UHGV virus genome: UHGV-0385671 | Length of the DNA stretch: 42,417 nucleotides | Source: a virus | Reading direction: 5' to 3' (one strand) | Shown here: positions 1 through 42,417 of the stretch, one piece after another | Position numbering within the stretch: position 1 is the first letter of the stretch | Layout of the letters: each line of letters starts with the position of its first letter | Translations under genes and position numbers: made by a program | The notes under the pieces: model-generated | The model's database searches: none | What the model was told of the DNA's origin: nothing | The model's input: the letters and a program-made list of their open reading frames with translations, nothing else

Positions 1-844
1 AAATATTACTGATAAATTAGTTGTTAAATATGATGGCCCCGCACTAGCAGATCATAAAATAGATTTGGATGTTTTAACTGAGTCATTGAATGGACTAAAC
101 AACTTGCTTAAAGAAGTTAATTTGGTTGTCAATGGCACTAGTGAGTGTATTAATGTTGAGGTTGAGCCTTTTAAAGAAGGCTCATTTGAGTATTTGATTG
201 ATGTTATTCAAAATCCACTTGACCATTTGAATATATTAAGCATTATTGGGCTTGGAGGTACAGCTGCACTCGCAGCAGGAAATACTCTCATTGACTTAAT
301 TCGTCAGATCAATGGTAGGCAAATAAAACGGTTGACTTTAACAGCGGAAGGAGACTGTAAAATAGTTATGGATGATGGTGAGGAAATTATAGCCCCGTCA
401 TATTTCCGGCCTTTACTTGCCTCACCAAGCATACGCAAATCCTTATCGAAGTTAATTCATAATCCTTTGCAAAAGGAAGGATACGAATCGCTTAAAATTT
501 CAACTCAACAGGGGGTTGAGCTGATTAAGGTGCACGAAGATAATATTGAACCGTTCAGATATAGGCGCGTTCCTGTAGTGCAGTCCTTGTCTGAAAGGGT
601 GATTGAAGAGGCTCTAATCACATTTTTGACTATTCATAAGGATAAAAACACAGGCTGGCGAGTCAACTATGGCGATGACACAATCAGCGTGTCTATAGAA
701 GATACTGAGTTCTTACAACGTGTTAGTACGGGAAGAGAACCTGGTGTTTTTAGTGATGCTTACTTCGTTGATTTGCTCGTCCGTGAGAACTTGAATTCGC
801 TGGACAAAACGTACATAGTTGTTAAAGTACACGGCATCTTATAG
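1..844 (+). CDS. C-terminal part of junction-spanning hypothetical protein (about 290 aa in total), AT-rich accessory cassette gene 1
   Basis: Frame open from position 2 with no upstream stop; ORF track gives 65..844 but the frame is continuous from the window start. No recognised motif. Confidence 0.55.
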   Translation, partial: NITDKLVVKYDGPALADHKIDLDVLTESLNGLNNLLKEVNLVVNGTSECINVEVEPFKEGSFEYLIDVIQNPLDHLNILSIIGLGGTAALAAGNTLIDLIRQINGRQIKRLTLTAEGDCKIVMDDGEEIIAPSYFRPLLASPSIRKSLSKLIHNPLQKEGYESLKISTQQGVELIKVHEDNIEPFRYRRVPVVQSLSERVIEEALITFLTIHKDKNTGWRVNYGDDTISVSIEDTEFLQRVSTGREPGVFSDAYFVDLLVRENLNSLDKTYIVVKVHGIL

Positions 845-867
845 TAGATTCACATGGGGAGGGGGCT

Positions 868-1116
868 ATGATTGCTTTTGCTTTTTGGCTGGCTTTTTTT
901 AGCCTGCTTCCCGTACTATATTGGGTTCTTAAGATGGGGTTTGACCGGTTACGCTTTGCGCTTATGCCTAAACATCATCTTGTTCTTGAATGTGTTGACT
1001 CAGAAGGAGTTGTCCGTCGCGATGTCGTTGATGTCTCTTCTGATGATGAATTTTACAAAATTGCAATGAATGCCATTCGTGCTGGAAGATCAGTCAAAGG
1101 AGGGACGTTTGAGTAG
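868..1116 (+). CDS. Small membrane protein (82 aa, one N-terminal TM helix), accessory cassette gene 2
   Basis: ATG 868 preceded by GGGGAGGGGG SD; N-terminus MIAFAFWLAFFSLLPVLYWVL is hydrophobic; 23 nt after gene 1 stop. Confidence 0.5.
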   Translation: MIAFAFWLAFFSLLPVLYWVLKMGFDRLRFALMPKHHLVLECVDSEGVVRRDVVDVSSDDEFYKIAMNAIRAGRSVKGGTFE

Positions 1117-1639
1117 CGCCTCTAAACCTGATAGCTACGAAAAAGTCCCTCTGATTTCTAATGTTGCTGCTGGTGGCATCACTGGTTTTTTAACATTACT
1201 GGTGTCCTCGTGGGACGGTCGTTTTCCGTATATTGGTTCTGATTTAAATACAATAAAGCCATTTCTTTTATTAATGCTTCCCAGTTGCGCTATGTTTCTG
1301 GCACATTGGATAAAGTCGATTGGGTTTAAATGGTCCTTAGGTAGCGTTAATCGACAGTTATTAAGCATTAATAAGAAGAAAGAAAAAGAACTTCGCCGTG
1401 ATATTGAAAAGTACAAAAATGTTATTTCTAATGAAAAGATAGAGGACTTTAAAAGTCAACTTGAACAAGTATTACAAGATCGTCATGATATTATTTCTAA
1501 TAATTATGCACAGAAACTAAGAGAAAGAAATTATACACAAGAAAAATATCATGAGCATAAACAAACCGCTGCAAATGATAATATTGAGCTGCAAGGCATA
1601 CTGGAGAATCAGAAGTTCAATCAAAAAGGCATTGACTAA
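1070..1639 (+). CDS. Membrane protein with two predicted TM segments and a C-terminal coiled-coil-like region, accessory cassette gene 3 (alternative TTG start at 1109 after an AAGGAGG SD)
   Basis: Overlaps gene 2 end; hydrophobic stretches VAAGGITGFLTLLVSSW and IKPFLLLMLPSCAMFLAHWI; Lys/Glu-rich heptad-like C-terminus. Confidence 0.5.
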   Translation: MPFVLEDQSKEGRLSSASKPDSYEKVPLISNVAAGGITGFLTLLVSSWDGRFPYIGSDLNTIKPFLLLMLPSCAMFLAHWIKSIGFKWSLGSVNRQLLSINKKKEKELRRDIEKYKNVISNEKIEDFKSQLEQVLQDRHDIISNNYAQKLRERNYTQEKYHEHKQTAANDNIELQGILENQKFNQKGID

Positions 1640-1643
1640 ATTT

Positions 1644-1940
1644 TTATAATATCCTCTCTAGGTTCTTGCTATCCAGCACCACTACGGTAAAGCCCAGTTT
1701 TCGCAGACGTTCATGTTCGCGCAACTGGTCAGGCCGTGGTGGCTTGCCGGGTGATTTACATTCAACGAAAAAGATACGACCACCTGGTAGCAGGACAATG
1801 CGATCCGGTACCGAGCGGTGACCGGGAGATACAAACTTAAAGGCCACTCCGCCAGCTTTTTTCACTTCAGCGACGAGGTGCTTTTCGATAAGGCTTTCAC
1901 GTTCATAGGCCATCTGAATCCCACTCTTCAAAAAGCACAT
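1644..1940 (-). CDS. VRR-NUC domain nuclease
   Basis: PD-(D/E)XK-like motif PDRIVLLPGGRIFFVECK and overall VRR-NUC pattern; 98 aa; sits in the replication module. Confidence 0.8.
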   Translation of the reverse strand: MCFLKSGIQMAYERESLIEKHLVAEVKKAGGVAFKFVSPGHRSVPDRIVLLPGGRIFFVECKSPGKPPRPDQLREHERLRKLGFTVVVLDSKNLERIL

Positions 1941-2202
1941 TCAATTCCAGTTTCTCTGCCAACGCGTTTTCTGCACGTGCGCCGGCAGAGTACTCCCACT
2001 CTTTGAGCATATAAATCGTATCGGCACAGCGAAGCATTGTGAGGCAGATGTCCATATACTGAGCCTGTGTCAAACCATTGGGTACAGTTGCGGGGTTAAG
2101 CACAACATATCCCTTGTCCGTTAGCTTCTTTGCTGCGGAATGAAAAGCCGGGCGGTTAAATTGCTCGTAACCGCTCATCGGCCCGGCAACGTAAACGATC
2201 AT
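1903..2202 (-). CDS. DUF4406 / nucleoside 2-deoxyribosyltransferase-like protein
   Basis: N-terminal VYVAGPMSG motif and NPA motif typical of this family as I recall it; 99 aa. Confidence 0.65.
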   Translation of the reverse strand: MIVYVAGPMSGYEQFNRPAFHSAAKKLTDKGYVVLNPATVPNGLTQAQYMDICLTMLRCADTIYMLKEWEYSAGARAENALAEKLELNVLFEEWDSDGL

Positions 2203-2414
2203 TCTTCGACCACCTTACGCTTTTCACGCATATTCTGCATCAGGCAAAAATCAGATCTGCGTTCACTCCATTCCTGATTCAATTCGTGATGTGATTCGCG
2301 GTTGGCTTTTGCCCAGACCTTCGCTGCCCGGTCATATTCGCCGGATTGTTCAAGTCGCAAAGCCTCCCTTGCAGCCCTGTAATAAAGTGGATTGTCCCGG
2401 TATTTAAATGACAT
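2199..2414 (-). CDS. Small hypothetical protein (71 aa), possibly ANR-like small regulator
   Basis: ORF with 4-nt overlap to downstream gene in operon; helical pattern PLYYRAAREALRLEQSGEYDRAAKVWAKA; family assignment tentative. Confidence 0.4.
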   Translation of the reverse strand: MSFKYRDNPLYYRAAREALRLEQSGEYDRAAKVWAKANRESHHELNQEWSERRSDFCLMQNMREKRKVVEE

Positions 2415-2419
2415 AGGAG

Positions 2420-4483
2420 TTAATCCTTACGGTAGTGGTACGCCTCAAAACCGCCAGCGTTCAGTGGGATATCGGGCGCCCATTCGGGGTTAGTGGAGAG
2501 AAGCGCGGAAAGCGCTTTATCGTTGAAATCTTCTGTGTCAGGTGCTTCGGTGATCACCTCGTCGTGTACCGTCAGCACAATGCTGTAACCGGCATCTTCG
2601 ATAAGCGGCATGTTTCCGGCCAGAACGTCGCGGGCGGCCGCCTGGGTGACGTTCTCCACCAGCTTTCCGCCGTAGGTTTTGAGTCGTTGCCATTTACGCG
2701 AATAAGAGTTAACACCCATGTAGGTGATATTCCCTTGTTCGATAACCGGAGACGGGTAGCATACAGCGCGTCCGGATGGTAGCTGTATGCGTAGCCACGC
2801 GCCATCGCGGCGGATTTTAAGATAACCGCAATACAATGTTTTTTGCGGTGTGGCGATTGCAGTGCGGACGGTGCGCTCCAGTTCGTACCAGAAATCACAG
2901 GTCGCGGGATGCGCCCGGCGCCAGAGACGTTTAAGTGAGTCGCAGGCGATAAATACCCGTTCAGAAAGGCCGTAGGTTGACTTACGTTTAACCGATTCGC
3001 CGTACCAGCTTTTCGCCTCGCGGATAACATCGCGGGGAATGTTTGGCAGTGCAGCGTTTGCCAGCTCGTCGAGATCGAGACCGTAAACCAGTGCAAAAGT
3101 GATGAAGGCCGACACACCACCACCATAACCCAGACCGAGTTCCATGACTTTACCGATCTGACGCATGCGTTTATCAACATCATCTGGTGCAATATCAAAA
3201 GCTTTTGCATACGCCAGTTTATATAAGTCCGGACCCGTTCCGGCGTCGTACTCTCTGAATGCATTCAGTTTCCATTCTTCTCCTGCCAGCCATGACAGCA
3301 TACGGCCTTCAATGTTCGACAAGTCACTTACCACCAGTTTTTTGCCTGTTGGCGCGATAATGCAGCCACGTAACGCTGAACTGGTTAGTTCCATGATATT
3401 GTCAAACAGCAGGTCTGCACATCCGGCTTTCAGTGCTTCGATGCCTTCGTCTATTTGTTCCTGTTTTAGTGAAGGGCGGGGAAGGTTCTGGGGCTGGAAT
3501 AGCCGTCCGGCCCAGCGCCCGGTACGCGACGCCCCGCAGAACTGTAGCGTACCGCGTAAGCGCCCGTCGTGGCTTACGCCTTTCATTAGTGCCTTGTATT
3601 TACTGGTGCTGGTAGTACTGGCTTGCAGGCGGATAGCCAGCAGTTCTTTCACGGCAGATGGTAAATCGGGGTCGGCTATACGACGTTCTAGGGTACTGCG
3701 TTGCATGTCTGGTAGCTCCACACCGTAGGATTCAACGATGTGCTTAATCAACGCGTCCCGTTGTGTGGCTGCCTGCACTTCGCCATCAGTCATTTCCTGT
3801 GTACGCTTTGCCAGGCGCTTTTGCTCCTGGTCTACCGCTTCGATCGCAGCGCGCGCGAGTTGCATGTCCATGCAGACGCCCCGGTCGTTGATCTGCTGAT
3901 CACGATGCCAGAGCGCCAGCTCTGTCCCCTGATAATTCCACTTCGGCAGACGTTTATAGACTTCGCGCATTGCCTCGATATCCAGTCCGGCGTAAGCAAC
4001 AAAGCGCCGCCATTCTTCCGGGTGGGTTTTACTGGTGGCCCGACGCAGTTTGCTGTTTTTCGGGCGTGGCTTACAGAACAGCTGGATCAGCGCTTTACCT
4101 TCTTTGTCCTTCGCTTTGTCTTGCGGGACGCCTAGTACTTCGCAGAGTTCCCCCAGAGACCCCGGGAGACCGTGCGCCAGCGCCTGCACCATCGTGTCGC
4201 GCCAACGTTCGACTGGCGGTGCCAGTCGCGGCATTGCATAACGCAGAACGGTGCGGTCGAAGTGAGAGTTATGGAAATAAAGCAGGGTTTCAGGGTCTGC
4301 GATTGCTTCGTATAAGCCGTGTGGAATACCACCACCGGCAGTGATATCCCACACGTTTACTGGCCCGTCGTTGATAGCCCATGCGAAAAGCATCACTTCA
4401 ACGCCTTCGGCATACGCATGGGTACCGTTGTTGATCGGAATGTCACAATAGGTTTCCAGGTCGCCCCATAGTATATTGGACAT
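2420..4483 (-). CDS. Family A DNA polymerase with N-terminal 3'-5' exonuclease domain
   Basis: 687 aa; DnaQ-like exo motif near N-terminus (GDLETY) and PolA-like palm region; GAGGA SD 8 nt upstream of ATG. Confidence 0.9.
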
Positions 4484-4544
4484 AAAATATCCTCATATGG
4501 TATATGGTTAAATGCTAGATATCATGAATTAAAGGAGACAACTA

Positions 4545-5234
4545 ATGACTGTGGGTAATAAGAGACAGCCTAATGGATTACCTGAATATTATTGTCACCG
4601 TGGTAACGACATAAAAGATGCGATAGTTCGGGATTTTACTATTCAGCCTGTTGCACACCTGAAACTTATTACTGGACAAACTAAAACCAGTTATTCCGGT
4701 TATCCGTTAACCGATCAGTACTATTGTTTTTCATTTAAAAAACGCTCTGATGAAAATTGTACAGGGGCTTTTTTCTGTGGTAGAGATGTTGCAAAGGATT
4801 TCATTCGGCGTATCGGTTGTACAGAGCTGCCGTTATTTAATCCTATGAAATCGGATACCAGTGCAGCAATAGAACGTTCCGGTTCTGGCTCAGGTAGTTC
4901 TGGTATTACTGTCAAGCCAAATGCTGACAAAAAGCTATTTATAGACGCAGTTCGTCTGTTAATGACGCTGTGGGATTCAACAAGTAAGGGACAAACCCCA
5001 CTGGCGTCGGTTCTTAATGAAGCAATTTCTGGTGGTATAGATAAACCTCCAGAAATTAGACATGTAGTGGCGGTTAATACAATGTTGGGTAACACAAAAA
5101 ATACTTTAACTGGTCTGCTGGATAAAGCAAGAGCGAAGTATCCTGATGTGTTATTCAGAGATTTTGATTTCACGCCTCTTAACGAGATTGTAAAACGTTC
5201 AAAATCATATAATAAGCATCCCCCTTGTTATTGA
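4545..5234 (+). CDS. Hypothetical Cys-rich protein with Gly/Ser linker, encoded antisense inside the leftward replication operon
   Basis: Strong SD AAGGAGA 7 nt upstream of ATG 4545; Cys/His cluster at N-terminus (CHRGN..C..C..C), SGSGSGSSG linker; lower GC by eye than neighbours. Confidence 0.6.
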   Translation: MTVGNKRQPNGLPEYYCHRGNDIKDAIVRDFTIQPVAHLKLITGQTKTSYSGYPLTDQYYCFSFKKRSDENCTGAFFCGRDVAKDFIRRIGCTELPLFNPMKSDTSAAIERSGSGSGSSGITVKPNADKKLFIDAVRLLMTLWDSTSKGQTPLASVLNEAISGGIDKPPEIRHVVAVNTMLGNTKNTLTGLLDKARAKYPDVLFRDFDFTPLNEIVKRSKSYNKHPPCY

Positions 5235-5869
5235 GTATCAGACACTGTATTGGTAGGAAGGCCTATCATTTCATTTAATGTCTCTCGATGTACCGCTGGT
5301 GCTAAAGGGACTGGCGGTGCGTCTGTTGGAAGCAGTTCTTTAGCTTCGGGCCATACATCCAGTAATCGTTTTACTGTCCGAACTTTATTTAGAGCCGCGC
5401 TGACGTTCTGTATGATTTCGGTTTCATCACTTTTAATTTGTGTGTAGAGAGCATCAAAGCTATAAAACTCCGTTACCAGAGGATCTTCGCCAAGTAGAGT
5501 AAATTCTGCAGGTGCTATTTTATTAATATGCTCGGGGGCTCCTGATTCATAACCTCTGTAGTTGCCATTGAAATAAATGTTTGCTCTGGCTCCAGCCAGA
5601 TTGAGATATATGCAGCAATCTTTTCGAATTAAAGAACTATTGGTTTTTAATGAATCAGGGATTTTTGTGACCATGGATTCAATCTTTTTTATATTTTTTA
5701 ATATTTCAGCTTCTTTCTCTACGCCCCCGATAGCTGCAAGCCGAACACGTTCGGCCCATTCAACACGAGCAGCTCGTAGTGCTGATTTACGTTTGGGGAT
5801 ACCCGCTTTCTCAAGTGCGTTATTGATGATTTGAGTTTTAAGGTGATTAGTTAATACGGGCTGTGACAT
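5228..5869 (-). CDS. Hypothetical early protein (213 aa); start chosen at ATG 5869 rather than the GTG at 5899
   Basis: GAGGGAAAG SD upstream of ATG 5869; the longer GTG start lies inside a perfect hairpin. Confidence 0.55.
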   Translation of the reverse strand: MSQPVLTNHLKTQIINNALEKAGIPKRKSALRAARVEWAERVRLAAIGGVEKEAEILKNIKKIESMVTKIPDSLKTNSSLIRKDCCIYLNLAGARANIYFNGNYRGYESGAPEHINKIAPAEFTLLGEDPLVTEFYSFDALYTQIKSDETEIIQNVSAALNKVRTVKRLLDVWPEAKELLPTDAPPVPLAPAVHRETLNEMIGLPTNTVSDTQ

Positions 5870-5889
5870 TATACTTTCCCTCATGAGAT

Positions 5890-5910
5890 CCCCCAGCACG
5901 TAGCTGGGGG
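5890..5910. other. Perfect 8-bp stem-loop (CCCCCAGC-ACGTA-GCTGGGGG) in the 5' leader of gene 5228..5869
   Basis: Inverted repeat read directly; followed on the plus strand by a U-rich tract, so it could terminate antisense transcripts or act as a processing or translational element. Confidence 0.4.
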
Positions 5911-5920
5911 ATGAATATTT

Positions 5921-6469
5921 TTAAATTAGTGCTTCAGCATCAGCACCTTCGCTGATATCGTCAAAATCGTCAGCGCTTGCCACTCCGCCGCCAGCGAATG
6001 CATCGCCGTCTCGCAGGAACTGGACTCCGCCGAGTGAGGCATTAATGCGTTTACCGAAATTATTGTCCTGTGCCCAGATATCGATAACGGCGTTTACATA
6101 GCACCCTGCATAGGGACGTCCATCAGCCTGAATTAGTGGCGAACGATCGCGATCAAGAACAGCTGGGCGCGCTTTGTTAGCAGCATTCAGGAAGAAATTA
6201 CCGGGAAAGCCTTCATACTCTGCTTTTTCATCACCATCATGTAGGCACAGATTGAGTTTTTTCTCCAGCTGGCTATAAATGGGCTCCCACTTTTCTCCCC
6301 ATTTTTCCTTCGCTACCTGCTTCATAGCTTTACGGATTTCTTCCAGTTGTGGGTGTTTGGGTGACATTAAAAATACTGCGGAGAAACGCGGATCGCCTTC
6401 GCCGTTTACAGTTTTAGCTTCAAACAGAGACGGGAAGGCCAGACGAACATTGTTCAGCTTCAGTTTCAT
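5921..6469 (-). CDS. DUF2815-family phage protein (commonly paired with DUF2800; putative ssDNA-binding)
   Basis: N-terminus MKLKLNNVRLAFPSLFEA and gene order next to DUF2800 and PolA. Confidence 0.7.
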   Translation of the reverse strand: MKLKLNNVRLAFPSLFEAKTVNGEGDPRFSAVFLMSPKHPQLEEIRKAMKQVAKEKWGEKWEPIYSQLEKKLNLCLHDGDEKAEYEGFPGNFFLNAANKARPAVLDRDRSPLIQADGRPYAGCYVNAVIDIWAQDNNFGKRINASLGGVQFLRDGDAFAGGGVASADDFDDISEGADAEALI

Positions 6470-6484
6470 GGGTATTTCCTTAAA

Positions 6485-7786
6485 TCAGATGAGGTCTGCG
6501 GTTAGCGTATCGTCGGATACGTCGTCGAAATCATTTACAGGGTTGATATTGAGTGCGGGGCGTGGGTCTGACTCGGGAACGACGGTGGGTTTACCATCAG
6601 CTCGTGTTATCAGTGCCTCGACTTTTGACCAACGGCGCGGACTGGCCTTTTTGATAAGTTTTTCGGCTTTTGTGGGACTAATAAGTTTAAAGTCGAATAC
6701 TTCTTCAGTTTTGTACCTGAACTGGTCTTTCAGCAGCGCGCGGGCGGCTTCTTCATCGCTCCAGGCGCGATTACCCTGTTTACCAGTAACCAACTTAAAG
6801 CCCGGTACCGGATGCCCGGCGTTCAGCTCACTGTTCACCCGGTCGCGCACAGCCTTTAGCCAGGATTCAATAAAGTCGGCCTGGCTGTAGATCTCCGCCA
6901 GTTCCTCGATTGTCAGAAGCGGTACGCGCGAGCTGGCATCAGTGATGATTTCACTAACCGGTTTGGTCAGGTCTTCGAAATCGCTGGCAGCAGTTTGCAT
7001 GTGCTGCATTTTCTGAGCAATGCAGACTGCTTTGGCTTTGCAGAATCGGCACTGTTTTTCCCCGGGGGTGAAGTTTTCCAGCGGCAGGGTTTCGACGCCT
7101 TCGCAATCGGCGATGTTGAACATCACGATTACACTGGCTGCCGCTTCCTGCGCCCGTTCGCCGAACGCCTGGAGCTCTTCCACCGTCAGAGCCCACTCTG
7201 AAACGTGGTTAAGCCGCGGCTGGTGGATGAACAGGCGCACCGTCTCGAAGTCGTACAGCATGCTGAACTGTTCGAGTGCGCCAAGGGCATACAGCTGCAG
7301 CTGCTCGTTCTGCTCGGCGTCGACCCGCACACCCTTACCGTATTTCAGATCGTGGATCTGCAGCTCGTTGCCCGCGATGATTACGCCGTCGGCGGTACCG
7401 AATGACTCGTCTACGCCCACGATATGGGAGAAGTCGACACGCTGCTCGACCAGCAGCTCATTGCCCTGCGCCAGCGCCCAAACAGTGTCGACGTAACGAC
7501 CAACGGCTTCGACCATTTCCTCATCTACCTGCGGGCCGGAAGTATCATCCGGGTGCTCAGCAAGAGGATAGGATCCGAGGAACATCGCGACGGTGCAACC
7601 TGCATAGTGCTCCGGGTGGCTCTGGCGGTTGCGCAGCACCTTTTCGGCAAGTGCATGCGCTGCAGTGCCCTCGATTGCGAAAGTTGTTTCTTTATCCGGT
7701 TGTGTGGCCTCCAGCGCCAGACTTCCTGGGCAGCGCATCCATCGATGCGCTGATGATGGAGAAAGTTGTGCGTGAACGTCTGGCAT
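6485..7786 (-). CDS. DUF2800 PD-(D/E)XK nuclease, Cas4-like with C-terminal Cys cluster
   Basis: N-terminal [15 protein letters not shown] motif and C-terminal [10 protein letters not shown] four-Cys cluster. Confidence 0.8.
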
Positions 7787-7788
7787 GA

Positions 7789-8691
7789 TTAACCCTCCAG
7801 TGCTTTTTCAGCCAGGGTGATTACTTCAGCGAGATTTTCATCCGTTACTTCACCAAGTTTCCTGGCTCCCTGTTTTTCCAGAATTGCAATAGCTTCTGCC
7901 CGGTAACCCCCTTTTGCTAACTGGAGGATCAACCCTTCAGCTTGTTTGCGTAGTGCCGCGAAATCAATTGTATGGTCATCTTTGGCGTCATTATTCTGAC
8001 TGGAATTTGCTGCGTCTCTGCGTGCAAATTCTTCCTGCAGCTGAAGGTACTCAACACGGTTGATCTCGATATGGCCTTTTTTAAGCATCTCGTTCAACTT
8101 GCGTAAGGTGTGGAGTTCACTGGCTGCTGTGCCGGATACATTTTTGACGTAAAACGGCCCCGTGCGTTCTCCATCTTTGTTACTGGCCTTTTTCGGCTTA
8201 ACTTCATCACGCCCATCTGCAGGTGCATCAAGTAGCTGCTCGGCAAAAGCACGTCGCTCGCCGATGGTTGGCAGGTCGTCCCAGAACTTAAGAATGTTAC
8301 GGGACAGGTCCAGGAGAGCAGGTTTAAGCAGCGCTCTGGCTCGTTTGACGCCCTGTAATGCGCTGTCGAGAGCATCAATCTGAACTACTCGTTTATCGCC
8401 TTCAGCATCACGGTAGGCAACAGCACGTTGCAGCATGTCTTCTGTGATAGGGGTGGCTACCGGGTAGAAACCAGCCAGTGCGATAACGTCGCTGAACTCC
8501 AGATCATCCAGTGTCATTGCCGCTGACATATTTTCAGTTTCAGTTGCTGTATCCCGACATTCCTGCACTCGTGAAATCGTGTCAGGATGCATAACAATAC
8601 CTGATGCCATTGTGCGGATAAGACGTTCAAGCAGCGCATTATGTTGTGCCAGAAGTTGATTATTAAGTTCTAGACTGGTTTCTAAACTCAT
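7789..8691 (-). CDS. Hypothetical early protein (300 aa)
   Basis: Long ORF in operon with 1-4 nt overlaps to neighbours; no recognised motif. Confidence 0.55.
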
Positions 8692-8870
8692 ACTGTGGTC
8701 CTCGCTACAAGGAGAATGAAAGTGATGATCAGACCGAGCGCAGTGGCAACGGCCAGACCGGTCATCAAATCGAAGTTTTTACGGCGATAACGGAGAACAT
8801 CGCGCCCCGTCAGTCTATGGATGTGTTCAGGTTTCATCGGTTGTATTCCTTTTTTCATATCGGGGAGCAC
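8688..8870 (-). CDS. Small early membrane protein (60 aa, C-terminal TM helix)
   Basis: C-terminal hydrophobic stretch LAVATALGLIITFILLV; overlaps downstream gene by 4 nt. Confidence 0.45.
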   Translation of the reverse strand: MLPDMKKGIQPMKPEHIHRLTGRDVLRYRRKNFDLMTGLAVATALGLIITFILLVARTTV

Positions 8871-8896
8871 GCTGTTGCGAGTGCGCTTTCAGACAT

Positions 8897-8922
8897 AAAA
8901 AAGCCCGTCACTTGAGGCGGGC
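8897..8922 (-). terminator. Intrinsic terminator on the minus strand between the first early gene and the rest of the leftward operon (tL1-like position)
   Basis: GC stem GCCCG/CGGGC followed on the minus strand by UUUUUU. Confidence 0.45.
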
Positions 8923-8964
8923 AAAGACTACACACAGCAATTACATGGAGGATTCAGAGGATTG

Positions 8965-9159
8965 TTATGGGGGAAGGACGACGGTATCCATTCGGTTAAA
9001 ACAAGTATTGGTCGCAGAACCTGTATGTTTGTTAACTAGAGTCAGGCTAACGTTATGCTGGTCGCGGTCAGTTTTTTGGGTAACCTCCATTATCCGTTTT
9101 CCACTGAATTCAATTTTGTCGCCGATAGCCAGGTCATTAACCAGTTTATATTTAGGCAT
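8965..9159 (-). CDS. Small first gene of the leftward early operon (64 aa), function unknown
   Basis: ATG 9159 preceded by GAGGAA SD; first gene downstream of the PL-like region and immediately followed by a terminator. Confidence 0.5.
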   Translation of the reverse strand: MPKYKLVNDLAIGDKIEFSGKRIMEVTQKTDRDQHNVSLTLVNKHTGSATNTCFNRMDTVVLPP

Positions 9160-9445
9160 CTTGTGATTCCTCATTCAGTTCACTTTAGTGGTTCGGCGGC
9201 TTCGACTTGTATTAATTAGACAGTGCTTCGCCGCACCCCAAAGGGAACTTACTGATCCGTATTGCCGACATCCTGTCCCGCCACGGTCCCGACGCATGGT
9301 TTAGAGTCGCGCCGTTCGACTTGTGGCTAAAGATACAATTTGAGTTGTATTGTGTAAACCACAAATATGGTATTTTGTAGGGTGTGAATACTACTTTATT
9401 GATATTTAAGTGAATTTAATTTGTAAGACTTTACAAATGGGGTAA

Positions 9446-9465
9446 GGGAGGCTGTTACGCCTCCC
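9446..9465 (-). terminator. Possible terminator hairpin downstream of the repressor gene
   Basis: 7-bp stem GGGAGGC/GCCTCCC with 6-nt loop 20 bp after the CI stop; trailing U-tract is weak. Confidence 0.3.
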
Positions 9466-9484
9466 GATATTTACGGTGGGAATA

Positions 9485-10108
9485 CTAACGTTTACGGCGG
9501 TAAATACGGTGTTCGATCATTACACCTATGATCTGTAAGTTCATATCTGCACTACGAAAAATAGGGTAATCAGGATTTAGGGGGATTAATTCAAAGTCGT
9601 CGATGCCGATTCCTAATGGGCGGTATTTTTTAAATGTAGCTTCGTGACCGTCGTTTTTGGCGACAACAAACTCCCCTGGTGCAGGACATAGATCAGGATC
9701 GATGATAACGATGTCTCCTTCTTTAAACTCTGGTTGCATGCTGTCGCCATCAATACGTAATGCGAAGCATGTTTCTGGAATGTCAGAGTCTGCCAAAATA
9801 TATTCAAATTCCCCTGTCAGATCTGTTATGTCTCTTGCTTCTGTAAGCTCTCCTGCCTGAACGTAACTTAATATAGGTATGCGTCTGGTACTTATCTCTG
9901 TGAGAGGCATAATATTTTTACCGTTCAGTAGCCAGTCTGGGCTACATTTCAAGGCCTTAGCCAAATCCAGAAGATTGCGTGGCTTTCTGGTTCGTCCACT
10001 TTCGATGGATTCTATGGATTGTTGGCTAACCCCTGCAGAATTCGCTACTTCCACTTGAGTCATTCCTAATTCCAAACGACGTGCTTTAAAACGGGCTGCG
10101 AGAGACAT
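9485..10108 (-). CDS. CI-like repressor: XRE HTH plus S24 (LexA-like) self-cleaving peptidase domain
   Basis: HTH QVEVANSAGVSQQSIESIESG; Ala-Gly cleavage site in VQAGEL; GDSM and KK catalytic dyad; AGGA SD upstream of ATG 10108 (ORF track start 10198 is probably too long). Confidence 0.9.
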   Translation of the reverse strand: MSLAARFKARRLELGMTQVEVANSAGVSQQSIESIESGRTRKPRNLLDLAKALKCSPDWLLNGKNIMPLTEISTRRIPILSYVQAGELTEARDITDLTGEFEYILADSDIPETCFALRIDGDSMQPEFKEGDIVIIDPDLCPAPGEFVVAKNDGHEATFKKYRPLGIGIDDFELIPLNPDYPIFRSADMNLQIIGVMIEHRIYRRKR

Positions 10109-10131
10109 GGGATTAGTCCTTCTGGGTTGTA

Positions 10132-10153
10132 TTAATGTGTATACCCACATTAA
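10132..10153. promoter_or_regulatory. Palindromic operator candidate (TTAATGTG-N6-CACATTAA) in the CI/Cro divergent promoter region
   Basis: Perfect 8-bp inverted arms with 6-bp spacer read directly. Confidence 0.5.
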
Positions 10154-10167
10154 AAACAATTTTTGTT

Positions 10168-10202
10168 GTATTTGACAAACCCCATTCGTTGTTGTCAAAT
10201 AC
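10168..10202. promoter_or_regulatory. Second inverted repeat (GTATTTGACAA ... TTGTCAAATAC) carrying TTGACA -35-like hexamers facing both directions
   Basis: 11-bp arms are exact reverse complements; each arm contains TTGACA. Confidence 0.5.
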
Positions 10203-10228
10203 CACTAAAATTGTATGAGGTAAAAGCA

Positions 10229-10441
10229 ATGACCTTAGCGACCCGAGTAAAAGAACGACGTAAAGAACTCAAAATGACGCAAGTTACGTTGGCTGAGCTC
10301 ACAGGAGTGAGCCAGCAGGCAATAAACAGAATTGAAAGTGGTGTTATTGCTCGACCACGTTATCTTCTTGAAATGTCTATAGCATTGGATTGCGACCCTA
10401 ATTGGCTGTTGTATGGCTCACAAAACGATAAAAAGGCTTAA
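10229..10441 (+). CDS. Cro-like XRE-family HTH regulator
   Basis: ATG 10229 after GAGG SD; HTH MTQVTLAELTGVSQQAINRIESG; divergent from the repressor. Confidence 0.8.
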   Translation: MTLATRVKERRKELKMTQVTLAELTGVSQQAINRIESGVIARPRYLLEMSIALDCDPNWLLYGSQNDKKA

Positions 10442-10444
10442 CCC

Positions 10445-12637
10445 ATGTCCGATAGCAAACCATGGGGAGCTACGCCTGATGAGTGGTTTCATTTCGACCT
10501 GGTATTGGGGAGAACTGATCATCTTCTCCCAGTTGTATGTAACCCCGGTGCGACCATATCCCCTGACAGTAAACTGAAAGCGCTGGGTAAGACGCCAAGT
10601 CGCTATAACCGGGACCGCCAGGTCACCGGTATTGCTCAATGGACCGGACATGTTGTTACTGAGCATGATTTTGCCCGCTGGTCGAATGAACCGGATTATG
10701 GCATCTGCGTGCGTACAGGCCATGGCTGGCTGGCGCTGGACTGCGATAGCGAAGATGAAGACATTCAGGCAGATATTCGCAAAACGCTTGTGCAACTTCT
10801 GGGGGAGTTGCCGCCGCGACGCTGGCGAGCAAACAGTAATAAGTGTCTGTATCTGCTGGCCGTTGATGGTGATTTCCGTAAGCGTATCCATCGCCTGGCG
10901 GGGGATATGGGCATTATCGAGTTGCTGGCGAACGGGCAGCAGTTCGTTGCCTGCGGTACGCACAGCAGCGGTGCGCGTATTGAATGGGACGGCGGTTTGC
11001 CGGATGAACCTCCGGCTATTACTGGTGAGCAGCTTGAAACGCTGTGGCAGCGCCTGGCTGAACAACTCCCTGTGTCGGTAACCACCGAAGCGGGCAACAC
11101 GAAGATGCGCGACCGATCAGCATTCACGCCCGGCGCGACGGATGATACAGCTGAATATCTTGATGCCAATGGCTGGACGCTGCTGGATGGCGCAAACGGT
11201 GAACGATATATCCGCTGTCCGTTTGAAGACGGCCACAGTAGCGGGGGCGACCCAACAAGTACAGTTTATTTTCCTGCGGGAACTGCGGGCTTTGAGCAGG
11301 GGCATTTTAAATGCCTACATGCCAGTTGCGCGCATCGTGATGACGGAGATTTCCTGAATGCCATCGGGATCCGCAACGACGATTTCGAAGATCTGACCAG
11401 CATCGAAGTGGCGGAACCTTTACCGCTGCCTGCTTTCGAGCGTGATAAATGGGGGCGTATCGAGGCAACCATCAGCAACGCAGCCAAAGCAGTAGTACGC
11501 CCTGATTTTGTGGACATCGATATTCGCTTTGACCAGTTCCGCGACGAAATCATGTTTGCCCCGGCAGGATCCGGACAATGGCGGGCATTCACCGATGCGG
11601 ATTATGCGCGCCTGCGCATCACGATGGAAAAGCGGGGATTTAAACCTGTTGGCCGTGAACTTATTCGCGATGTGGTGTTACTTGCAGCCGATGAACAACC
11701 ATTCGATTCAGCAATCACCTGGCTGAACGGACTGGAGTGGGATGGCGTGCCGCGCATCGAATGTTTCTACCATACGCACTTCGGTACCGCCGACACGCCT
11801 TATACCCGTGCGGTGTCTATGTACATGTGGACCGCGTTGGCGGGGAGAGTACTGGAGCCAGGCATCAAAGCGGATATGGTGCCGATCCTCGTTGGTCCGC
11901 AGGGCTGCGGTAAGTCTTCCGGAGTGGAGGCACTGAGCCCTGATCCTGCGTTTTTTACTGAAATCTCTTTTGCCGAAAAAGACGATGATCTCGCTCGAAA
12001 AATGCGTGGTCGGCTGGTGGCAGAGATTGGTGAACTGCGCGGACTTAATACCAAAGAGCTGGAGTCAATCAAAGCGTTTGTGACGCGTACTCACGAAAAC
12101 TGGATCCCGAAATACCGGGAGTTCGCCACCCAGTTTCCTCGTCGCCTGGTGTTCGTTGGTACCACCAATGAGGACGAATTCCTTGCGGACAAGACTGGTA
12201 ACCGTCGCTGGCTCCCCGTGGAAGTGTCGAAAGTCGACGTGAAAGCGATAAAAAGAGATCTCCTTTTACTTTGGGCTGAGGCTCGTGAGGTGTTTCAGCG
12301 TCTGGGGGGGATCCAGTTCCGTGAGGCTGAACAACTGGCAGCGAGTGTCCATGAACAGTACACCATCAAGGATGCTTGGCTTGAAACGGTAGAGAAATGG
12401 CTCGACACGCCAGACCTGATGACTAATGAACTTCCGCGAAATTGCGAATTTTTACGCGCAAGTGATGTTTTGCGTGATGCGATTGGGCTAAATCCTGACC
12501 GCATCGGAAAACGCGAAGAAATGCGAATTAGTAATGTTTTGCAAAATTGCGGGTATAAGCGTGCTCAAAGGCGAATTGGGGGGAAAATGACTCGAATTTT
12601 TGAGGCGGTGTCCCAACCTGTACCAGCCTCAAAATAG
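10445..12637 (+). CDS. Replication initiator: primase-polymerase N-terminal domain fused to a D5/VirE-like P-loop NTPase (helicase)
   Basis: 730 aa; Walker A VGPQGCGKSS; N-terminal region matches the bifunctional primase/polymerase pattern as I recall it; first gene of the rightward early operon after cro. Confidence 0.8.
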   Translation: MSDSKPWGATPDEWFHFDLVLGRTDHLLPVVCNPGATISPDSKLKALGKTPSRYNRDRQVTGIAQWTGHVVTEHDFARWSNEPDYGICVRTGHGWLALDCDSEDEDIQADIRKTLVQLLGELPPRRWRANSNKCLYLLAVDGDFRKRIHRLAGDMGIIELLANGQQFVACGTHSSGARIEWDGGLPDEPPAITGEQLETLWQRLAEQLPVSVTTEAGNTKMRDRSAFTPGATDDTAEYLDANGWTLLDGANGERYIRCPFEDGHSSGGDPTSTVYFPAGTAGFEQGHFKCLHASCAHRDDGDFLNAIGIRNDDFEDLTSIEVAEPLPLPAFERDKWGRIEATISNAAKAVVRPDFVDIDIRFDQFRDEIMFAPAGSGQWRAFTDADYARLRITMEKRGFKPVGRELIRDVVLLAADEQPFDSAITWLNGLEWDGVPRIECFYHTHFGTADTPYTRAVSMYMWTALAGRVLEPGIKADMVPILVGPQGCGKSSGVEALSPDPAFFTEISFAEKDDDLARKMRGRLVAEIGELRGLNTKELESIKAFVTRTHENWIPKYREFATQFPRRLVFVGTTNEDEFLADKTGNRRWLPVEVSKVDVKAIKRDLLLLWAEAREVFQRLGGIQFREAEQLAASVHEQYTIKDAWLETVEKWLDTPDLMTNELPRNCEFLRASDVLRDAIGLNPDRIGKREEMRISNVLQNCGYKRAQRRIGGKMTRIFEAVSQPVPASK

Positions 12638-12788
12638 AGGTTGGTACATTTTAACTAATTGAATTTAAAGGCAAGTACCAACTGTACCATCTGTACCAAC
12701 CTAATTACTAAGAACCCCATATATATAAGTCGCTTGGGGAAAAGGTTTGAAAAGAGCTGGTACAGGTGGGTACAGGTTGGTACAGGCC
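12619..12788. repeat. Iteron array and AT-rich spacer: putative origin of replication
   Basis: TGTACCA heptamer three times in direct orientation (12675..12700), three times inverted as GGTACAGG at exact 10-bp spacing (12759..12788), flanking a 58-bp AT-rich spacer; extra copies at 12619 and 12643. Confidence 0.6.
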
Positions 12789-12914
12789 GAACAAGTAATT
12801 TTTTGCACATAACAGCGTGTAATAAGCGAATCGGAACTGCGTTATCCACACCCACGGATAAACAAACGTGGTTCTCAGAAAATTTTTTCGTAGCAAAACG
12901 TAGAGGTCAGAGCT

Positions 12915-13349
12915 ATGCGTAATATTCAACAGGTTTTAGAGCGCTGGGGTGGCTGGGCTGCCAATAGCAACACCACAGTGAGCTGGGCTCCAATAGCGGC
13001 GGGATTTAAAGGGCTGGTAGTCAGCAGCTCGCCTGGCAGGCTGAGTTGCTGTGACGACGATGGCCTGATTATCGATGCTTGCGTCTGTCGGCTGCAGCAG
13101 GTCCGTAAGCCTGAGGAACTGGACGTCATTATGCTGTACTACGTCTACGGGTTAAGCAAACGTGAGATAGGGCGGCGGCGTCGCTGTTCTGAAGGATTTA
13201 TCCGCCAGCAGTTGCAGGTAGCTGAGGGATTCATTGAGGGGTGTCTCTGCATGCTGGGTGTGAGCCTTCAGATGGATCCTGAGGTCGAAATTCAAAGGGA
13301 CGAAAAAAGTATTAGTGCGCTACGCAAAAACTGCGCTACGCTGGTATGA
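12915..13349 (+). CDS. Q-like late-gene antiterminator
   Basis: Position between replication and lysis genes; recalled resemblance to the small Q antiterminator family (MR.IQ.VLERWG.WAA..., CCDDD, AEG.IEG motifs). Confidence 0.6.
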   Translation: MRNIQQVLERWGGWAANSNTTVSWAPIAAGFKGLVVSSSPGRLSCCDDDGLIIDACVCRLQQVRKPEELDVIMLYYVYGLSKREIGRRRRCSEGFIRQQLQVAEGFIEGCLCMLGVSLQMDPEVEIQRDEKSISALRKNCATLV

Positions 13350-13628
13350 GTTGAATTTCTGACCTCAACGAAGAGCTCCAAATCATTGGGGCTTTTTTAA
13401 TGCTCTATTCTCAGTAAAAGTTAATAAAACAGGGTTTTCGTCGCGAAAAAACGCTATGCAGTTTTTGCCCTTTTTTATGCACCTTTTATTCACTCGAATT
13501 TCGCCATTCTGGACCACTTAAGTTGATTAAATAGGCCTTTCATCGCAAATCTATTGCGAGCGGTGATCGTGTGGTTCCTATAACGTACATTATGTTAAAT
13601 AACCTCCTTTTTTAACAAATTTAACAAG

Positions 13629-13651
13629 GTTCGCTATGGCGAACTTTTTTT
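13629..13651 (+). terminator. Intrinsic terminator (tR'-like) between Q and the lysis cassette
   Basis: 6-bp stem GTTCGC/GCGAAC, 4-nt loop, followed by TTTTTTT. Confidence 0.7.
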
Positions 13652-13752
13652 GTATTCAGGGCCCACCGAAGGACGGCTCATAACCCAATCCTACGGGCGT
13701 ATACGCAGGGCCCGCCTTTCAACAACACCCCGTAATGGCGGAGGTGGGAAGT

Positions 13753-14094
13753 ATGAAAATGCACAATGCTCCTCATTCCTGGCCTGACTTACTGGAACTC
13801 TTACAAAGTTGGTGGCGTGGAGATACGCCGTTGGGCGCAGTGGTTATGTCAATTGTTATGGCTGGTTTGCGCATTGCCTATTTTGGCGGTGGCGGCGGCT
13901 GGAAACGAAAAACGCTTGAGATTTTGCTCTGTGGTGCTCTGACGCTGACCTTTGCATCCGCTCTTGAGTATGTTGGATGGCCTAAATCGCTTTCTGTTGC
14001 CATTGGTGGTGGTGTTGGGCTGATCGGTGTCGATGCTATTCGTGGGGCTGCAATGCGAGTAATCGGTAACAAGTTTGGTGGCTCTAAGGAGTAA
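13753..14094 (+). CDS. S: Holin, lambda S-like with dual-start Met-Lys-Met motif
   Basis: GGAGG SD 8 nt upstream of ATG 13753; MKM start; three hydrophobic segments; immediately upstream of endolysin. Confidence 0.8.
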   Translation: MKMHNAPHSWPDLLELLQSWWRGDTPLGAVVMSIVMAGLRIAYFGGGGGWKRKTLEILLCGALTLTFASALEYVGWPKSLSVAIGGGVGLIGVDAIRGAAMRVIGNKFGGSKE

Positions 14095-14097
14095 TTC

Positions 14098-14574
14098 ATG
14101 CAGACACTAAATTCCCAACGTAAAGCTTTCCTGGATATGGTGGCATGGTCAGAAGGAACGGATAACGGGCGACAACCGACACGTAATCACGGTTATGACG
14201 TTATCGTCGGAGGTGAGTTGTTCACTGATTACTCCGATCACCCTCGCAAACTTGTCACGCTAAACCCGAAGCTTAAATCAACAGCTGCAGGCCGGTATCA
14301 GCTTCTTTCACGCTGGTGGGATGCCTACCGCAAGCAGCTTGGCCTGAAAGATTTTTCGCCAGAAAGTCAGGACGCTGTGGCGCTGCAGCAGATTAAAGAG
14401 CGTGGCGCTTTACCGATGATTGACCGTGGCGATATTCGTCAGGCAATCGACCGTTGCAGCAATATCTGGGCGTCGTTACCTGGTGCAGGTTACGGTCAGT
14501 ATGAACATAAAATCGGTGACCTGATTTCCAAGTTTAAAGATGCTGGTGGGGTGGTAAATGAAGCTGACTTATAA
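14098..14574 (+). CDS. R: Endolysin, lambda R-type lytic transglycosylase
   Basis: 158 aa; near residue-for-residue match to my recollection of lambda R (QRKAFLDM.AWSEGTDNGRQ.TRNHGYDVIVGGELFTDYSDHPRKLVTLNPKLKST). Confidence 0.9.
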   Translation: MQTLNSQRKAFLDMVAWSEGTDNGRQPTRNHGYDVIVGGELFTDYSDHPRKLVTLNPKLKSTAAGRYQLLSRWWDAYRKQLGLKDFSPESQDAVALQQIKERGALPMIDRGDIRQAIDRCSNIWASLPGAGYGQYEHKIGDLISKFKDAGGVVNEADL

Positions 14575-15082
14575 GATTGTCATCGCGGCACTTTTCTTCT
14601 CTGCCCTTGGGGCGCTCGTCTGGTCTGCAAACCATTACCACAGCAAGTATCAGGCACAAAAGTTGCGGGCTGATAAAGCGGAAGGTGAAGCTGAATATCA
14701 AGGGAAAGTGATAGCTAATCAGGCATTAAACTTCAATCGTTTTAACCAGATAGCAGAAAACGCAAGCCGATTAAATTCTCTGGTCGACATCGGTCACGAG
14801 AAGAAAGTCATCAAATACCGTGAGGTTCTGCTCCGTGAAAAGAACTGTGATTTCCCTGTTCCTGCTGATATTGCTGTCGGGTTGCTCAACTACGCGAACC
14901 GTTTACGCGCCAGCGCATTGCACGCCGATTCCGGGGACATTGACTCAGCCAGTGATCGTGCCACTACCACCAGAACGTTGACATATTGCCAGGCTGTTCT
15001 GTGGATTAACCCACTGTTGGCAGCCATCGAGAAGGCGAATAACCAGTTGGCTGGTGTCCGACAAATAGAACAGTCCCGGTAA
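14558..15082 (+). CDS. Rz: Rz-like inner-membrane spanin
   Basis: N-terminal TM helix, periplasmic coiled coil, position after R with overlap. Confidence 0.8.
   Translation: MKLTYKIVIAALFFSALGALVWSANHYHSKYQAQKLRADKAEGEAEYQGKVIANQALNFNRFNQIAENASRLNSLVDIGHEKKVIKYREVLLREKNCDFPVPADIAVGLLNYANRLRASALHADSGDIDSASDRATTTRTLTYCQAVLWINPLLAAIEKANNQLAGVRQIEQSR
14835..14981 (+). CDS. Rz1: Rz1-like outer-membrane lipoprotein spanin embedded in the +1 frame of Rz (GTG start)
   Basis: GAGG SD 9 nt upstream of GTG 14835; lipobox LLSGC, proline-rich mature part (VKRTVISLFLLILLSGCSTT...PLPPER); too short for the ORF track. Confidence 0.6.
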   Translation: MKRTVISLFLLILLSGCSTTRTVYAPAHCTPIPGTLTQPVIVPLPPER

Positions 15083-15143
15083 TAGCATTACAGAAGCTCT
15101 TCCAGGAGGGGCTTCGATAATGACCTGATAACTGGAAAATAAA

Positions 15144-15716
15144 ATGACTAAGAAGCTGAAAGCAAAACACGAGGTGTTTTGTCGCGAGTTTCTTGTCGAT
15201 CTGAATGCTACACAAGCAGCTATTCGCGCAGGCTATGCCTCCAGGCGAGCACATGTTACGGGGGCTGAACTATATGGTAAACCTGAGATACGCGCCCGCA
15301 TTAACGAGCTAAAGCAGGAGCGTATTGATCAACTAGGCATTGATGCGAATTATGTGCTAATGCGACTGGTTGAGATCGACAGGCTCGATGTGGCTGACAT
15401 CCTGGAGGACGATTTAAGTATTAAGCCTCTGTCTGCGTGGCCGGAATCGTGGCGTCGGTACCTAAGTGGATTTAACCTCGCTGAAATGTTTGAGGGGCGA
15501 GGAGATGACAGAGAAATGGTCGGGCTCCTTAAAAAGATTAAGTGGCCTGATAAGGTTAAAAACCTTGAGTTGCTTGGGCGCCATGTTTCTGTTCAGGCGT
15601 TTAAAGACAACGTCAAAAATGAAGTGACTGGCGCTGATGGAGGACCAGTCAGAACAGAAATTACCAACTTAACGCCGGAGCAGGCTGCAGAGGCGTATAG
15701 AAAAATGATGGGGTGA
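15144..15716 (+). CDS. Terminase small subunit
   Basis: 190 aa; N-terminal pattern AKHEVFCREFLVDLNATQAAIRAGY typical of terminase small subunits; precedes terL. Confidence 0.8.
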   Translation: MTKKLKAKHEVFCREFLVDLNATQAAIRAGYASRRAHVTGAELYGKPEIRARINELKQERIDQLGIDANYVLMRLVEIDRLDVADILEDDLSIKPLSAWPESWRRYLSGFNLAEMFEGRGDDREMVGLLKKIKWPDKVKNLELLGRHVSVQAFKDNVKNEVTGADGGPVRTEITNLTPEQAAEAYRKMMG

Positions 15717-15717
15717 T

Positions 15718-15734
15718 AGCCGCATGTTGCGGCT
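15718..15734. terminator. Hairpin between convergent terS and the antisense micro-protein gene (possible bidirectional terminator)
   Basis: 7-bp stem AGCCGCA/TGCGGCT with 3-nt loop; U-rich tracts follow on both strands. Confidence 0.4.
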
Positions 15735-15741
15735 ATGTATT

Positions 15742-15954
15742 TTAGGCTTGCTTTGGTCGAGTAATACGGCCAAGAGCTTTAATTGCAGCGACTTTGACGT
15801 TGTGATTTAAGTCTGAAGATAAAGCAAGTAAGCGATTTACATGAGCTGGCGTTGCTGAAGCACTCTCACCGAGAGCATAAATTGCAGACAATTTTACTTC
15901 GTTGTTAAGGTCGTTGGTTAATTCCAACAACTTAGCACTAACTGCTGGTGTCAT
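15742..15954 (-). CDS. 70-aa protein with two tandem HEAT/PBS-lyase-like repeats, antisense between terS and terL
   Basis: AGGAGG SD 4 nt upstream of ATG 15954; internal tandem repeat LLELTNDLNNEVKLSAIYALGESA / LLALSSDLNHNVKVAAIKALGRIT; sits in a 309-bp terS-terL gap. Confidence 0.55.
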   Translation of the reverse strand: MTPAVSAKLLELTNDLNNEVKLSAIYALGESASATPAHVNRLLALSSDLNHNVKVAAIKALGRITRPKQA

Positions 15955-16025
15955 AAAACCTCCTGTAATTGGTACATAAACACTATCAACTTTGTTACGC
16001 AAAAACTCAATGCCTGGAATTGTTT

Positions 16026-17648
16026 ATGTCTATTCCGTTTAAATTCGACTTCAGGAACCCTGATTACCAGATGGTTTTTGAATGGCGGATGGAACGCTTA
16101 CAGCGCATTCGCCAGAACCCTGAAATATTGCCAGCACTAAAACAGTTTTACCGAACCAACCCGGCTCAGTTCATCATCGACTGGGGCATGACAACGGACC
16201 CGCGTAATATTGATTATGGCCTGCCGGTAACCATTCCGTTTTTACTCTTCCCTAAGCAGGAGGAGTGGATCCACTGGATTATGGAACGCTGGAGCAATCG
16301 GGAGAATGGTATTACCGAAAAATCCCGTGAAATGGGGCTCAGTTGGACCGCGATCGGACTGGCCTGCTCGCTCTGCCTCTTCAACAAAGAGATGGTGATC
16401 GGTTTCGGCTCCCGTAAAGAGGAATACGTCGACAGCACCGGTGACCCGAAGGCGCTGTTCTGGAAGGCGCGCAAGTTCGTGGAAACGCTGCCCATCGAGT
16501 TTCGAGGTTCGTGGAGCGAGAAGAAGCACGCGCCATATATGCGTGTTGAGTTTCCTGAAACTGGTGCCGTTATCAAAGGCGAGGCTGGCGATAATATTGG
16601 TCGTGGTGACCGTACCACGCTTTATCTGGTTGATGAGGCTGCATTCCTTCAGCGTCCTCTGCTGATTGATGCGGCGTTGTCACAAACGACGCGTTGCCGT
16701 ATCGACCTGAGTTCAGTTAACGGCATGGCTAACCCGTTCGCTCAGAAGCGTCATGGCGGGAAGATTCCGGTATTCACATTCCACTGGCGGGATGATCCTC
16801 GCAAGGATGAAGAGTGGTATCGCAGGGAATGCGAGAAAATCGATAATCCGGTGGTGGTGGCACAGGAACTTGATCTGAACTACAGCGCATCAGCGGAAGG
16901 CGTCCTGATTCCATCCGAATGGGTACAGGCTGCCGTTGATGCGCATATCAAACTGGGTATCCAGCCAACAGGCAAACGACTTGGCGCGATGGATGTCGCT
17001 GATGAAGGCAGGGACAAAAATGCCTTTTCCACCCGTCATGGCTTCCTCCTGGAAAATGTGCGGGAATGGTCTGGTGTGGGCAGCGACATTTATCAGTCCG
17101 TCGAGAAGGTCTTCGGTTTTTGCGAACAGGACAACCTCGAAGAGTTTCGCTTTGACGAGGACGGGCTGGGCGCTGGCGTTCGCGGCGATGCTCGCGCTAT
17201 CAACGAACTGCGTAACGCTGCGCGCCGACCGTCAATACTCGCCACACCGTTTCGAGGTAGTGGCGCGGTATTTGATCCGGATGATGAAGCTGTTCGCGGG
17301 GACAACGGGCAAGCCGCACGTCTGAACAAGGACTTCTTCGCTAACGCCAAAGCCCAGAGCTGGTGGCGGTTACGTAAACTTTTTCAGAATACCTGGCGCG
17401 CCGTGGTTGAAGGTATGGCTTACAACCCGGACGAAATCATCTCAATCAGCAGTAGCATGGCACTCAAAGATAAACTCATCATCGAGCTTTCGCAGCCGAC
17501 CTATTCCATTAATGGTGTGGGAAAAATCGTTATTGATAAACAGCCTGATGGAACCCGATCGCCAAACCTTGCCGACTCGGTGATGATCAACTATGCCCCA
17601 ATGAATTCAGCCCTGAACATCTGGGAGCTGCTAGGGAGACAGGCCTGA
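16026..17648 (+). CDS. Terminase large subunit
   Basis: Walker B-like LYLVDEAAF, size and position between terS and portal; start at ATG 16026 preferred over the TTG at 15969 in the ORF track. Confidence 0.8.
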
Positions 17649-26782: not shown

Positions 26783-28760
26783 AACTATTAAAGATTTCCT
26801 CGTCTCGCTTGGCTTCAGTGTGGATGATGCAGGAGCGAAAAAGTTCGGTTCTGTCCTCGCCGGTACAACTGTAAATGTCATCAAAATGGGGCTGGCCGTT
26901 GAAGGAACTGCACTGTCCGTGGTGGCCTTCACGGCTAAGATCGCCTCCGGTCTGGATAATCTTTACTGGGCGTCACAGCGCACCGGCGCGACGGTCCATG
27001 GAATTCAGTCTATTGGCTATGCGGTTTCGCAGGTTGGCGGCAGTGTGGACGCTGCGCGATCTTCTCTGGAAAGCCTCTCCCGGTTTATTCGTAACAATCC
27101 CGGGGCGGAAGGCTTCCTGAATCGCCTTGGTGTACAGACCCGTGACGCCAGCGGTAACATGCGCGACATGGCCGCTATCTTTACGGGCGTCGGCCAGAAG
27201 CTCAGCAGCATGCCGTATTACCGGGCTAACCAGTATGCGCAGATGCTGGGCATTGACGAAAATACCCTCATGGCGATGCGCCGGGGTGTCGGCGGTTTCT
27301 CCGGGCAGTACAGCGCAATGGCGAAGGCTATCGGCTTCAATGCTGACGAGGCGGCCAGAAGTTCCAACAAATTCATGACCTCACTGCGCGAGTTCGGCGC
27401 GATGGCAGGCATGGCCCGTGACAAAATCGGCTCTAATCTTGCGGGTGGGCTTGCGGGTTCGCTGGACACCCTGCGCCGCCATATCCTGGACAACTTCCCT
27501 CGTATCGAGCAGACCCTGACGAAAGCCATAAAAGGCATTCTGGCGCTCGGGGATATTATCGGGCGGCTGTTCTTCAGACTGATTGAAGGAACATCAAGCC
27601 TCATCACCTGGTGGCAATCGCTGGATAAGCAAACGCGGGAGCTCATCTCGCTGTTTGGCGCGCTGACGATTGCGCTGCGCATTCTGAACAGTACGTTCTG
27701 GATGTCGCCGATTGGCCTCATTACCGCGCTGGCGGCGGGGATTGCCCTCCTGTGGGAGGACTATCAGACCTGGAAGGAAGGCGGCGATAGCTTGATTGAC
27801 TGGGGCAAGTGGAAGCCGGAAGTCGACGCCGCGCTGAAGATGGTTCGTGACCTTAAAACGACCGTTAACGACCTGGTGAAAGCGCTGGCGAAACTGCTCA
27901 ATATTGACCCTAAATCATGGTCCCTGAAGTGGGATTTCAGCAACTTCATCGACCAGATGGGCGAATTCAGCAAAATGCTGAACATGATCGCCGACCTGCT
28001 CAACTCTATCAAAGATGGCCGCTGGGCTGATGCCGTCAGCATCGGCAAACAGATACTTAATCAGGGCAGCGAAAATCCGTCAGTGATGCCGATGGTTACA
28101 GACAGCGCTAACAGTACTGCAGACTGGATTAAAGAGCACTGGGGATTCGATCCCCGCAGCGTGGGCCGGACGGTACGCGGCTGGTTTGGTGATGATGAGC
28201 CGGAACAATATGCACAGGCTACGAAACGAGGGGAACGGAATAACAATCCGGGAAACCTTAATTTTGCTGGTCAGGCAGGGGCTTCTCTTGAACGCCCGGG
28301 CGGGCGATTTGCCAGATTTGAAACTGCTTTTGATGGATTACGGGCTCTTGCTCGTCAGTTAATGCTGTACGCCGGACGGGGAATAAACAGTGTGGAGAAA
28401 ATTATCTCTACCTGGGCACCTGCGTCTGATAATAACAACACAACTGCGTATATCAGGGCTGTATCGCAACGACTGGGAGTGGATCCCCGGGCTGCCCTGA
28501 ATATGAGCGATCCGCAAACCATGTCAGCATTGATGAGCAGCATTATCCAGCATGAAAATGGAAGAAATATCTATTCTCGAGAGCTGATTAATAAGGCTGC
28601 CGTGGCGGGAATTAGTGGCAAAATGACAGAGGTTAACCAGCAAAATACTTACCACATTTATGGTGGCGGAGATCCGCACGCTGTCGGTAATGAGGTTGCA
28701 CGTCGGCAACAGTCTGCAAATGCTCAGGTCATGCGAAGTAATCAGGTGAGGGTGGGTTAG
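26772..28760 (+). CDS. Tail tape measure protein
   Basis: 662 aa, low-complexity helical N-terminal half; GGAGAGAGG SD upstream of ATG 26772. Confidence 0.8.
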   Translation: MNAETIKDFLVSLGFSVDDAGAKKFGSVLAGTTVNVIKMGLAVEGTALSVVAFTAKIASGLDNLYWASQRTGATVHGIQSIGYAVSQVGGSVDAARSSLESLSRFIRNNPGAEGFLNRLGVQTRDASGNMRDMAAIFTGVGQKLSSMPYYRANQYAQMLGIDENTLMAMRRGVGGFSGQYSAMAKAIGFNADEAARSSNKFMTSLREFGAMAGMARDKIGSNLAGGLAGSLDTLRRHILDNFPRIEQTLTKAIKGILALGDIIGRLFFRLIEGTSSLITWWQSLDKQTRELISLFGALTIALRILNSTFWMSPIGLITALAAGIALLWEDYQTWKEGGDSLIDWGKWKPEVDAALKMVRDLKTTVNDLVKALAKLLNIDPKSWSLKWDFSNFIDQMGEFSKMLNMIADLLNSIKDGRWADAVSIGKQILNQGSENPSVMPMVTDSANSTADWIKEHWGFDPRSVGRTVRGWFGDDEPEQYAQATKRGERNNNPGNLNFAGQAGASLERPGGRFARFETAFDGLRALARQLMLYAGRGINSVEKIISTWAPASDNNNTTAYIRAVSQRLGVDPRAALNMSDPQTMSALMSSIIQHENGRNIYSRELINKAAVAGISGKMTEVNQQNTYHIYGGGDPHAVGNEVARRQQSANAQVMRSNQVRVG

Positions 28761-29347
28761 TGGATATTATCTCTACACTTTTTCATCAGCAGAGCAGAAA
28801 AATAGGAATGATTGTTCCCAGTGTTGTTATTTCAGAGAAGCATACAGATATGCTTGAAATAACAGAGCATCCGGTAGAGGTCGGGGCTGCTGTCGCTGAT
28901 CATGCCTATAAAAAACCGTCAGAAGTGGTGATGGAGGTTGGTTTCGCCGGTGGCGGCGCATTGCTGGATTTTGCCAGTAACCTGACGGCTACCAGCCTGC
29001 TCGGCCTGAGTCCTCAGCAGACGTATCAGGAGCTACTGGATCTGCAGGAAAGCCGTATCCCCTTCGATGTGGTAACCGGTAAACGGCTGTACAGCAACAT
29101 GTTGATCCGGGCGCTGGAAGTGACGACGGACAAGACAACCGAAAACGTCCTGTCCGCCGTCCTCACCCTGAGGGAGGTCCTTATCTCCCGGACACAGCAG
29201 ATCACCGTCGCGGATAAAACCAACATGAAGGAAGGGGCCAGCACGTCGGCGGTACAGAACAGCGGCAACAAAACCACAAAGCCTCCAGATACTTCACTGC
29301 TGAAAAGCATCACGGGTAACGTGGCGTCATTACTGGGGGGCGGTTGA
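28760..29347 (+). CDS. Putative tail/baseplate protein (GTG start coupled to tape measure stop)
   Basis: 195-aa ORF; TAGTG overlap. Confidence 0.5.
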   Translation: MDIISTLFHQQSRKIGMIVPSVVISEKHTDMLEITEHPVEVGAAVADHAYKKPSEVVMEVGFAGGGALLDFASNLTATSLLGLSPQQTYQELLDLQESRIPFDVVTGKRLYSNMLIRALEVTTDKTTENVLSAVLTLREVLISRTQQITVADKTNMKEGASTSAVQNSGNKTTKPPDTSLLKSITGNVASLLGGG

Positions 29348-29649
29348 TGACAATTCAGGAAATTCCGCTGACAGCGGATAACCAGCAGTTCAGTATCGTC
29401 CTGAGCGGTGTCACCTGGCGGATTAACATCATATGGCGCGATCTTTACTGGATTATGGACCTGCAGAACGACAGAGGGGAGCCGGTAATCTCCGGTATTC
29501 CTCTCGTCACCGGTGCTGACCTGCTGGCGCAGTACGCCTGTATGGGGCTTGGTTTTAAGATGGTGGTGGTCTGCGATGACAATACACAGGATTATCCCAC
29601 GAAAACTGACCTGGGCGGCCGCAGTCATTTACTGGTATCAACGGAGTAA
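29347..29649 (+). CDS. Putative tail/baseplate protein
   Basis: ATG 29347 overlaps upstream stop (TGATG); about 100 aa. Confidence 0.5.
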   Translation: MTIQEIPLTADNQQFSIVLSGVTWRINIIWRDLYWIMDLQNDRGEPVISGIPLVTGADLLAQYACMGLGFKMVVVCDDNTQDYPTKTDLGGRSHLLVSTE

Positions 29650-29651
29650 GC

Positions 29652-30719
29652 ATGTCACAAAACTGGATGAGACATTTCGAGCTGCAGCTTGTGGATGGGA
29701 ACGGTCAGGGAATTGAGCTAAGTGATTTCAAAGTCACCTTTACGATCGACTGGTTCAACATCAGCAGCGCGTCCCGGGTAGGGACTATCAAAATTTATAA
29801 CCTCTCGGCAGATACTGTGAACCGAATTACCGGGCAGGAGTTTTCGAAAGTGCGTCTGATGGCGGGTTACGACGGTATCGCGCCGGAGGTGTCGGCAAGC
29901 GACGTAGTGACCGTGCGGGAGGTTGATGCGGCGGACGTGGGCCAGAGTGATGGCCGCAACTACGGACTGATTTTCAGCGGTGAAATTCGCTACTCGGTCA
30001 CAGGAAAAGACAGTCCGGTTGATTCCTACGTCCTGATTCAGGCAGCCGATACAGATCTGGCTTTTGCCACCAGTATAACCTCACAGACGCTGGCTGCCGG
30101 TTACACAGTCGCGGATGTGAACCGTGCGCTGATGAAAGACTTCGAAGCCAAAGGCGCGACCGAAGGCCTGACGCCTGAAATGCCTGCTACTGTATTCCCC
30201 CGAGGGCGGGTACTCTTTGGCATGACGCGGCATCTTATGGATAATGTAGCCGGGCAATGTGGCGCAACATGGCAATTCGTGGACGGTCAGCGCCAGATGG
30301 TGGCGAATAACGAATATGTTCACGAAGCGATTGTGCTCAACAGTGCTACCGGGCTTATTGGCATGCCGCAGCAGACTATCGGTAACGGCGTAAACGTCCG
30401 CGCGCTTATTAATCCGAACATCCGGGTTAACGGGCTCATTCAGCTGGATCAGGCTTCCGTGTATCGTATCGCGCTGTCGAACAACGATATCGCGATGGCC
30501 GGTGGGCAGATCACCGACCAGAACACGGACGGAAATATCACGCTAAGCGGCACCACATCGCAGCCTGCCAGCATCGCAACGGATGGCGTTTATATTGTGC
30601 GCGGGATTATGTACACTGGCGACACAAGGGGGCAGGCGTGGTACATGGATATGATGTGTGAAGCACGTGGCGCGGCTGATCTACTTTCGTCCTCAGCGCA
30701 GCAAAGGATTTATTCATGA
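29652..30719 (+). CDS. Putative baseplate hub-like protein
   Basis: 355 aa; GGAG SD; position between tape measure and spike. Confidence 0.5.
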   Translation: MSQNWMRHFELQLVDGNGQGIELSDFKVTFTIDWFNISSASRVGTIKIYNLSADTVNRITGQEFSKVRLMAGYDGIAPEVSASDVVTVREVDAADVGQSDGRNYGLIFSGEIRYSVTGKDSPVDSYVLIQAADTDLAFATSITSQTLAAGYTVADVNRALMKDFEAKGATEGLTPEMPATVFPRGRVLFGMTRHLMDNVAGQCGATWQFVDGQRQMVANNEYVHEAIVLNSATGLIGMPQQTIGNGVNVRALINPNIRVNGLIQLDQASVYRIALSNNDIAMAGGQITDQNTDGNITLSGTTSQPASIATDGVYIVRGIMYTGDTRGQAWYMDMMCEARGAADLLSSSAQQRIYS

Positions 30720-31063
30720 AGCGTATGAAGTTAGTTTTGACAATTTCGTTATTATTTTCTTGTTCAGCAGCTTTTGCTGATTTGCAATGCGGCGGATATC
30801 TACTTCATGCAGCTGATAACGGTTGGACAAAAATCAACGGTGAACAGGTAACATCACAGAAGATTACGTTTCTTGGTAAGAAAGATGACTGGGACAACGT
30901 TAAAACTAACATGGGCCTGATGCCTTCTCGCGATGGCAACAATTACGGCTTTGAGTTTGTGAAGCGTAACGGAAAAGCTTTCCTGAACGTCCAGCTTCTG
31001 CAGAACAGCATGGATGCGCCTAAAATCATCGGATCATTCCCTTGTAAAAAGGCGTTACGCTAA
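30716..31063 (+). CDS. Secreted small protein (115 aa) inserted in the baseplate module and translationally coupled to the hub gene
   Basis: ATGA overlap with upstream stop; AAGGA SD; signal peptide MKRMKLVLTISLLFSCSAAFA with AFA cleavage motif; AT-rich by eye. Confidence 0.6.
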   Translation: MKRMKLVLTISLLFSCSAAFADLQCGGYLLHAADNGWTKINGEQVTSQKITFLGKKDDWDNVKTNMGLMPSRDGNNYGFEFVKRNGKAFLNVQLLQNSMDAPKIIGSFPCKKALR

Positions 31064-31158
31064 AGTTTGATGTCAATCTTCCGAGATGAGCGCTTTAAGG
31101 TTGACGAGATATTGTTCAAAGTTCACAATCACAATCCCTTTAGTAAGAGAAATAATCC

Positions 31159-31932
31159 ATGGCGGCAGGCATCCCATTAGAAAAAGCGCAAAAATATATT
31201 GAACAATTCAATGCGCTTCTATTGGATAGGGAAAGTTTAGATCCCTTCACTGAAAAGAAAATTCGAGAGGAACTTTCTGTCTCTCCAACGCCTGCTACCA
31301 ACATTGCACTATCTTATCTGGATGCAATAACCGGAAAGATTGAAAGCGCGTTACGTTATCTCAGGATAAGCCTAGAAGTAAACGATGTAACGTTGGCAAT
31401 GCACTATCATCACATTTTAATTAATACATTTAGCTATAATGAACTCAAGGATGTCTATGTCCCGCTGGCAAAGAAGTATCGGACAAAACTCTTTAGTCAC
31501 AACGCATACAGTTGGGCGTACCGTTGCGGCGAGCGTGAACAGTTAAAATTTTATATGGAAGAGCACATTAAGCTTCTTTCTGAATCAGAAGGCAGGAGTA
31601 ATGCTATGAAGCACAAAGAAGAACTCCTTGCAGAAATGGATAATTTCTATAGCGCCACACAGTGCTCGAAGGAACAGTTCCAGACCTTAGCATCCATAAT
31701 CTGGGGCTTGCTAAGTGAATACAAGGCTACGACAGGTTTCGTTCAGCTTAGTGGAAGCGGTTGCTATGTTGTTGATATTAAAAATCTTGAGCCTAAAACT
31801 ATTGCCAAAATGAACTTCGACTTGGCTGATAGAGTCTGCGCTGAATCTAAACTGGATGATTGTTCCCTGTTAGCTAGATTTACCTCTCCGCGTCAGTTGC
31901 ATACGGGGGTGAGCTACCATGTCGGTAACTAG
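31159..31932 (+). CDS. Hypothetical helical protein (257 aa), first gene of a two-gene AT-rich insert
   Basis: ORF overlapping the next gene by 14 nt; no recognised motif. Confidence 0.5.
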   Translation: MAAGIPLEKAQKYIEQFNALLLDRESLDPFTEKKIREELSVSPTPATNIALSYLDAITGKIESALRYLRISLEVNDVTLAMHYHHILINTFSYNELKDVYVPLAKKYRTKLFSHNAYSWAYRCGEREQLKFYMEEHIKLLSESEGRSNAMKHKEELLAEMDNFYSATQCSKEQFQTLASIIWGLLSEYKATTGFVQLSGSGCYVVDIKNLEPKTIAKMNFDLADRVCAESKLDDCSLLARFTSPRQLHTGVSYHVGN

Positions 31933-32314
31933 CAATCAGATTCTCGATACCGCTCGATTATGTCTGTCTGAAAATATTGAGAGTGGATTTCGAAGCGCTA
32001 TCTCAAGGGCGTATTACAGTATGTTACATGAGTCTATTAGCTCACTTACTGCCATACCGCATTTTACCCATGAGCATCACAAAAATACTGTGGGTTATAT
32101 GTCAACGCCCTCAGAGTGCAAATCAGAGCCATACCCGACAAATACACTGAAATCCCTAGCTTTCGTACTTCGCCAGTGGCGGGATGCTAGAAATGAAGCT
32201 GACTATGATCTGACGAATGTGACTGTTTCGAAAGAGATGGGACAGGATGCAATCGAGGCTGCTGAACTCTATTTTGAGCGCTGGGAACAGCTAAAGTCTG
32301 CTAGAGTTTCATGA
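31919..32314 (+). CDS. HEPN-like protein (131 aa), tentative
   Basis: Helix motif SRAYYSMLHESI and C-terminal R-N-x-x-D-Y (ARNEADYD) resemble HEPN-family signatures from memory; followed by a strong terminator. Confidence 0.45.
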   Translation: MSVTSNQILDTARLCLSENIESGFRSAISRAYYSMLHESISSLTAIPHFTHEHHKNTVGYMSTPSECKSEPYPTNTLKSLAFVLRQWRDARNEADYDLTNVTVSKEMGQDAIEAAELYFERWEQLKSARVS

Positions 32315-32331
32315 ATAAAATTAACGTTATC

Positions 32332-32354
32332 AAACCCGCTTCGGCGGGTTTTTT
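32332..32354 (+). terminator. Intrinsic terminator closing the baseplate insert
   Basis: AAACCCGC-TTCG-GCGGGTTT hairpin followed by TTTTTT. Confidence 0.8.
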
Positions 32355-32373
32355 GCTTTCTGGAGCCTACTAA

Positions 32374-33126
32374 ATGGCAGTATCTGACCAGACCCGCAGC
32401 GGCGACCTTGCCGAAACATTCAAATCTGAACGGGAAACAACAAAGAACCAGATCCGTGTCGCCTTGCCTGGCATTATTCAGTCATTCGATCCTGATGCGG
32501 TGACGGCAGTTGTGCAGCCTGCTATCCGTTCGGTTGAAAAGGATAATGACGGCAACCGCATTACCAAAAATTACCCATTGCTGGTGGATGTGCCAGTGGT
32601 ATTCCCGCGCGGCGGAGGATGTACGCTAACGTTCCCAGTTAAAGCCGGTGATGAATGTTTGGTGATTTTTGCCGATCGTTGTATTGATTTCTGGTGGCAG
32701 AGTGGCGGGATACAGGAGTCGGTCGATGACAGAATGCATGATTTATCGGATGCGTTTTGTATTGTCGGTCCCCAGTCGCAGGCAAGGAAGATTAGCGGTA
32801 TTAATACCAGTGCCACACAGTTGCGTAGTGATGACGGCAGCACCTATTTTGAGCTTAATCCTGATATCAGGAAAATTAAAATTGTCGCTCCAGGTGGTCT
32901 TGATGTGGTTGCCCCTCTGGCTGATTTTTCTGAGAAAGTAACCATTCATGGCCTGTTAACCTGGATGGGGGGTATGGTGGGATCTGTGGTTTCTGGTGTG
33001 GCTTCAAAAATCACTGGTGCTGTTGAGTTTTTGGGGAGCGTGAAGGCTAATGGCAAGCCAATCGATGATACACACACTCATGGTGGTGTTCAGCGTGGTG
33101 GAAGCAGTACCGACGGGGTAAACTGA
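32374..33126 (+). CDS. Baseplate central spike protein (gpV / Mu gp45-like)
   Basis: TGGAG SD; 250 aa; C-terminal HTHGG; position before W-like and J-like genes. Confidence 0.6.
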   Translation: MAVSDQTRSGDLAETFKSERETTKNQIRVALPGIIQSFDPDAVTAVVQPAIRSVEKDNDGNRITKNYPLLVDVPVVFPRGGGCTLTFPVKAGDECLVIFADRCIDFWWQSGGIQESVDDRMHDLSDAFCIVGPQSQARKISGINTSATQLRSDDGSTYFELNPDIRKIKIVAPGGLDVVAPLADFSEKVTIHGLLTWMGGMVGSVVSGVASKITGAVEFLGSVKANGKPIDDTHTHGGVQRGGSSTDGVN

Positions 33127-33479
33127 TGCGATACAGACGTGAAGACGCCGATGGCGATTACACCTTTGGCAGCGGTGATGACACCTGGCTGATTAACTCG
33201 CCTGAGGCCGTAGCGCAGGCTGTGAAAACGCGATTCGAATTGTGGTATGGGCAATGGTTTCTTGATACCACAGAGGGAACACCGTGGATCCAGTCCGTGC
33301 TGGGCAGGCAAAAACCAGAAACTTACAACCTGGCGATCAGAAAACGCATTCTGGAAACGCAGGGCGTTAAATCAATCCTCTCTTTCAATACGACGGTGGA
33401 TACCACGACCCGACGTGTCATGTTTTCCGCTGAAATCGACACTCTCTATGGAATAACGACTGTTACATCGGAGGCGTAA
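33126..33479 (+). CDS. Baseplate protein (W / Mu gp46-like)
   Basis: ATGA overlap; 117 aa; position. Confidence 0.5.
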   Translation: MRYRREDADGDYTFGSGDDTWLINSPEAVAQAVKTRFELWYGQWFLDTTEGTPWIQSVLGRQKPETYNLAIRKRILETQGVKSILSFNTTVDTTTRRVMFSAEIDTLYGITTVTSEA

Positions 33480-34678
33480 TGGCTCTGAACCTTGATTCTC
33501 TCGGTTTATCTGCAAAGGTAACCGCGGAGGGGATCAGTGCGCCTGATTATCAGACGATACTCAGCACCCTGATTAGCTATTTTCAGCAGATTTATGGTAG
33601 TGATGCCTACCTCGAACCGGACAGTAAAGACGGTCAGATGGTGGCTCTGATGGCGCTGGCGATTCATGATGCCAATAATACTGCGATAACTGTCTACAAC
33701 TGTTTTTCACCGGCAACCGGCTATGGGGTTGCACTGACCAGTAACGTGAAAATAAATGGTATTTCACGTAAAGGCGCGACGAATTCTACGGTTGATTTGC
33801 TTCTTACAGGAACTGCCGGAACAACCATCATTAATGGCAGCGTGAAAGACAGTAATAATGTGATATGGCGTTTGCCTGCTTCAGTGGTGGTCGGCGTGGA
33901 TGGTACAGTGATGGTGACCGCAACATGTTCCGTCAGTGGTGCAGTGGCGGCGCTGGCTGGAACTATCACTGAAATTAATACGCCAACCCGTGGCTGGGTT
34001 TCGGTAACCAATCCTGCTGCAGCTACTGTGGGCACTCCGGCAGAAACTGACGCGGAGTTACGTATCCGCCAGTCGCAGAGTGTTGCGTTGCCATCAATAA
34101 CCCCATTTGAAGCACTGGATGGTGCTGTTTCTAATGTTACCGGTGTAACCCGCCACAAACTCTATGAAAACGATACTGGTTCGGAGGACGGTAACGGGTT
34201 ACCGCCACACTCTGTTGCTGTAATTGTGGATGGCGGTGATGTGACGGATATTGCTCAGGCTATCAGAGGGAATAAAGGCCAGGGGATAGCCACTCACGGT
34301 ACAACATCCGTTACGGTTCCGGATAAATACGGCAATCCCCATGTAATCAAGTTCTCGCGTTCCAGTAATGTACCTGTTTATGCCCGGATCAAATTAAAAG
34401 TTTTTACGGGTTATACCTCACAGATAGGGCAGCAGATCCAGCAGGCTATTTCCGACTATATCAATAGTCTGACGATTGGTGATTCGGTCCTTTTAAGTCG
34501 CATTTACTCACCGGCGAATCTTGGCGTGGTGAGTGGCGGGAATGCACGCTATTACGATATTCAGGAACTGACGATTGGGAAATCCCCGGGGGCTTTGTCG
34601 TCATCAAACATTGATATCAGATACAACGAATCTGCGTCCTGTACCCCGGGAAATATCGTTATAACGGTGGAGTCATGA
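33479..34678 (+). CDS. Baseplate J-like protein
   Basis: 399 aa; overlaps neighbours; position before the tail fibre genes. Confidence 0.55.
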   Translation: MALNLDSLGLSAKVTAEGISAPDYQTILSTLISYFQQIYGSDAYLEPDSKDGQMVALMALAIHDANNTAITVYNCFSPATGYGVALTSNVKINGISRKGATNSTVDLLLTGTAGTTIINGSVKDSNNVIWRLPASVVVGVDGTVMVTATCSVSGAVAALAGTITEINTPTRGWVSVTNPAAATVGTPAETDAELRIRQSQSVALPSITPFEALDGAVSNVTGVTRHKLYENDTGSEDGNGLPPHSVAVIVDGGDVTDIAQAIRGNKGQGIATHGTTSVTVPDKYGNPHVIKFSRSSNVPVYARIKLKVFTGYTSQIGQQIQQAISDYINSLTIGDSVLLSRIYSPANLGVVSGGNARYYDIQELTIGKSPGALSSSNIDIRYNESASCTPGNIVITVES

Positions 34679-35355
34679 GCAAATACACCGAACTAATCAC
34701 GAACTACCACGCCACCAAACCTAAATTTCTTGCACATGTTGATCTGATGACCCGGCCGCTTATTGATGTTGCGGCTGCGACCAGAGGGCTGATTACTGCA
34801 TTTGATATTGACTCTGCGGTTGGTGTGCAACTTGACATTCTGGGATTGTGGATCGGACGTAGCCGTGTTGTCAGCCAGCCTATCTCAGGTGTCTATTTCA
34901 GCTGGGATACCGACGGGCTTGGATATGATCAGGGTGTATGGCAGGGACCATACGATCCTGATTCAGGATACATGTATCTCAGCGATGAAACTTATCGTGT
35001 CATTCTTAAAGCGAAGATTGCGATTAATAACTGGGACGGACGGAATGATTCGCTTCCGGCAATTCTTGACGCGGCAACAGCAGGATCCGGGGTACGAATG
35101 CAGATAGTCGATAACCAGGACATGACGATATCGGTCTGGGTCTTTCCTGATACTGATATTTCAGATGTATCGCATGAGTTAATTGCGGCAATTAAACAGG
35201 GGTATCTCACAGTAAAAGCCGCCGGGGTATGGGCGGGTGGCATTGAAACACCTTCGGTGGAAACCCCATCGGAAGGTTCAAAATTTTTTGGTTTTGATAT
35301 GGATAACGAATTCATCAGTGGTTTTGATGTAGGGGCATGGGGAGTATTACTCTGA
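34675..35355 (+). CDS. Tail protein, YmfQ/DUF2313-like (Mu gp48-like)
   Basis: 226 aa; ATGA overlaps; position. Confidence 0.55.
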
Positions 35356-36452
35356 TGGCAAAAAATGACTTTAAAGCATTCGCAACGGGTAAAAATGCCA
35401 ATGTTATGTCGCAGGAGGAATGGGAAGCGTTGCCTGCGCTTTTATCCGGATTTACAGCAGGGAAAGCATCCAGTGCGCAAGTCAATAAGGTTATTCGACA
35501 GGCCAGCTTTATTGCATCTGCAATGGCACAATATACAGCAAATGAAAGTGGACTGGATGTACAGGACGATGGCGATCAGGCCGGCTTTATCGCAAAAATG
35601 TCGTCTGCATTAGATAAGAACTATCAGAGAATTAATGCCATACTTACCGCACTTGCTAATCTTTCAGCATCCGAAAACAAATTACCGTATTTTACCAATC
35701 AAGATACCGCTAATTTGGCTGACCTGACACAGGTTGGGCGAGATATTTTGGCAAAAAGCTCTGTTGCTGATGTCCTTAAATATCTTGGTTTGGAAAATAA
35801 TTCGACCTTTCCTGTAGGTGCCCCGATCCCGTGGCCATCAGATACAGTTCCATCTGGTTATGCTCTGATGCAGGGACAGACTTTTGACAAGTCTGCATAC
35901 CCGAAACTTGCAGCCGCTTATCCGTCAGGCGTGATCCCTGATATGCGTGGCTGGACGATTAAGGGCAAGCCCGCCAGTGGTCGTGCCGTATTGTCTCAGG
36001 AACAGGACGGCATTAAATCGCACACCCACAGCGCCAGTGCTTCAGATACAGATTTAGGGACAAAAAACACATCATCGTTTGATTATGGAACTAAATCTAC
36101 GAATAACACTGGTGCGCATACCCATAGCGTTAGCGGAACAGCAGCTTCAGCAGGTGCACATACGCATCCGATATCTCAGGGGGATAATGCTAACGTTAGC
36201 TCCGGTAGAGTAGCTTCGTCGAACTCTGCTCAAACTCACTTAGGTGCAACGAATTCTGCTGGCGCGCATACCCACTCAGTATCAGGTACCGCAGCAAGTG
36301 CTGGGGCGCATACACATACTGTCGCTATTGGTGCACATACGCACTTTGTTGCGATTGGTTCACATGGACACACCATCACCGTTAACGCTGCTGGTAACGC
36401 GGAAAACACCGTCAAAAACATCGCATTTAACTATATTGTGAGGCTTGCATAA
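35355..36452 (+). CDS. Tail fibre protein with C-terminal His-x-His repeat tip (StfE-like)
   Basis: GGGGAG SD 9 nt upstream of ATG 35355; six HxH motifs (GAHTHS x4, GAHTHF, GSHGHT); followed by tfa. Confidence 0.75.
36111..36317 (+). repeat. Two copies of a 19-codon segment encoding identical [19 protein letters not shown] with 13 of 19 codons synonymously different
   Basis: Copy 1 at 36111..36167, copy 2 at 36261..36317; includes AGC/TCA serine codon-family switches. Confidence 0.7.
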
Positions 36453-37024
36453 TGGCATTCAGAATGAGTGAACAATCACGGACCATAAAAATTTATAATC
36501 TGCTGTCCGGAACTAATGAATTTATTGGTGAAGGTGATGCATATATTCCACCCCATACAGGGCTGCCTGCAAACAGTACCGATATTGCACCGCCAGATAT
36601 TCCGGCTGGCTTCGTGGCTGTTTTCAACAGTGATGAGGCATTGTGGCATCTCGTTGAAGACCATCGGGGAAAAACCGTCTATGACGTGGCTTCCGGCGAC
36701 GCGTTATTTATTTCTGAACTTGGCCCATTACCGGAAAACGTCACCTGGTTGTCGCCGGATGGGGAGTTTCAGAAGTGGAACGGCACAGCCTGGGTGAAAG
36801 ATGCAGAAGGAGAAAAACTGTTCCGGATCCGGGAGGCGGAAGAGAAAAAGGCAAGATTAATCCAGGAAGCGACTGATAACATAACAATTCTGCAGGATGC
36901 TGTTAATTTTGAAATGGCAACTGATGAGGAAGTATCGATGCTATCTTCCTGGAAAAAATACCGGGTATTAGTGAGTCGGATTGATATAAATACAGCTCCG
37001 GATATTGTATGGCCAGAGCTGTGA
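36452..37024 (+). CDS. tfa: Tail fibre assembly protein (Tfa; e14 TfaE-like)
   Basis: N-terminus [61 protein letters not shown] matches my recollection of E. coli e14 TfaE. Confidence 0.85.
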
Positions 37025-37034
37025 TTAAACGGAA

Positions 37035-37580
37035 TTATGTGTGAGATGAGTTATAAATAATTTCAGAGTGAAATTTAGTAATGAATGTGGAGTCATCAGG
37101 AATGTCATGCAGTACCAATGCATGAGCTCCTATTTTTACATCATTCCCTATATGCACTTTGCCACCAAGGATGGTGGCGTTACAGCCAATGGTTACATTA
37201 TTTCCTATGACAATATCCATATCATTAAATTCACCGCGAAGTCCAATAGTTACTCCAGGCTTAATTGAACAATTTTCACCTATTGTAACTTTGTGACCGA
37301 TAACAACGCCATTGAGATAAGATATGTCAAACCCTTTACCAATATTTACAGTTAAGGGAACGGTTACATTGTATTTATCAAGAATGAAACGTTCTATTTT
37401 TCCCGCAATCTTCCGACAGTATCCGCCTTTATCAAAAAGGTATTTGGCTATGCGCCACCAAAATAAATAACGTAATCTTCTGTGTTTTATTGCGCGAACA
37501 ATTGCTTTTCGCCAGGAGAAAGGGCGTTTATAACCTATTACTTCATAGTGTATACACTTTTTAAGTTCACTAATATTCAT
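37035..37580 (-). CDS. Left-handed beta-helix (hexapeptide-repeat) acetyltransferase, WcaB/serine acetyltransferase-like; candidate surface-polysaccharide modifier
   Basis: Tandem hexapeptide repeats (VVIGHKVTIGENCSIKPGVTIG..., IVIGNNVTIGCNATILGGKVHIGNDVKIGAHALV); AT-rich; convergent with tfa. Confidence 0.7.
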   Translation of the reverse strand: MNISELKKCIHYEVIGYKRPFSWRKAIVRAIKHRRLRYLFWWRIAKYLFDKGGYCRKIAGKIERFILDKYNVTVPLTVNIGKGFDISYLNGVVIGHKVTIGENCSIKPGVTIGLRGEFNDMDIVIGNNVTIGCNATILGGKVHIGNDVKIGAHALVLHDIPDDSTFITKFHSEIIYNSSHT

Positions 37581-37661
37581 ATGTCTATTATTCAGTAAAG
37601 ATAATTCTGTAACTTATTATTATATTAAGTTTAATGAGATTTTTCTACAGTTTACTGTCTT

Positions 37662-37793
37662 ACTCTCACGCCGGAGCAATGGGCGCAGGCTGGACGACAA
37701 ATTGCATCAGGAGTTTCTCGCCAGAAAGTGGCGATCATCTATGATGTTGGCGTATCGACTTTGTATAAGAAGTTTCCGGTCGGAGATGAATGA
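37662..37793 (+). pseudogene. 3' remnant of a Pin/Gin/Hin-family DNA invertase gene (C-terminal HTH only; catalytic domain missing)
   Basis: Frame encodes LTPEQWAQAGRQIASGVSRQKVAIIYDVGVSTLYKKFPVGDE, aligning with my recollection of the Pin C-terminus (LTKAEWEQAGRLLAQGIPRKQVALIYDVALSTLYKKHP); in-frame stop 27 nt upstream, no start. Confidence 0.65.
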
Positions 37794-37874
37794 AACCGTG
37801 GCACGTCGTATGCAAGAACGTGCCACGACTGGCTGATAAGCTTGTAAAAATCTTGAACAGGGAGTGGAGCATTT

Positions 37875-38522
37875 CTATGAAGCTAATTTGTTTAATTTCA
37901 TTTGTAGCGACTTTACTTCTTGGTCGATAATGTTGAATCCCTTATTGACGGCATCTCTTAGCTCTGCATCAATATTTTTTATCCCTTGAGCATAATCTAC
38001 CATTACATCTATTTTTTCATCATGTAATCTCTTATACATGGTTTTATCTTTGTTATTGTCAGCCATACCAATAAGGATTTTTTCATAATCCTCAATGAGT
38101 TTGTTGTTTCCTTTAAATGATTGTATTAATGACCGTGAATATGTGTAGATATTAATTATTGAGTCTCTGGCAGAATCATTTAGTTTTGCAATGACATTCG
38201 CATTTTGCTCATAGAATGTGAAATTATCATCCCCTACAGGGAAAGTGAGAATTAACATCTGTCCGGGTTTGATATTATCAATGTGTGTTTTCATCCTTTT
38301 ATTATATAAATTGATTAGGGTGAAAACTTCTCCCTTAACACCTTTTAATACTGAAAGTTGCAATTCAAGGGATTCTCTTTCTGTCTCTACTTTAGACAGC
38401 TTAGCTTGTTGGGTAACTCCTTTTAGGGTAAACCATCCGCCAATAAGAGTACCAACTAGAGCTGTGAGGGAGGAGGATAACCATCCAGGAATGCTATTTA
38501 AAAAATTACTAAATTCACTCAT
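37875..38522 (-). CDS. Membrane-anchored hypothetical protein (215 aa; N-terminal TM helix, coiled coil, C-terminal domain)
   Basis: Hydrophobic WLSSSLTALVGTLIGGWFTL near N-terminus; AT-rich; between invertase remnant and integrase. Confidence 0.55.
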   Translation of the reverse strand: MSEFSNFLNSIPGWLSSSLTALVGTLIGGWFTLKGVTQQAKLSKVETERESLELQLSVLKGVKGEVFTLINLYNKRMKTHIDNIKPGQMLILTFPVGDDNFTFYEQNANVIAKLNDSARDSIINIYTYSRSLIQSFKGNNKLIEDYEKILIGMADNNKDKTMYKRLHDEKIDVMVDYAQGIKNIDAELRDAVNKGFNIIDQEVKSLQMKLNKLAS

Positions 38523-38582
38523 TATAAGTACTCGCTAATATTGAACGATATATATATATCAAATTATTATAAAACTCGTCAG

Positions 38583-39014
38583 CTACTGGAGAAGGCTACC
38601 TGAACTTCGATCTATTCCTGCATCCATATAGTTGATGGTCTTCTGGAGCTCTTCGATTAGGGCAACAGCTTTTGCTCGAGAAATGCATATTAGTTGATCC
38701 GGAAATTCTTGTAAGGACCAGTTTGGTATACTGGCCATGTTATCAGTGAAGGATGCAGACAAGTAAACTTCATTGGTAACCAGAGAATAGCTTACCTCAA
38801 AATTGGTGAGCTCCGGCAAACTGCTAATGTTTGACTCTTTTCTGCGCATAACGTTATCCAGGACTGTGATTATGTACAGGTGATGGTCTTCAATTTTGAA
38901 GAGGGAGTCAAGGGGAGTCTCAAATGAACCGTTATAGAAAGGGGGGATCTTTGTGTTGCTGAACTTATGCAAAATTTTTTTGCACCATAAATCCAACAAC
39001 ACATTCAATAACAC
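38583..39014 (-). CDS. Hypothetical protein (143 aa; start uncertain, alternative ATG at 38849)
   Basis: AT-rich ORF upstream of and co-oriented with 37875..38522; no convincing SD for the longest start. Confidence 0.45.
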   Translation of the reverse strand: MLLNVLLDLWCKKILHKFSNTKIPPFYNGSFETPLDSLFKIEDHHLYIITVLDNVMRRKESNISSLPELTNFEVSYSLVTNEVYLSASFTDNMASIPNWSLQEFPDQLICISRAKAVALIEELQKTINYMDAGIDRSSGSLLQ

Positions 39015-39317
39015 ATTGCTGTATTACTATGAAAATAAATGTGTTTTTATTTGATCTCACACATATCACAATTAATACAGCGTTTAGTAATTAGTAAAGA
39101 CATTTCAATGAATTACCGTTAAATCATTTTAAAATCAGTAAGTTGTATCGAGTTTGTATGCTTTACTGTCATTAACTTACTGTATGTTGATCCAGTGTAT
39201 TTAACCTTGATAAACTCAGTCCAGCAACACAAAACCGCAACACATTACATTTTGTCCCGTAGAAAAGACTTGTATGTGTGAGCTTGTTTTCTGCGCCTAC
39301 GCAGATAAGGATTGAGA

Positions 39318-40715
39318 ATGCCGCGCACTGTAACACATAATCCGGATAGCCCCAATAATGACGATGTTTTAGCCGCATCTGAAAAATGGGACGCCTGTAA
39401 ACCCCCCTATACCAGCGCACACATGAAAATCTGTGTTGCTGCCGCCAAAATCATCCTCGCTGCTTCCGGTGTGGCTCGCCGTTCCAAATACGAAAAAGAG
39501 AACTATCTCCGTATCGATTTCAGCAAAGCCGGTAAGGTTACATTTTACGCCGAGTTTCCAAAAAAGATGGGCCTCAAAGGTAAAAAGCTCGGCGAGTGGC
39601 CGGAGCTCGCTATCCAGCTGGCGCGCGAAAAAGCGCTAGGTATGGCTGACGGTGGCCTGCGGGCAGAGTCCGTACATGCAGCGCTGGAAATGTACCGGGA
39701 TGACCTCAAAGCCAAAGTCGCACGGCAGAAGCTGAGCCCGGACAGTTTCACAACCTACGGGGTGCGTATAGACCGGATTAAAGCAACGTTCGGCGAGCGC
39801 GAGGTGTTCAGCGACGTAACATACAATCGGCTGGTGGAAGTGCTGGACGAGTGGATCGCCACTCGCTCGAACAATAACGCCCTGGAGTTGTTTGCCGAGC
39901 TCCGTCGGTTCTGGAAGTTCTGCGCACCTACTCTTTGCAACGGCCGCAATGTTGCCGCCAGTCTGCCAGATGATTATGTTTCCTCCCGCGTACAGAAACC
40001 TACCCCCACACGGCTTTTTACCGATATTGAATCAATCGCCCGACTCTGGCTCAATGTTGCTGCCTGCGCCTCTGTACACCAGAAGAATGCTGTTCGCTTC
40101 ATGATCATCACTGGCGTTCGTCCGATTAATGTCCATAACCTGCGCTGGGACTACGTTCACGAGGAGGCTGGTGAAATTGTTTATCCGGAAGGGGTTATCG
40201 GCATGCGAGGGGCTATGAAAACACAAAAGGCTTTCCGCCTGCCGATAACGCCTGAGATCCGGCGGATTATCGACGAGCAGAAAGCCTGGCGTGATTCAGT
40301 TCCTGAGTGCAATAGGGATTATGTATTTTTGCAGCCACGTGATCCAATGCAGCCATTTTCAAAACGATCACTGGATAAGCTAGTGAAAACATACAGCCCG
40401 GACGGGGCTGTAAAAGGAATAAAACATGATGGGACTGTTAAAGGGAAAGACGGTGCATTTAATACTATGTGCCGTAAATTCCTTAAGAGCAATGTTATTG
40501 CCTTGATGAAGGAAAGAGGCTATTCCCGCTCAGACCGAAGGGAAATCAGCCTCCTTTGCCTTCATCACTCCAGCAAGTCAGATGACCCGATGGCAGAACA
40601 TTACGACTTTTCTGATGAGATTTTACAGGAAGAGATTGCGTTGAAGCGCGAAGCTTTCGAAGCTCACGAGCGGAGCATACTTGCGCAGGTGGCATTGCTA
40701 CGACGGCGAGGTTAA
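39318..40715 (+). CDS. int: Tyrosine integrase (P4-like family)
   Basis: AAGGA SD upstream of ATG 39318; catalytic-region motifs TGVRPINVHNLRWDYV, MKTQKAFRLPI, LCLHHSSKS, EHYDFS. Confidence 0.8.
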   Translation: MPRTVTHNPDSPNNDDVLAASEKWDACKPPYTSAHMKICVAAAKIILAASGVARRSKYEKENYLRIDFSKAGKVTFYAEFPKKMGLKGKKLGEWPELAIQLAREKALGMADGGLRAESVHAALEMYRDDLKAKVARQKLSPDSFTTYGVRIDRIKATFGEREVFSDVTYNRLVEVLDEWIATRSNNNALELFAELRRFWKFCAPTLCNGRNVAASLPDDYVSSRVQKPTPTRLFTDIESIARLWLNVAACASVHQKNAVRFMIITGVRPINVHNLRWDYVHEEAGEIVYPEGVIGMRGAMKTQKAFRLPITPEIRRIIDEQKAWRDSVPECNRDYVFLQPRDPMQPFSKRSLDKLVKTYSPDGAVKGIKHDGTVKGKDGAFNTMCRKFLKSNVIALMKERGYSRSDRREISLLCLHHSSKSDDPMAEHYDFSDEILQEEIALKREAFEAHERSILAQVALLRRRG

Positions 40716-40912
40716 TACCGGCTGCGACACTTTTGAATAAAAGCGTCTACATTGCGGCGCTCATAACGAACTACTTTTGCACTGAAACGAATTGGTGCCA
40801 GGATAGCCCGATGACGATGCTTAATATTCCACTCACATAGCGTTTTCTGTGTAATACCTAACTTTTGGCATACTTCATCCGGGGTGAGTAAATCGTCGGG
40901 TTTCTCGCTCAT
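40712..40912 (-). CDS. AlpA-family HTH protein (likely excisionase/regulator)
   Basis: 66 aa; LTPDEVCQKLGITQKTLCEW and VVRYERRNVDAFI pattern; 4-nt overlaps with the helicase gene and convergent with int. Confidence 0.7.
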   Translation of the reverse strand: MSEKPDDLLTPDEVCQKLGITQKTLCEWNIKHRHRAILAPIRFSAKVVRYERRNVDAFIQKCRSRY

Positions 40913-42306
40913 GCTATACCTCTCTTTTTCATGGCATCGAGCAGGATGTCCTGCACTGTTCGTTTTGAGTTGCGCCGCTCCATCACCATTTCGTCCATAG
41001 TGTCGGCAGCAATAATGTGGTGAATAAATACCGGACGATTGTGTCCGGCCTGTATCTGCCTGGTGGGGCCGATACGTTCAATAATTTGCTGATATTGCTC
41101 CAGGTCCCACCAGTGTGAGAAAAATACCAGTATATTCCCGCCGTCCTGCATGTTCAGGCCGTGGCCCGCGCTGGCTGGGTGTGCAAAGAGAACAGGAATC
41201 TTTCCGGAATTCCAGTCGCGCAGTGTCTGTGGATCCTGGTCGAGGTGACGACCGCGAGGGAATGCTTTAAGCAAGCGTTCAAGATCGTGTTTCCAGTGAT
41301 AAGCAACCAGCACAGGTGCGCCAGCTGCTTCGGTCAGTATGCTGTCCAGCGCCTGTAGTTTGGTGTCATGCAGTTCTGACCAACTTCCGGTGTCGTCTGT
41401 GTATACTGCGCCACTGGCGATTTGAAGACACTTCAGTGTCTTTGCCGCGGCGTTCGGTGCTTCGATACCTTCGCCATTCAGCTCGAGGAACATTTCCTTT
41501 TCCATTTCACGATACTGCTGACGGGCCTTCGGCGGCATATCCACGCGGATTACGTTATGGATGGGGTCTTTGATATCGAACCAGTCGGCCGCATCCAGCG
41601 AGAGGGTCACATCGGCTAATGCTCGCTGTATTTCACCCTGTGAGTGAGCAAAAGGCTCCAGTTTAGTCCAGCTCTGTCCCGGAAACTGTATCGAGTTGAA
41701 CCAGCGTGAGGTAAACGCGCCGTAAGTGCGCCCGAGACGTTGCCCTTGGTCCACAAACCACGATTGTCCCCACAAATCTACCAGGCCGTTCGGTGCTGGC
41801 GTACCGGTGAGATTTATCCAGCGCCGGACATACTTATGCGCCACTTTGCCCAGCGCCGCCGCGCGCTTACCACCACCTCGCAGCCGGAAGGATTTTAGCC
41901 GGGTGCTTTCATCTGGAATGACAATACCGAACGGCCATCGTTCTCCCAATTCTTCAACCAGCCAGACAAGGTTATCGTAGTTGATGGTGAACACGCTTGC
42001 GTTGCTGTTCGCCAGCGCCGTAGAGCGCGCTTTGGCATTACCAACAATCGGCTGCACCTCGATATTGCGCAAATGCCCCCACTTCACTGCTTCATCCGGC
42101 CAGGTGTTTGCTGCAACACGTAGCGGCGCGAGGACCAGTGCGGGGCGTGTTTCTGCCCCTGCCATAAAAAGATCTTCCAGCGCAGTGAGCGTTGCCACGG
42201 TTTTACCCATTCCCATGCCTGCCCAGATGTTGCAGCGCATAATGTCGATTTGATGATTGATGATGAGATCTTGGTAGGGGTGAGGTGAAAATATAGCATA
42301 GTCCAT
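40909..42306 (-). CDS. SNF2-family helicase (superfamily 2 ATPase)
   Basis: Walker A GMGMGKT, DEAD-like box IPDEST, C-terminal helicase motifs; GGAGATA SD upstream of ATG 42306. Confidence 0.8.
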   Translation of the reverse strand: MDYAIFSPHPYQDLIINHQIDIMRCNIWAGMGMGKTVATLTALEDLFMAGAETRPALVLAPLRVAANTWPDEAVKWGHLRNIEVQPIVGNAKARSTALANSNASVFTINYDNLVWLVEELGERWPFGIVIPDESTRLKSFRLRGGGKRAAALGKVAHKYVRRWINLTGTPAPNGLVDLWGQSWFVDQGQRLGRTYGAFTSRWFNSIQFPGQSWTKLEPFAHSQGEIQRALADVTLSLDAADWFDIKDPIHNVIRVDMPPKARQQYREMEKEMFLELNGEGIEAPNAAAKTLKCLQIASGAVYTDDTGSWSELHDTKLQALDSILTEAAGAPVLVAYHWKHDLERLLKAFPRGRHLDQDPQTLRDWNSGKIPVLFAHPASAGHGLNMQDGGNILVFFSHWWDLEQYQQIIERIGPTRQIQAGHNRPVFIHHIIAADTMDEMVMERRNSKRTVQDILLDAMKKRGIA

Positions 42307-42373
42307 GGTATTGTATCTCCATGAATGAACTTATGTAGTAATAGCTTAATTATTTATTTCGAAAGGAACAGTT

Positions 42374-42417
42374 ATGACCTCAGCTTATACAGATGTCCAG
42401 CAAGAAGAAAATATTAC
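42374..42417 (+). CDS. N-terminal fragment of junction-spanning hypothetical protein (accessory cassette gene 1); continues at 1..844
   Basis: ATG at 42374 preceded by AAAGGAA Shine-Dalgarno; MTSAYTDVQQEENIT then runs off the window end in the same frame as ORF 1..844. Confidence 0.5.
   Translation, partial: MTSAYTDVQQEENI
42409..42417. repeat. 9-nt terminal identity (aaatattac) with positions 1..9; signature of a circular or overlapping-end sequence
   Basis: Last 9 nt aaatattac equal first 9 nt; reading frame of ORF 42374.. continues into 1..844 with or without collapsing the repeat. Confidence 0.7.

What the first reader, a model, noticed from the sequence alone, without database searches (positions are those of the whole stretch)
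15717..16025. Antisense 70-aa HEAT-like micro-protein gene occupying the terS-terL gap
terS and terL are usually adjacent; here they are separated by 309 bp containing a minus-strand ORF with an AGGAGG SD, two tandem about 30-aa HEAT/PBS-lyase-like repeats, and a hairpin at its 3' end. A small repeat protein transcribed against the late operon is a candidate moron or anti-defence factor. The gap could alternatively hold a packaging site.
Basis: seen in the sequence. Interest (0 to 1): 0.65.

Follow-up and report, generated by a model that had tools for sequence, protein, structure and literature searches.

The report
Antisense two-repeat HEAT cargo gene
A real 70-residue protein gene made of two HEAT-like repeats has been recombined, backwards, into the normally seamless junction between a prophage's two DNA-packaging genes. 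It is one of several interchangeable cargo genes ("morons") found at that spot, and it belongs to an unstudied family also carried by more than 1,200 IncI plasmids.

Summary
The 309-bp terS-terL gap (15717-16025) holds a minus-strand 70-codon ORF (15742-15954). It has an AGGAGG Shine-Dalgarno, two 33-residue HEAT-like repeats (Pfam HEAT_2 above threshold; AF2 pLDDT 95) and a 9-bp GC-rich hairpin.

It is a true gene. Synonymous sites are saturated between allele groups while pN is about 0.25.

It is a moron, not a packaging element. More than 300 E. coli prophages with about 98% identical terS/terL have the two genes 2 bp apart. Only 7 of 5,426 complete E. coli genomes carry a HEAT allele there, in two alleles only 62% identical. 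The window's cassette (about 15713-16058) was imported from an Enterobacter-prophage-like donor.

Across 80 species-level relatives of this terL, the junction is a slot for antisense, AT-rich cargo:
- HEAT: 2 loci
- DUF2158 with or without DUF6953: 5
- DUF1508: 1
- RelB-YafQ: 2
- GNAT: 1

Distant family members sit beside excA on 1,215 plasmid records.

The function is unknown and nothing has been published. The most likely role is a minimal protein-binding module made in the lysogen and silenced by head-on late transcription. An anti-defence role is possible but untested. This is an ordinary kind of element, and the family it belongs to is moderately interesting.

The parts
15144..15716 (+). 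terS (190 aa, Terminase_2). Its C-terminal tail ...AEAYRKMMG is shared by three otherwise different terS types that precede this terL lineage.
   Evidence: Pfam Terminase_2 E 2.8e-31; PHROG 51; tails compared.
15713..16058 (.). Imported mosaic segment. It comprises the last terS codon plus stop, the hairpin, the HEAT gene, its promoter region and the first ~11 codons of terL. It is about 98% identical to an Enterobacter kobei prophage (L009), while the flanks match HEAT-less E. coli prophages.
   Evidence: Mismatch tracks; junction alignment.
15716..15736 (.). GC-rich hairpin (9-bp stem, 3-nt loop) lying between the convergent terS and HEAT stop codons. It is followed by GTATTTT on the + strand. 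An equivalent GCCGC...GCGGC hairpin with compensatory changes is present in other HEAT-bearing loci.
15742..15954 (-). 70-aa two-repeat HEAT-like microprotein gene (RefSeq WP_032214630.1, 'HEAT repeat domain-containing protein').
15959..15964 (-). Shine-Dalgarno AGGAGG, 4 nt upstream of the ATG. A strong SD is conserved in all 8 terL-linked loci compared.
15982..16010 (-). Predicted sigma-70-like promoter of the HEAT gene: -35 TTGAGT (16005-16010), 17-nt spacer, -10 GATAGT (15982-15987). This is 8 of 12 matches, below the scanner's 9 of 12 cut-off. A best-scoring TTGAnn -35 at the same offset (18 nt from the terL ATG) is found in 5 of 8 loci, and in 4 of them the best -10 lies 16-17 nt downstream, despite diverged surrounding sequence.
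   Evidence: own scan; not called by the scanner. Prediction only.
16026..17648 (+). terL (540 aa). Its first ~11 codons ([11 protein letters not shown]...) belong to the imported segment.
   Evidence: PHROG 2 terminase large subunit E 2.8e-32.

Best explanation
The gap holds a moron, not part of the packaging machinery. It is a self-contained, horizontally exchanged transcription unit set antisense in the late operon. The unit consists of a predicted sigma-70-like promoter about 20-45 bp from the terL start, a strong SD, a 70-codon ORF and a GC-rich hairpin shared with the converging terS.

Shown:
- The cassette is absent from near-identical relatives.
- It was recombined in from another phage lineage.
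- It is under purifying selection as a protein.
- It occupies a junction that in related phages carries other antisense cargo (a toxin-antitoxin pair and DUF2158, DUF1508 and GNAT genes).
- The protein is a minimal, uncapped two-repeat alpha-solenoid of the alphaRep/HEAT-like type.

Inferred:
- The protein has no room for a catalytic site, so it most likely works only by stoichiometric binding of another protein. Binding would be through the face carrying the family-conserved non-core residues Y26, E30, K59, R63 and R66.
- It is made from its own promoter while the late operon is silent (in the lysogen, and likewise in plasmid-carrying cells for the IncI homologues). It would be turned down by head-on Q-antiterminated late transcription during lytic growth.
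- Its target is therefore more likely a host or competitor-element protein than the phage's own terminase.

The identity of the partner and the phenotype are unknown.
For: Presence/absence:
- 350 E. coli genomes carry this terS-terL module. More than 300 have the two genes 2 bp apart (TAAGTATG).
- 5 genomes carry the window-type insert and 2 carry an allele only 62% identical in protein.
- Four sequenced E. coli phages with 97.6% identical flanks lack the insert.

Import: window 15713-16058 matches Enterobacter prophage L009, while the flanks match HEAT-less E. coli prophages.

Coding: pS 0.75-0.87 against pN 0.25-0.29; dN/dS 0.08-0.26 for close pairs.

Cassette features:
- GC dip to 0.385.
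- SD and promoter position conserved.
- Hairpins with compensatory changes.

Conserved placement: always antisense, 48-76 bp upstream of this terL, in E. coli, Enterobacter, Yersinia, Serratia, Proteus, Pantoea and phage NG54, regardless of terS type.

Slot behaviour: 11 of 80 species-level relatives carry antisense AT-rich cargo of five unrelated kinds at the same junction.

Not terminase-bound: distant family members lie next to excA on 1,215 plasmid records (1,201 conjugative; the one typed here is IncI-gamma/K1), and upstream of terS in Citrobacter prophages that have a different terL.

Fold: AF2 pLDDT 95.1, four helices; TM 0.76-0.83 and rmsd 1.1-1.6 A to alphaRep binders; sequence hits to alphaRep.

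Conserved non-core residues.
Against: - No expression data. The promoter is an 8-of-12 consensus match that the standard scan did not call.
- The hairpin's T-run is on the + strand, so it looks more like a terminator for terS-sense transcripts than for the HEAT mRNA.
- Conserved residues other than E30, R63 and R66 are largely the HEAT consensus itself, so a conserved binding face is weakly grounded. The mapping to alphaRep variable positions rests on my recollection of the alphaRep design, not on a tool result.
- The tight, long-term linkage to one terL lineage (HEAT and terL identities broadly co-diverge) could reflect a terL-related role rather than mere hitch-hiking.
- No partner has been identified.
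Confidence: 0.6

Rival explanations
1. Anti-defence protein. The microprotein binds and blocks a host immune sensor, protecting the phage (and IncI plasmids) on entry or the prophage in the lysogen. One version: it caps or poisons the HEAT-repeat sensor domain of a STAND/NLR-like or DSR2-like defence protein, or it shields terL, a known Avs trigger (Gao et al. 2022, from my own knowledge).
For: - It is small, AT-rich, patchily distributed and carried by both prophages and conjugative plasmids of Enterobacterales.
- It is uncapped, so it could stack onto another solenoid (inference).
- The highest-scoring large relatives in the exhaustive search include NACHT-HEAT and TIR-NACHT-HEAT proteins.
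- HEAT-repeat sensor domains exist in defence proteins such as DSR2 (PMC11263360, listed).
Against: - There is no similarity to any characterised anti-defence protein, and only a generic HEAT hit in PADLOC.
- The plasmid homologues sit next to excA and the tra genes, which to my knowledge is not the leading region where plasmid anti-defence genes cluster.
- The NACHT-HEAT hits score high because many repeats sum. They come from environmental metagenomes with no organism names recorded.
- The same slot also carries toxin-antitoxin modules, which are not anti-defence genes.
Confidence: 0.15
2. Resident-state defence or exclusion factor. The lysogen-expressed protein sequesters a protein of superinfecting phages or incoming plasmids, benefiting the host and the resident element.
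For: - Its own promoter and an orientation opposite to the silent late operon.
- Neighbouring cargo alternatives include RelB-YafQ.
- The plasmid homologues are convergent with the entry-exclusion gene excA.
Against: - There is no effector or membrane domain.
- No known defence system consists of a 70-aa repeat protein, and no specific PADLOC model matches.
- Adjacency to excA may only mark an accessory slot, because hha occupies that slot in pESBL-EA11.
Confidence: 0.15
3. Terminase or packaging accessory. The protein binds terL (or the conserved terS tail) and modulates packaging, which would explain its constant position next to this terL.
For: - In the close family it is always 48-76 bp upstream of the same terL lineage, across at least seven genera and three terS types.
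- HEAT and terL divergence roughly track each other.
Against: - It is absent from about 98% of phages with this terL, including viable isolated phages.
- It is transcribed against the late operon.
- Distant family members occur on plasmids without any terminase, and upstream of a different terS/terL pair.
- Unrelated cargo fills the same slot.
- The two E. coli alleles differ by 38% while terL differs by 2%.
Confidence: 0.06
4. The interval is functionally non-coding: a pac/cos site, or an antisense RNA regulating terS/terL. On this view the ORF is incidental.
For: - It lies between the terminase genes.
- The hairpin abuts the terS stop codon.
- A 9-nt inverted repeat could pair with the terL start codon in the late mRNA.
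Against: - The interval is missing in nearly all relatives that have the same terminase.
- There is strong purifying selection on the protein.
- The predicted transcript does not overlap the terS or terL coding sequences.
- There is no Rfam match.
- The 9-nt repeat is about what chance gives in 361 AT-rich bases (my estimate, about 0.25 expected).
Confidence: 0.03

Closest known systems
Phage morons (Hendrix/Juhala definition), e.g. lambda bor and lom, and the HK97 gp15 moron (from my own knowledge)
   Same: It is an extra gene between two genes that are adjacent in close relatives. It has its own predicted promoter and a terminator-like hairpin, and a deviant (low) GC content. It sits in the late region, and its orientation allows expression in the lysogen. 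Lambda bor is likewise transcribed against the late operon.
   Different: The product is a cytoplasmic-looking repeat microprotein rather than a membrane or envelope protein. The site splits a normally 2-bp terS-terL junction. Expression has not been shown.
alphaRep artificial HEAT-like repeat binders (PDB 3LTJ, 4JW2 and others), and the natural HEAT_2/PBS-type repeats they were derived from
   Same: The repeat sequence pattern matches (profile E down to 6e-39 against multi-repeat alphaReps). The fold matches too (TM 0.76-0.83, rmsd 1.1-1.6 A). These scaffolds act purely as protein binders.
   Different: It has only two repeats, a 33-residue rather than 31-residue period, and no N- or C-cap. 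It is natural and carried on a mobile element. Its partner is unknown.
Hha/YmoA small H-NS co-regulators of conjugative plasmids
   Same: They are of similar size (69 aa). In pESBL-EA11, hha occupies the same slot beside excA that the HEAT homologue occupies in other plasmids carrying IncI1-type transfer genes.
   Different: There is no sequence similarity (no Pfam HHA hit). The hha gene lies on the opposite strand to the HEAT gene in that slot. Sharing a slot is not evidence of a shared function.
Anti-CRISPR/anti-defence loci embedded in late operons of temperate phages (e.g. Mu-like Pseudomonas phages; from my own knowledge)
   Same: Both are small, patchily distributed cargo genes with their own promoter inside the head/packaging region of prophages.
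   Different: Those loci are co-oriented with the late genes and usually carry an aca regulator. Here there is no regulator, no homology and the opposite orientation.

Membership tests
HEAT repeat (Pfam HEAT_2 PF13646 / HEAT PF02985) | Score above the curated gathering threshold | tested here: met
   HEAT_2 34.9 bits against 27.7; HEAT 31.0 against 23.5.
HEAT repeat (Pfam HEAT_2 PF13646 / HEAT PF02985) | Tandem helix-turn-helix repeats of about 30-40 residues forming an alpha-solenoid | tested here: met
   The AF2 model has pLDDT 95.1 with helices at 3-12, 18-30, 36-45 and 51-64. TM is 0.76-0.83 to alphaRep structures.
PBS-lyase HEAT-like repeat (PF03130; CpcE/CpcF/NblB type) | Score above the gathering threshold | tested here: not met
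   HEAT_PBS 15.8 bits against 20.9.
PBS-lyase HEAT-like repeat (PF03130; CpcE/CpcF/NblB type) | Multi-repeat lyase-sized protein in a phycobilisome context | tested here: not met
   The protein is 70 aa and sits in an enterobacterial prophage.
Moron (Juhala/Hendrix) | Inserted between genes that are adjacent in related phages | tested here: met
   terS and terL are 2 bp apart in more than 300 E. coli prophages and 4 phages with about 98% identical flanks.
Moron (Juhala/Hendrix) | Nucleotide composition differs from that of its neighbours | tested here: met
   GC is 0.385-0.42 in the insert against 0.47-0.57 in the flanks. The same holds for cargo in 11 related loci.
Moron (Juhala/Hendrix) | Own promoter | tested here: inconclusive
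   TTGAGT-17-GATAGT is an 8-of-12 match. A best-scoring TTGAnn -35 at the same offset is seen in 5 of 8 loci, but the consensus scan did not call the site.
Moron (Juhala/Hendrix) | Own terminator | tested here: inconclusive
   There is a strong conserved hairpin, but the T-run follows it on the + strand, not on the HEAT strand.
Moron (Juhala/Hendrix) | Expressed from the repressed prophage | not testable with these tools
   This needs RNA-seq, Ribo-seq or proteomics of a lysogen.
cos/pac packaging site | Present in all phages that share the same terminase specificity | tested here: not met
   The insert is absent from about 98% of prophages with near-identical terS/terL.
Known anti-phage defence proteins (PADLOC-DB) | Significant full-length match to a defence-system model | tested here: not met
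   The only hit is a partial match to a 1,972-position generic HEAT-ARM model, 17 bits.
Known anti-defence proteins (Acr, Ocr, Ard, sponge proteins and others) | Homology or fold match to a characterised inhibitor | tested here: not met
   PHROGs, NCBIfam, PDB sequence search, PDB fold search and BFVD fold search returned only unannotated families or generic HEAT/ARM repeats. No dedicated anti-defence library was available.
Hha/YmoA | Match to the Pfam HHA family | tested here: not met
   No HHA hit even at E up to 1.

The most novel reading that the evidence does not exclude
The 65-72-aa two-repeat HEAT proteins are a new class of mobile-element immune modulator shared by Enterobacterales prophages and IncI conjugative plasmids. 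On this reading the uncapped mini-solenoid docks onto a host protein and disables it while the element is resident or entering. The target could be, for example, the repeat sensor domain of a STAND/NLR-like or DSR2-like defence protein, or another surveillance factor.
Probability: 0.12. Interest if true: 0.8.

Novelty: new member of a known kind. Interest (0 to 1): 0.4.

Why it matters
As a moron the element is ordinary, but three points make it useful.

1. It exposes an uncharacterised microprotein family: about 100 sequence clusters, prophages of at least eight enterobacterial genera, and 1,215 plasmid records. It is probably the smallest natural HEAT solenoid that could still act as a binder. 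Nature supplies near-isogenic prophages with and without it (97-98% identical flanks), which suits a clean phenotype test.

2. It defines the terS-terL junction of this terminase lineage as a slot that accepts only antisense cargo: HEAT, DUF2158/DUF6953, DUF1508, RelB-YafQ and GNAT. Such slots are productive places to look for defence and counter-defence genes.

3. It gives a worked example of cassette transfer between phage lineages. The left junction uses an 8-bp microhomology in the conserved terS tail and the right junction uses homology in the terL 5' end.

Tried and rejected
- Packaging site in the gap: rejected by the presence/absence data.
- Known RNA family in the gap: none; the best Rfam hit has E 0.5.
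- Regulatory antisense RNA over terS/terL: the predicted transcript lies wholly inside the gap.
- PBS-lyase membership: below threshold.
- Hha-like identity, prompted by the 'Hha/YmoA' label in the pESBL table of PMC4288162: that plasmid carries a genuine hha gene on the other strand in the same slot, not a mislabelled HEAT gene.
- Recent gene conversion between the two repeats: rejected. Repeats are 48-74% identical in protein in the terL-linked loci except NG54 (41%), but only a third to a half of identical residues use the same codon.
- Mimicry of an enterobacterial NLR sensor: the NACHT-HEAT top hits come from environmental metagenomes with no organism names recorded, and they score high because many repeats sum.
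- tblastn of three family members against 50,697 phage records: no match.
- Literature searches on HEAT repeat with IncI1, prophage, moron or anti-defence: nothing on this family.
- First AF2 run with 5 sequences: only pLDDT 68.6. It was superseded by the 78-sequence run.
- 9-nt inverted repeat 15974-15982 / 16021-16029 covering the terL start: about chance level and not clearly conserved.

Full report
THE OBSERVATION

The window is a lambdoid-type temperate phage genome. It encodes a CI-like repressor, a VapE-like replication protein, antiterminator Q, a lysis cassette, terS, terL, a Phage_portal_3 portal and an integrase. terS (Terminase_2, 190 aa) ends at 15716 and terL (540 aa) starts at 16026.

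On the minus strand, an ATG at 15954 opens a 70-codon ORF that ends with TAA at 15742. AGGAGG lies 4 nt upstream of the ATG. Pfam HEAT_2 (34.9 bits against 27.7) and HEAT (31.0 against 23.5) pass their curated thresholds. The PBS-lyase HEAT-like model does not (15.8 against 20.9). The two repeats have a 33-residue period and are 48% identical. A perfect 9-bp hairpin (15716-15736) fills the space between the converging terS and HEAT stop codons. It gives -13.3 kcal/mol and z = -5.2 on the HEAT strand.

IT IS A REAL GENE

RefSeq already annotates the ORF as 'HEAT repeat domain-containing protein' (WP_032214630.1).

- A profile search recovered about 100 sequence clusters of 65-72-aa proteins in Escherichia, Enterobacter, Yersinia, Serratia, Proteus, Pantoea, Rahnella, Salmonella, Citrobacter, Erwinia and others.
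- Between the three allele groups compared, synonymous sites are saturated (pS 0.75-0.87) while pN is 0.25-0.29. Close pairs give dN/dS of 0.08-0.26.
- All eight terL-linked loci compared have a strong SD 4-8 nt before the start codon.
- With 78 homologues, AlphaFold2 gives a four-helix, two-repeat model at pLDDT 95.1.
- The model superposes on designed alphaRep HEAT-like binders at TM 0.76-0.83 and rmsd 1.1-1.6 A. The alphaReps are also the best PDB sequence matches.

IT IS AN INSERTION, NOT PART OF THE PACKAGING APPARATUS

- Of 5,426 complete E. coli genomes, 350 carry this terS-terL module. In more than 300 of them, and in four sequenced E. coli phages with 97.6% identical flanks, terS and terL are 2 bp apart (TAAGTATG).
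- Only five genomes carry the window-type insert.
- Two genomes carry a different allele in the same gap, 62% identical in protein while terL is 98% identical.
- A mismatch map shows that window 15713-16058 is about 98% identical to an Enterobacter kobei prophage whose terS belongs to a different family (DUF2280). This segment covers the last terS codon, the hairpin, the gene, its upstream region and the first ~11 terL codons. The sequence on either side matches the HEAT-less E. coli prophages.
- The left junction lies in only about 8 bp of shared sequence (ATGATGGG). That sequence encodes the ...YRKMMG tail which all three terS types preceding this terL have in common. The right junction lies in conserved terL codons.
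- The second E. coli allele has independent junctions with a 15-bp direct repeat (GGGCTAAGTATGCCG / GGGCTAGGTATGCCG). This is compatible with insertion, and it also offers a path to precise loss.
- The insert is AT-rich: GC is 0.385-0.42 against 0.47-0.57 around it.

A pac or cos site cannot sit in a segment that about 98% of phages with the same terminase lack.

A CONSERVED POSITION AND A CARGO SLOT

In the close family the gene is always antisense and 48-76 bp upstream of this particular terL. This holds in Yersinia, Enterobacter, E. coli, Proteus, Serratia, Pantoea and the metagenomic phage NG54. It holds behind three different terS types. HEAT and terL identities broadly co-diverge, with exceptions that indicate allele exchange.

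I fetched 80 species-representative loci for this terL lineage.

- In 34 loci, terS and terL are 20 bp apart or less.
- 2 loci carry a HEAT gene.
- 9 loci carry other cargo at the same place: DUF2158 with or without DUF6953 (5), DUF1508 (1), a RelB-YafQ toxin-antitoxin pair (2) and a GNAT acetyltransferase (1).
- Every Pfam-supported cargo gene is on the antisense strand. Every cargo-bearing gap is lower in GC than terL, only marginally so for the two RelB-YafQ loci.

The junction is therefore a slot for antisense morons, and the HEAT gene is one of several interchangeable occupants. This argues strongly against a dedicated packaging role.

THE FAMILY IS NOT TIED TO TERMINASES

A more distant subfamily (about 41% identity) is found on 1,215 plasmid records, almost all of them conjugative (1,201) and carrying IncI1-type transfer genes. 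There it is convergent with the entry-exclusion gene excA and opposite in orientation to the transfer genes. In pESBL-EA11, a genuine hha gene on the other strand occupies the same slot instead. In Citrobacter koseri prophages, a member lies antisense between the lysis genes and a terS that pairs with an unrelated terL.

No member was found in 50,697 deposited phage records. No paper in the library deals with the family. PHROGs, NCBIfam and PADLOC give nothing specific.

HOW IT PROBABLY WORKS

What is shown is a self-contained cassette. On the HEAT strand, TTGAGT-17-GATAGT (16010-15982) is only an 8-of-12 match and the standard scan did not call it. However, a best-scoring TTGAnn -35 sits at the same offset from the terL ATG in five of eight loci, and in four of them the best -10 follows after 16-17 nt. 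The intervening sequence has otherwise diverged, and near-equivalents exist in two more loci. GCCGC...GCGGC hairpins with compensatory changes follow the stop codon wherever terS abuts. The T-run is on the + strand, so the hairpin may chiefly stop un-antiterminated terS-sense transcripts. The phage's own Q (12915-13349) would carry late transcription through it.

The rest is inference. A 70-residue, four-helix repeat unit has no room for catalysis, so it most likely acts by binding. Beyond the hydrophobic and Ala/Leu/Gly repeat core, the family conserves E30 (41 of 44 non-redundant sequences), R63 (42 of 44) and R66 (40 of 44). Y26 and K59 are conserved less strictly. From my recollection of the alphaRep design, several of these fall at the positions randomised to create binding surfaces. 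That mapping is a lead, not a test. The molecule has no capping repeats, so self-stacking or docking onto another solenoid is conceivable.

Because the gene faces the late operon, it should be expressed when that operon is silent and suppressed by head-on transcription when it fires. The same logic applies to the plasmid homologues that face the tra genes. I therefore favour a resident-state binder aimed at a host or competitor protein. I cannot separate defence, anti-defence and host-modulation roles with the data available. Confidence in 'moron' is about 0.9. Confidence in the full statement, including resident-state binding, is about 0.6.

COMPARISON AND NOVELTY

- In kind, this is a classical moron in the sense of Hendrix and colleagues. 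Its orientation recalls lambda bor.
- In fold, it is an ordinary HEAT-like repeat, closest to the alphaRep scaffold.
- It fails the tests for PBS lyase, Hha, a pac/cos site and known defence or anti-defence proteins.
- What is new is modest. The gene is a member of an unstudied but widespread microprotein family of mobile elements, and the terS-terL junction of this terminase lineage is recognised as an antisense cargo slot.
- I rate it 'new member of a known kind', interest 0.4.
- The most novel reading not excluded is that these mini-solenoids are a new class of immune modulator shared by prophages and IncI plasmids. I give that about 0.12 probability.

Noticed in passing
window 13440-13600 (plus a terminator-like hairpin at about 13625-13650); related loci L034-L071, L017, L026, L036, L041 and others: A conserved non-coding element of about 160-180 bp (CTATGCA ... 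TTTTATGCAnnnnTTTAT(G/T)CA ... CATTATGTTAAAT) lies between Q and the holin gene in this window, and a stem-loop with a T7 run follows it. That layout resembles a late promoter with tR'. The TTATGTTAAA signature was found in 31 of the 90 loci scanned. In the cargo-free ones it lies 34-49 bp upstream of the terL start, after terS. In all eight that carry cargo (HEAT, DUF2158, DUF1508, GNAT), the cargo lies between the element and terL. Whether it is a late promoter, an activator target or a terminase recognition site is open.
   Followed up: partly
window 15690-15713; terS 3' ends in L004, L006, L008, L009 and 80 further loci: Three unrelated-looking terS types (Terminase_2 of 190 aa, Terminase_2 of about 340 aa, and DUF2280 of 157 aa) all end in ...A(E/D)xY(R/K)(K)(M/L)MG immediately before this terL lineage. 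The tail is probably the terL-docking peptide. It is also the left recombination anchor for cassette exchange.
   Followed up: partly
L028 3501-3710 and L029 (NC_018659) 81319-81528: In plasmids carrying IncI1-type transfer genes, the slot beside excA holds either the antisense 68-69-aa HEAT gene or, in pESBL-EA11, a 69-aa hha gene on the excA strand. These are alternative small-protein cargos at one site.
   Followed up: partly
window 15742-15954 and homologues: Within each protein the two repeats share lineage-specific residues, for example TRD.NNDIRIAA twice in CAU16175, TNDFNN twice in Yersinia and GLDKD twice in P0147. Codon usage at the identical residues differs, however. This indicates either old conversion events or selection for two equivalent surfaces.
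   Followed up: partly
L002 (E. coli CAU16175) 2105-2435: The second E. coli HEAT allele is bracketed by a 15-bp direct repeat of the terS-stop/terL-start junction (GGGCTAAGTATGCCG / GGGCTAGGTATGCCG). The left copy forms one arm of its hairpin. Recombination between the repeats would restore the empty site exactly.
   Followed up: no
window 15974-15982 and 16021-16029: A perfect 9-nt inverted repeat (ACATAAACA / TGTTTATGT) has a right arm that covers the terL start codon. In the late mRNA it could occlude terL initiation. It is AU-rich, near chance expectation and only partly conserved.
   Followed up: partly
window 37035-37580 (-), 37875-38522 (-), 38583-39014 (-): A further block of minus-strand genes lies between the tail genes and the integrase. 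It includes a hexapeptide-repeat acetyltransferase, which is likely lysogenic-conversion cargo.
   Followed up: no
window 2420-4483 (-), 6485-7786 (-), 40909-42306 (-): The phage carries its own family-A DNA polymerase, a DUF2800 PD-(D/E)XK nuclease and an SNF2-type helicase. That replication module is unusual for a lambdoid late-gene architecture.
   Followed up: no
L039, L063, L069 (gap between terS and terL): DUF2158 (YodC-like) and DUF6953 genes recur as a two-gene antisense cassette in the same slot in three genera. DUF2158 also occurs alone in two more loci. This is another uncharacterised small-protein cargo.
   Followed up: no

What the first reader, a model, noticed from the sequence alone, without database searches (positions are those of the whole stretch)
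30716..31063. Secreted 115-aa protein translationally coupled to the baseplate hub gene
Its ATG overlaps the hub stop (ATGA) and it has a classic Sec signal peptide with an AFA cleavage motif and four Cys in the mature part. It is AT-rich and inserted between baseplate genes. It may be a periplasmic lysogenic-conversion or exclusion factor, or an unusual exported tail-associated protein.
Basis: partly seen in the sequence, partly recalled or inferred. Interest (0 to 1): 0.55.

Follow-up and report, generated by a model that had tools for sequence, protein, structure and literature searches.

The report
Exported beta-barrel protein behind baseplate hub
A small protein that a temperate E. coli phage sends into the space between the two cell membranes is made together with its tail-tip genes; it is a real, widespread but uncharacterised accessory gene, most likely a binder that acts at the cell envelope and not a part of the virus particle.

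Summary
The ORF (30716-31063, +, 115 aa) is real. Its ATG overlaps the hub stop (ATGA), an AAGGA ribosome site lies 7 nt upstream, and its GC is 0.42 against 0.54 for the hub. The signal peptide (A-F-A before D22) is conserved family-wide. The "four Cys" claim is wrong: the mature part has two (C25, C110), both invariant.

The family is phrog_3443, named "STY1065/STY2022 family phage-derived protein" in RefSeq, with no known function. It is confined to Enterobacterales and is under purifying selection.

AlphaFold gives a confident eight-stranded beta-barrel, with the two Cys in the first and last strands. This architecture resembles the MliC/PliC and Neisseria ACP lysozyme inhibitors. No sequence or profile homology to them was found, and fold matches are generic.

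The gene starts -4 to +5 nt from the hub stop in 91 of 92 loci. It is absent from Hafnia, Providencia, Bordetella and Acinetobacter relatives, where the hub abuts the spike or other cargo. Non-prophage homologues exist in Pantoea and Erwinia. It is therefore an accessory gene, not a core structural one.

No own promoter or terminator was found. Its alleles do not co-vary with the tape-measure lysin type, the spike or the fibre.

Best guess, at low confidence: a late-made periplasmic binder or inhibitor that excludes same-lineage tails. Moderately interesting and testable.

The parts
30716..31063 (+). Gene for the 115-aa exported protein (phrog_3443; RefSeq 'STY1065/STY2022 family phage-derived protein')
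   Evidence: ORF listed. PHROG match E 1e-53. RefSeq name on a homologue with 70% identity. 404 homologue clusters. dN/dS 0.01-0.25.
30704..30719 (+). Translational coupling signals: AAGGA (30704-30708), a 7-nt spacer, then ATGA, in which the start ATG overlaps the hub stop TGA
   Evidence: Sequence. In 91 of 92 loci an in-frame start lies -4 to +5 nt from the hub stop, and 52 of these have the 4-nt overlap.
30716..30778 (+). Signal peptide, residues 1-21 (MKRMKLVLTISLLFSCSAAFA). Predicted signal peptidase I cut after A21. This allele also has a lipobox-like LFSC at C16.
   Evidence: Heuristic n/h/c-region analysis: 141 of 142 members have a -3/-1 site, typically 3 residues before the conserved Cys, and the lipobox-like motif occurs in only 8 of 142. 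The region is modelled as a lone helix at pLDDT 59-67.
30779..31060 (+). Mature domain, residues 22-115: an eight-stranded beta-barrel. C25 (30788-30790) lies in strand 1 and C110 (31043-31045) in strand 8. The conserved loops are NGExVTSQK, MPxRDGNNYGF and NSMDAP.
29652..30719 (+). Baseplate hub gene, whose stop overlaps the start of the small gene
   Evidence: phrog_196 baseplate hub, E 3e-88. Pfam E217_GP41 E 5e-5, below the curated cut-off.
31159..32314 (+). Separate two-gene cargo (257 aa + 131 aa) that shares the hub-spike hotspot. It is not part of the small gene's unit.
   Evidence: Promoter-like sites at 31101-31156 and a terminator at 32332-32351. The cargo at this position varies among E. 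coli prophages. No family with a known function matched.
32374..33126 (+). Baseplate spike gene, the downstream border of the slot
   Evidence: Pfam spike N-terminal domain (PF18352, E 4e-44) plus the Apex motif.
28224..28619 (+). Muramidase-like domain at the C-terminus of the tape measure protein. This is a candidate target in the inhibitor hypothesis, not a shown partner.
   Evidence: phmmer matches to PDB 9vvp Gp29 (E 2e-20) and 7q47 'Endolysin' (E 1e-13). Relatives carry an SLT domain at this position instead.

Best explanation
Well supported (about 0.85):
- The gene encodes a Sec-exported small protein whose signal peptide is cut after A21. In this one allele lipidation at C16 is also possible.
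- The mature protein folds in the periplasm into an eight-stranded beta-barrel, closed by a disulfide between the first and last strands (C25-C110).
- It is not a virion part.
- It is an accessory gene fixed directly behind the baseplate hub gene of one lineage of temperate enterobacterial myoviruses.
- It has no promoter or terminator of its own and starts on the hub stop codon. It is therefore made late, together with the tail-tip proteins.

Inferred mechanism (about 0.3; the confidence given for this explanation refers to this part):
- The barrel uses its conserved loop face to bind a component that crosses the envelope. That face is formed by the strand 3-4, 5-6 and 7-8 loops (NGExVTSQK, MPxRDGNNYGF, NSMDAP).
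- The most plausible target is the tip of an incoming tail of the same lineage, or the peptidoglycan hydrolase that the tip carries.
- Binding would stop a cell that is already producing phage, and its debris, from triggering or accepting further ejections. This is exclusion or anti-wastage, in the manner of T4 Spackle or T5 Llp.
For: - Export: the n-, h- and c-regions and the AxA site are conserved in 141 of 142 members. Two Cys are invariant and 139 of 142 members have exactly two in the mature part.
- Fold: pLDDT 91.8, with all five models at 87-92, eight strands, and the Cys in strands 1 and 8.
- Accessory status: the hub abuts the spike in Providencia PSTCR3, Bordetella IFTN9 and Acinetobacter Ab105-1phi. 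Hafnia yong1 carries an unrelated 136-aa protein without a signal peptide in the slot.
- Acts in the cell: non-prophage chromosomal homologues occur in Pantoea and Erwinia. A lipoprotein-fused variant sits in the same slot.
- Late co-expression: the ATGA overlap plus AAGGA. A start codon lies -4 to +5 nt from the hub stop in 91 of 92 loci. No conserved promoter was found.
- Functional gene: dN/dS is 0.01-0.25. The gene is kept even where nothing else lies between hub and spike (L045, L059, L061, L071).
- Conserved face: the invariant residues fall in the loops at one end of the barrel, judged by placing the invariant columns on the strand order.
- Possible target: the tail tip carries a muramidase or an SLT domain.
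- Precedent for envelope-acting exclusion genes in or beside tail modules: HK97 gp15 (PMC3594210), T4 Spackle (PMC7677548) and T5 Llp (PMC9586334) (abstracts).
Against: - There is no experimental or literature evidence for any function.
- Allele classes of the variable N-terminal half are split about evenly between the muramidase-type and SLT-type tape measures. They also occur with several spike types and many fibre types. Spearman rho with those genes is 0.01-0.28. There is thus no sign of a specificity link to the entry apparatus.
- Late-only expression is a poor fit for classical prophage-mediated exclusion.
- Fold matches are generic: avidins and FABPs score as well, and Foldseek finds nothing significant.
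- There is no homology to MliC/PliC or to any solved structure.
- Relatives that lack the gene still carry the tape-measure hydrolase domain.
- The disulfide and the loop-face geometry were read from the strand order, not from coordinates.
Confidence: 0.3

Rival explanations
1. A periplasmic ligand-binding or envelope-modulating barrel that serves the lytic cycle in some other way. Examples are the timing or completeness of lysis, release of progeny, or sequestering a muropeptide, lipid or metal. It would have no role in exclusion.
For: - The gene is coupled to the late operon and has no promoter.
- It shows no co-variation with the entry apparatus.
- Chromosomal homologues in housekeeping contexts suggest a cellular role independent of phage.
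Against: - No ligand-binding motif or cavity was shown.
- The lysis cassette lies elsewhere in the genome; the closely related phages have Rz annotated.
- The fixed position beside the tail-tip genes would be unexplained.
Confidence: 0.25
2. A lysozyme or lytic-transglycosylase inhibitor of the MliC/PliC/ACP type that benefits the lysogen (lysogenic conversion). It would give tolerance to host lysozyme or to rival peptidoglycan-degrading toxins.
For: - It is an eight-stranded barrel with the two Cys in the first and last strands, and it is exported.
- ACP shows that such barrels can inhibit lysozyme without the MliC motifs (PMC5507604).
- UniRef names one member 'C-type lysozyme inhibitor domain-containing protein'.
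- The family is common in gut pathogens.
Against: - PF09864 matches none of 46 members even at E 10.
- hhalign against an MliC alignment gives probability 1%.
- The MliC motifs are absent; the MliC consensus has SASGARY and FWSKGD.
- There is no promoter for expression in the lysogen.
- The structural similarity is no better than to avidins.
Confidence: 0.12
3. An outer-membrane lipoprotein that masks the phage receptor from the periplasmic side, like Cor or Llp.
For: - This allele has a lipobox-like L-F-S-C at C16.
- 292- and 265-aa relatives are clear lipoproteins with the domain at their C-terminus, and the 292-aa one sits in the same slot.
- T5 Llp is precedent for a lipoprotein that blocks the phage receptor (PMC9586334).
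Against: - The lipobox is present in only 8 of 142 members. Close alleles have F or V at -1, or no Cys at all.
- There is no association between allele and fibre C-terminus (rho 0.01).
Confidence: 0.06
4. A structural or assembly component of the baseplate whose hydrophobic N-terminus is not a secretion signal.
For: - It is always adjacent to the hub and translationally coupled to it.
- It is present in nearly all close relatives.
- It is retained when no other cargo is present.
Against: - The AxA site and the periplasm-type Cys pair are conserved.
- Tails of Providencia, Bordetella, Acinetobacter and Hafnia relatives lack it.
- Chromosomal non-prophage homologues exist.
- Alleles are swapped independently of every structural gene.
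- Its GC is 12 points below that of the hub.
Confidence: 0.05

Closest known systems
HK97 gp15 (tail-operon moron, superinfection exclusion; PMC3594210)
   Same: Both are small envelope-targeted proteins encoded inside the tail operon next to genes of the DNA-delivery apparatus. Both have GC unlike their neighbours, both have homologues in Enterobacterales chromosomes outside prophages, and both are absent from some related phages.
   Different: gp15 is an inner-membrane protein with its own promoter and terminator and is expressed from the prophage. This protein is a soluble (or lipid-anchored) periplasmic beta-barrel without signals of its own, coupled to the hub gene. There is no sequence relationship.
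T4 Spackle (periplasmic inhibitor of the gp5 tail lysozyme; PMC7677548)
   Same: Both are small, signal-peptide-bearing periplasmic proteins of a contractile-tailed phage. The phage here also carries a peptidoglycan hydrolase on its tail tip (the tape-measure C-terminus).
   Different: By my recollection (not checked here) Spackle is helical and is an early gene. No binding or inhibition was tested for this protein, and its alleles do not track the type of hydrolase.
MliC/PliC (PF09864) and Neisseria ACP lysozyme inhibitors (PMC2267010, PMC5507604)
   Different: There is no Pfam match, hhalign probability is 1%, the SxSGAxY-type motifs are absent, and the family profile finds no PDB chain. The structural score is no better than to avidins.
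T5 Llp, and Cor of phi80/N15 (receptor-blocking lipoproteins encoded beside the tail or receptor-binding genes; PMC9586334 for Llp, Cor from my own knowledge)
   Same: All are envelope proteins encoded in or beside the tail module. The logic that late or early expression protects progeny and excludes kin could apply here.
   Different: Llp and Cor are lipoproteins tied to one receptor (FhuA). Here the lipobox is not conserved and there is no link to the fibre type.

Membership tests
phrog_3443 / RefSeq 'STY1065/STY2022 family phage-derived protein' (function unknown) | Significant full-length match to the family profile or name | tested here: met
   PHROG E 1.1e-53 over residues 1-112. A homologue with 70% identity in the same slot carries the RefSeq name. 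No NCBIfam HMM matched.
Sec signal peptide cut by signal peptidase I | Basic n-region, hydrophobic h-region, small residues at -3 and -1 | tested here: met
   MKRMK / LVLTISLLFSCSAAF / A-F-A before D22. 141 of 142 members have such a site. Position -1 is Ala in 121 of them. This was a heuristic check, not SignalP.
Bacterial lipoprotein (signal peptidase II) | Lipobox L-[ASTVI]-[GAS]-C at the end of the h-region, conserved in the family | tested here: inconclusive
   The window has L-F-S-C at C16, with an atypical F at -2. Only 8 of 142 members have a lipobox-like motif. The fused relatives P0135 and P0155 have clear lipoboxes.
MliC/PliC lysozyme inhibitors (PF09864) | Match to PF09864, or profile-profile similarity to MliC | tested here: not met
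   None of 46 members match PF09864 at E up to 10. hhalign of A1 against the MliC alignment A4 gives probability 1%.
MliC/PliC lysozyme inhibitors (PF09864) | Conserved lysozyme-contact motifs (SxSGAxY loop and the second conserved loop) | tested here: not met
   The MliC consensus has SASGARY and FWSKGD. The family here has NGExVTSQK, MPxRDGNNYGF and NSMDAP instead.
MliC/PliC lysozyme inhibitors (PF09864) | Exported eight-stranded beta-barrel with a disulfide | tested here: met
MliC/PliC lysozyme inhibitors (PF09864) | Inhibits c-type lysozyme | not testable with these tools
   Needs an enzyme assay with purified protein.
Moron (as defined in PMC3594210) | GC content unlike the neighbours, and absence from some related phages | tested here: met
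   GC 0.422 against 0.543 for the hub. Absent in Hafnia yong1, Providencia PSTCR3, Bordetella IFTN9 and Acinetobacter Ab105-1phi.
Moron (as defined in PMC3594210) | Own promoter and terminator, allowing expression from the repressed prophage | tested here: not met
   There is no intergenic space upstream (ATGA overlap). The only promoter-like site (30217-30245) is at chance frequency and loses its -10 T in relatives. There is no terminator before 32332. This was a consensus scan only.
Tail-module superinfection-exclusion proteins (gp15, Llp, Cor, Spackle; a functional class) | Located in the cell envelope | tested here: met
   Predicted export. This is a prediction only.
Tail-module superinfection-exclusion proteins (gp15, Llp, Cor, Spackle; a functional class) | Specificity tied to the phage's own entry apparatus | tested here: not met
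   Allele classes are not associated with the tape-measure hydrolase type, the spike type or the fibre C-terminus. Rho is 0.01-0.28, and alleles 0 and 1 are each split about 50:50 between the hydrolase types.
Tail-module superinfection-exclusion proteins (gp15, Llp, Cor, Spackle; a functional class) | Blocks infection when expressed alone | not testable with these tools
   Needs plating, adsorption and ejection assays.
Virion structural protein of this tail type | Present in all tails of the type | tested here: not met
   Present in every listed phage record with a hub of at least 50% identity except Hafnia yong1. Absent in more distant tails with the same gene order.
Virion structural protein of this tail type | Detected in purified particles | not testable with these tools
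   No proteomics was found in the one paper read on a related phage (SEN34).

The most novel reading that the evidence does not exclude
This would be a new family of phage-encoded periplasmic inhibitors with ACP/PliC-like architecture. It would have evolved independently of MliC/PliC and of T4 Spackle. It would neutralise the peptidoglycan hydrolase (muramidase or SLT) carried on the tape measure of incoming contractile tails. That would give a widespread lineage of temperate enterobacterial prophages (about 6-8% of complete E. coli genomes) a Spackle-like block to tail penetration. The chromosomal Pantoea and Erwinia copies would be the domesticated or ancestral form.
Probability: 0.15. Interest if true: 0.7.

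Novelty: new member of a known kind. Interest (0 to 1): 0.4.

Why it matters
If the protein acts at the envelope against incoming tails or peptidoglycan hydrolases, it would be a new, compact and easily testable exclusion or inhibitor module. It is carried by prophages in several hundred sequenced E. coli genomes, and also in Salmonella, Klebsiella and Yersinia genomes. That bears on phage-therapy host range and on how lysogens resist lysozyme-like enzymes.

Even without that, the locus marks the hub-spike junction of this tail type as a cargo hotspot. One semi-fixed exported gene sits next to freely exchanged cassettes. This is a useful place to look for new defence or counter-defence genes.

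Tried and rejected
- Family searches on the 115-aa protein: Pfam, NCBIfam and PADLOC gave nothing. PHROGs gave only a family of unknown function.
- A PDB sequence search with the family profile found nothing.
- MliC membership was rejected by hhalign (probability 1%), despite a UniRef label on one member.
- I tested whether the variable N-terminal half tracks the tape-measure hydrolase type, the spike or the fibre. It does not.
- I looked for positive selection. dN/dS is low, and the high synonymous divergence shows old alleles exchanged by recombination instead.
- I looked for a promoter of the gene's own. The single candidate is not conserved.
- I checked whether an Erwinia homologue next to hcp is a T6SS immunity gene. 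Its neighbours have no recognisable effector domain.
- The N-terminal domain of the 292-aa fusion variant matched nothing in PDB, Pfam or PHROGs.
- Literature searches on STY1065, STY2022 and SEN34 found no functional or proteomic data.
- Complex prediction with tail-tip proteins was not possible with the tools allowed.
Full report
**1. What is in the sequence**

- The ORF at 30716-31063 (+) encodes 115 aa.
- Its ATG (30716-30718) overlaps the TGA (30717-30719) of the upstream 355-aa gene as ATGA. An AAGGA lies 7 nt upstream.
- The upstream gene is a baseplate hub (phrog_196, E 3e-88; weak Pfam E217_GP41).
- The hub sits in a tail module with this order: tape measure, Dit-like protein, Pam3_gp18-like plug, hub, [slot], spike, sheath initiator, baseplate J, wedge, fibre.
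- The small gene has GC 0.422, against 0.543 for the hub and 0.495 for the spike.
- The protein starts with MKRMK, then a hydrophobic core, then A-F-A before D22.
- It contains three Cys, not the stated four plus: C16 inside the signal peptide, and C25 and C110 in the mature part.

**2. The gene is real and belongs to an uncharacterised family**

- It matches phrog_3443 (unknown function) at E 1e-53.
- It has 404 homologue clusters at 90% identity. All that carry an organism name are Enterobacterales.
- A profile search of 1.84 billion representatives finds only 66 clusters at 50% identity.
- RefSeq names one homologue 'STY1065/STY2022 family phage-derived protein'.
- Pfam, NCBIfam and PADLOC give nothing.
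- A profile search of all PDB sequences gives nothing.
- Full-text searches on the locus tags and on phage SEN34 found no functional or proteomic data.
- Pairwise dN/dS is 0.01-0.25 in all parts of the gene.

**3. Export**

- Of 142 full-length members, 141 have a -3/-1 small-residue site within 8 residues of the first conserved Cys. The site is usually 3 residues before that Cys, and position -1 is Ala in 121 cases.
- 138 of 142 have a basic residue in the first eight positions.
- 139 of 142 have exactly two Cys after the predicted cut.
- The two Cys are invariant.
- The lipobox-like L-F-S-C of this allele occurs in only 8 of 142 members. Close alleles have F or V at -1, or no Cys there.
- The conserved feature is therefore a signal peptide cut by signal peptidase I. 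Lipidation of this particular allele stays open.

**4. Fold**

- AlphaFold2 on the full protein gave a lone N-terminal helix followed by eight strands. The best model had pLDDT 85, but the other four were poor.
- On the mature part, with a 76-sequence alignment, all five models reached pLDDT 87-92 and pTM was 0.82.
- That model has eight strands, with C25 in the first and C110 in the last.
- Foldseek against the PDB and against viral models finds nothing significant.
- The architecture is the one described for MliC/PliC and for Neisseria ACP: an eight-stranded barrel with a disulfide between the first and last strands, which inhibits lysozyme without MliC motifs (PMC5507604).
- That is a resemblance, not membership. 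PF09864 matches none of 46 members, and hhalign against an MliC alignment gives probability 1%.
- The MliC motifs are absent.
- The invariant residues fall mainly in the strand 3-4, 5-6 and 7-8 loops (NGExVTSQK, MPxRDGNNYGF, NSMDAP). By the strand order these loops lie at one end of the barrel.
- The variable segments lie in the loops at the other end. I read this from sequence and strand order, not from coordinates.

**5. Position and distribution**

- In the phage collection, every listed record with a hub of at least 50% identity has a homologue directly after the hub, except Hafnia phage yong1.
- The records with a homologue are hosted by Escherichia, Salmonella, Klebsiella, Yersinia and Citrobacter.
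- Hafnia yong1 carries an unrelated 136-aa protein without a signal peptide in the slot.
- In 92 loci that hold both genes, an in-frame start lies -4 to +5 nt from the hub stop in 91. Of these, 52 have the 4-nt overlap and 31 a 1-nt overlap. The loci are not independent of each other.
- The exception has the gene between the plug and the hub.
- The distance from the small gene to the spike ranges from 37 to 1392 nt. The small gene is therefore kept even when nothing else is in the slot (L045, L059, L061, L071).
- More distant tails of the same gene order lack the gene. In Providencia PSTCR3, Bordetella IFTN9 and Acinetobacter Ab105-1phi the hub runs straight into the spike.
- Burkholderia Magia has a reverse-strand ORF in the slot.
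- Elizabethkingia EKP1 has an unrelated 107-aa secreted protein there.
- A 292-aa lipoprotein with this domain at its C-terminus occupies the same slot in other contigs.
- The family also has members outside prophages, all in ordinary chromosomal contexts. In Pantoea they lie beside fliE-fliF. One lies between cls-yciY and yciI, and one lies next to tsx.
- In complete E. coli genomes the hub is found in 409 of 5426. DNA similar to the small gene is found in at least 319.
- Only 19 genomes carry this allele over at least 80% of its length.
- Together these facts make a core structural role very unlikely. They point to an accessory protein that works in the cell envelope.

**6. Expression signals**

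- There is no intergenic space upstream of the gene.
- The consensus scan finds one promoter-like site 470 nt upstream, inside the hub gene (30217-30245). The number of sites found equals the chance expectation.
- In relatives its -10 hexamer reads GATAAC, so the key T is lost.
- No terminator-like site lies between the small gene and 32332.
- The two genes that follow (257 and 131 aa, 31159-32314) do have promoter-like sites (31101-31156) and a strong terminator (32332-32351).
- That position holds different cargo in other E. coli prophages: DUF4282, thioredoxin-domain, DUF2335 or YafO genes.
- The slot therefore holds a semi-fixed exported gene coupled to the hub, plus an exchangeable moron.
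- The small gene meets the compositional criterion for a moron but not the transcriptional one (definition in PMC3594210).

**7. Allelic pattern**

- Phages whose hubs are 97% identical can have small proteins only 68% identical.
- The difference lies in the signal peptide and the first half of the mature protein. That half falls into seven allele classes at 80% identity.
- Synonymous divergence in the small gene (pS 0.3-0.8) far exceeds that in the adjacent hub (0.12-0.17) for these pairs, and dN/dS stays low.
- The alleles are therefore old and have been swapped by recombination. They are not evolving fast.
- The two halves can reassort. L033 and L039 have this window's N-terminal half with a divergent C-terminal half.

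**8. Tests of mechanism**

- The tape measure here ends in a muramidase-like domain. It matches PDB 9vvp Gp29 (E 2e-20) and 7q47 'Endolysin' (E 1e-13).
- Near-identical tails carry an SLT domain at that position instead.
- If the small protein were a specific inhibitor of that enzyme, or a mask for the receptor, its alleles should track the enzyme type, the spike or the fibre. They do not.
- The two commonest alleles are each split about evenly between the two enzyme types. They also occur with several spike types and many fibre types.
- Rank correlations of pairwise identity are 0.11 with the tape-measure C-terminus, 0.24 with the spike and 0.01 with the fibre C-terminus.
- The conserved C-terminal half simply follows the phage backbone (rho 0.4-0.5).
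- This weakens an allele-specific model. It does not exclude a general binder that uses the conserved loops.

**9. Conclusion**

- With high confidence, this is a Sec-exported, disulfide-bonded periplasmic beta-barrel. It is accessory, made late together with the tail-tip proteins, and not part of the virion.
- Its function is not shown.
- My best guess (about 0.3) is a binder or inhibitor that acts on incoming tails of the lineage, or on their peptidoglycan hydrolase. This follows the logic of T4 Spackle (PMC7677548), T5 Llp (PMC9586334) and HK97 gp15 (PMC3594210).
- The main rival (about 0.25) is some other periplasmic role in the lytic cycle.
- A lysozyme inhibitor that benefits the lysogen (0.12), a receptor-masking lipoprotein (0.06) and a structural role (0.05) are less likely.
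- The finding is a new, uncharacterised member of a familiar kind, namely envelope-acting accessory genes inside tail modules. It is moderately interesting and directly testable.

Noticed in passing
window 31101-32351: There is a self-contained two-gene cassette (257 aa at 31159-31932, 131 aa at 31919-32314, overlapping by 14 nt). It has promoter-like sites at 31101-31156 and a strong terminator at 32332-32351. It matches only PHROG families of unknown function (phrog_17809, phrog_5176) and has no PADLOC hit. The 131-aa protein has HEPN-like strings (SRAYYSMLH, RNEADYD) by eye only. Other E. coli prophages carry DUF4282, thioredoxin-domain, DUF2335 or YafO genes at the same place, so the hub-spike junction is a cargo hotspot.
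   Followed up: partly
window 28224-28619 (tape measure C-terminus): The tape measure ends in a muramidase-like domain related to PDB 7q47 'Endolysin' and 9vvp Gp29. Otherwise near-identical tails carry an SLT lytic-transglycosylase domain at the same position. The tail-tip peptidoglycan hydrolase is thus exchanged as a module.
   Followed up: partly
L103, L105, L110 (Pantoea) about 6001-6342; L016 6001-6357; L014 6001-6339: Non-prophage chromosomal homologues of the exported protein exist. In Pantoea they lie just downstream of fliF-fliE. Elsewhere one lies between cls-yciY and yciI and one lies near tsx. These may be the source or a domesticated form of the phage gene.
   Followed up: partly
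L009 8001-8879; L010 4625-5503: There is a 292-aa lipoprotein (lipobox LSGC) with an unknown N-terminal domain of about 190 aa fused to this beta-barrel domain. It is encoded in exactly the same slot after the hub.
   Followed up: partly
L008 3799-4122 (Elizabethkingia phage EKP1): An unrelated 107-aa protein with a signal peptide occupies the hub-spike slot. This suggests that small secreted proteins recur at this position in different lineages.
   Followed up: no
window 30716-31063 compared with L033 and L039: There is recombination inside the gene. The N-terminal half is the window allele (pN 0.03), while the C-terminal half is strongly diverged (pN 0.13-0.16, pS about 0.9).
   Followed up: yes
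E. coli S1-IND-01-A, NZ_CP145657.1 1591178-1595988: The 100%-identical copy of the hub-to-spike region in this strain spans about 1.3 kb more than the window. An IS2 transposase and two spike fragments are annotated there, so IS2 appears to have disrupted the spike gene.
   Followed up: no
L013 6001-6330: In one divergent tail module the homologue lies between the plug gene and the hub gene instead of after the hub.
   Followed up: no

What the first reader, a model, noticed from the sequence alone, without database searches (positions are those of the whole stretch)
36111..36317. Tail-fibre tip repeats identical in protein but scrambled in codons
The 19-residue segment [19 protein letters not shown] occurs twice with 13 of 19 codons synonymously different, including serine codon-family switches. 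HxH repeats coordinate metal ions in T4 gp37-type fibre tips. The pattern implies strong purifying selection on the protein together with divergence, possibly selected to suppress recombination between DNA repeats.
Basis: partly seen in the sequence, partly recalled or inferred. Interest (0 to 1): 0.45.

Follow-up and report, generated by a model that had tools for sequence, protein, structure and literature searches.

The report
Two arms of tail-fibre needle
The two identical 19-residue segments are the outgoing and returning arms of the iron-binding needle of a T4 gp37 / lambda Stf-type tail-fibre tip, flanking its variable receptor-binding head; their different codons reflect an old duplication shared by the whole family, so the feature is real but ordinary.

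Summary
[19 protein letters not shown] occurs at 36111-36167 and 36261-36317 in the fibre gene 35337..36452. Thirteen of 19 codons differ, including three Ser AGY/TCN switches.

The C-terminal 223 residues are a close homologue of the solved T4 gp37 tip (2XGF, E 9e-88). All seven iron-binding HxH motifs align. Copy 1 ends the outgoing stem arm and copy 2 begins the returning arm. The 31 residues between them are the receptor-binding head, which falls into at least 15 unalignable types in relatives.

The scrambling is not specific to this gene:
- In 54 distinct relatives the arms share only 2-10 of 19 codons, and none has near-identical DNA.
- The identical-codon count (6) equals the random-draw expectation (6.0).
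- Arms within one gene are no more codon-divergent than arms from different genes (0.41 versus 0.36).
- The same arm compared between head types is equally diverged (67% nucleotide identity).
- Arm A uses AGY and arm B TCN at residue 8 from T4 to lambdoid phages.

This fits an ancient duplication under strong purifying selection, carried in old arm-head-arm cassettes. Perfect identity here needs one Ala-to-Thr change from the common 18/19 state. Selection against recombination gets no support, but is not excluded.

The parts
35337..36452 (+). Tail-fibre gene (371 aa from the ATG at 35337). The ATG at 35355 is the more likely start (365 aa): it forms a TGATG overlap with the stop of the upstream gene, and GGGGAG lies 10 nt upstream.
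   Evidence: Pfam Collar and Phage_fiber
35337..35780 (+). N-terminal part (about 148 aa) specific to this prophage type, presumably the baseplate attachment. Similarity to the lambdoid Stf cassette starts only at about nt 474 of the gene.
   Evidence: matches begin at query 474-490; inference for function
35817..35960 (+). Collar domain (PF07484, aa 161-208), equivalent to T4 gp37 domain D10.
   Evidence: PMC6957217
36021..36029 (+). HxH motif 1 (H229/H231, aligned to T4 H883/H885), the start of the outgoing stem arm.
36111..36167 (+). Arm module A (copy 1, aa 259-277), carrying HxH motifs 2 and 3. It aligns to T4 gp37 913-931, the end of the first stem segment. G267 aligns to the essential G921, and H275/H277 to the essential iron ligands H929/H931.
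36168..36260 (+). Hypervariable head, 31 aa ([31 protein letters not shown]). It aligns to the T4 tip subdomain 932-959 plus residues 960-963, and is the presumed receptor-binding surface.
36261..36317 (+). Arm module B (copy 2, aa 309-327), carrying HxH motifs 4 and 5. It aligns to T4 gp37 964-982, in the returning stem segment. G309 aligns to the essential G964, and V315 to the core residue F970.
36318..36449 (+). Rest of the returning arm (HxH 6 at 36336-36344, HxH 7 at 36363-36371) and the conserved C-terminal collar strand. Codons are nearly identical to those of relatives (pS 0.12).
36452..37024 (+). Tail-fibre assembly chaperone Tfa (PF02413 Caudo_TAP), directly downstream as in lambda stf-tfa and T4 37-38.

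Best explanation
The gene encodes a short tail fibre whose C-terminal 223 residues form a T4 gp37 / lambda Stf-type receptor-binding tip. By homology the trimer forms a collar and then a thin needle. Each chain runs out along the needle (HxH 1-3), forms the small distal head that contacts the receptor, and runs back (HxH 4-7). Each HxH motif from the three chains provides six histidines around one iron ion, giving seven ions in all.

The two identical 19-mers are the last two 14-residue GxHxH units of the outgoing arm (A) and the first two of the returning arm (B). They are old paralogues: a duplication of the 14-residue fibre repeat that predates the split of the T-even, lambdoid, P1-like and 9g-like fibres. 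Tight packing around the metal sites (Gly, small residues, His) keeps both arms close to one consensus, while synonymous sites have drifted to saturation.

Arms and head travel together as old arm-head-arm cassettes. These cassettes are swapped between phages by recombination in the much less diverged flanks. The perfect 19/19 identity in this window is the end of a continuous range (10-19/19). It is one Ala-to-Thr (GCA to ACA) change away from the common 18/19 state.

Shown here: homology, motif alignment, codon statistics and the family-wide pattern. Inferred: iron binding, trimer geometry and receptor binding in this particular protein.
For: -: phmmer hit to 2XGF, E 9e-88, aa 149-371 against chain 20-242, with all seven HxH motifs aligned; 68% identity to T4 gp37.
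[quoted passage not shown] There are seven iron atoms. H929, H931, G921 and G964 are essential. G921 contacts F970 and G964 contacts H929 of neighbouring subunits.
- Collar, Phage_fiber (14-residue repeat) and Caudo_TAP in the next gene.
- every relative with this layout has arm A, a variable head of 30-51 aa (15 types) and arm B. A-B amino-acid identity is 10-19/19, identical codons 2-10/19, nucleotide identity at most 44/57, and shared runs at most 12 nt, across 54 distinct cassettes.
- observed codon identity and pS equal the random-draw expectation.
- at arm residue 8, A uses AGY and B uses TCN in 11 of 12 lambdoid head types and also in T4, KMB22 and 9g. Thr (ACT) intermediates are seen at residue 6 in T-even phages.
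- among head types, pS is 0.76 in A and 0.59 in B, against 0.29 in the left flank and 0.14 in the right flank. Within one head type the arms are 98% identical in DNA; between types they are 67% (A) and 76% (B) identical.
- arm B residue 18 is Ala in 12 of 15 types and Thr here.
Against: - No experiment or structure exists for this protein. Metal binding and trimer geometry rest on homology.
- An ancient duplication cannot be formally separated from convergence of two arms onto one structural consensus.
- Saturation makes dating impossible.
- The within-gene versus between-gene test cannot detect selection for DNA divergence that acted before the family radiated.
- Within-gene A-B amino-acid identity is slightly higher than between genes (14.87 versus 13.83, permutation P 0.0008). 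Pure independent drift under a common constraint does not predict this. It hints at co-evolution of the arms or at old inter-arm conversions (L002-type arm B and L009-type arm A carry the other arm's Ser codon families).
Confidence: 0.8

Rival explanations
1. The codon differences are maintained by selection against homologous recombination between the two arms. DNA-identical direct repeats 150 bp apart would delete the receptor-binding head.
For: No cassette among 54 has arms with more than 77% nucleotide identity or a shared run above 12 nt. From general knowledge, that is below the roughly 20-30 bp usually needed for efficient RecA-type exchange. A deletion between the arms would remove the head, which is essential for receptor binding in T4 (PMC6957217). 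Two lineages show the other arm's Ser codon families, so inter-arm exchange may have happened and then been followed by renewed divergence.
Against: Codon identity (6/19) equals the random expectation (6.0) and is not below it. Within-gene arm pairs are, if anything, slightly more alike in codons than between-gene pairs (0.406 versus 0.358; P for avoidance 0.95). The same arm in different head types, which cannot recombine intragenically, is equally scrambled (A-A 0.43 codon identity and 67% nucleotide identity). Neutral saturation is therefore sufficient.
Confidence: 0.1
2. The two copies were brought together recently by recombination between two diverged fibre genes (mosaic assembly). On this view the codon differences reflect divergence between two parental phages rather than between paralogues.
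For: Arm A of the window is closest to arm A of the L007/L008 type (50-51/57 nt). Arm B is closest to arm B of the L009 type (51/57 nt). The arms therefore have different nearest relatives, and the region is clearly mosaic.
Against: Both arms are present in every family member with this layout, including T4. Each window arm resembles the same arm in other genes, not the opposite one (AA 50-51 and BB 51, against AB/BA 31-44). The A = AGY, B = TCN signature is family-wide. Horizontal exchange has reshuffled pre-existing paralogous arms; it did not create the repeat.
Confidence: 0.07
3. The two arms have no common origin as a 19-residue unit. They converged on the same sequence because both line the same metal-binding core.
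For: The sequence is built from Gly, Ala, Ser, Thr and His under strong packing constraint. Residue 7 of both arms covaries. Ser codon families differ between the arms.
Against: The whole stem is visibly built from one 14-residue repeat recognised by Pfam PF03335, and unit numbers vary by duplication. Repeat duplication is therefore the simpler origin. Convergence to 18-19 of 19 residues would be extreme.
Confidence: 0.03

Closest known systems
T4 gp37 long-tail-fibre receptor-binding tip (PDB 2XGF; domains D10 collar and D11 needle)
   Same: 68% identical over 216-223 residues. Shared features are the collar, seven aligned HxH motifs, essential Gly and His positions, a head inserted between two stem arms, the conserved C-terminal strand, and a chaperone gene directly downstream.
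   Different: Here the tip sits on a 371-aa fibre with an unrelated roughly 150-aa N-terminus, instead of the 1026-aa gp37. The head sequence is unrelated. The two arms are 19/19 identical here, against 10/19 in T4. The chaperone is a lambda Tfa-type protein (PF02413).
Lambda Stf and the Rac/Qin prophage StfR/StfQ side tail fibres with Tfa
   Same: The C-terminal cassette is shared at the DNA level (84-94% in the flanks) and is found in 4332 of 5426 complete E. coli genomes. The arm-head-arm layout and the Tfa gene are the same.
   Different: The head type differs: this one occurs in only 14 of those genomes at full length. Lambda has one more FDYG unit and one more HxH unit. The N-terminal shaft is far shorter here.
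T-even gp38 adhesins: conserved glycine-rich motifs separating hypervariable segments (PMC3157838)
   Same: The design logic is the same: short conserved structural motifs frame hypervariable receptor-binding segments, and recombination swaps the segments.
   Different: The protein is unrelated and has no HxH metal sites. This is an analogy only.
Tetart et al. 1996 and 1998 (J Mol Biol; listed in the references of PMC3157838): the T4 gene 37 'His box' motifs
   Same: These concern the same GxHxH repeats. As I recall, and not verified here because the papers are not held, recombination between these motifs produced duplications that widened T4 host range, and was proposed to shuffle adhesin segments.
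   Different: That work stresses recombination at the motifs. The present data show that the motifs' DNA is too diverged for efficient homologous exchange within or between cassettes.

Membership tests
T4 gp37 / lambda Stf-type receptor-binding tip | Sequence homology across collar (D10) and needle (D11) to the solved gp37 tip | tested here: met
   2XGF, E 9e-88, 298 bits, aa 149-371 against chain 20-242; 68.2% identity to T4.
T4 gp37 / lambda Stf-type receptor-binding tip | Seven HxH motifs in register with the iron-binding histidines of gp37 | tested here: met
   HxH at aa 229, 261, 275, 311, 325, 334 and 343; each aligns to a T4 HxH. H275/H277 correspond to H929/H931.
T4 gp37 / lambda Stf-type receptor-binding tip | Variable head inserted between an outgoing and a returning stem arm | tested here: met
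   heads of 30-51 aa in 15 unalignable types lie between conserved arms. This matches the T4 tip 932-959.
T4 gp37 / lambda Stf-type receptor-binding tip | Dedicated assembly chaperone gene directly downstream | tested here: met
   36452..37024 is Caudo_TAP PF02413, E 2.4e-37.
T4 gp37 / lambda Stf-type receptor-binding tip | Homotrimer with octahedral Fe(II) sites formed by six histidines | not testable with these tools
   Only monomer prediction is offered and no metal modelling. This feature is inferred from 2XGF homology.
Pfam PF07484 Phage tail collar domain | Score above the gathering threshold | tested here: met
   47.2 bits against a cut-off of 24, aa 161-208.
Pfam PF03335 Phage tail fibre repeat (14 residues) | Score above the gathering threshold | tested here: met
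   31.5 bits against a cut-off of 20; best unit aa 256-269.
Repeats kept codon-divergent by selection against recombination (hypothetical class) | Codon identity between copies below the neutral (random-draw) expectation, or lower within genes than between genes | tested here: not met
   6 observed against 6.0 expected; within-gene 0.406 against between-gene 0.358, P(avoidance) 0.95.

The most novel reading that the evidence does not exclude
The two needle arms co-evolve at the protein level without sharing DNA, and their DNA is kept non-recombinogenic because exchange between them would delete the receptor-binding head. The evidence for co-evolution is that residue 7 covaries as V/V, L/L and I/I, and that within-gene arm identity exceeds between-gene identity. 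On this reading, occasional inter-arm conversions (L002-type and L009-type cassettes) are followed by selected re-divergence.
Probability: 0.1. Interest if true: 0.45.

Novelty: already known. Interest (0 to 1): 0.17.

Why it matters
The finding mainly serves as a clean annotation. The fibre of this E. coli prophage carries a gp37/Stf-type iron-binding needle with a rare head variant. The head (aa 278-308) is therefore the place to look for host specificity, and the arms are the natural junctions for engineering head swaps.

The codon analysis adds a small general point. In this very common cassette the conserved His-box arms belong to the old, deeply diverged part together with the head. The truly exchangeable homology lies outside them, in the collar and the C-terminal strand with tfa. 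Ser codon families (AGY versus TCN) are a slow marker that still tells arm A from arm B across T-even and lambdoid phages.

Tried and rejected
- Bartual et al. 2010 (the 2XGF paper) could not be read by DOI or by PMC id. Structural facts were taken from PMC6957217 and PMC11705849 instead.
- A search for 'His boxes' found nothing in the held library. The Tetart papers are cited only through reference lists, and their content is from memory.
- Rfam found nothing in the window and there are no tRNAs. The minus-strand ORF 36236..36421 is a shadow of the repetitive coding strand.
- Structure prediction was not run. Only monomers can be folded, and a 68%-identical crystal structure exists.
- The within-gene versus between-gene codon test was run specifically to find a signature of recombination avoidance. 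None was found.
- A first version of the flank-identity script failed on short loci and was rerun. The left-flank identity is lowered by register shifts in types with two FDYG units, so the codon-aligned values are used instead.

Full report
**Observation.** The ORF 35337..36452 (+) encodes a 371-aa protein. The peptide [19 protein letters not shown] occurs at aa 259-277 (nt 36111-36167) and aa 309-327 (nt 36261-36317). Thirteen of 19 codons differ, all synonymously, and 19 of 57 nucleotides differ. Three serines switch between the AGY and TCN families. At the DNA level only the short GxHxH-coding units are detectable as repeats, at 72-89% identity.

**What the gene is.**
- Pfam finds a phage tail collar domain (aa 161-208) and the 14-residue phage fibre repeat.
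- The next gene (36452..37024) is a lambda-type tail-fibre assembly protein.
- Upstream lie a gpV-like spike with an apex motif, baseplate J and DUF2612 genes.
- The window is an E. coli prophage or phage, 100% identical over this stretch to E. coli S1-IND-01-A.
- From about nt 474 of the gene onward, the DNA is the widespread Stf C-terminal cassette of lambda, Rac and Qin. That cassette is present in 4332 of 5426 complete E. coli genomes, while the full-length gene occurs in only 14.
- Residues 149-371 match the crystallised receptor-binding tip of T4 gp37 (2XGF) with E 9e-88 and about 68% identity, and all seven HxH motifs are in register.

**Structural reading by homology.**
- In T4 the collar is residues 811-881 plus 1010-1026.
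- The needle is an insertion into the collar. Its stem consists of residues 882-931 and 960-1009.
- Seven iron atoms lie along the needle.
- H929 and H931 are essential, as are G921 (which contacts the core residue F970 of another chain) and G964 (which contacts H929 of a neighbour) (PMC6957217; PMC11705849).

From the alignment, window copy 1 corresponds to T4 913-931: G267 = G921 and H275/H277 = H929/H931. Copy 2 corresponds to T4 964-982: G309 = G964 and V315 = F970. The 31 residues between them correspond to the tip subdomain. The two 'repeats' are thus the end of the outgoing arm and the start of the returning arm of one metal-stapled stem, either side of the receptor-binding head. Iron binding and trimer geometry in this protein are inferred, not shown.

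**Family comparison.** I collected 176 loci from annotated phages, E. coli genomes, IMG/VR and GTDB genomes.
- 115 fibre genes have the two-arm layout. They give 54 distinct cassettes and 15 head types of 30-51 aa that cannot be aligned with each other.
- Arm-to-arm amino-acid identity within a gene ranges from 10/19 (T4) through 13 (lambda) and 14 (K-12 StfR) to 18 in several types, and 19 only in the window type.
- In every case the arms share only 2-10 codons, at most 44/57 nucleotides, and runs of at most 12 nt.
- In the window type, arm B carries Thr (ACA) at residue 18 where 12 of 15 types have Ala (GCN). That single change makes the two arms identical.

**Is the scrambling special?** It is not.
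- Drawing codons independently from the codon usage of these genes gives 5.8-6.0 identical codons out of 19; 6 are observed.
- Nei-Gojobori pS between the window arms is 0.80, against 0.79 +/- 0.13 for random draws.
- Codon identity at same-residue sites is 0.406 for arms within a gene and 0.358 for arm A of one gene against arm B of another. The one-sided permutation P for within-gene avoidance is 0.95 (one search gives 0.383 versus 0.358 on 12 types).
- The same arm compared between head types is nearly as scrambled: A-A 0.43 and B-B 0.52, with nucleotide identity 67% and 76%.

The data show saturation, not active avoidance.

**Age and mosaic structure.**
- At arm residue 8, arm A uses AGY and arm B uses TCN in 11 of 12 lambdoid head types, and also in T4, the T-even phage KMB22 and the siphovirus 9g.
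- At residue 6 the same split holds in the lambdoid types, and T-even phages show Thr (ACT), the one-step intermediate between the two Ser families. The Ser switches are therefore ancestral markers of the two arms, not events in this gene.
- Codon maps against the window show nearly identical codons in the collar and the last 44 codons, and a pile-up of synonymous differences in both arms.
- Among head types, pS is 0.29 in the left flank, 0.76 in arm A, 0.59 in arm B and 0.14 in the right flank.
- Within one head type the arms are 98% identical in DNA.

Arms and head therefore form old cassettes that move between phages by exchange in the younger flanks. The window's arm A is nearest to the L007/L008 type and its arm B to the L009 type, so arms can also be reassorted.

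**Mechanism and rivals.**
- *Best explanation (confidence about 0.8).* An ancient duplication of the 14-residue GxHxH fibre unit produced paralogous arms. Packing around the iron sites holds them to one consensus, and synonymous sites are saturated.
- *Recombination avoidance (about 0.1).* This is compatible with the absence of recombinogenic identity, but the tests above give it no positive support. It could only be an ancient, inherited state.
- *Recent mosaic origin of the repeat (about 0.07).* This is contradicted by both arms being present family-wide, and by each arm matching the same arm in other genes.
- *Convergence without common origin (about 0.03).* This is unparsimonious given the visible repeat architecture.

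**Residual oddities.**
- Within-gene arm amino-acid identity slightly exceeds the between-gene value (14.87 versus 13.83, P 0.0008). This is driven largely by residue 7 (V/V, L/L, I/I), and the head types are not phylogenetically independent.
- L002-type arm B carries the Ser codon families typical of arm A, and L009-type arm A is partly B-like.

These observations suggest structural co-evolution or old inter-arm conversions.

**Comparison with the known, and verdict.** The homology of T4 gene 37/38 with lambda stf/tfa, the HxH iron sites and the repeated His motifs are established knowledge. The motifs were discussed by Tetart et al. 1996 and 1998 as recombination points; those papers were not readable here and that point is recalled from memory. 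The window adds a rare head variant on an unusually short fibre. The feature is ordinary and already known in kind.

Noticed in passing
L102-L112, L136 (genome-contig hits): Lambda-type stf genes (the same 68% match as lambda itself) turn up in assemblies of Chromatium, Leeuwenhoekiella, Pseudomonas, Shewanella, Paenibacillus, Kitasatospora, Desulfosporosinus and others. Several sit on low-coverage contigs of about 48.4-48.5 kb. This looks like lambda DNA contamination of those assemblies.
   Followed up: no
window 35337-36452; L098 9472-10116: In the 100%-identical E. coli S1-IND-01-A prophage, PGAP annotates this fibre as a pseudogene 'missing N-terminus', and the spike gene there is split by IS2. 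In the window the spike ORF 32374..33126 is intact and the fibre ORF is complete, so the pseudogene call is probably an annotation artefact of the unusually short fibre.
   Followed up: partly
window 35337-35357: The ATG at 35355 overlaps the upstream stop (TGATG) and has GGGGAG 10 nt upstream. It is a more likely start than the ATG at 35337.
   Followed up: partly
window 36020-36375 and relatives: The number of 10-residue [FY]DYG units plus HxH units before the head equals the number of HxH units after the head in most tails. It is 1+3 = 4 in 41 distinct tails including the window, and 2+3 = 5 in the lambda type. The two arms of the needle therefore lengthen in step.
   Followed up: partly
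window 36129-36131 and 36279-36281 (residue 7 of each arm): Residue 7 of arm A and arm B covaries across head types: V/V six times, L/L four, I/L two, V/L one, and I/I in L119. In T4 the arm-B residue is the core residue F970. This could be structural coupling or shared ancestry.
   Followed up: partly
L002/L003 arm B; L009 arm A: These two cassette types carry the Ser codon families of the opposite arm, which suggests old conversion or replacement events between arms.
   Followed up: partly
window 37035-37580 (-): A hexapeptide-repeat acetyltransferase lies directly after tfa on the opposite strand. The P1-like phage JL22 (sacF) and phage 613R2 have the same arrangement. It may be a surface-modifying lysogenic-conversion gene that travels with the fibre cassette.
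   Followed up: no
window 2420-4483 (-), 10445-12637 (+), 29652-30719 (+), 39312-40715 (+), 40909-42306 (-): The element encodes its own family A DNA polymerase, a VapE-type primase/helicase, a weak sub-threshold match to the E217 gp41 baseplate hub (23 bits, cut-off 27), an integrase and an SNF2-type helicase. That is an uncommon replication module for a temperate E. coli myovirus-like prophage. IMG/VR holds contigs of about 40.4-40.7 kb of the same type (L014, L015).
   Followed up: no
window 33090-33126 (end of spike ORF 32374..33126): The spike protein ends with a THTH motif inside the Pfam GpV Apex match, a second HxH-type metal site in the same tail module.
   Followed up: no

What the first reader, a model, noticed from the sequence alone, without database searches (positions are those of the whole stretch)
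37035..37793. Decayed tail-fibre inversion switch: Pin-family invertase remnant with an acetyltransferase where the alternate fibre cassette would be
Downstream of the StfE/TfaE-like pair, e14-, Mu- and P1-type phages carry an invertible segment and a Pin/Gin/Cin invertase. Here only the last roughly 44 codons of an invertase remain (37662..37793, no start, in-frame stop upstream), and the intervening space holds a convergent hexapeptide-repeat acetyltransferase. Host-range switching appears lost, with gain of a candidate polysaccharide-modifying gene.
Basis: partly seen in the sequence, partly recalled or inferred. Interest (0 to 1): 0.65.

Follow-up and report, generated by a model that had tools for sequence, protein, structure and literature searches.

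The report
Dead tail-fibre switch carrying acyltransferase gene
In this E. coli prophage the DNA-flipping switch that normally lets the phage alternate between two tail-fibre tips has been destroyed, and an uncharacterised acyltransferase-family gene with an unusual active site sits where the second tip used to be; the arrangement recurs in E. coli prophages and is only moderately surprising.

Summary
Window 37665..37793 (+) encodes only Pin codons 143-184, with no start codon and stops upstream. Window 37035..37580 (-) is an intact 181-aa hexapeptide (LbH) acyltransferase-family gene, convergent with the tail-fibre assembly gene.

Relatives of the same phage family with an intact switch (fibre-tfa-tfa'-Sv'-pin) match the window only up to 35588 and again from 37665. 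So the alternate cassette, the right crossover site and pin codons 1-142 are gone. One decayed crossover site remains at 35773-35798.

The replacement is a 1.84-kb block (fibre tip, tfa, acyltransferase and a promoter-like site). It also occurs in lambdoid, P1-like and another baseplate-J (possibly P2-like) backbone.

Other E. coli prophages carry different cargo in front of differently truncated pin stubs: an Oac-type membrane acyltransferase, a second LbH enzyme, or a tailspike. Decay is therefore recurrent.

The enzyme is not a serine acetyltransferase, whatever RefSeq calls it. Its clade has replaced the family's Asp/His catalytic pair with Thr/Lys/Val and Tyr, and has an Asp at another active-site position. 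It is nevertheless under strong purifying selection (dN/dS about 0.1).

Modification of a surface glycan is plausible but unproven. This is a new member of a known kind; interest is moderate.

The parts
35337..36452 (+). Tail-fibre gene (371 aa). The constant part runs to about 35790. The exchangeable tip (Collar domain plus fibre repeats) starts at about 35811.
   Evidence: ORF. Pfam Collar E=2.2e-12 and Phage_fiber E=1.3e-7. Homology to intact relatives L010/L011 ends at 35588 and to L009 at 35793. Block homology to L004, L002 and L093 starts at 35808-35811.
35773..35798 (.). Degraded crossover (pix-like) site at the boundary between the constant and variable parts of the fibre. It is the only such site left.
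   Evidence: The site TCCTTAAATATCTTGGTTTGGAAAAT matches e14 pixL CTCTCGAAAACCTTGGTTTGGGAGAA at 17 of 26 positions. The tip-side half matches 9/12 and the other half 6/12. No partner site was found: the core search gave no hit in 35-38 kb, and the scan found no other site within 9 mismatches in the fibre-to-stub region.
36452..37024 (+). Tail-fibre assembly (chaperone) gene, 190 aa. It is the only copy in the window.
   Evidence: Caudo_TAP E=2.4e-37. tblastn with a panel of Tfa proteins finds one locus only.
37035..37580 (-). LbH (hexapeptide-repeat) acyltransferase-family gene, 181 aa, phrog_2154. It resembles CysE/WcaB/EpsC but falls below every family cutoff. Positions T73, Y88 and D122 replace the usual Asp, His and non-acidic residues.
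   Evidence: AF2 model pLDDT 91.2. Best Foldseek hits are serine acetyltransferases at TM about 0.72. dN/dS is 0.09-0.16. GC content is 32-38% against about 48% for the tail genes.
37619..37647 (-). Promoter-like site for the acyltransferase gene (TAGAAA, 17 nt, TATAAT), lying inside the mobile block.
   Evidence: Best consensus match in the region, 10 of 12. This is a consensus match only; the number of such sites in the region does not exceed the shuffles. Block homology to P1-like L004 runs to 37654, just past the -35 hexamer.
37655..37664 (.). Junction between the end of the acyltransferase block and the start of pin homology. A few bases here have no identifiable origin.
   Evidence: Homology to L004 ends at 37654 and pin homology starts at 37665. 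The same junction is present in lambdoid L002.
37665..37793 (+). Pin-type invertase pseudogene: codons 143-184 (HTH domain) plus the stop. The catalytic domain and the start codon are absent.
   Evidence: RefSeq marks the same stub as an N-terminally incomplete pseudogene in relatives, three of which also have internal stops.
37797..37827 (+). Conserved GC-rich hairpin just after the pin stop. It lies near where the module's homology ends in most of the compared loci.
   Evidence: Fold energy -24.4 kcal/mol, z=-5.25 against shuffles. The sequence is conserved in all stub-bearing and intact E. coli loci aligned (A2). Homology to most of the compared prophages ends at 37835-37843 (L007 at 37818), while L001 and L006 continue to 39093.
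37875..39014 (-). Two AT-rich genes of unknown function (215 aa at 37875..38522; 143 aa at 38583..39014) that fill the rest of the prophage's right end. The prophage ends near 39093.
   Evidence: ORFs. No Pfam, NCBIfam or PADLOC match; the 143-aa protein matches phrog_17793, of unknown function. Homology to prophages at the yfhH locus ends at 39093.

Best explanation
This is the host-range end of an E. coli myovirus-type prophage (baseplate J, DUF2612, fibre) whose Pin-type invertible tail-fibre switch has been overwritten.

In intact relatives, the constant part of the fibre gene is followed by an invertible segment. That segment holds two opposed tip-plus-chaperone cassettes between two crossover sites, and the pin gene follows. 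Here, a 1.84-kb block runs from just past the left crossover site up to pin codon 143. It holds one fibre tip, one chaperone and a convergent acyltransferase-family gene with a promoter-like site upstream.

The consequences for the switch are direct. The fibre is locked in one form. The pin stub is a pseudogene with no catalytic domain and no start codon. The single remaining crossover site is degraded.

The block, including the stub in one case, moves between unrelated phage backbones. The likely route is homologous recombination, using the conserved fibre collar region on the left and the pin 3' end with its hairpin on the right.

The acyltransferase-family gene is a selected, AT-rich, separately transcribed cargo gene (a moron). 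I infer that it is expressed from the prophage and transfers an acyl group from acyl-CoA to a cytoplasmic intermediate of an envelope glycan (O-antigen, colanic acid or similar). That would change the cell surface and the cell's susceptibility to phages, as NeuO and Oac-type enzymes do.

What is shown: the anatomy, the loss of the switch, the mobility of the block, and purifying selection on the gene. What is inferred: expression in the lysogen, catalytic activity, the glycan target, and the phage-exclusion benefit. My confidence in the shown structural part is about 0.9 and in the inferred enzyme function about 0.4.
For: Switch loss:
- Intact relatives L010, L011 and L032 have fibre-tfa-tfa'-Sv'-pin. 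L010 and L011 have 20-bp inverted crossover sites.
- The window matches L010/L011 at 96% up to 35588 and at 92% from 37665 to 37837 only.
- The stub equals Pin residues 143-184.
- The window has one Tfa and one fibre tip and one 17/26 crossover relic.

Block mobility:
- Window 35808/35811 to 37648/37654 is shared at 83-84% with P1-like L004 and with L093.
- It is shared at 91-95% with lambdoid L002, where homology continues through the stub to 37835.
- P1-like plasmids have the gene in place of U'-Sv'-cin. PMC9603915 describes a 37%-identical relative, sacF, in the same slot of JL22.

The gene is functional:
- dN/dS is 0.09-0.16 at dS up to 0.70.
- A promoter-like site scores 10/12.

Glycan link:
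- In the same slot in front of a pin stub, L009 carries a PF01757 Acyl_transf_3 enzyme and L006 a second LbH enzyme.
- In L032 a relative sits beside a GT17 glycosyltransferase between an intact pin and yfhH.
- The closest families by HMM are EpsC, CysE, WcaB, NeuD and WbbJ.
- A relative about 52% identical (P0015) is also convergent with tfa, and one about 43% identical (P0036) lies at a prophage end beyond tail-fibre genes.
- A precedent exists: prophage-encoded LbH NeuO acetylates the K1 capsule and protects against K1 phage (PMC3046976, PMC9659370).
Against: - No experiment links this family (phrog_2154, 'unknown function') to any substrate.
- The window's clade lacks the Asp/His pair that PMC8786284 describes as catalytic in SAT. 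PMC3046976 says a catalytic His is shared by all crystallised LbH family members. The protein may therefore be inactive or do different chemistry.
- Many more distant relatives (35-43% identity) are orphan chromosomal genes with no phage or glycan context.
- The fibre tip and chaperone resemble lambda Stf/Tfa. From my own knowledge these recognise OmpC rather than a glycan, so a 'mask your own receptor' logic is not established.
- The promoter call is only a consensus match.
- L006 shows that the acyltransferase can be swapped independently of a very similar fibre. This weakens the idea of a fixed functional pair.
Confidence: 0.6

Rival explanations
1. The protein keeps the LbH fold but is no longer a conventional O-acetyltransferase. 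It could be a pseudoenzyme (a binding or regulatory protein). Alternatively it could be a rewired enzyme that uses Asp122 (with Tyr88) as its base, or one that acts on an amine acceptor needing no strong base. The phenotype it confers would then not be simple O-acetylation.
For: Across 102 relatives, 90 have D/E plus H at the positions of the SAT dyad and 3 have S plus H. Exactly the 9 sequences of the window's clade have T/K/V plus Y. The same 9 carry Asp (8 of 9) or His at position 122, where the sister clade has M/L/Q/K/N. All 48 species-representative genomes that gave a scorable homologue keep the His, and the 47 scorable at the acid position keep E/D. Purifying selection shows the variant is maintained and not decaying. 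PMC3046976 states that a catalytic His is shared by all crystallised family members.
Against: The CoA-binding part of the LbH domain and the repeat register are well conserved (A1/A3). A coordinated three-position change looks more like active-site rewiring than loss of activity. No structure of the trimer with ligand was available to test whether Y88 and D122 face the active site.
Confidence: 0.25
2. It is a true serine O-acetyltransferase, as RefSeq names it: an auxiliary metabolic gene that boosts cysteine synthesis.
For: PGAP labels it 'serine acetyltransferase'. The best HMM and structure matches are SATs.
Against: Scores are far below the curated cutoffs: TIGR01172 77 against 210.65, PRK11132 50 against 397, EpsC 86 against 150. 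All six SAT active-site residues mapped through the 6wye alignment are replaced (D147 to T73, D161 to S87, H162 to Y88, E170 to H96, R196 to M121, H197 to D122). No SATase_N domain was found, and the protein is 181 aa against 273. The C-terminus does not end in the Ile that, from my own knowledge, binds CysK.
Confidence: 0.03
3. It acetylates a small molecule rather than a glycan: an antibiotic or xenobiotic as Vat/CatB enzymes do, or a metabolite involved in phage defence.
For: There are weak HMM matches to Vat, CatB, maltose and galactoside acetyltransferases (E 1e-5 to 1e-8). Prophage ends often carry defence genes.
Against: Those matches score 22-32 bits against cutoffs of 300-475 and cover only generic hexapeptide repeats. 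No PADLOC model matches. Neighbouring or analogous cargo is glycan-related.
Confidence: 0.07
4. The pin stub is retained because it still does something. It could act as a small HTH peptide. Alternatively, with its hairpin, it could serve as a terminator and homology arm that lets cargo blocks recombine into any Pin-bearing phage.
For: Stubs with three different 5' truncation points (pin nt 386, 404, 427) all keep the last 130-170 nt plus the hairpin. The identical junction occurs in two unrelated backbones (window and L002). The window and L006 share the same endpoint but carry different acyltransferase genes.
Against: As a protein it is ruled out: there is no start codon, and three relatives have internal stops. 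The homology-arm idea is only consistent with the pattern. Retention could simply reflect where illegitimate deletions happened to end, or the short time since the events. L092 lost the 3' part instead.
Confidence: 0.25

Closest known systems
e14 P-region / PinE (also Mu G-segment/Gin and P1 C-segment/Cin) invertible tail-fibre switches
   Same: The gene order up to the switch is the same. The window has a fibre with a constant part and an exchangeable tip, a Tfa chaperone, and a crossover-site position at the constant/variable boundary. The 3' HTH part of the invertase is 83% identical to K-12 PinE and 93% identical to the Pin of intact relatives.
   Different: There is no catalytic domain and no start codon. 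There is no second tip-plus-chaperone cassette and no right crossover site. The left site is degraded to 17/26. The switch is dead.
NeuO, the LbH polysialic-acid O-acetyltransferase of E. coli K1 prophage CUS-3 (PMC3046976, PMC9659370)
   Same: Both are prophage-encoded, soluble LbH-family enzymes carried as cargo. NeuO changes a surface glycan and protects against phage. This is the model for how the window's gene may work.
   Different: The sequence relationship is very distant (PDB 2wlc, E=0.0055). NeuO has the catalytic His and a phase-variable heptad region. The window's protein has Tyr at the His position, and I saw no tandem repeats when reading the sequence (no repeat finder was run on the gene). 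The target is unknown.
Acyl_transf_3 O-antigen acetylases of temperate phages (Oac of Sf6 and relatives; from my own knowledge)
   Same: The cargo type and genomic logic are the same. In L009, a prophage of the same family, a PF01757 enzyme occupies the same slot between tfa and a pin stub, also convergent.
   Different: The fold is unrelated (integral membrane versus soluble LbH), so there is no family membership.
CysE / WcaB / EpsC subgroup of LbH acetyltransferases
   Same: These are the best HMM and structural matches, with a short helical N-terminal part followed by the LbH domain.
   Different: The protein scores below every curated cutoff. The serine-binding residues and the Asp/His dyad are replaced.
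'sacF' serine acetyltransferase of P1-like phage-plasmid JL22 (PMC9603915)
   Same: It is an LbH gene found with a tfa in the variable tail-fibre region (lydC, cin, Sv', U', U, S) of a P1-like element. The authors called its role unknown.
   Different: JL22's protein is only 37% identical. Closer copies (88-92% identity) occur in other P1-like plasmids. Those elements show no annotated invertase or pin-homologous DNA next to the gene.

Membership tests
Serine-recombinase DNA invertase (Pin/Gin/Cin/Hin) | N-terminal resolvase catalytic domain with the active-site serine | tested here: not met
   Only Pin residues 143-184 are encoded. There are stops upstream and no start codon.
Serine-recombinase DNA invertase (Pin/Gin/Cin/Hin) | C-terminal HTH_7 DNA-binding domain | tested here: met
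   PF02796 E=5.7e-10, 39.6 bits against a cutoff of 23.8.
Serine-recombinase DNA invertase (Pin/Gin/Cin/Hin) | Two inverted 26-bp crossover sites flanking the invertible segment | tested here: not met
   There is one relic at 35773-35798, matching 17/26, and no partner. Intact relatives have a 95%-complementary 20-bp pair.
Serine-recombinase DNA invertase (Pin/Gin/Cin/Hin) | Two opposed alternative fibre-tip/chaperone cassettes | tested here: not met
   There is a single Tfa and a single tip in the window.
LbH (hexapeptide-repeat) acyltransferase superfamily | Hexapeptide repeats forming a left-handed beta-helix | tested here: met
   PF00132 scores 49.7 bits against a cutoff of 27. The AF2 model has pLDDT 91.2 and pTM 0.82. 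Foldseek hits to SAT structures have probability 1.00 and TM about 0.72.
LbH (hexapeptide-repeat) acyltransferase superfamily | Conserved catalytic histidine on the loop protruding from the helix | tested here: not met
   Tyr88 aligns with NgSAT His162. His is present in 93 of 102 relatives, and Tyr only in the window's 9-member clade.
Serine O-acetyltransferase CysE (TIGR01172, PRK11132) | Score above the curated cutoff, the SATase_N domain, and the serine-binding residues (Asp, Glu, Arg-His) | tested here: not met
   Scores are 77.3 against 210.65 and 50.3 against 397. There is no PF06426 match. All six active-site residues are replaced.
Colanic-acid acetyltransferase WcaB (TIGR04016) / EpsC (NF041874) | Score above the curated equivalog cutoff | tested here: not met
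   WcaB scores 57.9 against 194.65 and EpsC 85.8 against 150.
Prophage lysogenic-conversion glycan-modifying genes (functional class) | Prophage-borne, separately transcribed, changes a surface glycan and phage or serum sensitivity | not testable with these tools
   The prophage location, opposite strand, low GC and promoter-like site are shown. The surface change needs wet-lab work.
Known anti-phage defence systems (PADLOC) | Match to a defence-system protein model | tested here: not met
   There is no hit for the acyltransferase or for the two downstream ORFs.

The most novel reading that the evidence does not exclude
Two linked ideas are not excluded by the evidence.

(1) The phage-restricted Tyr clade is an LbH enzyme with a relocated catalytic centre (Tyr88/Asp122 instead of Asp73/His88) and hence a new acceptor or chemistry. 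It travels with a particular fibre tip and chaperone as a 'bind the receptor, then mask the receptor' unit.

(2) Pin 3' stubs plus their hairpin act as portable homology arms. Cargo blocks (LbH or Oac-type acyltransferases, tailspikes) use them to overwrite inversion switches in any Pin-bearing phage. That would make trading host-range bet-hedging for lysogenic conversion a general evolutionary route.
Probability: 0.2. Interest if true: 0.6.

Novelty: new member of a known kind. Interest (0 to 1): 0.35.

Why it matters
The region shows, with mapped breakpoints, how a phage host-range switch is lost and replaced by host-benefiting cargo. The same slot repeatedly collects enzymes of glycan-modifying families.

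It corrects a widespread database label: 'serine acetyltransferase' is applied to a phage-borne family present in several hundred E. coli chromosomes and plasmids.

It also flags a clade in which the supposedly universal catalytic histidine of LbH acyltransferases has been replaced under purifying selection. If the enzyme masks a phage receptor or alters O-antigen or capsule acylation, it would affect serotyping, phage-therapy host range and prophage-mediated exclusion. As it stands, this is a tidy example of known prophage mosaicism rather than a new mechanism.

Tried and rejected
- PADLOC gave no defence-system match for the acyltransferase or the two downstream ORFs.
- Rfam at gathering thresholds found nothing in the whole window.
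- The first AF2 run, on a 28-sequence alignment, was too poor to use (pLDDT 67). It was repeated with 102 sequences.
- A search for the crossover-site core AAACCNNGGTTT with up to 1 mismatch found nothing near the fibre. The relic only emerged by aligning to e14 and L010 sites.
- I looked for a pin relic or crossover site in the 218 nt upstream of the P0015 homologue, where six metagenomic contigs all end. Nothing was recognisable.
- A tblastn census with a Tfa panel and PinE across 53 loci from other genera found an immediately adjacent Tfa in 6 and a full-length Pin in one (L032). The tfa association therefore does not extend to distant relatives, though the panel may be too narrow.
- The bases between the block and the stub (37655-37664) could not be assigned to any source. 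Their weak resemblance to a gix half-site was judged to be chance.
- Literature searches for this gene class next to invertase remnants returned only annotation-level mentions.
- I considered and rejected the serine-acetyltransferase label, a Vat/CatB-type resistance function, and a coding role for the stub (see the rival explanations).
Full report
**1. What is at the coordinates**

The ORF at 37035..37580 on the minus strand is intact at 181 aa. It matches Pfam Hexapep at E=2.2e-13. Ten bases separate its stop from the stop of the tail-fibre assembly gene at 36452..37024 (Caudo_TAP, E=2.4e-37). That gene follows a 371-aa fibre gene at 35337..36452 (Collar and Phage_fiber).

On the plus strand, 37662..37793 reads LTPEQW...FPVGDE*. 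In-frame stops lie just upstream, and there is no start codon. The peptide matches the resolvase HTH domain (HTH_7, E=5.7e-10). It aligns to residues 143-184 of the 184-aa PinE.

No other invertase-like sequence, Tfa or fibre tip exists in the window. The acyltransferase gene and the two ORFs after the stub are AT-rich, at 32-38% GC against about 48% for the tail genes.

**2. Where the sequence comes from**

The region is 97-99.8% identical to prophages in complete E. coli chromosomes inserted next to yfhH. RefSeq annotates the same string there: tail fibre, tail-fibre assembly protein, 'serine acetyltransferase', an N-terminally incomplete HTH pseudogene, and a hypothetical protein. The 776-bp acyltransferase-plus-stub unit occurs in 59 of 5426 complete genomes.

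**3. Is it a decayed switch?**

Yes. Three prophages of the same family carry the full arrangement (spike, baseplate J, DUF2612, fibre, then fibre-tfa-tfa'(-)-Sv'(-)-pinE(+)). They are L010 and L011 in E. coli at the pphA locus, and L032 in Buttiauxella at the yfhH locus. L010 and L011 also have 20-bp inverted crossover sites like those of e14.

Pairwise blastn gives the breakpoints:
- The window matches L010/L011 at 96% from 33047 to 35588.
- It matches again at 92% from 37665 to 37837.
- Nothing between matches apart from one 33-bp fragment.

So 35589-37664 stands in place of both tips, both chaperones, the right crossover site and pin codons 1-142.

At the boundary between the constant and variable parts of the window's fibre gene there is one relic of a crossover site, at 35773-35798. 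It matches e14 pixL at 17 of 26 positions, with the tip-side half better kept. Homology to L009 stops within it, at 35793. With one degraded site and no partner, inversion cannot occur even if another Pin acts in trans.

**4. What replaced it**

The stretch from 35808/35811 to 37648/37654 comprises the fibre tip from the Collar domain onward, tfa, the acyltransferase gene and a promoter-like site. The site is TAGAAA, 17 nt, TATAAT, scoring 10 of 12.

This stretch is a single block of homology shared with three other backbones:
- P1-like phage-plasmids (L004, L012) at 83-84%
- L093, a prophage region with a baseplate-J gene and a different (possibly P2-like) tail module, at 83%
- a lambdoid prophage (L002) at 91-95%

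In L002 the homology continues through the identical junction and the stub to 37835. The block, stub included, is therefore mobile. The truncation need not have happened in this prophage.

In P1-like elements the gene stands where U'-Sv'-cin would be. PMC9603915 noted a 37%-identical relative there and called its presence unexplained.

**5. Decay is recurrent**

Mapping stubs onto the 555-nt pin gene gives several distinct endpoints:

| pin truncation point | Loci | Cargo in front of the stub |
|---|---|---|
| nt 427 | window, L001, L002 | this acyltransferase |
| nt 427 | L006 | a different LbH gene that keeps the 'HH' motif |
| nt 404 | L009 | a convergent PF01757 Acyl_transf_3 gene |
| nt 386 | L007, L008 | a pectate-lyase-like tailspike |

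At the yfhH locus, L092 keeps the 5' part of pin and has lost the 3' part. Three stubs carry internal stops.

All 5'-truncated stubs keep the last 130-170 nt and a conserved hairpin. That hairpin lies at 37797-37827, folds at -24.4 kcal/mol and has z=-5.25. Homology to most of the compared prophages ends just beyond it, at 37835-37843. This is compatible with the stub serving as a recombination anchor, but that is inference.

**6. What the acyltransferase-family protein is**

*Family.* It belongs to phrog_2154, of unknown function (E=2e-77). Its nearest curated families are EpsC, CysE, WcaB, NeuD and WbbJ, and it scores far below every cutoff. A confident AF2 model (pLDDT 91.2) is closest to serine acetyltransferases, at TM about 0.72.

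*Not a serine acetyltransferase.* Using the HMMER alignment to N. gonorrhoeae SAT and that paper's residue list (PMC8786284), every active-site residue is replaced:

| NgSAT residue | Window's protein |
|---|---|
| D147 | T73 |
| D161 | S87 |
| H162 | Y88 |
| E170 | H96 |
| R196 | M121 |
| H197 | D122 |

The N-terminal SAT domain is also absent.

*A rewired active site.* In 102 relatives, 90 have D/E plus H at the dyad positions and 3 have S plus H. Only the window's 9-member clade has T/K/V plus Y. The same 9 carry Asp or His at position 122, where the sister clade has M/L/Q/K/N. All 48 scorable homologues from species-representative genomes keep the His, and 47 of them also show E/D at the acid position.

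The clade is nevertheless under strong purifying selection, with dN/dS of 0.09-0.16 at dS up to 0.70. A coordinated three-position change under selection suggests a rewired active site rather than a dead gene. PMC3046976 says all crystallised LbH family members share the catalytic His, so this departure is unusual.

**7. Likely function**

Direct evidence is lacking. Four pieces of circumstantial evidence point to a surface glycan:
- Unrelated Oac-type acyltransferases occupy the same slot (L009).
- In L032 a relative lies next to a GT17 glycosyltransferase, between an intact pin and yfhH.
- The nearest families act on exopolysaccharide or O-antigen precursors.
- The prophage LbH enzyme NeuO acetylates a capsule and protects against phage.

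A relative about 52% identical (P0015) is also convergent with a tfa gene, and one about 43% identical (P0036) lies at a prophage end beyond tail-fibre genes. Proteus L045 shows the same layout by sequence reading only.

Against a simple story, many relatives at 35-43% identity are orphan chromosomal genes. Examples are the Rahnella copies in a conserved non-phage context and the Citrobacter copies next to very large (1,600-1,760 aa) proteins that look like autotransporters from their sequence alone. L006 also shows the enzyme can be swapped behind a near-identical fibre.

I therefore give about 0.4 to 'acylates an envelope glycan precursor and alters phage susceptibility'. I give about 0.25 to 'different chemistry or a non-catalytic role'.

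**8. Comparison with the known, and verdict**

Invertible fibre switches (e14/Pin, Mu/Gin, P1/Cin) are classical. Pseudogenised invertases and cargo genes near tail-fibre genes are also familiar, as are prophage acyltransferases that modify surface glycans. This locus fails the membership tests for a functional invertase system and for CysE, WcaB and EpsC. It is a member of the LbH superfamily by fold and repeats, but lacks the family's hallmark His.

The finding is best filed as a new member of a known kind: a decayed switch plus a conversion-type moron. Two modestly novel observations are worth follow-up. One is the recurrent overwriting of the alternate-fibre slot by glycan-directed cargo in front of pin stubs. 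The other is the His-to-Tyr clade.

Interest is 0.35.

Noticed in passing
window 39057-42417: A second integrative element starts right after the prophage end. It has a tyrosine integrase (39312..40715), an HTH_17 excisionase-like gene (40712..40912, -) and an SNF2/DEAD helicase (40909..42306, -). The same DNA lies next to yfhL in 156 complete E. coli genomes, so two mobile elements sit in tandem at the yfhH/yfhL site.
   Followed up: partly
window 37875-39014 (-): Two AT-rich ORFs lie between the pin stub and the prophage end. The 215-aa protein has a hydrophobic N-terminal stretch that could be a membrane segment. The 143-aa protein matches phrog_17793. Neither has a Pfam, NCBIfam or PADLOC match. 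They are possible further cargo or exclusion genes.
   Followed up: partly
L032 5971-8887 (Buttiauxella MAG, yfhH locus): This is the same phage family with an intact fibre switch and a full-length pin. A GT17 glycosyltransferase and an LbH relative that keeps the Glu/His pair follow as end cargo. The pairing with a glycosyltransferase is the best contextual hint of a glycan target.
   Followed up: partly
L007 2334-3866 and L008 2328-3860: In e14-like prophages the fibre gene stfP is truncated. A 510-aa pectate-lyase-like tailspike (annotated GH55) sits in front of a pin stub truncated at nt 386. The receptor-binding protein has been replaced together with loss of the switch.
   Followed up: partly
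L092 4550-4885 (vB_EcoM-611R5 record, yfhH locus): This copy of pin keeps the 5' part (about 90 good codons) and has lost the 3' HTH part. That is the opposite kind of decay in the same prophage family. The 'phage' record also includes the host genes yfhH, yfhB and tadA, so it is a predicted prophage region rather than a packaged genome.
   Followed up: partly
L004 5600-6547 and L012 (P1-like plasmids): About 950 nt of GC-rich DNA lie between the acyltransferase gene and the lydA-type holin. RefSeq annotates nothing there in L004, and only two short ORFs (51 and 71 aa) are called there in L012. The origin of this stretch is unknown.
   Followed up: no
window 37105-37125 (+): The only terminator-like hairpin in the region (TCATGCAGTACCAATGCATGA followed by a T-rich tail) lies inside the 3' end of the acyltransferase gene on the opposite strand. 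It may end the late tail-fibre transcript. Late transcription would then run antisense into the cargo gene.
   Followed up: no
L001 3196-4424: The closest relative in RefSeq (strain S1-IND-01-A, 99.8% identity) has an IS2 inserted in the spike gene, which is intact in the window (32374..33126). PGAP also calls its fibre gene N-terminally incomplete, although the window's 371-aa ORF is intact.
   Followed up: no
L031, L035, L036, L038, L039, L042, L048, L052 (Rahnella): Distant relatives of the acyltransferase (35-38% identity, Glu/His kept) sit in a conserved chromosomal neighbourhood. The neighbours look, from their sequences alone, like a peptide transporter and a large signalling protein. 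No phage genes were recognised nearby, so the family is not exclusively phage-borne.
   Followed up: partly
L016-L021 (metagenomic contigs with P0015): Six contigs from different runs all end about 200-220 nt upstream of the acyltransferase homologue. This suggests a repeat or a structural variant at that point. Nothing recognisable was found in the sequence.
   Followed up: partly

What the first reader, a model, noticed from the sequence alone, without database searches (positions are those of the whole stretch)
37875..39014. Two AT-rich unknown genes between the invertase remnant and the integrase (candidate lysogen-expressed defence cargo)
A membrane-anchored 215-aa protein and a 143-aa protein are co-oriented opposite to the tail genes in the cargo position next to int, analogous to the lambda b region or P2 hotspots. 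Neither carries a motif I recognise.
Basis: partly seen in the sequence, partly recalled or inferred. Interest (0 to 1): 0.7.

Follow-up and report, generated by a model that had tools for sequence, protein, structure and literature searches.

The report
Unknown membrane protein carried as prophage cargo
Only one of the two genes is movable cargo: a 215-residue membrane-anchored protein of an unnamed family that recurs in the accessory-gene spots of many phages, satellites and conjugative elements and so probably protects the host against other phages, while the other is a short conserved gene of this phage's own backbone.

Summary
Both ORFs exist, are AT-rich and run opposite to the tail genes. 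They are not a pair.

**The "143-aa" ORF** is really 88 aa (38583-38849). It is the conserved terminal backbone gene of SEN34-like (Brunovirus) temperate myophages.

**The 215-aa gene** (37875-38522) is a stand-alone mobile gene.
- In complete E. coli genomes the slot between the pin invertase and the 88-aa gene holds either this gene (80 genomes) or an unrelated 281-aa gene (44).
- Homologues of 60-74% identity sit alone in a P2 gpA-gpQ defence hotspot, in the rexAB position of a lambdoid prophage, after tail gene J, beside an integrase, in an ICE, and next to higBA.
- Distant homologues lie downstream of the primase gene in capsid-forming PICI-like satellites.
- The protein has one N-out/C-in membrane helix and a cytoplasmic three-helix bundle.
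- It matches nothing in Pfam, NCBIfam, PHROGs, PADLOC, PDB or BFVD.
- A profile search finds 672 unannotated cluster representatives.

**Integrase adjacency.** The integrase is a neighbour only across attP, whose core (39056-39073) lies in host yfhL. In a lysogen the genes sit at the attR end, downstream of the host yfhL promoter.

**Verdict.** This is a plausible new single-gene anti-phage or exclusion family. No function has been tested.

The parts
37875..38522 (-). ORF215: stand-alone cargo gene. It encodes a single-pass (N-out/C-in) inner-membrane protein with a cytoplasmic three-helix bundle and founds an unannotated family.
   Evidence: ORF. Homologues. AF2 model has pLDDT 82 with helices 32-82, 116-154 and 160-214. 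Hydrophobicity and positive-inside bias. Signal-peptide variants. dN/dS is 0.076. No family hits.
38583..38849 (-). It is a small acidic soluble protein and the conserved attP-proximal backbone gene of SEN34-like phages.
   Evidence: PHROG 17793 aligns from Met56. Homologues of 88 aa. Same position in Salmonella prophages, SEN34 and 606R2. AF2 gives a beta-beta-beta-alpha fold at pLDDT 70.
38850..39014 (-). Non-coding leader upstream of ORF88, wrongly included in the 143-aa ORF.
   Evidence: In-frame stops in relatives. Indels among E. coli copies.
37797..37827 (-). A GC-rich hairpin of about 11-12 bp, 47 nt after the ORF215 stop. It is a possible terminator between the convergent ORF215 and the pin remnant.
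   Evidence: Fold, coordinates. The U-tract is weak, the z-score is -1.8, and the terminator scan did not call it.
37665..37793 (+). Remnant of the pin DNA invertase (last 42 codons). It is the conserved left flank of the cargo slot.
   Evidence: 93% identity to PinE residues 143-184. PGAP annotates it as a pseudogene in relatives.
37035..37580 (-). Hexapeptide-repeat acetyltransferase (WcaB/EpsC/WbbJ-like). It is a second cargo gene and sits where relatives carry the invertible tail-fibre segment.
   Evidence: Pfam Hexapep and phrog_2154. NCBIfam. Relatives with an intact pin and inverted fibre genes.
39056..39073 (.). attP identity core (AATTGTGATATGTGTGAG on the minus strand), inside the 5' end of host yfhL.
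   Evidence: The junction alignments overlap at 39057-39093. Host and phage sequences compared.
39047..39103 (-). Phage-borne 5' end of yfhL (MSLLITKRCINCDMCEIK*). It would rebuild yfhL at attL. It is co-oriented with ORF88 and ORF215.
   Evidence: yfhL lies under the int-side match in lysogens.
39312..40715 (+). Tyrosine integrase, across attP from the cargo. The listed ORF starts at TTG and the true start is uncertain.
   Evidence: Pfam Phage_integrase E=4e-7. PGAP names it 'tyrosine-type recombinase/integrase' in lysogens.

Best explanation
ORF215 is a self-contained mobile cargo gene that the prophage carries for the benefit of the lysogen, most likely to protect it against other phages.

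**Proposed mechanism**
- The protein is inserted in the inner membrane by one N-terminal helix. About 12 residues face the periplasm and a roughly 180-residue three-helix bundle faces the cytoplasm.
- The cytoplasmic bundle senses or binds a component of an infecting phage at the membrane.
- The conserved GxxxGG membrane helix then drives oligomerisation that perturbs the membrane, so the infection aborts.

**Expression in a lysogen**
- The gene lies at the attR end, downstream of ORF88 and of the host yfhL promoter, with no predicted terminator in between. It can therefore be transcribed while the phage's lytic genes are repressed.
- ORF88 is not part of this function. It is the conserved first gene of this inward-reading transcription unit, and its own role is unknown.

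**Status of each step**
- Shown: the gene is real and under constraint, it moves as a single gene between mobile elements, and it has no known homologue.
- Inferred from sequence and family: topology and fold.
- Pure inference: anti-phage activity, the trigger, the membrane effect and lysogen expression.
For: **The slot is variable.** Of 124 complete E. coli genomes with ORF88, 80 carry ORF215 and 44 carry an unrelated 281-aa gene at the same place. Phage 606R2 has the 281-aa allele.

**It moves as a single gene with changing neighbours.** Close homologues are found:
- in the P2-like gpA-gpQ hotspot, beside hicAB and a DUF4145 / PD-T7-4-like gene (hotspot defined in PMC9122126);
- directly after a cI-like repressor plus an HSDR_N gene in a Providencia lambdoid prophage, the position rexAB holds in phage lambda (that comparison is from my own knowledge of the lambda map);
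- after tail gene J in Morganella;
- at a prophage end by icd in Citrobacter;
- next to int in a Klebsiella capsid-bearing element;
- in a Dickeya ICE with ccdAB;
- next to higBA in Enterobacter.

**Distant homologues are also on mobile elements.**
- Distant homologues (hhalign probability 98.3% for the one tested, P0362) lie downstream of the primase gene in capsid-forming PICI-like satellites. PMC11364771 describes that region as a PICI immunity accessory region.
- Another distant homologue sits at a mobile-element edge next to smpB and an integrase.

**It is sporadic.** It is present in 1.5% of complete E. coli genomes. Only 7 loci were found among the representative genomes of 185,579 species.

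**Topology.**
- K+R counts are 0.1 before and 3.5-4 after the hydrophobic segment.
- Family variants have a signal peptide plus a 40-70-residue stretch before the membrane helix.
- The GxxxGG motif is conserved even at about 25% identity.

**Prior.** Six of 8 randomly chosen unknown loci in P4 hotspots were defensive (PMC13586616).

**Neighbouring cargo in this phage lineage modifies the cell surface.** SEN34 carries an O-acetyltransferase, Salmonella relatives carry an Acyl_transf_3 gene, and the window carries a hexapeptide acetyltransferase.

**Possible route to expression.** The host yfhL promoter (a perfect TATAAT) reads toward ORF88 and ORF215, and no terminator is predicted in between.
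Against: - No functional evidence of any kind exists. PADLOC finds nothing in close or distant members.
- The fold is a generic helical bundle with no informative structural neighbour (best PDB E=0.1, BFVD E=0.065). There is no catalytic or pore motif.
- The window copy has the weakest hydrophobic segment of the family.
- No convincing sigma-70 promoter was found directly upstream of ORF88 or ORF215.
- The window copy lacks the roughly 130-nt upstream element that homologues in other elements share.
- The DNA is AT-rich (33.5% GC), so H-NS might silence it.
- The gene is absent from all 50,697 deposited phage genomes.
- Accessory positions also hold non-defence morons.
Confidence: 0.4

Rival explanations
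1. ORF215 is a superinfection-exclusion protein. It sits in the inner membrane and blocks genome entry of particular phages without killing the cell, in the manner of P22 SieA, or of HK97 gp15 and T4 Imm (the last two are cited from my own knowledge).
For: It is an inner-membrane protein encoded by a prophage at a lysogenic-conversion locus. Its homologue sits right after tail gene J, where lambdoid phages keep exclusion genes (that placement is my own knowledge). SieA also has a conserved cytoplasmic motif and acts at the inner membrane (PMC10883804).
Against: Nearly all of the protein is cytoplasmic and only about 12 residues face the periplasm, which is not ideal for meeting an injection conduit. 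It also occurs in an ICE, in satellites and in a phage-free islet next to higBA, which suggests a more general host-protective role than self-exclusion by one phage type. It has no sequence relation to SieB or Imm in Pfam or to any PHROG family. SieA has three membrane helices and 162-164 residues.
Confidence: 0.2
2. ORF215 is a non-defence moron. It would be a membrane-tethered helical protein that alters host physiology, for example envelope stress, cell division, or regulation by sequestering a cytoplasmic partner. On this view it spreads because it benefits the host or the element in other ways.
For: N-terminally anchored cytoplasmic helical bundles are typical of division and envelope regulators (my own knowledge). 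The weak fold matches are to BAR, PspA and ESCRT-III-like helical proteins. No defence model hits it. Neighbours include umuDC, dinI and SRAP stress genes in two contexts.
Against: It recurs in positions shown experimentally to be rich in anti-phage genes: P2 gpA-gpQ, the region downstream of pri in PICIs, and the position that rexAB holds in lambda (PMC9122126; PMC11364771). It is very sporadic.
Confidence: 0.25
3. ORF88 and ORF215 form a two-gene system, such as sensor plus effector or toxin plus antitoxin.
For: They are adjacent and co-oriented, 60 nt apart, and probably co-transcribed in this phage. All 80 E. coli copies of ORF215 are next to ORF88.
Against: ORF88 occurs without ORF215 in 44 E. 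coli genomes, in SEN34, 606R2 and Fostie, and in Salmonella prophages. ORF215 homologues in eight other contexts never have an ORF88 homologue beside them. GC content differs (42.7% against 33.5%).
Confidence: 0.05
4. ORF215 is a selfish stabilisation or toxin gene that kills or arrests cells which lose the element.
For: It is small, membrane-directed and AT-rich, and it lies near TA modules in several contexts (higBA, hicAB, ccdAB).
Against: No cognate antitoxin gene is conserved next to it. At 215 aa with a large structured cytoplasmic domain it is unlike type I membrane toxins. Strong purifying selection acts over the whole length.
Confidence: 0.05

Closest known systems
Cargo genes of the phage and satellite defence hotspots: P2 gpA-gpQ (old, tin and others), the P4 cos-proximal hotspot, and the PICI region downstream of pri (Rousset et al. 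2022, PMC9122126; PMC13586616; PMC11364771)
   Same: A variable slot between conserved flanks. A single gene that shuttles between unrelated mobile elements. One close homologue lies in the P2 hotspot itself, and distant ones lie in the PICI region downstream of pri. The DNA is AT-rich and the gene is oriented against the phage late genes.
   Different: No sequence or profile match to any described system (PADLOC). No experimental phenotype. The slot in this phage (pin to ORF88 at the attR end of a SEN34-like myophage) has not been described as a hotspot in the papers read here.
Prophage membrane proteins that exclude or abort other phages: P22 SieA, lambda RexB, HK97 gp15, T4 Imm
   Same: Small inner-membrane proteins encoded by a prophage and expected to be made in the lysogen. 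A Providencia homologue sits exactly where rexAB sits relative to cI.
   Different: SieA has 3 membrane helices and 162-164 aa (PMC10883804). From my own knowledge, RexB is polytopic and needs RexA. ORF215 has one helix plus a 180-residue cytoplasmic three-helix bundle and works without a conserved partner. There is no Pfam or PHROG relation.
Tai (tail assembly inhibition) proteins, e.g. phi80 TaiEcA (PMC11364771)
   Same: About 200 aa, a single gene, and low identity between homologues. Found in prophages, P4/P2 hotspots and downstream of pri in PICIs. Oriented against the late operon.
   Different: phi80 gp52 (204 aa) was inferred to be TaiEcA from its size and orientation. It shows no relation to the ORF215 family (hhalign probability 0.1%; BLASTP nothing) and has no membrane helix.
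Salmonella phage SEN34 (Brunovirus) lysogenic-conversion locus
   Same: The layout is the same: int, attP, ORF88 homologue (SEN34_31), cargo, tail-fibre assembly gene. ORF88 is 77% identical.
   Different: SEN34's cargo is a membrane O-acetyltransferase. The window carries ORF215 plus a cytoplasmic hexapeptide acetyltransferase, and it integrates in yfhL.

Membership tests
Any described anti-phage defence system (PADLOC-DB v2.0.0) | Significant match to a system's protein HMM | tested here: not met
   No hit at E<=1 for ORF215, ORF88 or the acetyltransferase. Only noise (E>=0.003) for 13 distant family members. Models newer than 2023 could not be searched.
Mobile-element hotspot cargo (operational class) | Alternative unrelated genes at the same place between conserved flanks | tested here: met
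   80 E. coli genomes carry ORF215 and 44 carry a 281-aa gene, both between pin and ORF88.
Mobile-element hotspot cargo (operational class) | The same gene is found in recognised hotspots of other elements | tested here: met
   P2-like gpA-gpQ (PMC9122126). Downstream of pri in PICI-like satellites for distant homologues (PMC11364771). After cI in a lambdoid prophage.
Mobile-element hotspot cargo (operational class) | Confers resistance to phage infection | not testable with these tools
   Needs cloning or deletion and a phage challenge.
P22 SieA-type superinfection exclusion | Polytopic inner-membrane protein (3-4 membrane helices, about 160-200 aa) with the cytoplasmic motif FxRYPxEAxxFNK | tested here: not met
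   Only one hydrophobic segment. The motif is absent from the sequence. No significant PHROG match (best E=0.06, to families of unknown function). SieA features taken from PMC10883804.
SieB and T4 Imm (Pfam families) | Match to the Pfam model | tested here: not met
   The Pfam scan at E<=0.1 returned only DUF7201 at E=0.043, below its cut-off. That these families have Pfam models is my own knowledge.
Tai (tail assembly inhibition) | Homology to TaiEcA (phi80 orf63) | tested here: not met
   hhalign probability 0.1% and no BLASTP alignment to phi80 gp52. That gp52 is TaiEcA is inferred from size and orientation.
Abortive-infection membrane effectors (functional class) | Infection-triggered loss of membrane integrity, with death or arrest of the infected cell | not testable with these tools
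   Only the architecture is compatible: a membrane helix with conserved GxxxGG and a cytoplasmic domain.
Two-gene system ORF88 + ORF215 | Conserved co-occurrence of the two genes across elements | tested here: not met
   Each gene occurs without the other.
PHROG 17793 (ORF88) | Full-length match to the family profile | tested here: met
   E=1.2e-42, residues 56-143 of the long ORF against profile positions 1-88 of 91. The family has no known function.

The most novel reading that the evidence does not exclude
ORF215 founds a large, unnamed superfamily of single-pass membrane proteins with a cytoplasmic three-helix bundle. The superfamily has 672 cluster representatives at 50% identity, from Enterobacterales to Omnitrophota and Dadabacteria MAGs. 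On this reading it is a new single-gene anti-phage system that shuttles between prophages, P2 hotspots, PICI-like satellites and ICEs. In this phage it would be switched on in lysogens by capture of the host yfhL promoter at attR.
Probability: 0.4. Interest if true: 0.65.

Novelty: new variant of a known kind. Interest (0 to 1): 0.5.

Why it matters
**If ORF215 protects against phages**
- It would add a compact (about 650 bp) single-gene membrane system with no known domains to the defence catalogue.
- It would give a name to a family of several hundred unannotated protein clusters.
- It would mark the pin-to-ORF88 slot of SEN34-like prophages as a further hotspot to mine, and the alternative 281-aa allele would be a second candidate.

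**Testability.** The gene is present in well-studied strains (ETEC H10407, O55:H7 CB9615), so expression and phenotype can be checked directly.

**Promoter capture.** Independently of function, the integration geometry is a neat case of possible promoter capture. The phage rebuilds yfhL at attL and leaves the host yfhL promoter pointing into its cargo at attR.

**If it is not defensive.** It remains an ordinary unknown moron.

Tried and rejected
**Database and structure searches that found nothing**
- Pfam, NCBIfam, PHROGs and PADLOC scans of ORF215, and of 10 + 3 distant relatives, gave nothing significant.
- A PDB sequence-profile search gave nothing.
- Foldseek of the AF2 model against PDB and BFVD gave only generic helical bundles. 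The afdb50 library was unavailable.
- ORF88's model gave only a marginal COMM-domain match at E=0.049.
- tblastn of ORF215 against 50,697 phage genomes gave no match.
- A literature search for WP_001288815 gave nothing.
- All source names for close and distant homologues are "hypothetical protein".

**Tai hypothesis.** It was raised by the shared size and PICI position, and rejected by hhalign.

**Ideas considered and dropped**
- Rz-like spanin, because the predicted topology is opposite, the phage's relative 606R2 has its own Rz, and there is no Pfam or PHROG hit.
- Xis or recombination-directionality role for ORF88, because ORF88 is acidic with a beta3-alpha fold and an HTH_17 (AlpA/Xis-like) gene already sits next to int.

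**Technical failures and weak signals**
- The search for related loci with the distant alignment failed for lack of a conserved stretch. With the close alignment it returned only 7 loci.
- Promoter scans found no convincing promoter for either gene.
- Rfam gave only a sub-threshold CssrB hit.

Full report
**1. The observation**

- ORFs lie at 37875-38522(-), 215 aa, and 38583-39014(-), 143 aa with a GTG start. They face the tail-fibre gene (35337-36452+) and the tail-fibre assembly gene (36452-37024+).
- The region is AT-rich. GC is 33.5% for ORF215, 42.7% for ORF88 and 36.2% for 37035-39093, against 49.2% for the window.
- The invertase remnant is real. 37665-37793(+) is the last 42 residues of PinE at 93% identity.
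- The 143-aa ORF is over-extended.
  - PHROG 17793 (91 positions) aligns from Met56.
  - All Salmonella and Citrobacter homologues are 87-88 aa and start at that Met.
  - The upstream 55 codons contain stops in Salmonella and in phage 606R2, and indels among E. coli copies.
  - The gene is therefore 88 aa, 38583-38849.

**2. What the window is, and where the genes sit in a lysogen**

- The window is co-linear with Escherichia phage vB_EcoM-606R2 apart from a few variable blocks. One of these blocks is 35588-38568.
- It has the same end layout as Salmonella phage SEN34 (Brunovirus): int, attP, ORF88 homologue, cargo, tail-fibre assembly gene.
- In E. coli chromosomes the similarity to the cargo side stops at 39093, next to yfhH.
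- The similarity to the int side starts at 39057, with yfhL under the match.
- Comparing a lysogen junction with the window gives an 18-bp identity core at 39056-39073, inside the 5' end of yfhL.
- The phage carries its own diverged yfhL 5' end (minus-strand ORF 39047-39103, MSLLITKRCINCDMCEIK*). This would rebuild yfhL at attL.
- At attR the host yfhL promoter (a perfect TATAAT) and an 18-codon yfhL' read toward ORF88 and then ORF215. No terminator is predicted in between.
- "Next to int" is therefore true only on the circular phage map. In the prophage the two genes are the last genes at the attR end.

**3. ORF88**

- It is a small acidic soluble protein (7 K+R, 11 D+E), predicted as three strands plus a helix (pLDDT 70). 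It has no informative structural or family match.
- It is conserved at 67-96% identity (67-85% outside E. coli) in E. coli, Salmonella and Citrobacter. dN/dS is 0.27 against the 606R2 allele.
- It is always the attP-proximal gene whatever follows it:
  - an O-acetyltransferase in SEN34 and in Salmonella prophages;
  - a 281-aa unknown gene in 606R2 and in 44 E. coli genomes;
  - dinI in phage Fostie.
- It is therefore a backbone flank of the cargo slot, not cargo. Its function remains unknown. My low-confidence guess is a lysogen-expressed small protein at the head of the inward-reading unit.

**4. ORF215: the protein**

- The family is tightly conserved. Identity is 60-74% between genera, with 215-223 aa in the aligned homologues. 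dN/dS is 0.076 within E. coli.
- The AF2 model (pLDDT 82, pTM 0.72) gives a long helix at 32-82, a conserved loop (FPVGDDNFTFYEQNA), and helices at 116-154 and 160-214. This is a three-helix bundle. Residues 1-36 have low confidence.
- An N-terminal hydrophobic segment is present in 35 of 37 close and 39 of 43 distant homologues. K+R counts are 0.1 before it and 3.5-4 after it.
- Several superfamily members have a cleavable-looking signal peptide plus 40-70 residues before this helix.
- Together these fix the orientation as N-out/C-in, so the bundle is cytoplasmic.
- The membrane helix keeps a GxxxGG pattern even at about 25% identity. This suggests helix-helix packing rather than a mere anchor.
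- The window copy is the least hydrophobic of all (1.35).

**5. ORF215: distribution**

- It is present in 80 of 5,426 complete E. coli genomes. It is always a single copy and always joined to ORF88.
- The other 44 ORF88 carriers have the 281-aa allele, so the slot has two alleles in E. coli.
- It is absent from 50,697 deposited phage genomes. Only 7 loci were found among the representative genomes of 185,579 species.
- Close homologues are single genes with different neighbours:
  - a Dickeya ICE with T4SS genes and ccdAB;
  - an Enterobacter islet next to higBA;
  - a Providencia lambdoid prophage, directly after the cI-like repressor and an HSDR_N gene, which is the rexAB position;
  - next to int in a Klebsiella capsid-bearing element;
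  - after tail gene J in Morganella;
  - the gpA-gpQ hotspot of a Serratia P2-like prophage, beside hicAB and a DUF4145 / PD-T7-4-like gene (hotspot defined in PMC9122126);
  - a Citrobacter prophage end at icd.
- Four of these share a roughly 130-nt upstream element, so the mobile unit brings its own regulatory region. The window copy lacks it.
- A profile search finds 672 representatives at E<=1e-3. The best 150 listed are mostly about 200 aa, and none of those looked up carries a functional name.
- Distant members (hhalign probability 98.3% for P0362, the one tested) lie downstream of the primase gene in capsid-forming PICI-like satellites, followed by a 170-aa unknown partner. PMC11364771 describes that region as a PICI immunity accessory region.
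- Another distant member sits at a mobile-element edge beside smpB and an integrase.

**6. Comparison with known families**

- There is no significant hit in Pfam, NCBIfam, PHROGs or PADLOC for ORF215 or its distant relatives.
- PDB sequence profiles give nothing. Foldseek against PDB and BFVD gives nothing informative.
- Tai was a serious candidate because of its size and its PICI and prophage positions. phi80 gp52, inferred to be TaiEcA, is unrelated.
- SieA differs in having three membrane helices and 162-164 aa.
- None of the new systems described in PMC13586616 resembles ORF215.

**7. Mechanism**

- Best-supported reading (about 0.4): ORF215 is a stand-alone anti-phage cargo gene that acts from the cytoplasmic face of the inner membrane. 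Most likely it is a sensor-effector whose membrane helices oligomerise on infection.
- An injection-blocking exclusion role is the nearest rival (about 0.2).
- A non-defence moron is about 0.25.
- The two-gene and addiction readings are unlikely.
- Mobility, constraint and lack of homologues are shown. Topology and fold are inferred from sequence. Activity, trigger and expression are inference.

**8. Verdict**

The finding is a good but untested candidate for a new single-gene defence or exclusion family. It belongs to a known kind (hotspot cargo) but is a new protein family.

Noticed in passing
window 39047-39103 (-), core 39056-39073: attP lies inside the 5' end of host yfhL. The phage carries a diverged yfhL 5' end (18 codons, then a stop) that would restore the gene at attL. 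At attR the host yfhL promoter is left pointing into ORF88 and ORF215.
   Followed up: partly
window 37035-37580 (-) and 37665-37793 (+): A hexapeptide acetyltransferase (WcaB/EpsC/WbbJ-like, phrog_2154) sits where relatives have the invertible alternative tail-fibre segment. Only the last 42 codons of pin remain, so this phage has probably lost tail-fibre switching and gained a putative polysaccharide acetyltransferase.
   Followed up: partly
L035:3354-4199 (-), E. coli O111:H11 strain 8D; also phage 606R2: The alternative occupant of the same slot is a 281-aa soluble protein (WP_001039129) present in 44 complete E. coli genomes. It has no Pfam or PADLOC hit and is a second unknown cargo candidate.
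   Followed up: partly
L006, L008, L027, L030: about 150 nt upstream of the ORF215 homologues (alignment A4): A roughly 130-nt upstream element is conserved between a Dickeya ICE, an Enterobacter islet, a Morganella prophage and a Serratia P2-like prophage. It may be the module's own promoter or regulator. It is missing from the window copy.
   Followed up: no
L042:7620-8132 (+), L045:7641-8153 (+): In capsid-forming PICI-like satellites the distant ORF215 relative is followed after 13 nt by a co-oriented 170-aa protein with no family. This may be a two-gene variant of the system.
   Followed up: partly
window 4545-5234 (+): A 229-aa gene is oriented against its neighbours, in a block that differs from phage 606R2. 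606R2 in turn carries a TIR-like gene beside its DNA polymerase that the window lacks. These look like further cargo slots in this phage group.
   Followed up: no
window 37771-37827 (+): A sub-threshold Rfam match to the Shigella sRNA CssrB (33.5 bits against a gathering score of 76). It overlaps the GC-rich hairpin between ORF215 and the pin remnant, and the match is probably driven by the hairpin.
   Followed up: no
window 39312-40715 (+): The integrase ORF as listed starts at TTG and is 467 aa. Its Pfam match is weak (E=4e-7) and it has no NCBIfam hit, so it is a divergent tyrosine recombinase with an uncertain start.
   Followed up: no
L030:8750-9445 (+), Serratia P2-like hotspot: The DUF4145 protein next to the ORF215 homologue weakly matches PD-T7-4 (E=5e-5). 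By eye, phi80 gp52 (the inferred TaiEcA) carries an RNDLAH motif that looks DUF4145/HEPN-like, so this neighbour may be a Tai-type gene.
   Followed up: no
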